From positions 1,410,001-1,442,000 of the forward strand of contig CP006868.1 of assembly GCA_025340205.1 (NCBI GenBank): a stretch of DNA of 32,000 nucleotides, in the 5' to 3' direction. The position numbers and the translations under genes were made by a program. A model generated the notes under the pieces. That model was not told the origin of the DNA, searched no databases, and was given only the letters and a program-made list of their open reading frames with translations. Below, piece by piece: positions 1-32,000 of this stretch. This stretch comes from Ignicoccus pacificus DSM 13166 (GTDB lineage: Archaea > Thermoproteota > Thermoprotei_A > Sulfolobales > Ignicoccaceae). Position 1 is the stretch's first letter; every line of letters starts with the position of its first letter.

Positions 1-128
1 CTCAAGATGAAGCACTTAGCGTTTAGTTCATCTGCTATCAAAAATATGTTCTTAATGGGACCCATATAGATTTCCTTGGCCTTCCCCCTACCCTTCCTCT
101 TCCTCTTAGTGCAAGATGTAATAACCAA
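1..128 (-). CDS. Partial ORF (5' end only) running off the left edge; unknown product with a basic N-terminus
   Basis: The minus-strand frame is open from TTG at 128..126 (4 nt after the stop of the upstream gene) or from in-frame ATG at 65..63, down to position 1. Translation is MVITSCTKRKRKGRGKAKEIYMGPIKNIFLIADELNAKCFIL... It is too short to assign. It is absent from the supplied ORF track because it is truncated. Confidence 0.25.
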   Translation of the reverse strand, partial: MVITSCTKRKRKGRGKAKEIYMGPIKNIFLIADELNAKCFIL

Positions 129-132
129 AACT

Positions 133-888
133 TTAGAAGTCGGGCTCAACTCCCTTTGCCCTTAGTAGCTCTCTAGCGAACCAAGCGAATCCCTTTCCAG
201 CTGGCTCAGGAGCTACTATGTCGGCCTTAGCCTTAAGCACGTCTTGGGCATCTCCTACAGCTACCCCGACTCCGGCCTTTACTACCATGTCCAAGTCGTT
301 CTCAGCGTCTCCGACGGCCGCCACCTCCCTCATCTCAAGCCCCAGCTTCTGGACTACCCTCTCCACCCCAGCTCCTTTTCCGCAAGTGGAGGGCATCACA
401 TGAACTGCGTGTCTGCTCACCATTACAGCTATTCCCTTCTTCAAGTAGCCAAACTCCTCTAGGATCTCTTGGGCCTTCTTGGTGTCCTCCTCCGTGGTCT
501 CCCCGGTAGGGGAGTTCAGGGCGAAGTCGCACCTCCTCCAAGGGTTCTGCCAAGAGGGAGTCCATCCCTTGACGGACCATATCCTCAGCAACACGTTGGC
601 TGCCTCCTTGGCGAGCGAACAGAGGCCTTCGTCCACTACTAGCTCCTCCCACTTGAAGTCGCCTATTCCACAGCCGTTCTCGAAGACCACGGGGGCGGAG
701 GTACCCAAGTACCTCTTCAACGCAAGTACTATAGGCCTACTGTTTCCGCTTACCAATATCACCTTTATTCCGTTCTTCTCCAAAGCCCTCAGCGCCTTTA
801 TGGCATCCACATCCAGTAGGAATGAGATTCCTTGGGTGAGAGTTCCATCCACATCAGCGGCTACAGCCTTCACTTGCGACAAGTCCAC
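133..888 (-). CDS. HAD-superfamily hydrolase (subfamily IIB/Cof type), archaeal phosphoglycolate-phosphatase-like
   Basis: HAD motif I is DVDGTLT near the N-terminus. Motif IV is GDAENDLDM near the C-terminus. A KVILVSGNS motif is also present. The alternative start GTG at 873 forms a GTGA start/stop overlap with the upstream gene. Confidence 0.8.
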   Translation of the reverse strand: MDLSQVKAVAADVDGTLTQGISFLLDVDAIKALRALEKNGIKVILVSGNSRPIVLALKRYLGTSAPVVFENGCGIGDFKWEELVVDEGLCSLAKEAANVLLRIWSVKGWTPSWQNPWRRCDFALNSPTGETTEEDTKKAQEILEEFGYLKKGIAVMVSRHAVHVMPSTCGKGAGVERVVQKLGLEMREVAAVGDAENDLDMVVKAGVGVAVGDAQDVLKAKADIVAPEPAGKGFAWFARELLRAKGVEPDF

Positions 889-1472
889 CTCTCGATCACC
901 TCCTTGAGCTCGGAGTAGAGGGGGTGTAAAACGAGAGCGGACTTCCTTACCTCAGCCCAAGAGTCCCTCTGGGTTATCGTTACCAAGTACCTCCTCTTCT
1001 CCTCGTTTATCGGTGCCACGCTAACCGCCTTGTTGCCCGAGGTGAGGACTATGCCGTTCACCTTCATCTTTCCGAGGAAGTCTCCCTCTACCTCTCCCAT
1101 ATCACACAAGCTCAGCTCGTCCTCAACTACCGCCACTATCTCTCCCATCTCTATTTCATCCTCTTTCATTCCAACCTCAGTTATCATGGCTATCATTTCC
1201 GATACATAGTCCTTAAAGTTATCAAATCCTCCGAAGATCGTCAAGGACAATGCGTCGGGGGTTACGTAAACCTTGTACGCCGGGATCTCCGGGGGCTCGC
1301 CGGGCTTGATGCCGATGAGGCCGGGCTCTGGAGCCAAGATCTCGAAGGTTCCGTCGGCTTTGGGGAGGACCTCGGCGCTCCAGAACCCGTTCTTCGCCAA
1401 TTCCTTGCTCAGCAATGGTAAGTCCAAGGGCCTCTTGAAGTACATAGTCAACCTTACGCTTCCAGAGACCAA
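870..1472 (-). CDS. Hypothetical cytoplasmic protein (acidic), no recognisable domain
   Basis: 200-aa ORF on the same strand as the HAD gene and stop/start coupled to it. The start is TTG at 1472, with an in-frame ATG at 1445. I recognise no motif. Confidence 0.55.
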   Translation of the reverse strand: MVSGSVRLTMYFKRPLDLPLLSKELAKNGFWSAEVLPKADGTFEILAPEPGLIGIKPGEPPEIPAYKVYVTPDALSLTIFGGFDNFKDYVSEMIAMITEVGMKEDEIEMGEIVAVVEDELSLCDMGEVEGDFLGKMKVNGIVLTSGNKAVSVAPINEEKRRYLVTITQRDSWAEVRKSALVLHPLYSELKEVIERWTCRK

Positions 1473-1536
1473 CTTAACACCGCTTGACCTCCGCGAGGGG
1501 GTAGATAAGGCGCTCTGAGGAGGAGCTCCATGTACG

Positions 1537-1544
1537 TTAAAAAT
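1537..1544 (+). promoter_or_regulatory. TATA-box-like element (TTAAAAAT) upstream of the 1580 gene
   Basis: This is an A/T-rich octamer ~36 nt upstream of ATG 1580. The implied TSS lies downstream of the TTG at 1565, which supports 1580 as the start. Confidence 0.35.
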
Positions 1545-1579
1545 GCTCCTTTTCGCTCAACCTTTTGAAGGTAGGTAAA

Positions 1580-2701
1580 ATGAGGAGGTTCGCCCTCTAC
1601 CTCTTAGCCGCTCTCCTCCTACTGCCCCTCCTCCAAGCTGCTAGGCCAGCGGGACCAGTGATCCTCGTTGACCTAGCTCACGGAGAGAACACCAGGGGTC
1701 TCTGTCTGTTCATGAAGATGATGCCCGAGGCCTATTGGGAGATCCTAGTACCCTCCAAGAACTACCAACTGCCTCCGTGCTCCGTCAAGCCCTACAAGGT
1801 ACTGGTGGGAGACTTCTCCTCTAGGCAAGTGGTGGAGGCTCTCAAGGAGGTAGACGCCGTGATCATAGGCCAGCCAACTCAGTACTTCACTAAGGCTGAG
1901 CTCAAGGAGATAGCCAACTGGTTCAAGTCCACTCCCGGAAAGGTGCTCTGGTGCGCTGGCGACAGCGACTATCCCGCTCAAGGAGGAAACATGGAGGTAG
2001 CCGACCACGCTTGTGATGCCGTGTTTGAGGCCGTTGGAGCCAAGATAAGGTTGGACTTCGTGAGTGTTGAGGACGTCAACAGCAACGCCGGAAGGGCCTA
2101 CAGGGTAATAGGAATAGTGAAGCCCGATCCTAGGTACGACGCCCAGATAATTGCCTACGGCGCTCACAAGGTCCTATTCCACGGACCCGGAGCCGTGGCT
2201 TGGGTTGACAAGAACGGCAACTGGCACAAGCTAACCGACCCCAATACCCCCAAGAACATCATCAAGATAGTGGTCACCAGTAACGGAGGAAGGATCGTGG
2301 AGCACCAGCCGGTGGCTCCCGGCGCTCCCGGTGAGTTCGGAAAGGCCCACCACGTGGGAGAGACCGGAGTCTTCGTCCTAATGGGAGCCGAGGTAATAGG
2401 CAACAAGCCTCCCTACAGCGTGATCATAGCCAGCGGTGAGAGCCCCTACGGAGGCTACCAGCCCATGGACACCTTCCGCTATCACGGAATACCTCTGGAC
2501 GGGCCCAGGTTCGTGAGGAACGTGATGCTGTGGAGCCTGAGCTATCCTGCTGAGCTCGGAATAGCTCAGCAGCTCAACAACAACATAATGCACGTTGAGG
2601 CTCAAGTAGCCAAGGTCGCTCAGATAATGCCGGTGACCTACGCCGCTGTGGCGATAGCGGTGATAGCCTCTGCCTTAGCCCTCTTCGCCATCCTAGGCTA
2701 A
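1580..2701 (+). CDS. Secreted protein with N-terminal signal peptide and C-terminal hydrophobic anchor (DUF4350/GldG-like N-domain is possible)
   Basis: MRRFALYLLAALLLLPLLQAA is a signal peptide. The C-terminus MPVTYAAVAIAVIASALALFAILG is a TM helix that ends the protein. The ILVDLAHGE motif resembles GldG/DUF4350-type domains, by weak recollection only. ATG 1580 is preferred over TTG 1565. Confidence 0.75.
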   Translation: MRRFALYLLAALLLLPLLQAARPAGPVILVDLAHGENTRGLCLFMKMMPEAYWEILVPSKNYQLPPCSVKPYKVLVGDFSSRQVVEALKEVDAVIIGQPTQYFTKAELKEIANWFKSTPGKVLWCAGDSDYPAQGGNMEVADHACDAVFEAVGAKIRLDFVSVEDVNSNAGRAYRVIGIVKPDPRYDAQIIAYGAHKVLFHGPGAVAWVDKNGNWHKLTDPNTPKNIIKIVVTSNGGRIVEHQPVAPGAPGEFGKAHHVGETGVFVLMGAEVIGNKPPYSVIIASGESPYGGYQPMDTFRYHGIPLDGPRFVRNVMLWSLSYPAELGIAQQLNNNIMHVEAQVAKVAQIMPVTYAAVAIAVIASALALFAILG

Positions 2702-2706
2702 CTCTC

Positions 2707-2715
2707 TTTTTATTT
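2707..2715 (+). terminator. Oligo-T tract (TTTTTATTT) just after the stop of the 1580..2701 gene
   Basis: Archaeal terminators are T-runs. This tract begins 6 nt after the TAA stop. Confidence 0.3.
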
Positions 2716-2744
2716 CAACTTCTCACTTTATAACACAATATTCC

Positions 2745-2933
2745 TCAATGTATCTCTTTAGCGTGCTTACAAAGTTGCGGGATTGAAGGTCTGCAATTCT
2801 CGCTCCAATTGAGTGGATAAACGTAGTAGCCTTTGTTGGTAGGAAGAAGGCATCTGACATTTCCAAAGGTGGAAACGCTATAACGTGTGTGGATCACAAG
2901 AGCTCCTTCCTTCTTGAGCCTCCTTACATGCAT
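2745..2933 (-). CDS. Small hypothetical ORF (62 aa, 3 Cys); coding status uncertain
   Basis: This is the only ORF in the 270-nt gap. It is on the same strand as the 103-aa gene and 40 nt downstream of it, inside the low-GC island. No motif or obvious SD is present. Confidence 0.25.
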   Translation of the reverse strand: MHVRRLKKEGALVIHTRYSVSTFGNVRCLLPTNKGYYVYPLNWSENCRPSIPQLCKHAKEIH

Positions 2934-2973
2934 CGAGACGTACCTTATTTTTCTAAACGCCTCTGTACTAAGG

Positions 2974-3285
2974 TTAAAAAATCTTTACCGATCTGTCGAA
3001 GCAACCTTTAAACTTTTCAACTAATTCCTTGACGTTATGGGGTCCGAATTCTAAGAAGATTAAACAAGGCACCTCAACCTCGCCATTCATTCCTTTCGTT
3101 TTGTAGGATAGTAAGAGGACTAAATCACATATAGCATCCTCTTGTATGAAAAGAAAGGCTTCTGGGTCAATCATGAAGACGAATCTACCTCCTTCAAAAC
3201 CTATACTGTACATTGATCCATTCTCTTCTACTTGAATTGTTATGTTTCCATCCGCCGAGGCCTTAGCCTCTATTACACTCTTCAC
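2974..3285 (-). CDS. Small acidic hypothetical protein (103 aa), translationally coupled partner of the ATPase
   Basis: Its ATG overlaps the ATPase stop (ATGA at 3282-3285). It shares the ATPase's low GC. No nuclease, TA or DNA-binding motif is recognisable. Confidence 0.6.
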   Translation of the reverse strand: MKSVIEAKASADGNITIQVEENGSMYSIGFEGGRFVFMIDPEAFLFIQEDAICDLVLLLSYKTKGMNGEVEVPCLIFLEFGPHNVKELVEKFKGCFDRSVKIF

Positions 3286-4496
3286 GCAGACCTCACCTCA
3301 TCGGACGACACTTCAACTAGAGAAGCCAGCAAATCCTCCAAGACCTCGGATATCGAGGGACTGTTCTCAATGTCATCCAAAGCGTATCCTTTAAATCCTC
3401 CATCTCCAAAATGATAAACTTTAATATTAACACGTCTCATAGCATTAATATCTTCATTATCTGCCTCTAAGCCGTATTTACTAAGGTAAGTGACGGTCTC
3501 CTCAATACCTTTTCTAAGAAGCATTTGAGAGAGTTTGAGCTCTGCCAGAATTACATCACTATGCGAAGTTACTATCAAGGGGGTCATGGAGGCTAGTAAA
3601 CGTAGATACCATGCTATAAACCTCTGTAATGAAACATGAAGTTGGGATTCTGGCTCTTCTATTATACTCAATCTCTTCTCTTGCTGTACCAAACAGCTAA
3701 GAAGGAGCAACGGCACGTTCTCGCTAATGGAGGCGGCAACCGAATACAAATGAAAATCTTGGTTCTTATACTTGTACATAACGCCTATTTTATCTTCGAA
3801 GAATATTTCACCTTCCAAGAGAATCTTCTTCATAAGTGAAACGAAGAGCTTTCCTTTCATACACTCAGAAAGTTTTCCTTTGTATTTTGTTTCATAAACA
3901 TGAACTAACTCAGTCCATGGTAAAACGTATAAAGAGAATATAGGATCGGAGTACAAGGCCTCAAGCAATCTTCTCCGATATGTCAAAGTGAGAGGATTGA
4001 AAGAAAGGTAATAGTGGATAAAAAGTAGGAACGATTTAGCATAAGCGAGATAGGTGGAAGGATATAGACCTACTCTATCATATATTCTCTTAATGTCATG
4101 TAAGCTTACCCTTACCTTAGGAGCGCCATCTTTCCTATAGATGAGTTCTCTGAATGCTCCTCTCCCTTCTACGCTCCCTTTTTTCAAAAGAAGTTCAGAA
4201 TCCCCAATCTTCAAGGTAAATTCCGAATGTTTGAATAACCTCTTACCTTCATCGTGCCCAAACACCATCATAAATGATTCACAGAGCTTCTTGGCAAAAC
4301 CAGAGTACTCTTCACACGTCACCCCTTCCTTGTACTCAGATATGTAGGGAAGAGCAAGAACGCTATACAATAATTTAGCCACATAGCTCTTTCCGGATCC
4401 TGAAGGACCATAGAAAAGAATCAAGCTCCCCTCTCCGATCTCTAGCTTAGATCTCTGGGCAATAGGGCCCAAGGATTCTATAGTTAGCTCAATCAT
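3282..4496 (-). CDS. ABC-type (SMC/RecF-like, AAA_15/AAA_21-class) ATPase
   Basis: Walker A is GPSGSGKS (aa 30-37), following a typical N-terminal beta-hairpin (IESLGPI...LEIGEGSLILFYGP). A ~240-aa insertion follows. Then come LSIIEEPESQLH (Walker B/D-loop of the EEPE..LH type) and IVTSHSD (H-loop). Confidence 0.85.
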   Translation of the reverse strand: MIELTIESLGPIAQRSKLEIGEGSLILFYGPSGSGKSYVAKLLYSVLALPYISEYKEGVTCEEYSGFAKKLCESFMMVFGHDEGKRLFKHSEFTLKIGDSELLLKKGSVEGRGAFRELIYRKDGAPKVRVSLHDIKRIYDRVGLYPSTYLAYAKSFLLFIHYYLSFNPLTLTYRRRLLEALYSDPIFSLYVLPWTELVHVYETKYKGKLSECMKGKLFVSLMKKILLEGEIFFEDKIGVMYKYKNQDFHLYSVAASISENVPLLLLSCLVQQEKRLSIIEEPESQLHVSLQRFIAWYLRLLASMTPLIVTSHSDVILAELKLSQMLLRKGIEETVTYLSKYGLEADNEDINAMRRVNIKVYHFGDGGFKGYALDDIENSPSISEVLEDLLASLVEVSSDEVRSA

Positions 4497-4632
4497 CGAC
4501 TATTCTACCATCAAATCGCACCAGAACCGCTCTTAAATCGCTTAATAGTCCAAAGAGCTCCTATCGAAGATCGTTATTTGATTGAAAGCCGTGCTATCAG
4601 CGAATTTAAGCTTCCTCGAGGAGATCTCCTCG

Positions 4633-6441
4633 ATGATTGCCTTGAAGAGGTCCCTTCTCTTAGTAGCGGCCGTACTAGCAATAGCGCTAGCTTCCTGCAT
4701 AAGCGACCCCACGTGGGGAGCTCCGGCCACTCCTAATCCGGGATCGTACTTTAATCTAACGGTGAGCGGAAAGGTACTCCAAGTGACCATAACCAACGGG
4801 ACAAGAGCTTACACGTTGGAATATCAAAACGGCAAGGTATTCGTTCCCAAGAGCGTTCAACCCGGTCTCTACGACTTGATAGTGAAGACCGATCACGGAG
4901 AATGCTATCAGCACAACGCCGTCTGGGTAGTCCCAAGGAGTTTGAAGAGCCTAACGGTAATGCACTTGACCGACGAGCACTTCGGAGTTTACAATCCCAC
5001 CGGCAGGTGGGCGAGGAACTACGTTCTGGCTGCTATAATAATTGCGAATAGCGACCCTCAGGTTAACGCCATCTTCGTCACCGGGGACGTCGCGGATACC
5101 GCCATGCCCTACCAGTATCAAGAGGCAAGGTTAATACACGGCCTCTCCACGAAGCCCGTCTTCGTGATACCCGGCAATCACGACCACGTGAACCCTCAGC
5201 CCACTTTTGAGGAGTACGTGGGACCGTGGCACTGGTATAGGATAATAAACGACATCTTGGTCGTCGGAATAGACACCGGAGCTGATGGCTACATAGGAGT
5301 TGCACAAGCTTCCTTCGTGAGCAAGCTCCTAGCTAAGAACTACCCTATCAAGGTAATCTTACATCACCACCCGCTCTTCGCCTTCCTCTATGGGAAGCCT
5401 TATGTCTTCAAGGTAGACAGCTGGGAACAGCTGTTTAAGACCATGCTAAGCAAGAAGCCTGGATCCAAGTATCCCTACATTTACACAAGCTGGCTAGCCG
5501 ACGAGGAGGGATTAAAGGAGTTAGTGAAGGCTATCTACGACGACAACTTGACCCTAAGCCTAAGCGGCCACATACACCTAGACAGCTATGCCTTAGTGGA
5601 GAGACCCAACGGCTTGAAGACTTGGTTCATAGTGACCACGACCGCGGGAGGTCCGATTAGGCAGAGCGATTACCATGGCTTCAAGATAGTTAAGATAGCC
5701 AAGAACGACGTGGAGGTTTACGGCTTAGGAAAGCCGTGGAGCAGACACGCCTCCTACAGCCTAGAGGGGGCGATAGCCGATTTAGGACAGAACAACGTGG
5801 TATCCGTAGTAACGTTCAAACTAACCGATAAGAACTTAACCAAGCTCCTACCTCACCTAGTCCTAGCCGTCCCCATACCTAAGAACATGGCCGGAGAGTA
5901 CAACATATACTCTCCAGACTTCCAGAAGGTATGGTTAAGGTGCACTCCGGCCTTCTGCGTCCTCTTCGCCTCGACCAACAAGGTAATGTTAAACCACACC
6001 TACCGCTTAGCCGTCTACACGAAGGCAGACTTGAAGCCTCCCACCGTGGAAGGCCTAAAGTATCCGAAGAACGTGACCGTGGGAACTCCGATAACCATAA
6101 GCTTTAGCGCCTACGACGACGCTTGGGGCATTCAGAAGGTCTACGCAATCGTCAGCTCCCCTAGCTATAAGCTAAAGGCTACTCCAATGAGCTACGGAAC
6201 TACCTACACCTTAAACTTGCCTCCGGTTAAGAAGCCTGGAACCTTAAACGTAACCTTAGTGCTTGAGGACTACTACGGACACAAGACTATCAAGCACTTC
6301 AGCGTGGAGGTGCTAGGAAAGACCCAGCAAGCCCAGCATGTGAAGCCGAAGGCCATTCCATCGATCAACGTCCCCTTGTTGCCCATAGCTATAGGCGCTC
6401 TGCTGATACTGGCAGCGGCTGCCCTCTTCTTGCTAATATAG
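4633..6441 (+). CDS. Extracellular calcineurin-like metallophosphoesterase with N-terminal signal (lipobox-like LASC) and C-terminal TM anchor
   Basis: Metallophosphoesterase motifs are present in order: LTDEHFG (DxH), VTGDVAD (GD), IPGNHDH (GNH[D/E]), HHHP and SGHIH. The N-terminus MIALKRSLLLVAAVLAIALASC is a signal peptide. The C-terminus LLPIAIGALLILAAAALFLLI is a TM helix. There are many NxS/T sequons. ATG 4633 is preferred over TTG 4582. Confidence 0.85.
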   Translation: MIALKRSLLLVAAVLAIALASCISDPTWGAPATPNPGSYFNLTVSGKVLQVTITNGTRAYTLEYQNGKVFVPKSVQPGLYDLIVKTDHGECYQHNAVWVVPRSLKSLTVMHLTDEHFGVYNPTGRWARNYVLAAIIIANSDPQVNAIFVTGDVADTAMPYQYQEARLIHGLSTKPVFVIPGNHDHVNPQPTFEEYVGPWHWYRIINDILVVGIDTGADGYIGVAQASFVSKLLAKNYPIKVILHHHPLFAFLYGKPYVFKVDSWEQLFKTMLSKKPGSKYPYIYTSWLADEEGLKELVKAIYDDNLTLSLSGHIHLDSYALVERPNGLKTWFIVTTTAGGPIRQSDYHGFKIVKIAKNDVEVYGLGKPWSRHASYSLEGAIADLGQNNVVSVVTFKLTDKNLTKLLPHLVLAVPIPKNMAGEYNIYSPDFQKVWLRCTPAFCVLFASTNKVMLNHTYRLAVYTKADLKPPTVEGLKYPKNVTVGTPITISFSAYDDAWGIQKVYAIVSSPSYKLKATPMSYGTTYTLNLPPVKKPGTLNVTLVLEDYYGHKTIKHFSVEVLGKTQQAQHVKPKAIPSINVPLLPIAIGALLILAAAALFLLI

Positions 6442-6759
6442 CCTTTTTCTTTCAGGGTACCTACCTTCCTCTCCTTTCTTAACGAAGTGTAGCTCCCATG
6501 GGAAGTACCAAGGCAATCCCCTTCTCTCCATCTCCTCCCAGAGCTTCGCCCTTATCTCAATCCTTTCCTTCCTCGTAAGCTCCCTCGGAGTAACTATCAA
6601 TATGTCCACGTCGGACCAAGCGTCGTAGTCTCCTCTGGCCACGCTTCCTACTAAGTAGATCTCAGCATCTGGTATAATTTCCTTGAGGATCTCAGCTATC
6701 TTGGGCACTATCTCCCTCCACCTTAGGAGTAACTTGAGCCTCTCCGGGGCCAAGCTCAC
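6433..6759 (-). CDS. Minimal nucleotidyltransferase (MNT-type, HEPN-MNT module partner)
   Basis: LVGSVARGDYDAWSDVDILIV matches the GSxxRG...DxD polymerase-beta-type nucleotidyltransferase signature. The start is GTG at 6759. An alternative GTG at 6708 is preceded by AGGTGGAGGGAG. Confidence 0.8.
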   Translation of the reverse strand: MSLAPERLKLLLRWREIVPKIAEILKEIIPDAEIYLVGSVARGDYDAWSDVDILIVTPRELTRKERIEIRAKLWEEMERRGLPWYFPWELHFVKKGEEGRYPERKRLY

Positions 6760-7158
6760 CCTCTATTTTCCTAAACAGTTCTATCAACTTCTCCACAGCG
6801 TTGAAGAACTCTTCGACCTCTTCCTTGGTACATAGCGAAGGTTTGTACCTAGCCTCGTAGTAGGCCTCCTCCAATGCGCTTAAGGTACTCCTCTCCTCCT
6901 TTGCTATCTTCATAACTTCCTCTGCAAGCTCATCCTTCCCAAGTACCTCAAGTTCGTGTAGAGGTCGGCTAATAGCTCTCTGATCTCATGCGTCTTCCTC
7001 TCGCCTATTCCCATCCTGTAAAGCAACGACTTCAAGTACAGTAGTAAAGCTTGCTCTAAATGGAAGGCATCTAGATCGTAGTACCCGCTTTCCATGTCAA
7101 GCTTGGCATCTCCCAACAAGCGGGGAGCCCTCCTCTTTAGGACCTCGTGAACCTTCAT
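6692..7158 (-). pseudogene. HEPN-domain gene split by a frameshift (ORFs 6910..7158 and 6692..6913)
   Basis: The N-terminal ORF carries FHLEQALLLYLKSLLYRMGIGERKTHEIRELL, the HEPN helices with an R..H motif. The other frame is open from ~6985 and reads ELEVLGKDELAEEVMKIAKEERSTLSALEEAYYEARYKPSLCTKEEVEEFFNAVEKLIELF, a typical HEPN C-terminal half. Joined, the two parts give a normal ~130-150-aa HEPN protein. Confidence 0.65.
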
Positions 7159-7229
7159 ACCTCTTCCAATTTCTTCGAAGAAGTCTAAGCTATTACTCCT
7201 CGCCCGCTTCCGATCAAAGGGGCTAATAG

Positions 7230-7799
7230 TTGATAGACAGGTACATAAAGCTTAGGTATGGCTCAAAGTTCAAGTTCAAGTGTACGAGACAAGGGTACTG
7301 CTGCAAGGGAGGACCCAACGTCTCCCTCACTATCTTTGACGTGGTGAGGATAGCTAAGTACTTGGGGAAGCACTGGAGCGAGCTAATACCTACTTACATT
7401 AAGGTAATAATAGCTGACATGGTACCCTTCCTAAGCCTGAGGGGGATAAGGGACGAGTGCATCTTCTTGAGGCATAACGAGGACGGAACCGTGTGGTGCG
7501 AAATTTACCCCGTGAGACCCATGAGGTGCAGACTTTACCCGCTGTTACCCTCCGCCCCTGGCTCAGACGTGGTCTACTTGGATCCCAAGTGCCCCGGCAT
7601 AGGGAGCGGTCCCGAGAGGGAGGTTCCTAAGGAGGCCTTCGAAAAGTACTACCAAGAAGTTAGAGAGCATTACAAAATGATCATGGAAAGAGTACTCGAT
7701 AGGGGCATGGAGCCTAGAGAGGCCTTGGAGGACGCCTTGGAGGAAGTTTGGGAGAGGTACAAGGAGGAGGACTTGAGAGGATTAGAGCTTCCGCCTTAG
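7230..7799 (+). CDS. YkgJ-family (UPF0153, CxxCxxCC-type) cysteine-cluster protein
   Basis: FKCTRQGYCCKGGPNVSLTIFDV is followed by ECIFL...WCEIYPVRPMRCRLYPL. This is the characteristic Cys pattern of the family. The start is TTG. Confidence 0.7.
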   Translation: MIDRYIKLRYGSKFKFKCTRQGYCCKGGPNVSLTIFDVVRIAKYLGKHWSELIPTYIKVIIADMVPFLSLRGIRDECIFLRHNEDGTVWCEIYPVRPMRCRLYPLLPSAPGSDVVYLDPKCPGIGSGPEREVPKEAFEKYYQEVREHYKMIMERVLDRGMEPREALEDALEEVWERYKEEDLRGLELPP

Positions 7800-7853
7800 C
7801 CCTTTCTCTGACGGATCACTCCCTTTTAATCATCCCCTCCCAACTAGCTCAAG

Positions 7854-8582
7854 GTGAAGAGCGTGAAGGTAGTAGGGCTGCTGGCCTCTCCAAGGAGGTA
7901 TGGGTCTTCGTTTAAGGGATTGATGCTGGCGTTGAAGGCCGCTGAGAGGTTTGGAGCGGAAACGGAGTGGTACCACTTGTATCAAATGGACATCAAGCCT
8001 TGCTTAGGTTGCGTCTCAGAGGACATAAAGGCTTGCAAATACCCATGCATAATAAAAGACGACATGAAGAAGATCTACGACGCCTTGGTTAACTCAGACG
8101 GATTCATAATAGCGACTCCGGTCTACTGGTACTCTCCCAGCGGAGTCATGAAGAACGTGATAGACAGACTTACCGCCTTGGAGAACATGATTCACATAGA
8201 CGGCCACAGCTGGCTCGACGGTAAAGTGGGAGGCTTCATAGCCACCGGAAACGATTCCGGAGCGATGTTTGCTATAGCTCAACTCATGAGCATAATGAAC
8301 TCCATGGGTGTAGTGATACCTCCGTGGAGCATGGCCTATACTAACGAGCTCGGAGATCCCTTAGAGAACAGCGCCTTTGTGACGGACTCCCTCAACGTAG
8401 GAAGAACCGTTGTAATGATGATAAAGGCTATGAGAGGTGAGAAGGTGGATAGATGGTATGATCCAGAGCTCTATGATTGGTACGAGAAGGAGTTAAAGGA
8501 GTGGTTAATCAACTTGGTAAAGGAAGAAGAAGCCAAGGCAGAGAAACCTTGGAAGGACCCTAACTGGCTCAACTCCAAGTAA
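7854..8582 (+). CDS. NADPH-dependent FMN reductase / iron-sulfur flavoprotein (Isf)-like protein
   Basis: VKVVGLLASPRR is the flavodoxin-like N-terminus. The compact Cys cluster is CLGC...C..PC. GFIIATPVYWYSPSGVMKNVIDRL is also present. The start is GTG. Confidence 0.8.
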   Translation: MKSVKVVGLLASPRRYGSSFKGLMLALKAAERFGAETEWYHLYQMDIKPCLGCVSEDIKACKYPCIIKDDMKKIYDALVNSDGFIIATPVYWYSPSGVMKNVIDRLTALENMIHIDGHSWLDGKVGGFIATGNDSGAMFAIAQLMSIMNSMGVVIPPWSMAYTNELGDPLENSAFVTDSLNVGRTVVMMIKAMRGEKVDRWYDPELYDWYEKELKEWLINLVKEEEAKAEKPWKDPNWLNSK

Positions 8583-8677
8583 ATTACATAAATGGAGTTA
8601 TTTGAGAAAATCTAATTACGTACATTCTTTCATAGGCCTTTTTAGTATTTCCTAATGCTCCCTTCTAGGAGGTAACG

Positions 8678-9202
8678 TTGGAAGAAGAAGAGCTTCTTAG
8701 GTTCATTAGAGAACAATTCTTGAGCAAGGCTCTCTTCCAATTCCTCTATCAAGAGGCCTCCCGCTTGTTCGGGGACACAGCAGCTAGACAGCTCTTGTTT
8801 AAGATAATGAAGGAATCGACGAAAATGGCGGTAAAGGAGGCCCAAGGATATGTAAAAGAACTAATAGATCCTAACAAGCCGTGCGAGTCCTTCAAGCTGG
8901 TTTACAAGGTCTTTGGGATAAGCGACGTCGAATGCGAGGTTAGCGGAAACAAGGCTCATCTGATAATAAAGAACTGTCCTCTGCCTAAGAAGTACGATCC
9001 CGAGGGCAAGGGGAACGCTTGCGTGGCCATGATAGCGATAGTGGCTGGCATGGTAGAGGAGATCATGGGAAAGAAGGTATACGTAGAAACGCCTAAGGTA
9101 AGGTTCGGGTCAGCGAGACCGGATATCGTGGTGGAGATGAAGAAGAACATACTTATGGGAGATCCTTACTGCGAGTTCGAAGCGGAGATGAAAACGAGCT
9201 GA
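8678..9202 (+). CDS. Hypothetical protein (possible V4R-like small-molecule-binding domain)
   Basis: 174-aa ORF with a GGAGGT SD 5 nt upstream of the TTG start. The Cys-containing C-terminal half (NCPL...GNACVAMIAIVAGMVEE...DPYCEFE) is reminiscent of V4R domains, an assignment I hold with low certainty. Confidence 0.55.
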   Translation: MEEEELLRFIREQFLSKALFQFLYQEASRLFGDTAARQLLFKIMKESTKMAVKEAQGYVKELIDPNKPCESFKLVYKVFGISDVECEVSGNKAHLIIKNCPLPKKYDPEGKGNACVAMIAIVAGMVEEIMGKKVYVETPKVRFGSARPDIVVEMKKNILMGDPYCEFEAEMKTS

Positions 9203-9264
9203 GAGCAATCACGTGAAGACGGTTTTCCTTTTGAAGGAGTGTAGTAGGAGGGGCGGGAGAACTA

Positions 9265-10194
9265 TTGGAAACGCTTTACTTCGTGCTCTCCGGCGCTCAC
9301 CGAACCATACCGTTTGAGGAGGTCAGAGCGCTTCATGAAGCAGAGGAGTGTCCGCTGAGGGTACTCTCAGAACACTTTGGGTTAGTTCTAGCTGAAGGAG
9401 ATCCCGAATGCTCCTCGAGGATCATGTACAGATCCGCCTTCGTAAAGGAAGTAGGAGAGGTGTTCGCCATAGGTGACGACGTAGGCGTTAGCGTGTTCAA
9501 AGATTTTCAATGCAGTAGATACCACTTGAGGAAGCTGGGGGGACTCAAGGTCCCGAGGTTCGAGGACTTGCTGAAGGGAGAGGGGATTTGTAGGATTGTG
9601 GTCACTGAGGGCTTCTACTTGATTGGGAGGACGTTGGCGAAGAGGAAGGAAGGGAAGAGCAAGAAGGGACCCTTCTTCTCTCCAGGATCGATGGATCCCA
9701 TATTAGCAAGAGCCATGGTGAACCTAAGCAGGCTCAAGAGAGGGGGAACGTTCTTAGACCCGTTCTGCGGGACGGCGGTCTACGCCATAGAGGCCAGCAA
9801 GGTCGCTGGAAGGACCTATTGTTCCGACTTAGATCCAGCAATGTGCTACGGCGGAAGGATAAACACCCAGTGGGCCGGAGTGCTAGGAGATAACATACTT
9901 TCAGATTCGTATTACCTACCGTTTAGGAATTCCTCCATCCAAGCCATAGCGACCGATCCTCCTTATGGAAGGAGCGTCGTAAGCTTAGCCCACAGGCCGG
10001 AGGAACTCCTCCTGGGATTCTTAGAAAGGGCATATGAGGTCCTTAAGCCTGGAAGCTGGATAGCCTTCGCCTCCTCCTCTAAGGTGAACGTTCCTGAGGT
10101 CATAGCCTCCACTTCCTTTGAGCTCGGAAGGTGCCACGTTCAGAGGGTGCACAGAAGCTTGGCTAGGCTCATATGCACCGCTAGGAAGCCTTGA
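9265..10194 (+). CDS. THUMP-domain tRNA (guanine-N2)-methyltransferase (Trm11/Trm-G10 family)
   Basis: The N-terminal region is THUMP-like. Motif I is LDPFCGT and motif IV is ATDPPYG, the N-methyltransferase (D/N)PPY signature. The start is TTG. Confidence 0.8.
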   Translation: METLYFVLSGAHRTIPFEEVRALHEAEECPLRVLSEHFGLVLAEGDPECSSRIMYRSAFVKEVGEVFAIGDDVGVSVFKDFQCSRYHLRKLGGLKVPRFEDLLKGEGICRIVVTEGFYLIGRTLAKRKEGKSKKGPFFSPGSMDPILARAMVNLSRLKRGGTFLDPFCGTAVYAIEASKVAGRTYCSDLDPAMCYGGRINTQWAGVLGDNILSDSYYLPFRNSSIQAIATDPPYGRSVVSLAHRPEELLLGFLERAYEVLKPGSWIAFASSSKVNVPEVIASTSFELGRCHVQRVHRSLARLICTARKP

Positions 10195-11008
10195 GCTCGT
10201 AGGCCTCCACGGTACCGTCTTCAAGACCTACTACCAACTCCTCTCCCCATCCAACCCCCCACGGAGGGGAGCGGAAGCTCTCCTTAGCTATCAGATTACC
10301 TCTCCTCGAATAAACCCTCAACTTCCCTCTCTTAGCGTCGCTGAAGGCCACGTAGTTGCAGTCAGGAGAAAAGGCCACGTTCCAAGGTTTCTCAATACCG
10401 CTCTTTATCCATATGTCCTTTATCCTGCCCATATCTGATATGTCAAGCAACGCCACCTTCCCTCTCGCAGCTATTGCTAGCATCTTGTCACAAGTCGCTA
10501 CATCGTAAACAGGGCTTCCTACGGGTAGATCCATCATTAACATCCCGGTATCTTTGAGTAATATCGAAACCTTCTTTCCGTGGTCTGGGACGAATAGATA
10601 ACCTTGCCAATAGGCCGGTCCGTTTGCTACGTACCCTACCTTAATGTTCCATATCCTGTTACCGTTTACGTCGTACAAGGCGCACTCCTCTCCACAAGTA
10701 ACGAAGCCGTCCGCGAGCATGGTAACCGCTATGCTCTTCGGGAGCCCTACGTGGAACTTCTGAAGAAGCTTCCCCTCCTCGCTCACCATGTAGACGTTTC
10801 CATCATAGTTTCCAAAGAGGAAAGTGCCTTTGTAAACAGAGACGTCGCTGCTCTCGTTGTCTCCGCAAATCCTGGCCTTCAACTCTCCTCCTTCCACTAT
10901 CTCCATACAATCTCTTGCAAGGGCATACTTTCCGTTCCAATAAGCTATTGCGACGGTGGATGACTTCGTCTTAGGTCTATACCTCCAGACCCTCTTGAGC
11001 TCTGCCAT
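10181..11008 (-). CDS. Beta-propeller repeat protein (PQQ-like/PD40-like), no signal peptide
   Basis: Repeated strand motifs include GNVYMVSEEGKLL, NGNRIWNIKVG and VAFSPDCNYVAF...LRVYSRRGNLI. It is the last gene of the minus-strand pilin-like cluster. Confidence 0.7.
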   Translation of the reverse strand: MAELKRVWRYRPKTKSSTVAIAYWNGKYALARDCMEIVEGGELKARICGDNESSDVSVYKGTFLFGNYDGNVYMVSEEGKLLQKFHVGLPKSIAVTMLADGFVTCGEECALYDVNGNRIWNIKVGYVANGPAYWQGYLFVPDHGKKVSILLKDTGMLMMDLPVGSPVYDVATCDKMLAIAARGKVALLDISDMGRIKDIWIKSGIEKPWNVAFSPDCNYVAFSDAKRGKLRVYSRRGNLIAKESFRSPPWGVGWGEELVVGLEDGTVEAYELKAS

Positions 11009-11048
11009 CTCAGCGCCCCGTCTAGTGCTCGAATTAGCGTAAAAGGGT

Positions 11049-11882
11049 CTAGGAGAGCGACTTGACGTAGTAGGTAAGGCTGTAGGAGGACGAGTCTATC
11101 TCGACCTTCACCTTACCCGTGGGCATTCCCAAATGAGGACACCACATGACTATGGTATAGGTACCTGGACCGAGCTTAACTGTGTTGAAGGAAGGCAAGT
11201 AGACCCATGTGCCGGAGGTATCGTTATAGTAGACCTTGACGTCGCCAGAGTATCCGACATAGGTCTCTTGAGGAGATGGAGTGGGATTGAAGTACGTCTC
11301 ATACCTATCGCTTCCAACGAAAGTCCCCTCCGGAATTCCAGCCACCACCGTCGCCCAAGGAGGGGCCTTTCCGGTATCGCTCACGACCTTGAACCAGCTC
11401 ACCCCTATGTCGTTAGCGCTCGCCTCTCCTACATCGCTTCCACATCCGGAGCTCACGAAGTACGCCCCCGGATAGATGGCGTCATCGTCATCCAGAGCTC
11501 CTTTGACTAACCCGTAGTACCCGGCCACCCTAACTGCCTTGCAGTTGTAATCACGAGCGTTGCTAGCTCCTCCAGATAAGACGAAGCTGGTAGCTTGACA
11601 TACCACGTTGTCGCCGAAGTAGAGCCTAACCGACTGAAGCTCAAAGTTCCTCATAGTATTCCTGAAAGATATCAAGATGAAGTAAGAGCTTGGCAGTGGT
11701 TTTGTCGCGGGAATGCCTTCGGCAACCGCTATCACCTCGCTGAGCTGCGGGAAAACTCCCTTGGAGAGCATGTTCATAAGTACCATGGTCCAGCTGTATA
11801 CGACAGCGCTAAGGGCTAAGGTAATGGCAACTAACAGTATCTCGGCGATTATGGAGCTTATACCTAGCTTTCTGGTTGTCAA
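11049..11882 (-). CDS. Archaeal type IV pilin-like protein (class III signal peptide), 277 aa
   Basis: The N-terminus TTRKLG|ISSIIAEILLVAITLALSAVVYSW is a PibD/FlaK-type signal: a basic stretch, Gly, then a hydrophobic helix. It is a paralogue of the 13622..14545 protein. The start is TTG. Confidence 0.75.
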   Translation of the reverse strand: MTTRKLGISSIIAEILLVAITLALSAVVYSWTMVLMNMLSKGVFPQLSEVIAVAEGIPATKPLPSSYFILISFRNTMRNFELQSVRLYFGDNVVCQATSFVLSGGASNARDYNCKAVRVAGYYGLVKGALDDDDAIYPGAYFVSSGCGSDVGEASANDIGVSWFKVVSDTGKAPPWATVVAGIPEGTFVGSDRYETYFNPTPSPQETYVGYSGDVKVYYNDTSGTWVYLPSFNTVKLGPGTYTIVMWCPHLGMPTGKVKVEIDSSSYSLTYYVKSLS

Positions 11883-11924
11883 AGCTCCCTATACCCTGAA
11901 AGCTATGAAAGGAGAGGAGATAAA

Positions 11925-13526
11925 CTATTGACGTCTGCGAACGAGCACGGTCAACGCTACCAGTATGGGAGCTATTATCGCGTAGGCCGCCAACGGTACA
12001 CAGAAGGCCGCCGCTACCGGTCTGTTCATCATGGACCTCAGGCCTATGGTACACGCCTCCAAGAAGTCCCACTTAGGTATTCCCCACTGGAAGTATATCC
12101 CCGCGTTGGGTGGCAAGTACTTATTCATGTATATTGTCATGTAGAGTCTCGTTCTAAGCGTCTCGTTCCTCTTTCCGTTGCTTATTAGGAACTCCCTCAC
12201 GTAGTTGTATGCTGTATGATTGCCCTCGTAGGTGTAAAGCTTCGAGCTGACGTCCTTCACTTTCAAGACGTTGTTAAGCGTAGTAGCGTAAGGAGTTAGC
12301 AAGCTCAGAGCAGAGCCGTATACTAGAGCATAAGCGAAGGTGAGGGCTGAGAGTGCTATTAAGGCATCGTAGTACCTTTTCTTCTTAGCCGCTAAGTATA
12401 TCGGTATCGCTATACTCATAATCACCGAGAGGTAGGGATGCAAGAACCCTATCAGGGAGCTCGTCGCTACTTTATCCTTACTCTTTATATATGGAACCAG
12501 AGCTACGTAAACTGCTATTATTGCTAGAGATGCCATAGTTACTACGTAATCGTACCACTCGACCTTTCTGCTAACCTTAACTATTAAGTTATAGGAGAAG
12601 TCATAGAAAGCTACAGCTGTACTCGCTAGGATTAGCAAGAACAAGGGAAGCTCGTACTTGTTCCACTTGGGCCAATCTCTCTTAAATGAGTAAAAGGTGG
12701 CCACGGCGGCTGTCACTAAGAGGGCTAGGGCCACGGAGGTTTGGACTCCGAAGAAGGGAGAGGGCATGCCTCCGTAGCCGCTGGGATAGAGCCTCGGTAA
12801 GACGAAGGCGTCGATGAAGGCGACGAAGAGCGTTAGGGCTCCTAGCTTTGACGGCTTTACGTAAAGGTATAGGGTAGAAAGGGCGAAGAAGATCAAGGCT
12901 ACGTGGTAAGAGGTAGAGGGTATCGGGACTCCGAAGCCGTAGAGTCCCCAGAAGGCGGCCAGCGAAAGCGACAGAAATGCCAACACCGATGCGAACCTAC
13001 CATAAACCCTCCTCCCGGTAGCTAGGTAACCTATAGCGAGGGCCCCAGAGATGGTAAGGAGAGGTAAGTAAAGGAAGAAGAAGAACGACCTAAGAGTGCC
13101 GTAGCCCAAAGGAGGAAGCTTCGGTGGCTTTGCCAACATGGAACCGACTAAGGTTAGGTAGTTGGACCAGTAGAAGGCCAACGACAAAACAACGATCGAC
13201 GAGAGAACTAGTAGGGAGTCCTTCTCCTCTTTGATTCCTATTAGTGCTAATACCAAGGAGAATAGAGGTATAACGAATGTGGGTAAGGTGAGGGAGACTA
13301 TGATCCTCTCAATTAACGAGCTCCCGCAGTTCATCCAGAACCACTCGACGAGCCAGTAAACGTGACAAGTAGCGAAGGAGTAGAGTTCTAAGATCATGGG
13401 AACGAGTAAAAGTAACGAGAACAACGTTACCCTCTTTACTCCCACTATCCTCTTCGCTATTACCGATGCTAATGGCATTGACGCTATGAAGACGTAAAGC
13501 ACGAACGCGTTCACTTCTAACCCCAA
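11925..13526 (-). CDS. Polytopic integral membrane protein (about 12-14 TM helices, one ~90-aa loop before the last TM)
   Basis: The protein is 533 aa and almost entirely hydrophobic helices. A soluble segment NNVLKVKD...GIPKWDFLEACTIGLR precedes the final TM. I see no WWDxG or FlaJ/PilC signature. The start is TTG at 13526, with a possible internal ATG start at MPLASV. Confidence 0.75.
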   Translation of the reverse strand: MGLEVNAFVLYVFIASMPLASVIAKRIVGVKRVTLFSLLLLVPMILELYSFATCHVYWLVEWFWMNCGSSLIERIIVSLTLPTFVIPLFSLVLALIGIKEEKDSLLVLSSIVVLSLAFYWSNYLTLVGSMLAKPPKLPPLGYGTLRSFFFFLYLPLLTISGALAIGYLATGRRVYGRFASVLAFLSLSLAAFWGLYGFGVPIPSTSYHVALIFFALSTLYLYVKPSKLGALTLFVAFIDAFVLPRLYPSGYGGMPSPFFGVQTSVALALLVTAAVATFYSFKRDWPKWNKYELPLFLLILASTAVAFYDFSYNLIVKVSRKVEWYDYVVTMASLAIIAVYVALVPYIKSKDKVATSSLIGFLHPYLSVIMSIAIPIYLAAKKKRYYDALIALSALTFAYALVYGSALSLLTPYATTLNNVLKVKDVSSKLYTYEGNHTAYNYVREFLISNGKRNETLRTRLYMTIYMNKYLPPNAGIYFQWGIPKWDFLEACTIGLRSMMNRPVAAAFCVPLAAYAIIAPILVALTVLVRRRQ

Positions 13527-13605
13527 CGGTAAGAAGAGGAAGGACTAATAACTAGGAACGATGATCGAGGAGAGGAATGGAAGGACATAATTTCTAAAGG
13601 TGCTC

Positions 13606-13615
13606 AAATAAAAAA
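13606..13615 (-). terminator. Oligo-T terminator (TTTTTTATTT on the minus strand) after the major pilin-like gene
   Basis: The T-run begins 7 nt after the TAA stop at 13622-13624. It separates the pilin gene from the downstream membrane-protein gene. Confidence 0.4.
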
Positions 13616-13621
13616 CGGGTT

Positions 13622-14545
13622 TTACTGGACAGTCAGAGGTATCATAGTCTCCCAAGTGCTGCCGTCCTGGAACTGGATCCTCACTTGTACGCTGTTCATC
13701 ACGTTGGGGTTGACTTGAGGACACCAGACCACTAGGCTCCAGTCGTCCTGTCCGACCTTGGCTAGATCGAAGGTCGGTATGGCATTAGTCTTAGCGGTGT
13801 TGTAGGCTAGGTAGTCACCGGTCCACCTGTCGAACCTTATGTTAGCGTTAGTGCTGTTGAAGTAGGTCTCCACCTTCTGGTTGCTGACGTACTGCACGTT
13901 CCATACTTGGGCCACTACGGTGGCGAAGGGCACGTTCCTGTCGAACGCTAGGTTGCTCTTCGTGCTGTTGTTATAGAAGGCGTAGCCCAGCTTGTTGAAG
14001 TCAGCGGGGTTATCGGCCTTGGTCCTGTTGTTGACCACTATTCCTCCAGGAGCGTAAGTGTCGTTGCCGTCAAGGGTGCCTATGGTGTTGCCCACGTAAC
14101 CACCGAAGTCTAGTCCGCTGACCTTGGGGACGCTGAATCCGGTGGTAGCACCGGTGTGCTGTACGTCCCAAGCGCTTAGGGCGAAGGCGGAGTAGTGGCA
14201 GATCACCCTACCAGCGTAGATCACGTCGACGTTGTCCAGGGTTATTAGGTTCATTCCAGCGCCCTGTCCTCCTACAGCAGCGGGAGGAGCCTTGAAGCTG
14301 ATTACAAGCACTGGTCTGTTGGAAGTGAAGTTCTCGGCAGATAGGTAGCCGTCCTTGACGGAGTTACCTAGCGCCCAGGTGGCCTGGATGACAGTCAAGG
14401 TCTTACCGGTGACCTTGCTGCCGGCCACGTTGGCGCTGAGGCTGCTCACCCAAGTGTAGAGGAGCACGGCGGCAGCGACGGCGATGAGGATCAACAGTAG
14501 GGTGGCTATGACGGGAGAGACTCCCTTCTTCTTCAGGGCCTTCAT
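13622..14545 (-). CDS. Archaeal type IV pilin-like fibre/adhesion-filament subunit (Pilin_N / class III signal peptide), 307 aa
   Basis: MKALKKKG|VSPVIATLLLILIAVAAAVLLYTWV is a near-consensus archaeal pilin N-terminus. GAGGTGA lies 6 nt upstream of ATG 14545. The mature part has several NxS/T sequons. The 25-aa N-terminal extension in the ORF track is rejected. Confidence 0.85.
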   Translation of the reverse strand: MKALKKKGVSPVIATLLLILIAVAAAVLLYTWVSSLSANVAGSKVTGKTLTVIQATWALGNSVKDGYLSAENFTSNRPVLVISFKAPPAAVGGQGAGMNLITLDNVDVIYAGRVICHYSAFALSAWDVQHTGATTGFSVPKVSGLDFGGYVGNTIGTLDGNDTYAPGGIVVNNRTKADNPADFNKLGYAFYNNSTKSNLAFDRNVPFATVVAQVWNVQYVSNQKVETYFNSTNANIRFDRWTGDYLAYNTAKTNAIPTFDLAKVGQDDWSLVVWCPQVNPNVMNSVQVRIQFQDGSTWETMIPLTVQ

Positions 14546-14584
14546 GTCTTTCACCTCTTCTCGTGGTGTGCTATCTAGTAATGG

Positions 14585-14592
14585 CTTATAAG
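14585..14592 (-). promoter_or_regulatory. TATA box (CTTATAAG) for the pilin-like gene
   Basis: This palindromic TTATAA core lies about 40 nt upstream of ATG 14545. The implied short leader contains the GAGGTGA SD. Confidence 0.4.
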
Positions 14593-14726
14593 ATGGGGTA
14601 GGCTTCTGCGCCGCAAACATGAATTCCTATTCGAATCATCTTTCAGGCAAAGTCTCTGAAACGTTCCCAAGAGATTGAGGAGTCCAGAGTTATTATTTCT
14701 GTCGCACAGAATTTGGGGGAAGGTCA

Positions 14727-15524
14727 TTGAAGCTGTTTGCAGTTATAGGCCACCCCATAAAGCACTCCCTTTCACCTCAGCTACATAGAATAGCATTTAG
14801 ACTCATTGGAGAAGATGCAACTTACACCAAGGTAGACGTCCACCCAGAAAGTCTCGAGACATTCATGGAAGTCGCTCCGCTAGTTTTTAAGGGCTTGAAC
14901 GTAACCATACCCCACAAAGAAAGGGTTTATGAGCTTGTCGACGAAGTAATGGGAGTTGCTTCGGAAGTAAAGGCTGTCAACACCGTCCTATTCGAGGATT
15001 CCAGAAGCTACGGCTTTAACACTGACGTGAAGGGTGTTAGGATGGCAATAGAAAGTGAGGTTAATGCTAGGGGCATGAAGGTGGCGATCCTCGGTGCTGG
15101 AGGCGCTGCGAGGGCCGCGGTGGTAGCGTTTTACAAGGACTGTAAAGTAACCGTGTTCAATAGGACCCTAGAGAAGGCGCAACGGTTGGCGAGGGAATTT
15201 GGAGTAGAGGCTCGCCCTCTCAAGGACTACGAAGAGATAAGGAGACATAATATAATAATCAATGCAACGCCAGTAGGAATGGACGGAAGGAGTACACCTA
15301 TTCCTATTGAGGTAATAGAAAGGAATCACGTCGTTATGGATATGGTTTACCGTCCTCTCTTCACGCCCCTCCTCAAAGGAGCGCTGAGAAGGGGTGCAAA
15401 GACGGTCGATGGGTTGAGGATGCTCGTCATTCAAGGATTGGAAAGCGAGAAGATATGGTTAGGAAAGGCTCCGGATTGGAAGGTCGTCTACATGAAGTTA
15501 TTAGCTGAGCTGGCGAACGGATGA
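14727..15524 (+). CDS. aroE: Shikimate 5-dehydrogenase
   Basis: FAVIGHPIKHSLSPQLH is the G-x-PI-x-HS-x-SP motif. NVTIPHKE, the NTD motif (FNTDVKG) and the GAGGAARA NADP-binding loop are also present. The start is TTG. Confidence 0.85.
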   Translation: MKLFAVIGHPIKHSLSPQLHRIAFRLIGEDATYTKVDVHPESLETFMEVAPLVFKGLNVTIPHKERVYELVDEVMGVASEVKAVNTVLFEDSRSYGFNTDVKGVRMAIESEVNARGMKVAILGAGGAARAAVVAFYKDCKVTVFNRTLEKAQRLAREFGVEARPLKDYEEIRRHNIIINATPVGMDGRSTPIPIEVIERNHVVMDMVYRPLFTPLLKGALRRGAKTVDGLRMLVIQGLESEKIWLGKAPDWKVVYMKLLAELANG

Positions 15525-15526
15525 TC

Positions 15527-16093
15527 TCACTTCTCCTTCTCCACCTTTATCCCAGCCATGTAAAGCAACATTTGTCCCATCATCTTCTTCAGCTCTTTCA
15601 TATCATCAACTAAGAGGTCGACCTTGTTGTCAAGCCTAGCGACCGCTACCTTAAGCTCCTCCACATCTTTCTCAAGCTCATAAACTCTATGCTCCAAGGA
15701 GTCGAGCCTCTTGTTGGTATCGTCTATGCGTTTGGTCAAATCTAACCTTAAGTCATCTATCCTTTTGTTCAGTTCATCCCTAACTAGCTCTATCTTCTTG
15801 TCCAGCCTTTCCTCCGTCGCTTTGATATCATCCCTAAGCCTCTTCTCACAGCTATCTATCTTCTTGTCCAGTCTTCCTTCAGTTTCCTTTATCATTTCCC
15901 TATTCAGCTGAATCTGCTTGGCTAGTTCATCGTACCTAAGCCTCACCTCATTCAAAACCATGAAGAGCAATAGGAAGTTCGCTTCTTCACTAGTCAAAGG
16001 CTTTCCGCTTTGAATTTTATTTATCAGCTCTCCGAACTTCTCTCTTGCAAAATCATAGGCAATCTCTAAGGTCTTGTCGACCAGGAAGGCCAA
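15527..16093 (-). CDS. Coiled-coil protein with 11-residue (hendecad) repeats
   Basis: 188 aa. Residues 63-172 form ten consecutive 11-mers, such as RLDKKIDSCEK, RLRDDIKATEE and RLDKKIELVRD. TTG start 16093 is preceded by GGAGGG. Confidence 0.75.
   Translation of the reverse strand: MAFLVDKTLEIAYDFAREKFGELINKIQSGKPLTSEEANFLLLFMVLNEVRLRYDELAKQIQLNREMIKETEGRLDKKIDSCEKRLRDDIKATEERLDKKIELVRDELNKRIDDLRLDLTKRIDDTNKRLDSLEHRVYELEKDVEELKVAVARLDNKVDLLVDDMKELKKMMGQMLLYMAGIKVEKEK
15578..15907 (-). repeat. In-frame 33-nt periodic repeat region encoding the hendecads (16-nt perfect DNA repeat ctatcttcttgtccag at 15790 and 15856)
   Basis: There are ten 11-aa units. The DNA-level perfect 16-mer recurs 66 nt apart and encodes LDKKI both times. 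Confidence 0.6.
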
Positions 16094-16203
16094 TTTTATC
16101 CCTCCAATAAGATGGGGAGATTGTATTTATGCGAGAGAGTTGGGCGAAGCTAAGCCTACACAACGTAAGACCTCTCCGTCCCCACAAAGCAAGGAGAGCT
16201 CTA

Positions 16204-16674
16204 ATGGTCCTATACTTGTACTTTGATGGTCTTTGTGAGCCCAAGAACCCCGGGGGAGTAGCCACCTACGGTTTTGTAATAAGGGACGAAAGTGGTAAGG
16301 TTATCTGCAAGGGTAAGGGAGCGATAGGGGCCGGTTTCTTAGGAGATGTAACGACGAATAACATAGCCGAGTATACCGCTTTGATAAAGGCCCTCGAGTG
16401 CTTAAGGGAAAAAGGCATTAAGGATAAGGTAATCATAAGGGGCGATTCACAATTGGTGATAAGACAGCTGAAAGGAGAGTACAGCGTCCGATCGGAGAGG
16501 ATTAAACCCCTCTTCCAAAGAGCGAAGGAGCTCTTAAGAGGTCTGGATTACGTGCTCGAGTGGGTTCCTAGAAGGCTAAACGAGGAGGCAGACGCATTGA
16601 GCAGGGAGGCCTTCCGCGAGTTCGTCAAAGGCAAGGAAGAGGAGTATTATCGGTATTATGGTAAGAGGCCTTAG
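16204..16674 (+). CDS. rnhA: Ribonuclease HI (archaeal type 1 RNase H)
   Basis: The DEDD residues sit in context: [22 protein letters not shown] and [11 protein letters not shown] 16204 gives about 156 aa, typical of archaeal RNase HI. The upstream ATG 16129 lies inside a TATA-like TTGTATTTATGCG. Confidence 0.8.
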
Positions 16675-17888
16675 ATTGTGTGGAACTGGAACTCCTTCTT
16701 CTGGCTTACCCTGTAGGTGGCCCCTATCCTCTTTGACAACACCTTCTCTATCGCCTTCTCGAAGTCCTCCATTGTAACCATCCTCCTTCCAGCCCTTATA
16801 GCGTTGTATCCGGCCTCGGTCACTATGGCCTTTATGTCCGCTCCCGTAGCGCCCTCCGTCATCTCCGCTATCTTCTCCAAGTTCACGTCTGGGGCCAGCT
16901 TCATCTTCCTCGTGTGTATTTGGAGTATCTCCAACCTTCCCTTCTTGTCCGGAGGCGGTATGTAGACTATCCTGTCGAACCTTCCGGGCCTCAGGATGGC
17001 CGGGTCCAGTATGTCCAGCCTGTTGGTAGCTGCTATCACAGCTACTCCGCTCAGGGGATCGAAGCCGTCGAGCTCGGCTAGGAGTTGCATCAAGGTCCTC
17101 TGAACTTCCCTCTCTCCGCTGGTTCCCATCTCTATTCTCTTAGCCGCTATAGCGTCTATCTCGTCAATGAACACTATGCTCGGAGCCTTCTTCCTAGCTA
17201 GGTTGAAGACGTCTCTGACTATCCTAGCTCCCTCTCCTATGAACTTGTTGATCAGCTCGCTTCCTACGACCCTTATGAAGGTGGCTCCCACTTCTCCCGC
17301 TACCGCTCTGGCGATGAGGGTCTTTCCACATCCGGGGGGACCGTAAAGCAACACCCCCTTGAGGGGCTCCACTCCAAGCTCTTTGAAGAGCTCCGGGTGC
17401 TTGAGCGGGAGCTCCACTACTTCCCTTACCTCTCTTAATTGGTCCTTCAGACCTCCCACGTCGCTGTACCTAGTCTTGGGTCTCTCCACTACCTCCATTG
17501 CCTTAATGTAAGGATCTTCAAGACCCTTGAGCACTTCCAATATCATGTTGCCTCTCTGGTTTATCGCTACGCTCACTCCGGGCTTCAAGAGCTCCCTAGG
17601 TACCCTAGAGCTTACCTCCACGACTAGGGTCGGCCCAGCGCTAGACTTGACCACCGCCCTTCCGTCTGGGAGGAAGTCCAGGAAGGTGGCCTCCAACAGG
17701 GGCGGATTAGCTATCTTGTTTACCTCGTTCTTCCAATGCTCAACCTCAGCTCTAAGCCTCTTGAGCTCCTTGGATAGCTTCATTATCTTCCTCTTCAGTG
17801 CCTCAGGGTCATCCTCGTCTATCTCGAAGTACTTGGGTTTGTGCCCCACGTTGTCATCTGGTAGCGACACCATACGCTTCCCTTTCAC
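16671..17888 (-). CDS. pan: Proteasome-activating nucleotidase (PAN, AAA+ ATPase)
   Basis: There is an N-terminal coiled coil ([19 protein letters not shown]) and an OB region. Walker A is GPPGCGKT and Walker B is IVFIDEID. The second region of homology is [19 protein letters not shown]. The start is GTG at 17888 or ATG at 17873. Confidence 0.92.
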
Positions 17889-17905
17889 GCTATAGTCCTC
17901 CGGAG

Positions 17906-17914
17906 CCTTTATAG
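17906..17914 (-). promoter_or_regulatory. TATA-like element (CTATAAAGG on the minus strand) upstream of PAN
   Basis: The element lies about 20-40 nt upstream of the two candidate PAN start codons. Confidence 0.3.
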
Positions 17915-17976
17915 TTCTGTAGCACCGTCTTCTACTAGTCTTACCGGAAAGCGCGCCGCTTCAATCGCTCTTATCA

Positions 17977-17984
17977 TTTTAAAG
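17977..17984 (+). promoter_or_regulatory. TATA-like element (TTTTAAAG) upstream of the MBL-fold gene
   Basis: The element lies 30 nt upstream of ATG 18014. Confidence 0.35.
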
Positions 17985-18013
17985 AGTAGGAGAAAGGGTC
18001 TGGGGGAAGCTCT

Positions 18014-18958
18014 ATGCTCAAGCTCACTCCTCAAGACCATGAGAAGGTAAAGGCCGGAGAAGTGGAAGTAGTAAAGCTATTGGCTGATCCCATCGGAGTA
18101 GAGGAGAAGTACATAATGGCTTATATAGCTATAGGGAAGAACTCGAGAGTGCTAATAGAAACGGGTCCCAAGAAATCGTTCGATAGGCTCAAGGAGTCTC
18201 TAAAGGAAGTCGGAATAGAGATGAGGGAAATAGACGCAGTCTTCTTGACCCACATACACCTGGACCACGCCGGAGGAGCCGGCCTCGTAGCCAAGGAGTG
18301 TAACTGCCCCGTCTACGTTCACCCGAGAGGTCTTCCTCATTTAATAGATCCCAGCAAGCTGAACGCCGCTGCTGAGAGAACTCTCGGCGAGTTCGTCTTC
18401 AACGCCTATGGTCCGGCTGAGCCGCTGCCGGAGGAGTTTGCCAGGAGTACAGAGGAGAAGGTTTATTCGATTGGGGATGTAAACGTAAAGGTGATCTTCA
18501 CCCCCGGACACGCTCCTCATCACCAAGCGATCTTGATCAACGGAGTGCTGTTCCCTGGAGATGCCTTGGGAGAGGTGACCGTCTGGAGGGGAAGCTACTC
18601 CCCAACAACTCCCCACAGGACGTTACCCCCTATGATAATTGATTCTATAAGAAAGCTGATGTTTGAAAAAGTTAACTCTATAGCCTACACTCATAGAGGT
18701 ATAATAATAGGGAAGGAGGAAGCTCTTAAGCAAATGCATGGGGAGATAGAACAAATAAGGACTTGGCTCGAGGTCGCGAGGATACATTCTAAGGAATGTA
18801 AGTTGGACGTCGAATGTTACAAGAAGTACTTGCTCCTAGCAGATCCCCTTTACAAGGACTTGATGGAGAGCGGAGAGCTGGAGAAGAGCAAGCTGTTGCA
18901 AAACTCCATAAGGATGAGCATAGATGGAATAGCGAGGTACGTACAAGGAATAAAGTGA
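18014..18958 (+). CDS. Metallo-beta-lactamase-fold hydrolase
   Basis: THIHLDHAGG is the HxHxDH motif. The downstream TPGHAPHH and GD motifs are also present. Confidence 0.85.
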   Translation: MLKLTPQDHEKVKAGEVEVVKLLADPIGVEEKYIMAYIAIGKNSRVLIETGPKKSFDRLKESLKEVGIEMREIDAVFLTHIHLDHAGGAGLVAKECNCPVYVHPRGLPHLIDPSKLNAAAERTLGEFVFNAYGPAEPLPEEFARSTEEKVYSIGDVNVKVIFTPGHAPHHQAILINGVLFPGDALGEVTVWRGSYSPTTPHRTLPPMIIDSIRKLMFEKVNSIAYTHRGIIIGKEEALKQMHGEIEQIRTWLEVARIHSKECKLDVECYKKYLLLADPLYKDLMESGELEKSKLLQNSIRMSIDGIARYVQGIK

Positions 18959-19825
18959 TTACACGACTTTTATATAATCGAACATTCCTACCTTCATCTT
19001 GACCCTGACCACTCCCTTCCACTTCAACCTCTCCTTTATCACCTTCCCTATCTCTTCAGCGACCTTGTAACCGCTGAAGAGACCGACCTTGGAATTAGGA
19101 CTCTTTTCGGCTACCACGAGAGCATTTATCCTGTTCTCAGCTAGGTCGATAGTTATTATATAGTCCTTTACGATCAATCCCTTTGAAACTAGCAACGTCT
19201 TTATCAAGTCATCTAGGATAATATCGGCTACTACGTATAAGGTATGACCCTCGAGGCTTACGACAACAGCTAGGGGGTTGGGGAACCTCTCATTCTGAAG
19301 TATAGAGTTGAGATACTCGAGCACCAGCTTCGCCGCTCCCATCACGCTCGTCGATATCTTCTCGGTCCTCGTCAGCCTTACCTTTATCACCCACATGTTC
19401 ATATCTTCATCAAATTCTGAATCGACGTCAGTAACGGTAAACGGGAGCTTATCGCTCAGCTCTACCAAGGTCCACTTTAACTGCTCCGTTATCTTCTTCA
19501 CCCACTTTTCCTCAGTCATCTCCTCCTTCTTCTCTGCCTTTTCCTCTTCCTTCTTTTCTTCCTCCGCCTCCTTTGGTGTTACCTCCTCCTCAATTACTCT
19601 AGGCTTTACCTTCCTCTTACCCAGCTCCTCCAGCATCGGAAGGGGGAGAAACACCACGAAGGTATGATCCTCCGGCACGCTCTCTACGGTCTGCTTGTCT
19701 ACCACGACTAGGACGGGGTCATCAGTGGACAAGGAGACGACCTTTGCAGTGCCCCATTTCTTAACGAATTCCTTAAGCTCATCTCCCCTTAATATGATAA
19801 ATCCGGTCTTGGCCAAGACTATCAC
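18959..19825 (-). CDS. Hypothetical protein with a central Lys/Glu-rich linker
   Basis: 288-aa ORF. It has an N-terminal ~75-aa domain, the KE-rich segment EEEVTPKEAEEEKKEEEKAEKKEEMTEEK, and a ~180-aa C-terminal domain. No motif is recognised. Its stop abuts the MBL gene's stop with zero spacer. Confidence 0.65.
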   Translation of the reverse strand: MIVLAKTGFIILRGDELKEFVKKWGTAKVVSLSTDDPVLVVVDKQTVESVPEDHTFVVFLPLPMLEELGKRKVKPRVIEEEVTPKEAEEEKKEEEKAEKKEEMTEEKWVKKITEQLKWTLVELSDKLPFTVTDVDSEFDEDMNMWVIKVRLTRTEKISTSVMGAAKLVLEYLNSILQNERFPNPLAVVVSLEGHTLYVVADIILDDLIKTLLVSKGLIVKDYIITIDLAENRINALVVAEKSPNSKVGLFSGYKVAEEIGKVIKERLKWKGVVRVKMKVGMFDYIKVV

Positions 19826-19849
19826 CCGGATCAGGACGCTCGTGTAACC

Positions 19850-20449
19850 TCATCCCATGACGGTTAGCTCTTGGGCGGTCTTCATCCCCAGATACCTTAT
19901 GTTAGCGAGCTCTTCTAACACTATCTCCTCAAGCTCTATTACGTCTCTCCTCTTAGTAGCGGTAGCTACCCTCAGCGGTTTCCACGGACAAGTCATACTG
20001 CTAACCCTTCGCGCTATGTTAGCGCTGTTCCCGGATAAGAACTCTTCTATGTCCTCCTTGTCGCTCCCTGCTAACGGTCTTAATAAGACCTTTCCATTAG
20101 TTATAAAGCTCATGTTAGAAAGGGTCTGAGACGCTACTTGACCGACGCTATCTCCTATTATCAGCTCCTCGAAGAATTGGGATGCCTTCTCTATCATCCC
20201 TCTCTTACAAGCCTCGCAGAGGTAGTGGAACTTACCCGCTCTCTTGAGTCTCTCCCTAACACTCTTCAAGTAGGGTCTATGATCGAATAAGTATACCTCG
20301 ACTTCCGGGTTCTCGATGGCTAACGCCCTTAAGGCTAGCTTCGAAGCCTTAGGATCTACGATGAAATGAACTACGCTCTTCGGCCTTAATGCCCTCAGGA
20401 GGGCAAAGCTGTCCAAGCCTCCTGAGTAAAGAAGGGCTCGGTTGCTCAA
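19850..20449 (-). CDS. PP-loop ATP pyrophosphatase, ThiI-like catalytic domain only (no THUMP, no rhodanese)
   Basis: The PP-loop is SGGLDS. CEACKRGMIEKA matches the ThiI CxxCK..M motif. IIGDSVGQVASQTLSNM and LLRPLAGSDKEDI match ThiI blocks. The start is TTG. Confidence 0.75.
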   Translation of the reverse strand: MSNRALLYSGGLDSFALLRALRPKSVVHFIVDPKASKLALRALAIENPEVEVYLFDHRPYLKSVRERLKRAGKFHYLCEACKRGMIEKASQFFEELIIGDSVGQVASQTLSNMSFITNGKVLLRPLAGSDKEDIEEFLSGNSANIARRVSSMTCPWKPLRVATATKRRDVIELEEIVLEELANIRYLGMKTAQELTVMG

Positions 20450-20486
20450 CTTAGCGCTTCCTGGGAGGTATGGAAAAAGCGGTTCA

Positions 20487-20497
20487 TTTATAAAAAG
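20487..20497 (-). promoter_or_regulatory. TTTTTATAAAT element: T-run after the GYD gene and TATA box for the ThiI-like gene
   Basis: The element lies 4-14 nt after the GYD gene stop and about 38 nt upstream of TTG 20449. Confidence 0.3.
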
Positions 20498-20500
20498 GGG

Positions 20501-20794
20501 TTAGAGTTCATCTACATTTATTGAAGTATAAGTAGTCGTGTGGAATAGTCCATCGGCAGCCGCCTTCACCAAGGCCTTCGCTAACACCTTCTCGTTCTCA
20601 GCCTCTATCTTCATGGCTCCGTCGTAATCTCCCAAAAGGGCACAGTACTCAACTACCTTGACTCCTCCCTCCTCTATCTTGCTCTTGACCTTCTCGGCAA
20701 AGCCCTTGGGATCAGCCGAGAACTGCTCCACTCCTCTAGCCGTCAACTTGAAGAGTACCAGAAAGGTGTGGGTTCCCTCTGCCATCCTGCCCAC
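20501..20794 (-). CDS. GYD-domain protein
   Basis: 97 aa with the LLGDYDGAM (G-Y-D) motif and typical length. A GAGGTGGG SD lies upstream of the ATG. Confidence 0.75.
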   Translation of the reverse strand: MGRMAEGTHTFLVLFKLTARGVEQFSADPKGFAEKVKSKIEEGGVKVVEYCALLGDYDGAMKIEAENEKVLAKALVKAAADGLFHTTTYTSINVDEL

Positions 20795-21008
20795 CTCATG
20801 TTACATTATCGACCAATCAATTAAAAGCTATAAGTAAGAGAATCTTCGTAATCAAATCAAATACCAGAGTTTACGAAACTCCACCCCCATCAAGATGTTA
20901 GTATTACGATCCTTCACTATACAAAGATAGGCCCTTCCGTGCTTAGGTAAGAGGTGGCTCCCTTTTCACACCATAAACCTCGCTCCGAGGAGTCCAGAGG
21001 GTAGAGGC

Positions 21009-21413
21009 GTGGAAGCCAAGCACTGGAGATATTACTATGAGAAGATGCTCAAGGAAGCGCCTTTGGTAATTTATTATCCGACTTGCGGAGGGGGAGAGGA
21101 ATGCCTCTACGTATGCCCTAACAAGGACAGAGTATGGGAAATGGTTCCGATGAAGGTTACTTTATTCGGATTTAAAGAGGAGGTGAGGATGAGGCCGTTC
21201 ATGGCTCATCCGGAGAACTGTGCCAGATGCTTCCTATGTATGGAAGCCTGCCCCACCGGAGCCTTAAAGCCTTCCTCAGATCCACCAAAGCATCCTTATC
21301 TGGACCTGTTCGTTAACACAATCAAGCTCTTCTTTAAGAAGAGATACGGCTGGAGGTGGGTACTTAGAAAGGAGCACATCGAGAAGTTCAAGAAAAACAA
21401 CAACCTTACTTGA
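21009..21413 (+). CDS. 4Fe-4S ferredoxin-domain protein
   Basis: CARCFLCMEACPTG is a CxxCxxCxxxCP motif, and a second partial cluster is CGGGEECLYVCP. The start is GTG, so the start position is uncertain. Confidence 0.7.
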   Translation: MEAKHWRYYYEKMLKEAPLVIYYPTCGGGEECLYVCPNKDRVWEMVPMKVTLFGFKEEVRMRPFMAHPENCARCFLCMEACPTGALKPSSDPPKHPYLDLFVNTIKLFFKKRYGWRWVLRKEHIEKFKKNNNLT

Positions 21414-21858
21414 GGGGACTAGCGGCAGGGGCCTCGGGCTTGACTATTAGTACGCTCTTCCTACACGTTATTACGATCTTCGTCGAGACGCTGCCCAATA
21501 AGTAGCCGCTCACGTTTCCTAGTCCCCTAGACCCTAGTACCACCAAGTCCACGTCCTTTTCCATGGCAGTTTTCGTTATCTCATCCACAGGAGAGCCTTC
21601 CCTCACGACAAAGTCTACGTCTAAGTCGAATTCCTTCGCCTTCTCCTTTACCTCCTTTTCCAGCTTCTCAGCTCTTTCCTTTAGTGGCTTTAGAATTACG
21701 TCCTTATGCTCTATTGGAGGTATTACTCTGGTGTCAATTACGTGAACCACAGTGAGCTCGGCGTTATACTTCTTCGCCATATCGGCAGCCCATTCAAAGG
21801 CCTTCCAGCTAACTTCGGAGCTGTCGTGAGCCATCAAAATCTTCTTGATCATCTTCAT
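21406..21858 (-). CDS. Universal stress protein (UspA family)
   Basis: KKILMAHDSSEVS...AELTVVHV is the N-terminal USP pattern. The C-terminal ATP-binding motif is VLGSRGLGNVSGYLLGSVS. Confidence 0.85.
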   Translation of the reverse strand: MKMIKKILMAHDSSEVSWKAFEWAADMAKKYNAELTVVHVIDTRVIPPIEHKDVILKPLKERAEKLEKEVKEKAKEFDLDVDFVVREGSPVDEITKTAMEKDVDLVVLGSRGLGNVSGYLLGSVSTKIVITCRKSVLIVKPEAPAASPLK

Positions 21859-22055
21859 CCACCTAGGAGTAACATCCTGACTATCTTCTTGCTCCTCTCC
21901 ACGGCCTTCACTAGGGGCAGTATCACTTCCTTTGCTATGGCCACTTGCTCCTCATATTCCTCCTTCTTAGCCTTCAAGGTATTCTTAGTCACGAACTCCT
22001 TTAGCTTCTCATCTAGAAGGAAGCCTAGAGATTCCTCCTCCCTCACCTTGGGCAT
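21855..22055 (-). CDS. Small charged hypothetical protein (66 aa), coupled between the PIN-like and USP genes
   Basis: Its start lies 1 nt after the PIN-like stop. Its stop overlaps the USP start (ATGA at 21855-21858). It is helical and KE-rich. Confidence 0.5.
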   Translation of the reverse strand: MPKVREEESLGFLLDEKLKEFVTKNTLKAKKEEYEEQVAIAKEVILPLVKAVERSKKIVRMLLLGG

Positions 22056-22056
22056 C

Positions 22057-22584
22057 TCACAACACCTCCTCCTTTATTATCTGAGATAGCCTCTTAGGTG
22101 TAACAGCTTCTATCTCCTTGAGCTTCCTGTTTATGTTTATTCTGTTTACAGCGGTTACCACGCTCTTGTTGGCCATCCTCCTGCTATCCCAACTTACCAC
22201 GTAATCCGCCTCAGCTAGGGTAGCAGAAGCGAAGATCAGCAAGTTGGCGAAGTACTTCTCGGACAGAACGTCCTCCTCCAAGTAGGTCTTGGCTAGCTTC
22301 AATACCTCCTCGTGGTTGTCTTCCACTACCTTGACGTTGTACTTGCTGAGAACGCTCAAGGCGTGCCTAAGCCTGAACCATCCCATGTCTCCCAAGTAGA
22401 GGAGTTGTTCAAGCTCTAGCAATATGGGGGTACCAATGATCATCTTCCAGTCGGCTTGCTCCACCAGCTTCAGGAACTCCACGGTCTCATCGTGGAGCTT
22501 GTCCTCTAAGGCAGCGGCAGCTAGCAAGACGCTGCCGTCTAGGTATACGACCTTTTCCTCCCTTGCCAAGGCGCCGTTCCCCAT
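22057..22584 (-). CDS. PIN-domain-like protein (VapC-like, partly degenerate active site)
   Basis: VVYLDGSVLLAAA supplies the first Asp. TPILLELEQ supplies the Glu. FASATLAEADYVVSWDSR supplies the last Asp. The third acidic position appears to be Asn (FANLL). ATG 22584 is preferred because a TATA box lies inside the longer ORF. Confidence 0.55.
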   Translation of the reverse strand: MGNGALAREEKVVYLDGSVLLAAAALEDKLHDETVEFLKLVEQADWKMIIGTPILLELEQLLYLGDMGWFRLRHALSVLSKYNVKVVEDNHEEVLKLAKTYLEEDVLSEKYFANLLIFASATLAEADYVVSWDSRRMANKSVVTAVNRININRKLKEIEAVTPKRLSQIIKEEVL

Positions 22585-22604
22585 GCTATTAGCTTCAACG
22601 GGAG

Positions 22605-22612
22605 ATTTATAG
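22605..22612 (-). promoter_or_regulatory. TATA box (CTATAAAT) for the PIN-like operon
   Basis: The box ends about 20 nt upstream of ATG 22584, which implies a leaderless or near-leaderless transcript. Confidence 0.4.
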
Positions 22613-22675
22613 GTGGAGCACACAATATCAAGGTAGCTCCATGATTATTTGGTGTACTTCTATCTTCAAGCAAGT

Positions 22676-22683
22676 AAAAAATA
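22676..22683 (-). terminator. Oligo-T tract (TATTTTTT) after the small membrane protein gene
   Basis: The T-run starts 6 nt after the stop at 22689. Confidence 0.35.
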
Positions 22684-22688
22684 TGAGA

Positions 22689-23030
22689 TTAGCAAAGTAA
22701 GGCGGCTAGTATGGCATCCGCCAGCAGGAGGAAGAGCAGAGGAACGTGCTGCATCGCTAGCTTTTCCACACCATAGGGGCTGATTATGCTCCTAGATACC
22801 CTTCCAGCGACGAAGGCAGAGTATAGAGTCAACCAAGGGTATACGTTCATTCCTCCGAGAATTGCGGCAGTGAAGGCACCGTATATGAAGGCATAAATGA
22901 CGTTTTCGTAAAAGAGTATTGTTGGGAATTCCTTTATGAGACCGGTTACGTGAGCTATATCAATTCCAATAAAGCCTATGATGAGTATTGCGTTAAGGGC
23001 TATGAGCGCCATCGAAAGCGCGGACGTCAT
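22689..23030 (-). CDS. Small integral membrane protein (about 4 TM helices)
   Basis: 113 aa and almost wholly hydrophobic. It is divergent from the decarboxylase gene. Confidence 0.65.
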   Translation of the reverse strand: MTSALSMALIALNAILIIGFIGIDIAHVTGLIKEFPTILFYENVIYAFIYGAFTAAILGGMNVYPWLTLYSAFVAGRVSRSIISPYGVEKLAMQHVPLLFLLLADAILAALLC

Positions 23031-23283
23031 TCAGCTTCCCTTTCTTCCCCATTCCTCCCTCTGATTAAATAGATCCTCGTTCTCTTCTACAACCCTTTCG
23101 TGAGGGAAGGTTAAGTCTAGAGGATTGGTCTCGCTGGGGATGAACTCATCCTTCACCGCTAGCCCTCAGAGGGAGTCTACATGCTTGTTTATATTTGTAT
23201 ATGTAACTCTCCCACTCAGATCCCAGTGTAACAATGGTGGGATTAAAAAGCTTTTAATCAACACAAGGAACTCCTCTCGGCTG

Positions 23284-25401
23284 ATGCCTATTGTGGAGAG
23301 GATCTTCGCTTGGCTCCTAGGTCCAAAGGCGGAGAACCAGAAGTTACTAGAGGAATTAATCAACTTAGTGATAAGCGACTACATACATTGGAGAAGGAAT
23401 TACTTTCCCAAAGATAAGACACTAATTAGAAGGAAGGATCAATCGGAGCTGAGGGACGAGTTCGATAAGCTTTACGACAACATATTCAATCTGCTAGGAG
23501 AGATGAGGAGGAACTTCCCGTTCTACAGCCCAAGGTACATAGCTCACATGCAATCGGAGACCACCCTTCCAGCCCTTCTAGGCTTCATCATGGGTCTCCT
23601 CTACAACCCTAACAACGTCTCCACTGAGTCTTCTCCCGTGACCACGGATTGGGAGATAGAGGCTGGAAATAGGGTGCTCGAGCTCATAGGCTATCGTCCA
23701 GCTCCAGACCCCTCTCTACCTAAAGACAAGTACCTGAGAGAACTGAAGAGGGAGTTCGGCTGGGCGCACATAACCTCCGGCGGCACTACAGCGAACCTAG
23801 AGGCCCTCTGGGCGGCGAGGAACGTGAGATATACAATATTAGCCATAAAGGATGTAGCAATAAAGGAAAACGTAGACCTTATAATAAAGCTACCGAATGG
23901 GAAGAAGTATGACATAAGTGAGGTGGACGATTACTCCCTCCTAACGATAAAGCCTAATGAAGCCATCTACGCTCTTTCAAGATTAGTCGTAGCGATGAAG
24001 AGGAAGTATCTTGAGAGTGACGAAGAAATAAACAAGAAGGTATTGAAATTATTAAGAAAGAGTGAGAGGTCCATAAGCAAGGGGTTTGGTAAGCTGTTCG
24101 CCGAGTTCCAACCAGTTATCTTGACGTCGGGAACTTCTCACTACAGCATCGAGAAGATAGCGGACGTCCTAGGAGTGGGCAGAGATAACGTGATCTACGT
24201 TGACATAGATGAAAACTTCAGGATGAGTGTTAAGGACCTCTACTCGAAGCTCAAAGGAGTCAAGGCGGAGAACAAGGTCCCCATAGCCGTTATCGCCACC
24301 ATAGGAACAACGGAAGAGGGATCCGTAGATCCTCTACACGAGATAGTGAAGCTTAGAGAGGAGTTCGAGAAGGGAGGCTTCAGCTTCTGGGTTCACGCCG
24401 ACGCGGCTTGGGGAGGCTTCATAAAGACCTTGCTAACTGATGGGGATGATGAGAAAAAGGTAATAGAGAAGGTAAGGAGGATTACCGAGGACGAGATAGA
24501 ATTGGAGCATGAGAACTATCAGAAGAGGATAAGGATACTGTGGGGAAGCGACAAGGTAGTCTTACCCTTCTTAGCGTTGAAGAGAGCCGAAAGCGTCACG
24601 GTGGATCCCCACAAGATGGGGTACATGCCTTATCCATGCGGAATGGTTGCCTTCAGGAACGACAGGGTGAGGCACTTCATAAGTCAAGAGGTGCCCTATA
24701 TTACATCAACCTTCGCCGTCCACTTACCTCTAAAACATAAGGACTTGGAAAGCGGGAAGGTTGTTATCAACTCATTGGGACCTTACATACTGGAGGGCTC
24801 GAAGCCCGGCGCCTCCGCTTCAGCCCTATGGCTTCAGATAAACACTATTCCATTGACCCCTGAGGGGCACGGAGAGCTCGTGAAGAACAGCTTGTTAGCA
24901 GCGAGGCTTCTCTGGGAATGGATAGTTCATTGGGATCAGGCAGAGAGGGTGAACGGTAGAGAACCGGAGTACCAGTTCATACCACTTACCCAATACCCGC
25001 CAGATACAAACATAGTAACGTTTGTAGTAAAGAAGAAGATAAGCAGGTCGATAGCTCAGATGAACGAATTAACGAAGAAGGTATACGAGGAGTTCTCCAT
25101 AAGGACGGAGTTGGGAGAGTTCGAGTACAGCTACTCACAACCCTTCTTCTTATCCAAGACTGTATTCAAGTCGCCCAAGTATCCGTTCAAGGCATTAAGA
25201 CCGTTCTTCAAGAGGGCCTTTCCCAAGGCAGAACTGCCGAAGCTCGAAAGAGAATACGAAAAGGAGGGACTCTTCGTACTGAGGGCAGTTGTGATGAATC
25301 CCTACATATATCCGCTGAAGAAGAGAGGTCAAGATCTCATGAAGGAATTCATGAGAAGGGCTTCGGAGGCCGCTGAAAGGGCCTTGAGGCGAGGTCTTTG
25401 A
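23284..25401 (+). CDS. PLP-dependent group II decarboxylase, long Enterococcus-type tyrosine decarboxylase family
   Basis: Blocks match my recollection of enterococcal TDC throughout. They are LGPKAENQ...HWRRNYFP, RYIAHMQSETTLPALL...YNPNNVSTESSP, GWAHITSGGTTANLEALWAARN, GTTEEGSVD, VHADAAWGG, AESVTVDPHKMGY (the PLP lysine), YILEGSKPGASA and VLRAVVMNPY. ATG 23284 is preferred, giving 705 aa. Confidence 0.85.
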   Translation: MPIVERIFAWLLGPKAENQKLLEELINLVISDYIHWRRNYFPKDKTLIRRKDQSELRDEFDKLYDNIFNLLGEMRRNFPFYSPRYIAHMQSETTLPALLGFIMGLLYNPNNVSTESSPVTTDWEIEAGNRVLELIGYRPAPDPSLPKDKYLRELKREFGWAHITSGGTTANLEALWAARNVRYTILAIKDVAIKENVDLIIKLPNGKKYDISEVDDYSLLTIKPNEAIYALSRLVVAMKRKYLESDEEINKKVLKLLRKSERSISKGFGKLFAEFQPVILTSGTSHYSIEKIADVLGVGRDNVIYVDIDENFRMSVKDLYSKLKGVKAENKVPIAVIATIGTTEEGSVDPLHEIVKLREEFEKGGFSFWVHADAAWGGFIKTLLTDGDDEKKVIEKVRRITEDEIELEHENYQKRIRILWGSDKVVLPFLALKRAESVTVDPHKMGYMPYPCGMVAFRNDRVRHFISQEVPYITSTFAVHLPLKHKDLESGKVVINSLGPYILEGSKPGASASALWLQINTIPLTPEGHGELVKNSLLAARLLWEWIVHWDQAERVNGREPEYQFIPLTQYPPDTNIVTFVVKKKISRSIAQMNELTKKVYEEFSIRTELGEFEYSYSQPFFLSKTVFKSPKYPFKALRPFFKRAFPKAELPKLEREYEKEGLFVLRAVVMNPYIYPLKKRGQDLMKEFMRRASEAAERALRRGL

Positions 25402-25503
25402 GTTTCTATTGCGGTTACCTCGTCGTTAATCTAGTTTATTCAACCGAAGAAGTAGACTATTAACTATTTAGCTCCAAGTGCCATTGTAAAGAGGTATAGA
25501 GGG

Positions 25504-26718
25504 ATGAAACTCCTCCCAGTACTTCTACTCTCCCCCATCCTCCTTCTTGCTAGTGCTGACTTAATCATAACCGATCTCCCGACCGACTTGGTGAGCATAG
25601 ACTCCTACGACGACGCTTTAGTCATAAGCGCTGGAAGCTGCATCTATCTCTTTGACTACGGAGGAAATGAGCTTCAGAGAAGATGCGGAGGAGACGTAGC
25701 TTACGGCGTTTGGGCTTCAGATAACGGCGCAGTCGGCATCCTTAGGAAGAACACGTTCTACAGCGGCTTAGGAGCTCCCACTTGGGCGATCATTATCTCG
25801 CCCTCGTCTACGACGAACCTAACGTTGGGTTACACGTGGGACGATTACCTCTCAGTTGCCCTCGTCTCCAAGAGCTCGCTGGTGCTCTGTGGATCTAACT
25901 GCACGCGTTACGACAACGGCACGGGAGCGTGGAACGTCGAGGTGTCGAAGCTGTACAGAGAGCCGCATAGGATTGGTTTAGCGGATGACCTTCTACTCGT
26001 TCCGAGCTACACCCAAGAGGCTATTCTTGCGTTAAACGCGAGTGACGGGACGTTAGTCTACAAAGCTCCCATATCCGTTTCCAATTGGAGTGAAGTAGAA
26101 GGGCTCTCAGCGGACGTCTGTGGGTACTTAGTAGCCGTTGTTGTCAAGGGGAGGTCCTTGATAGGCTCTTTACATGTTTACGAAGTGAAGAACAACTTAA
26201 CGCTCCTTTGGAAAGCGGATCGTTTCATAACTAATAATTATGGTTCATTCCTTGATTATTTGAAAGATGTAGCGATTTCTCCTGATTGCGATTACATAGC
26301 GGTATTGGACGATTTCTCTAGGAACATCTATGTCTTCAAAGCATCGTCAGAGCCTTATGCCTTGATCGAATTCGATGACAACAAGTATAGCATTACCATC
26401 TTTGATGATTATGGAAACATCGTGTCCAAGGAGTCAGGAAACCTTCCCGGAGATTTACTGAGCTCCGCCGCCCTTACGTGGAGCAAAGATGGATTGCTTA
26501 TAGCATTGAAATTTGATGAAAACGGGAGCGCGAAGGGCGGCGTGCTTAGAATAGTCCTCGACTCCGTCGCCCCAAGCACACAAACCCACTATCTTGACAC
26601 GACGACCTCTGGCTCGCATGCAGGAATACCGACCGTCTCGTTACTAGCTTTGTTGATTCCTCTTGCAAGGAAGTTAAGGAGGTCAGGCGGGGATTCTTCC
26701 TATCACCGCTCATCTTAA
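25504..26718 (+). CDS. Secreted beta-propeller repeat protein with C-terminal TM anchor
   Basis: The signal peptide is MKLLPVLLLSPILLLASA. The propeller-like repeats include VAISPDCDYIAVLDD...IYVF. There are many NxS/T sequons. The C-terminal TM is IPTVSLLALLIPLA, followed by RKLRR. Confidence 0.75.
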   Translation: MKLLPVLLLSPILLLASADLIITDLPTDLVSIDSYDDALVISAGSCIYLFDYGGNELQRRCGGDVAYGVWASDNGAVGILRKNTFYSGLGAPTWAIIISPSSTTNLTLGYTWDDYLSVALVSKSSLVLCGSNCTRYDNGTGAWNVEVSKLYREPHRIGLADDLLLVPSYTQEAILALNASDGTLVYKAPISVSNWSEVEGLSADVCGYLVAVVVKGRSLIGSLHVYEVKNNLTLLWKADRFITNNYGSFLDYLKDVAISPDCDYIAVLDDFSRNIYVFKASSEPYALIEFDDNKYSITIFDDYGNIVSKESGNLPGDLLSSAALTWSKDGLLIALKFDENGSAKGGVLRIVLDSVAPSTQTHYLDTTTSGSHAGIPTVSLLALLIPLARKLRRSGGDSSYHRSS

Positions 26719-26787
26719 CGGGCTCCCTCCTCATCCCCATAAAGATTTATTATTCGAACGGAAAAGCTACCCCCACAAGGGAAGCTG

Positions 26788-27810
26788 GTGCCAGTAACGG
26801 TCCTCGTGGGAGCCCTCTTCGGAGACGAAGGAAAGGGCAAGATAGCCGCTTACCTCTCTCACCTCCAATCTCCGAGCTACATGGTCCGGACGGGGGCAAT
26901 TAACGCCGGTCACACCGTCTATCACAATGGAAAGGAATACAAGCTGAGGGCACTCCCCTCAGGATTGGTGACGTTCAGAGATGGAAAGGGAGGTACCGCT
27001 CCGGGTGCTCTCATAAGCATAGAAGTACTGAGGAGAGAGGTCGAGCTGCTGGGACTCTCCAAGGAACAAGTTCTTGTAGATGAGAGGACGGGTATAATTG
27101 AGGATAAGCACGTGGAGAAGGAGAGGAGAGACGCTCACCTCGCCGGTAAGATAGGCTCTACCTTAACCGGAGTAGGGGCGGCGATGAGCGATAGGGTAAT
27201 GAGGAGGTTAAAGTTAGCCAGGGACTTCAAAGAAGAGATAGAGAGGTTCGCTACGGTAGTAGACCTTCCGGAGCTGTTGTACGAGGCCATAGACAGTTAT
27301 AAGGTAGTTCACATCGAGGGGACTCAAGGCTATGGCTTGAGCTTGTTCCACGGCACCTACCCTTACGTGACCTCCAGAGACGTCACCGCCTCCGCTGCCC
27401 TGAGCGAGGCTGGTCTCTCCCCCTCCGACGCTTCCGACGTGATTCTGGTCACCAAGGCGTTCGTCACCAGAGTGGGAAGCGGTCCCCTGAAGGGTGAGCT
27501 CAGCGAGGAGGAGGCGAGGAGGAGGGGACTGATAGAGTTCGGAACAGTAACGGGAAGGATGAGGAGGGTAGCTCCTCTGGAGGAGAACTTGGACTTGCTC
27601 AAGAGGGCAGCTAGGGCGAACGGGGCGACTAAGCTAGCGGTTACTAAGGTCGATGTCTTGTTCCCGAAGGCGAAGGGCGTGACTAGGTGGAGCGACCTTC
27701 CAGACGAGGCGAAGAGGTGGCTTTTCGATCTAGAGAAGGAAGTAGGCGTCCCCATCTGTTTTGTTGGAACCGGTCCCGAAGCATTGGAAACCGTGGGGTG
27801 TGAGGCATGA
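26788..27810 (+). CDS. purA: Adenylosuccinate synthetase (short archaeal form)
   Basis: The P-loop is GDEGKGK. NAGHTV, EGTQGYGLSLFHGTYPYVTSRD and GTVTGRMRR are also present. At 340 aa it is typical of archaeal PurA. The start is GTG. Confidence 0.9.
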   Translation: MPVTVLVGALFGDEGKGKIAAYLSHLQSPSYMVRTGAINAGHTVYHNGKEYKLRALPSGLVTFRDGKGGTAPGALISIEVLRREVELLGLSKEQVLVDERTGIIEDKHVEKERRDAHLAGKIGSTLTGVGAAMSDRVMRRLKLARDFKEEIERFATVVDLPELLYEAIDSYKVVHIEGTQGYGLSLFHGTYPYVTSRDVTASAALSEAGLSPSDASDVILVTKAFVTRVGSGPLKGELSEEEARRRGLIEFGTVTGRMRRVAPLEENLDLLKRAARANGATKLAVTKVDVLFPKAKGVTRWSDLPDEAKRWLFDLEKEVGVPICFVGTGPEALETVGCEA

Positions 27811-29204
27811 ACGAGTTCGACGTGTTGATAGTTGGTGCTGGACCCGCTGGTATGTTCGCTGCGCTGAAGATAGCCGAACTCACGGACGGAAAGGCTAGAG
27901 TAGGAATAATCGAAAAGGGATACTACGCCAAGCAGAGGATCTGCCCTCTTCAAGAGCCTAGGATAGGGAAGTGCACCTACTGCAGACCTTGCCACATCCT
28001 CTACGGAGTGGGTGGAGCCGGTACCCTATCTTCCGGTTTGATCAACCTAAGACCGGACATAGGAGGTGATTTGCACGAGCTCGTCGGGAGCTGGGAGAGG
28101 GCTTGGGAGCTGATAGAAGAGGTTGACAAGATATTCCTAAGGTTCGGCGCTCCTCCAGACACCTTACACGAGCCGGACTTGGACAAGGTCAAGGAGATCG
28201 AAAAGAGAGCCGTCAAGGTAGGAGCTAAGTTCGTACCAATAAGACAGAGACATATAGGAACGGACAACTCCATAAAGGTAATAGATAATATGACCAAGTA
28301 CTTGGAGAGTAAGGGAGTCAAGTTCATCATCGGAACTGAGGCGCTGGACGTAGACATGGTTGACTCTAAGTTCAGAGTGAAGACTACCAAGGGAACCTTC
28401 GAGAGCAAGTACTTGCTACTAGCTCCCGGAAGAGGAGGAGCCGAGTGGTTCGTGAAGATAGCTAGGAAGTTGGGCGTCACCTTGGAGAGCGGTCCTCTCG
28501 ACGTCGGAGTCAGGGTAGAGGTTCCTCACGCCGTAATGGACGATATCATAAGCATAGAGGTCGATCCTAAGATAATAATATACACCAAGACATTCGATGA
28601 CAAGGTAAGGACCTTCTGTACCAATCACAGAGGCTTCATAGTGAAGGAGGTTTACGACGACGGAACGGTCGGGGTTAACGGTCACGCCTACCTAAACAAG
28701 AAGAGCGACAACACCAACTTCGCCTTCCTGGTCACGATAAAGCTCACGGATCCAATGGAGGATACCATAGAGTACGGAAAGAACCTGGCTAGGCTGGCCA
28801 CCAGGCTCGGAGGAGGCAATCCTCTGATACAGAGGCTCATCGACTTGGAGAGCGGTAGGAGAAGCACTTGGGAGAGGATCAAGAGAAGCGTCACCAGACC
28901 TACCTTGAAGGAAGTGACTCCGGGAGACATAAGCATGGCATACCCCTACAGGATAATAACCGACATACTGGAAGGTCTGAAGAGCTTAGACTACATAATA
29001 CCCGGAGTCTTCGGCCCGCACACCTTGCTCTACGCTCCAGAGATAAAGTACTATAGCATGAAGGCTAGGGTTGACAGGACCATGGAGACCGACGTGGCAA
29101 ACTTGTACGCTGCGGGAGATGGGGCTGGGCTATCGAGAGGAATAAACGTGGCCGCCGCTACCGGATTAGTAGCGGGAGAGGCCATAGCTAGAAAGCTCAG
29201 CTGA
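27807..29204 (+). CDS. FAD-dependent oxidoreductase (COG2509-like uncharacterised dehydrogenase)
   Basis: DVLIVGAGPAGMFAA is the dinucleotide-binding fold. The C-terminal motif is LYAAGDGAG. Its ATG overlaps the purA stop (ATGA). Confidence 0.85.
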   Translation: MNEFDVLIVGAGPAGMFAALKIAELTDGKARVGIIEKGYYAKQRICPLQEPRIGKCTYCRPCHILYGVGGAGTLSSGLINLRPDIGGDLHELVGSWERAWELIEEVDKIFLRFGAPPDTLHEPDLDKVKEIEKRAVKVGAKFVPIRQRHIGTDNSIKVIDNMTKYLESKGVKFIIGTEALDVDMVDSKFRVKTTKGTFESKYLLLAPGRGGAEWFVKIARKLGVTLESGPLDVGVRVEVPHAVMDDIISIEVDPKIIIYTKTFDDKVRTFCTNHRGFIVKEVYDDGTVGVNGHAYLNKKSDNTNFAFLVTIKLTDPMEDTIEYGKNLARLATRLGGGNPLIQRLIDLESGRRSTWERIKRSVTRPTLKEVTPGDISMAYPYRIITDILEGLKSLDYIIPGVFGPHTLLYAPEIKYYSMKARVDRTMETDVANLYAAGDGAGLSRGINVAAATGLVAGEAIARKLS

Positions 29205-29256
29205 GGATGATATGGTTACGCACATCTGATTTTATGATGAAAAGGTGGCTGTTTGA
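29204..29256 (+). ncRNA. Candidate C/D box sRNA (imperfect terminal boxes)
   Basis: The layout is: C-like AGGATGA (29204-10), a 15-nt spacer, D' CTGA (29226-29), a TTTT loop, C' ATGATGA (29234-40), a 12-nt spacer and D-like TTGA (29253-56). TGAG (29202-05) can pair with CTCA (29257-60). At ~53 nt the size and architecture fit archaeal C/D sRNAs. Confidence 0.3.
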
Positions 29257-29257
29257 C

Positions 29258-29818
29258 TCATTTGCTCCTCCAATCCTTCAAGTGACCTATCATCATGCTC
29301 AGAGGAGCTAGCAGTATCGCCGAGAACAGCACGCTGGCCAGCACTTGACAGTATCCGGAACACCTGCTTCCGAGCTCTCCTGCTAGAAGGCCCGCTCCAA
29401 AGGAGTACATCATCAGTCCCTTCAAGGAATAGCTCCTTATCTCAGCCACGTCTTTCTCCATCTTTTCGTACACTGACTTGAACTCTTGCATTAGTCTTTT
29501 CAGTTCGAGTTCCACGCTCTTAGCTCTCTCGGGCTCGTGGAACAAGGATATTTCCTTGCTCTTTGCCCTGGTCACGTAGGCCCACAACTGCCTAAGTATT
29601 TCCACTTTCTTTTCCAAGGCGTTAGCATATATCAACCAACCTATTCCCATTAAGAAGAGGCCTCCCACGGAGATAGGGAAAAACGGTATCAGTTCTCCGG
29701 CTGCCAAGCCCACGAAGAACAAGGCGACAACTAGCGCTATCTCCCTTTTTCTCACTATAGAGTTGGTAAGTGCTTTCATACTTTCTATCATTTGATCCGA
29801 AGGGTTCAGCTCTACCAT
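29258..29818 (-). CDS. Membrane protein (2+2 TM helices flanking a cytoplasmic helical segment)
   Basis: 186 aa. The TM pairs are IALVVALFFVGLAAG / VGGLFLMGIGWLIY and LMMYSFGAGLLAG / VLASVLFSAILLAPL. Confidence 0.7.
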   Translation of the reverse strand: MVELNPSDQMIESMKALTNSIVRKREIALVVALFFVGLAAGELIPFFPISVGGLFLMGIGWLIYANALEKKVEILRQLWAYVTRAKSKEISLFHEPERAKSVELELKRLMQEFKSVYEKMEKDVAEIRSYSLKGLMMYSFGAGLLAGELGSRCSGYCQVLASVLFSAILLAPLSMMIGHLKDWRSK

Positions 29819-29866
29819 GTCCTTTAACCGGCTAAGGCTTCAAACATATGATAAAAAGTAGGGTTC

Positions 29867-30301
29867 TCAGATCTCCTCTAACTCTTCTCTGAGCATCTCG
29901 AGGAGTCTCTTCATTACCATCTCCGCCGCTACCGCGAAGGCGAGGTCTCTAAGCGAGACTATTCCTAGAAGCTCATCGTTTTCGTTGACTACTGGCAAGT
30001 GTCTTACGCCGTGCATCCTCATCATTTCGAGAGCCTTCAACACGCTGGTCTCCGGTGCTACAGCGTAGACCTCCTCGCTCATTATTGTGCTTACTGGAGC
30101 GTCTAGGTCAGCCCCCTCAGCTATTGCCCTTACCAAGTCCCTCTCGGTCACGATCCCCACTATCTCGCCGTCCTTTACGACCACTAGGCTCCCTATTCCT
30201 AGCTCGTTCATCTTCTTTGCTGCCTCCCTTATGCTGGCGTCGGCGTCTATCACTGCTACGGGAGTGCTCATGACTTCGCGGACGGCTATTCCTCTTACCA
30301 T
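29867..30301 (-). CDS. CBS-domain pair protein
   Basis: Two CBS repeats are present: VREVMSTPVAVIDADASIREAAKKMNELGIGSLVVV..GIVTERDL and IMSEEVYAV...MRMHGVRHLPVV...GIVSLRDL. Confidence 0.85.
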   Translation of the reverse strand: MVRGIAVREVMSTPVAVIDADASIREAAKKMNELGIGSLVVVKDGEIVGIVTERDLVRAIAEGADLDAPVSTIMSEEVYAVAPETSVLKALEMMRMHGVRHLPVVNENDELLGIVSLRDLAFAVAAEMVMKRLLEMLREELEEI

Positions 30302-30369
30302 TTTACCACCGTTACTCCTTCCACGCCCTACCCTTTATGCGGTAGCCCCGCCCTTCTCGGGGGAGGTCC

Positions 30370-30831
30370 TTGATACCTCTCAAGGAACTCAGGAGGGCAT
30401 TGGAAGAGCTCGGTGCCGATGGAATAACGGCCTTTGAGGCGGCTGAAGAGAGTGTGACTTACGGTACCAACTGCTTCGAGATAGTTCTGTCAGAAAGGCC
30501 TTACGCAGGAATAAGATTCCAATACGATCAATATAGTGAGAGCGTTAGGCCGCTGATATTGAGAATACATATAAAGAAAAAGGAATTTAACGTCCCAAAG
30601 GAGCTCGTAGAGAGTCTGCTGCCAGCGCTCGTCTCCGCTGAGGAGGACGAAGAGTGGATGAGCATAGCGCTAAGACTGCCCAAGGAAGACGATCCCAGGA
30701 AGTTGATTGAGAGTGCTATGGAGGTAGTGAAGACGTTCAACTTGAGGATAGGAGGTTCTGAAAGCAAGATCTACGGATACGTACCAGTCGATTGTGGCCC
30801 TTATCTAGAGTACGCTCTTAAGAACCAATAA
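30370..30831 (+). CDS. Hypothetical protein
   Basis: 153-aa ORF whose TTG start is preceded by GGGGAGGT. No motif is recognised. Confidence 0.6.
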   Translation: MIPLKELRRALEELGADGITAFEAAEESVTYGTNCFEIVLSERPYAGIRFQYDQYSESVRPLILRIHIKKKEFNVPKELVESLLPALVSAEEDEEWMSIALRLPKEDDPRKLIESAMEVVKTFNLRIGGSESKIYGYVPVDCGPYLEYALKNQ

Positions 30832-31428
30832 TATTTCCTTCAAGCTTATGGGTCCTTCCCTAAGCACCTTTATCTCTTTCCCAGTCAGGTCTATTACCGT
30901 ACTCGCTTGTCCGAGCTCGCAAGGCCCAGCGTCTATCGCTAAGTCCGCCTCCACGGTAACTTCCTCTATCCTCTTTGGACTCCTTCCCCCGCTTATGTTC
31001 GCAGAGGTGACGGCTAACGGACCCACTTCCTTCAGGAGCCTCAAGGTAAAGGGGTGCGCTGGAACCCTAAGGCCGACCTTTCCCGTTCCGGCCGTGACGA
31101 ACTCCGGCACCGTAGGCTTCGCCTTTAGTACCATAGTCAACGGTCCTGGCCAGAACCTCTTTGCTAATGCCTTAGCCCTTTCGTCGAGGTATGCCACTTT
31201 CTCCAAGTCTTCTAGGGATGCTTGAACGGGCAACGGCTTGCTCTTAGGCCTTTTCTTTATTTCATAGATCTTCCAAGCGTGTTCGAGCTTCGAGGCTATG
31301 CCGTAGACCGTCTCTGTGGGAACTATTACCAATCCTCCTCTCTCCAAGACCTCCTTAGCTTCCCTCAGCGCTTCCTCTAGACCCACCTCGCTGAGCTTGA
31401 GAACCCTCAACCTTCCTCCCTCCGCCAC
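30805..31428 (-). CDS. L-threonylcarbamoyladenylate synthase, YrdC/TsaC-type (Sua5/YciO/YrdC/YwlC family, short form)
   Basis: VIVPTETVYGIA, KKRPKSKPL, FWPGPLT, RVPAHP and LAVTSANISG are family blocks. At 207 aa it lacks a Sua5 C-terminal domain. Confidence 0.85.
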   Translation of the reverse strand: MAEGGRLRVLKLSEVGLEEALREAKEVLERGGLVIVPTETVYGIASKLEHAWKIYEIKKRPKSKPLPVQASLEDLEKVAYLDERAKALAKRFWPGPLTMVLKAKPTVPEFVTAGTGKVGLRVPAHPFTLRLLKEVGPLAVTSANISGGRSPKRIEEVTVEADLAIDAGPCELGQASTVIDLTGKEIKVLREGPISLKEILLVLKSVL

Positions 31429-31942
31429 TGCCTCGGAGGAACTCGAAAACTATGAAGCCTACCAAGAAGCCCCCAACGACATCCAAGGGGTAGTGCATGC
31501 ACAGCTCTATCCTAGACCAGCCTACCAGAAACGCATAGATCAAAGCCGGGATCCTAAGTTGGGGGTACAAGTAACCTATCCAGAGAGCGACCCACATGGC
31601 CCTAGCAGAGTGACCCGAGGGGTATCCTAAGCCCTCTATATCACATAGACTAGCTGGGACGCCTATGGGCCTGGGACTCTGGAACACGCACTTGAGAGCC
31701 GCCACTGCTACGTTAAGCGCTATAGCGGAAAGCACTACTTCCTTCCAGTTAATTCCCTTCCTTGTTGCCAAGTATGCTATAACAACTACCCATATGATAA
31801 AGGAGGTTAGCTTCTGCGTATAAGATATCCAATACGCTACCTCCTTAAGTCCCTCTACGCTGAAACAAGGTATCCTGGTAGCGAAAGGTCCAAGGATCAC
31901 CAAGAGTACTAGAGCCGCTATCAGCGCTACCCTCGACCTCAC
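31355..31942 (-). CDS. PAP2-family membrane phosphatase
   Basis: The motifs are KCVFQSPRP (KxxxxxxRP), PSGHS and SRIELCMHYPLDV (SRxxxxxHxxxD), set among TM helices. The start is GTG. A low-complexity 3' tail overlaps the next gene. Confidence 0.8.
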   Translation of the reverse strand: MRSRVALIAALVLLVILGPFATRIPCFSVEGLKEVAYWISYTQKLTSFIIWVVVIAYLATRKGINWKEVVLSAIALNVAVAALKCVFQSPRPIGVPASLCDIEGLGYPSGHSARAMWVALWIGYLYPQLRIPALIYAFLVGWSRIELCMHYPLDVVGGFLVGFIVFEFLRGSGGGRKVEGSQAQRGGSRGSAEGS

Positions 31943-32000
31943 CTCGGGTCTCCAAGCCTTCCCATGCTACGTGAGGCGTTTAATCGTATACCCATTCTCT

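Follow-up and report, generated by a model that had tools for sequence, protein, structure and literature searches.

Antiviral systems of archaea beyond CRISPR and restriction-modification are largely uncharted. In Escherichia coli, the anti-phage system PD-T4-4, which goes back to Vassallo et al. in 2022, reportedly consists of two genes, one for an ABC/P-loop ATPase and one for a PD-(D/E)xK nuclease (PF11645). A second system, HEC-02, is said in a 2024 preprint by Payne et al. to combine an ABC ATPase with a NERD nuclease. Published accounts describe PD-T4-4 as an ABC ATPase with a PD-(D/E)xK protein (PMC10952713; bioRxiv 10.1101/2025.07.10.664194), and HEC-02 as an ABC ATPase with a NERD protein (bioRxiv 10.1101/2024.01.29.577857). 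Here we examine a block of low G+C content in Ignicoccus pacificus DSM 13166, located in a stretch of 32,000 nucleotides that was analysed as a whole and is referred to below as the window. The block encodes an ATPase of the same class as that of PARIS, Septu and Gabija/OLD, followed by a small protein. The reading that we favour, with moderate confidence, is that the block represents a horizontally acquired archaeal module composed of an ATPase and a PD-(D/E)xK-like nuclease, in which the effector gene has been broken. The features of the locus are listed in Table 1.

Table 1. Features of the block in the window (positions on the forward strand).
Feature	Positions	Strand	Remarks
Low-GC block	2702..4581		40.3% G+C; lowest-GC 1880-nt stretch in the window; left limit, stop codon of the 378-aa gene (+ strand); right limit, TTG start listed for the metallophosphoesterase ORF (4582)
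TATA-like ATTTAAGA	4531..4538	-	~39 nt 5' of the ATPase ATG; possible archaeal promoter element, read off the sequence
404-aa ABC-type ATPase, AAA_21 class	3282..4496	-	ATG start
Walker A GPSGSGKS	4386..4409	-	residues 30-37; G30, G35, K36 and S37 invariant in the family
Walker B/D-loop LSIIEEPESQLH	3636..3671	-	residues 276-287
H-loop IVTSHSD	3555..3575	-	residues 308-314; H312 and S313 invariant
103-aa ORF	2974..3285	-	matches the N-terminal ~95 residues of the PD-(D/E)xK-like partner family
T6 run	2976..2981	-	its last T opens the TAA stop (…ATT TTT TAA); candidate frameshift/indel site, or oligo-T transcription stop
+1-frame continuation	2745..2975	-	76 codons and stop, includes the 62-aa ORF; may be the C-terminal half of the partner, displaced out of frame
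62-aa ORF	2745..2933	-	begins with ATG, 40 nt beyond the end of the 103-aa ORF; Cys-containing according to the first-pass annotation

The low-GC block and its ATPase

The first-pass annotation, made from the sequence of the window, had placed three same-strand ORFs of 404, 103 and 62 aa in the block, together with a sharp departure towards low G+C. All three ORFs are present on the minus strand, and sliding-window G+C and codon-position counts bear out the departure, with 40.3% G+C in the block versus 50.4% in the remainder of the window. Any 1880-nt stretch that does not overlap it has at least 46.3%. The figure of up to 68% given for the flanks was too high: at a resolution of 400 nt they peak at about 58%. 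The island genes have a G+C fraction of 0.39-0.40, where 34 other ORFs have 0.505±0.030 (z = -3.4 to -3.9), and in the two larger island genes GC3 is 0.40-0.42, compared to 0.62±0.05 (z≈-4). Since this deviation in GC3 is accompanied by the lack of any ATPase relative above 33% identity (the closest among 1.84 billion representative proteins), the block is, judged by its composition and its relatives, horizontally acquired in I. pacificus. Flanking direct repeats, a tRNA gene and an integrase were looked for around the block and none was found. The nanoarchaeal or viral donor on which the first-pass annotation had speculated gained no support: no relatives were found in IMG/VR viral contigs, phage collections or plasmid collections, and a plasmid search with a better-scoring relative as the query returned Walker B fragments only. 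A match to the Rfam model drz-agam-2-2 was sub-threshold (23 bits versus 38), lay inside coding sequence and was discarded as noise. A neighbouring HEPN gene is split, with its junction outside any homopolymer.

By its sequence, the 404-aa protein is an ABC ATPase of the OLD/AriA/PtuA class. The Walker A, Walker B/D-loop and H-loop motifs named in the first-pass annotation were all located and are intact (Table 1), the first two being separated by some 238 residues, and the class assignment made there was right. The Pfam model AAA_21 (PF13304) matched the protein with 35.0 bits, above its cut-off of 27, and AAA_15 with 27.9 bits, below its threshold of 32.1. When a profile of the ATPase clade was compared with the PDB, OLD (6p74, E=6e-9), AriA and PtuA were the nearest solved structures, over the region from Walker B to the H-loop, and the best PADLOC models were PD-T4-4_A, AriA and PDC-M56A. 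In this family Walker B reads E-E, the usual form being D-E, and the stretch IIEEPESQLH is invariant. A signature-like A-S-x-x-x-E at residues 254-260, with E259 invariant, was recognized in alignments only. The window protein belongs to a clade found mainly in archaea and is compact for it, the other members having 447-636 aa, and it retains all 30 of the 30 invariant columns in an alignment of eight sequences. A word-indexed protein search with the ATPase gave no match, and exact-sequence look-ups of the ATPase, one flanking gene and the 103-aa protein returned no record. Neither a fused nuclease domain nor Toprim or HNH was found in the ATPase with Pfam and PADLOC.

The partner family and its predicted fold

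The small gene had been described as tightly coupled to the ATPase gene, and the two indeed overlap, which in the reading that we favour means coupling in translation. The overlap is GTGA, with a GTG start, and not ATGA as first read. The encoded 103-aa protein is acidic (16 D+E versus 10 K+R) and identical to IPA_08250 of I. pacificus DSM 13166; the first-pass guess of an Ignicoccus-like host was right. It had been regarded as an orphan, a view that did not survive the examination of related loci. Of the 47 loci that had the ATPase motif and offered 450 nt or more of sequence downstream, 45 carry a protein of one partner family directly downstream of the ATPase (E 1e-14 to 1e-54), so that homologues of the two proteins are linked nearly throughout. 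The gene pair occurs in Archaeoglobales, Thermoplasmata, a few other archaeal assemblies, and metagenomes from vents and hot springs. Proteins of the partner family are 143-204 aa long, the closest relatives of the window protein having 159-184 aa, and no model in PADLOC, Pfam, NCBIfam or PHROGs claims them.

The membership of the 103-aa protein in this family was detectable because partners of the close clade were used, and not distant ones. BLASTP against the partner of P0004 gave E=4e-7 over 87 residues, hhalign against the profile of close-clade partners gave a probability of 77% (E=1.9e-5), and a HMMER partner profile scanned over all six frames matched the 103-aa reading frame only, with E=5e-6. 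BLASTP against the partner of P0002 gave no match. Against the profile of the distant partners, from Archaeoglobales and Thermoplasmata, the 103-aa protein obtained 0.3% in hhalign and -2.4 bits in HMMER; E/D/E columns seemingly shared with these partners were dismissed, as the alignment is not significant. The profiles of the close clade and of the distant partners are themselves linked at 79% probability.

Does this family encode a nuclease? The first-pass annotation had recognized no nuclease motif in the small protein. The family has one, E…(H)CD…ExK…K, together with a predicted fold that resembles restriction endonucleases. In an alignment of 20 partners the D is invariant, conservation reaches 90% or more at E42, E79 and K91, and ExK is found in most members. 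A full-length partner was modelled by AlphaFold with a pLDDT of 87.6 and a pTM of 0.84. In the model the conserved E is located in helix 25-32, the D at the start of strand 41-47 and ExK at the end of strand 50-58, and the family as a whole thus shows the E…(P)D…(D/E)xK motif on an α-β-β core. Foldseek returned no match at E≤0.001. Its top matches in both libraries (best E 0.03 in the PDB and 0.002 in BFVD, TM-scores 0.3-0.46) are mostly PD-(D/E)xK proteins: XisH, Cap4, MspJI, FokI, HamA, Shedu, VRR-NUC and UL24. Pfam and PADLOC nuclease models gave isolated matches to single members only (E>0.006), among them Pfam PDDEXK_2 and VRR_NUC (E>0.03). From the model and the motifs, the partner is probably a small protein with the PD-(D/E)xK (restriction-endonuclease) fold, and the family may act as nucleases. 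The corresponding residues of the 103-aa protein are E42, C53-D54, E79-F-G-P-H, K91 and C95. It has a Gly (E79-F-G81) where most family members have the Lys, and it contains neither the complete catalytic motif nor the complete core fold. As two full-length relatives also lack the ExK lysine, nuclease activity is uncertain in the clade to which the window copy belongs.

The end of the partner reading frame in the window

The 103-aa ORF breaks off inside the long helix behind the ExK strand, short of the fourth core strand. All 45 partner homologues continue with a further strand and C-terminal elements that are missing from it, and its own AlphaFold model is poor (pLDDT 61). The stop codon overlaps a T6 run, one of only two homopolymers of at least 6 nt in the block. 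From this stop the +1 frame can be read on for 76 codons (P=0.0037; range 0.004-0.0075 for the missing length), and a fusion of the two parts would have 179 aa, within the range of the closest relatives. Compared with the family alignment, the putative nuclease gene is thus interrupted at T6 after residue 103, before the C-terminal strands of the family, and the other ~76 codons are probably preserved in the +1 frame, as the 62-aa ORF. If the length of the T6 run is not an assembly error, the effector gene of the window copy has most likely suffered a frameshift and may be inactive. No significant homology was found for the displaced part: with three HMMs and 1000 shuffles each, the similarity of the +1 fusion to the C-terminal half of the family gave p = 0.14, 0.067 and 0.23, and the partner profile recovered no missing C-terminal half in any of the six frames. 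The coding score of the extension is intermediate between those of in-frame and off-frame windows.

These last observations would also suit an intact minimal system, in which the 103-aa partner is genuinely short, the T6 run serves as an oligo-T terminator and the 62-aa ORF is due to chance or unrelated. We consider this unlikely, while granting it real weight. Oligo-T runs act as transcription termination signals in archaea, the ATPase is likewise shorter than every relative and still keeps all invariant residues, and the extension, which is without significant homology to the C-terminal half of the family, has a codon-position GC pattern unlike that of the island genes. Against it stand the position at which the ORF ends, inside a helix and short of elements present in 45 homologues, the poor model of the 103-aa protein on its own, and a +1 frame that is open for exactly the length that is missing.

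An interruption that exists only in the assembly, by a base-calling error in the T6 run, would instead imply a real partner of about 179 aa and a fully functional system. The break sits exactly on one of the two long homopolymers of the block, the fused length fits the relatives and the ATPase is without sign of decay. However, the junction of the split HEPN gene nearby gives no general signature of homopolymer errors, and the extension shows little coding signal, which makes an error of this kind rather improbable.

The boldest proposal would be that the pair is a new archaeal immune system whose effector, in the Ignicoccus copy, either is deliberately made in two versions by +1 recoding at UUU-UAA or is a nuclease split into two polypeptides. 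We give it a slim chance. If true, the lethal full-length nuclease would be kept at a low, regulated level, and recoding would serve this hyperthermophilic archaeon as a safety switch for a defence effector. Taken by itself, programmed recoding would yield a small, regulated amount of full-length effector beside the short form, either by a +1 ribosomal frameshift in which tRNA-Phe re-pairs with UUU while the stop codon occupies the A site, or by transcriptional slippage on T6. Bacterial prfB provides a precedent of a +1 frameshift with a stop codon in the A site, and the locus offers a shift-prone P-site codon, perfect re-pairing, an A-site stop and an open +1 frame. Its prospects are slimmer again, given that none of the 45 partner homologues is split, all being called as single ORFs, that no stimulatory element was identified, that the extension carries little coding signal and that T6 is short for efficient transcriptional slippage.

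Relation to described systems and possible mechanism

Because of the motifs and the restriction-endonuclease-like predicted fold of the partner family, the pair falls into a known architectural class, to which PD-T4-4 and HEC-02 belong: it joins an ABC ATPase to a probable nuclease of PD-(D/E)xK type. The earlier view that it fits no known system therefore holds at the level of sequence, where no described system in PADLOC or Pfam claims the pair, and fails at the level of architecture. PD-T4-4 and the window module both consist of two genes, one for an ABC-type ATPase of ~400-600 aa and one for a small protein of PD-(D/E)xK type. Among PADLOC models, PD-T4-4_A ranks first or close to first for the window ATPase, at 40 bits, and for most of the relatives scanned, which reach up to 75 bits (N- and C-terminal stretches). 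In the window ATPase this match covers profile positions 263-411 of 460, and AriA and PDC-M56A score comparably in relatives. The similarity is one of class, confined to the ATPase core, and the inserts of the ATPases differ. PD-T4-4_B matched neither the 103-aa protein nor the fused 179-aa product, and only one of 20 partners, at E=0.038; PF11645 gave no match. Unlike PD-T4-4, the family of the window module is archaeal and thermophile-associated, and the clade of the window copy has E-x-G in place of E-x-K. HEC-02 shares with the module an ABC ATPase and a separate nuclease of the restriction-endonuclease superfamily, and the HEC-02A/B models match the ATPases weakly. It differs in that the partner family is much smaller and is not recognized as NERD, and no Hma embedding was seen. 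PARIS, Septu and Gabija/OLD follow the logic of an ATPase sensor with a nuclease effector that is proposed here for the module, but their effectors are different: PARIS, OLD and Gabija use Toprim/DUF4435, Septu uses HNH. With Pfam and PADLOC, neither type turned up in the ATPase, in its partner or in the 62-aa ORF.

The defence-like reading proposed in the first-pass annotation is a reasonable one. By analogy to PD-T4-4, HEC-02, Septu and PARIS, an oligomer of the ATPase would hold the nuclease inactive and sense a cue from the invader. Binding or hydrolysis of ATP, or binding of the trigger, would then release or activate the nuclease, which may cut nucleic acid and so stop the virus or the infected cell. 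Faintest of all is the chance of an AbiEii/AAA_21-type toxin-antitoxin or abortive-infection pair, or of a housekeeping ABC/DNA-repair ATPase: Pfam does call AAA_21 a "putative AbiEii toxin" domain and many toxin-antitoxin genes overlap in this manner, but no AbiEi-like or HTH antitoxin was found for either small ORF (Pfam, PADLOC, NCBIfam), the partner is a conserved restriction-endonuclease-like protein, NCBIfam ABC-transporter/repair models match the P-loop of the ATPase only (E>0.004), and a sporadic distribution, foreign composition and the lack of close relatives argue against a housekeeping role.

What does the locus add? It defines a recurrent archaeal gene pair whose smaller gene is unseen by PADLOC, Pfam, NCBIfam and PHROGs, and it extends the theme of an ABC ATPase sensor with an interchangeable nuclease effector to hyperthermophilic archaea, with an unusually small putative effector resembling restriction endonucleases. 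The principle is already well established in bacteria, and known biology is thereby extended, not overturned. The window copy marks a clear horizontal acquisition in I. pacificus, probably caught in the course of decay. Like several of the related loci, it is located among ordinary gene neighbours, with no clear defence island. The neighbours of the relatives' modules include conflict genes: DUF1156, HepT/MNT, PIN, IS110 and a Schlafen-like helicase.

The low-GC island and its ATPase

The block at 2702-4581 is of foreign origin and carries a copy of an as yet uncharacterised archaeal module that pairs an ATPase with a predicted nuclease; in the Ignicoccus pacificus genome, the predicted effector gene of this copy is either truncated or split. 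The G+C content of the block is 40.3%, compared to 50.4% in the remainder of the window, the minimum among stretches of equal size, and the codon usage of its two larger genes fits the window background poorly (GC3 of 0.40-0.42, against 0.62±0.05 in 34 other ORFs, z≈-4). The first-pass annotation had pointed out this departing composition, three same-strand ORFs and a set of ATPase motifs, all of which were found in place, confirming that the island is real. Its reading of the overlap between the 103-aa start and the ATPase stop as ATGA needs correcting: the actual overlap is GTGA. An identical match to the 103-aa protein, "hypothetical protein IPA_08250", identifies the source as Ignicoccus pacificus DSM 13166.

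Features of the island, in window positions for ORFs and in ATPase residues for motifs
Feature	Position	Strand	Method
ATPase ORF, 404 aa	3282-4496	minus	ORF calling
Small partner ORF, 103 aa	2974-3285	minus	ORF calling
Third ORF, 62 aa	2745-2933	minus	ORF calling
GPSGSGKS motif	residues 30-37		motif check
LSIIEEPESQLH motif	residues 276-287		motif check
IVTSHSD motif	residues 308-314		motif check

Shallower G+C dips (0.42-0.45) occur in the window at 8401-9000, 12201-12600, 15401-16200 and 18601-19200, and the island is deeper and longer than each of them. A sub-threshold Rfam match to the drz-agam-2-2 ribozyme (23.3 bits, gathering score 38) at 3020-3159 (+), antisense to the 103-aa ORF, was dismissed as noise.

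The ATPase scores 35 bits with Pfam AAA_21 (threshold 27), and its PADLOC matches (PD-T4-4_A, AriA, PDC-M56A, NsnB and GajA) are partial and hold at class level only. In a search with the clade profile, the nearest solved relatives were an OLD-family nuclease (6p74, E=6e-9), AriA and PtuA, with matches confined to the region from Walker B to the H-loop. Therefore, the class assigned at first pass is right. Within it the protein is strongly divergent. A word-indexed protein search gave no match, and exhaustive phmmer against 1.84 billion representative proteins returned as its top match the relative P0001 (33% identity, E=1.7e-31), with 26 matches below 1e-10 and no more. No ATPase relative in this library exceeds 33% identity, which would argue for absence of the module from the other Ignicoccus genomes sequenced. 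The protein can be aligned over its full length with a small clade (P0001-P0004 and P0010, 447-470 aa), and more distantly with Archaeoglobales and Thermoplasmata proteins of 554-589 aa; its smaller size comes from deletions within the insert that separates Walker A from Walker B. All 30 of the 30 invariant columns of an eight-sequence alignment are retained, and the gene shows no sign of decay. All members of the clade have Glu-Glu (IIEEPE, window 3636-3671), where Walker B is normally Asp-Glu.

A conserved partner and its predicted fold

Every genomic relative with downstream sequence carries a same-strand ORF of 163-176 aa directly 3' of the ATPase, and the three nearest relatives of the ATPase for which the context is available also have unannotated partners, of 159, 184 and 169 aa. 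A metagenome scan added approximately 50 further loci. The search for co-occurrence proposed at first pass, performed as an ORF survey followed by an HMM scan, placed a partner-family match immediately downstream of the ATPase in 45 of the 47 loci that have both the ATPase motif and 450 nt or more of downstream sequence (E 1e-14 to 1e-54); 28 of these loci fed the HMM, many of the others are independent of it, and some of the contigs behind the count are near-duplicates of one another. The 103-aa protein, initially taken for an orphan, belongs to this family. It matches the partner of P0004 in BLASTP (E=4e-7, 87 residues), and the close-clade partners in hhalign (77% probability, E=1.9e-5) and in HMMER (E=5e-6, restricted to the 103-aa reading frame). 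No significant similarity to the distant partners was detected with the 103-aa protein itself; a profile link joins close and distant partners with 79% probability. Taken together, these matches make the 103-aa protein a homologue of the family's N-terminal ~95 residues.

Two ATPase relatives with the EEPE…LH motif lack the usual partner. In locus L038 (5152-7373, 62% G+C), an overlapping 323-aa ORF comes after the ATPase, and in locus L040 (50-1177) a 100-aa ORF that does not match the partner-family HMM. These may be effector swaps.

No model in Pfam, PADLOC, NCBIfam or PHROGs recognises the partner family, and the PDB holds no sequence relative of it. The conserved positions are an N-terminal Cys, a Glu, (H)C-Asp, hhhh-Glu-x-Lys and a Lys ~10 residues on, then a strand with "VLV-P" and a C-terminal Cys. 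The AlphaFold2 model of P0154, a full-length member of 150 aa, is confident (pLDDT 87.6, pTM 0.84). It places the conserved Glu in a helix; the Asp opens the next strand and the ExK closes the strand after that, with a long helix and more strands thereafter, which is the PD-(D/E)xK arrangement. Foldseek with this model gave no match at E≤0.001 in PDB and BFVD, and the top matches were mostly nucleases of the restriction-endonuclease fold: XisH, Cap4, MspJI, FokI, MunI, SgrAI, HamA, Shedu, BamHI and Lassa endonuclease in PDB, and the HamA C-terminal domain, PD-(D/E)XK endonuclease-like proteins, VRR-NUC, DUF2726, UL24 and exonuclease VIII in BFVD (lowest E 2e-3). A PD-(D/E)xK fold is probable for the partner family, and nuclease activity is inferred from it.

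The predicted effector gene in Ignicoccus pacificus

The 103-aa ORF ends within the long helix after the ExK strand and lacks the C-terminal 60-80 residues found in all relatives; its own model is poor (pLDDT 61). The ExK lysine is replaced (E79-F-G-P-H). Two full-length relatives have E-A-G-(P/L)-H and a third keeps E-M-K, so the substitution is a trait of this clade and does not indicate decay of the local copy.

The stop codon lies inside a T6 run (…ATT TTT TAA, 2976-2981), one of only two homopolymers of at least 6 nt in the block. From this run the +1 frame is open for 76 codons, including the 62-aa ORF. Sequences simulated with the dinucleotide composition of the block gave P=0.0037 for such an opening in the +1 frame and 0.0075 for either alternative frame. 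A one-base shift at the run would give a 179-aa product, the closest partners having 159-184 aa. Since homology of the extension to the family's poorly conserved C-terminal half was not shown (shuffle tests, p = 0.14, 0.067 and 0.23), the split-gene reading is based on frame geometry and length. The extension has a coding score intermediate between in-frame and off-frame windows and a GC pattern by codon position that is unlike the island genes. An oligo-T terminator is an equally good reading of the T6 run, and the chances that 2745-2975 descended from the partner's C-terminal half are roughly even.

Known systems and genomic neighbourhood

The architecture of the module, an ABC ATPase followed by a separately encoded small protein with a predicted restriction-endonuclease fold, is that of PD-T4-4 and HEC-02, which belong with OLD, Gabija, Septu and PARIS to a wider ABC-ATPase defence superfamily. 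Thus the architecture is already known, and it is the archaeal module itself that is uncharacterised. PD-T4-4 combines an ABC/P-loop ATPase with a PD-(D/E)xK protein (PF11645) (PMC10952713); its proteins assemble into higher-order complexes, and no DNA cleavage was seen in vitro under the conditions tested (bioRxiv 10.1101/2025.07.10.664194). HEC-02 consists of an ABC ATPase and a NERD protein (bioRxiv 10.1101/2024.01.29.577857). Membership in PD-T4-4 is unsupported, since its B-subunit models fail to match the partner and the A-subunit match to the ATPase is partial. By analogy, we infer that the ATPase would combine the roles of sensor and scaffold, and would release or activate the nuclease, its effector.

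No repeats, tRNA or integrase were found at the borders of the block, and the IMG/VR, phage and plasmid collections held no relatives. The G+C content around most family members is 27-45%, similar to the island, and 52-67% in the closest clade. Among the genes near the relatives are a DUF1156 fragment, HepT/MNT pairs, PIN toxins, an IS110 transposase, an AAA_14-DUF4143 ATPase and a Schlafen-like helicase; other relatives are surrounded by ordinary genes. The island is flanked by an unannotated 378-aa protein and a metallophosphoesterase. The flanking ORFs at 1565-2701 (+, 378 aa) and 870-1472 (-, 200 aa) have no Pfam match at E≤0.001.

The island also has an MNT gene and a split HEPN gene 2 kb away. 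In this toxin-antitoxin-like pair (6433-7158, minus), the HEPN gene is a further split gene less than 4 kb from the island: the ORF at 6910-7158 covers HEPN profile positions 2-67 and that at 6692-6913 positions 70-116; the two overlap by ATGA, and their junction is off any homopolymer.

In three Archaeoglobales loci (L001 8129-9601, L002 5412-6887 and L003 8461-9930), an ORF of ~490 aa directly upstream of the module has the N-terminal DUF1156 domain only. Methylases with a full-length DUF1156 architecture are roughly double that length, and the module may in these loci be inserted into, or embedded beside, a methylase/restriction-modification-like gene.
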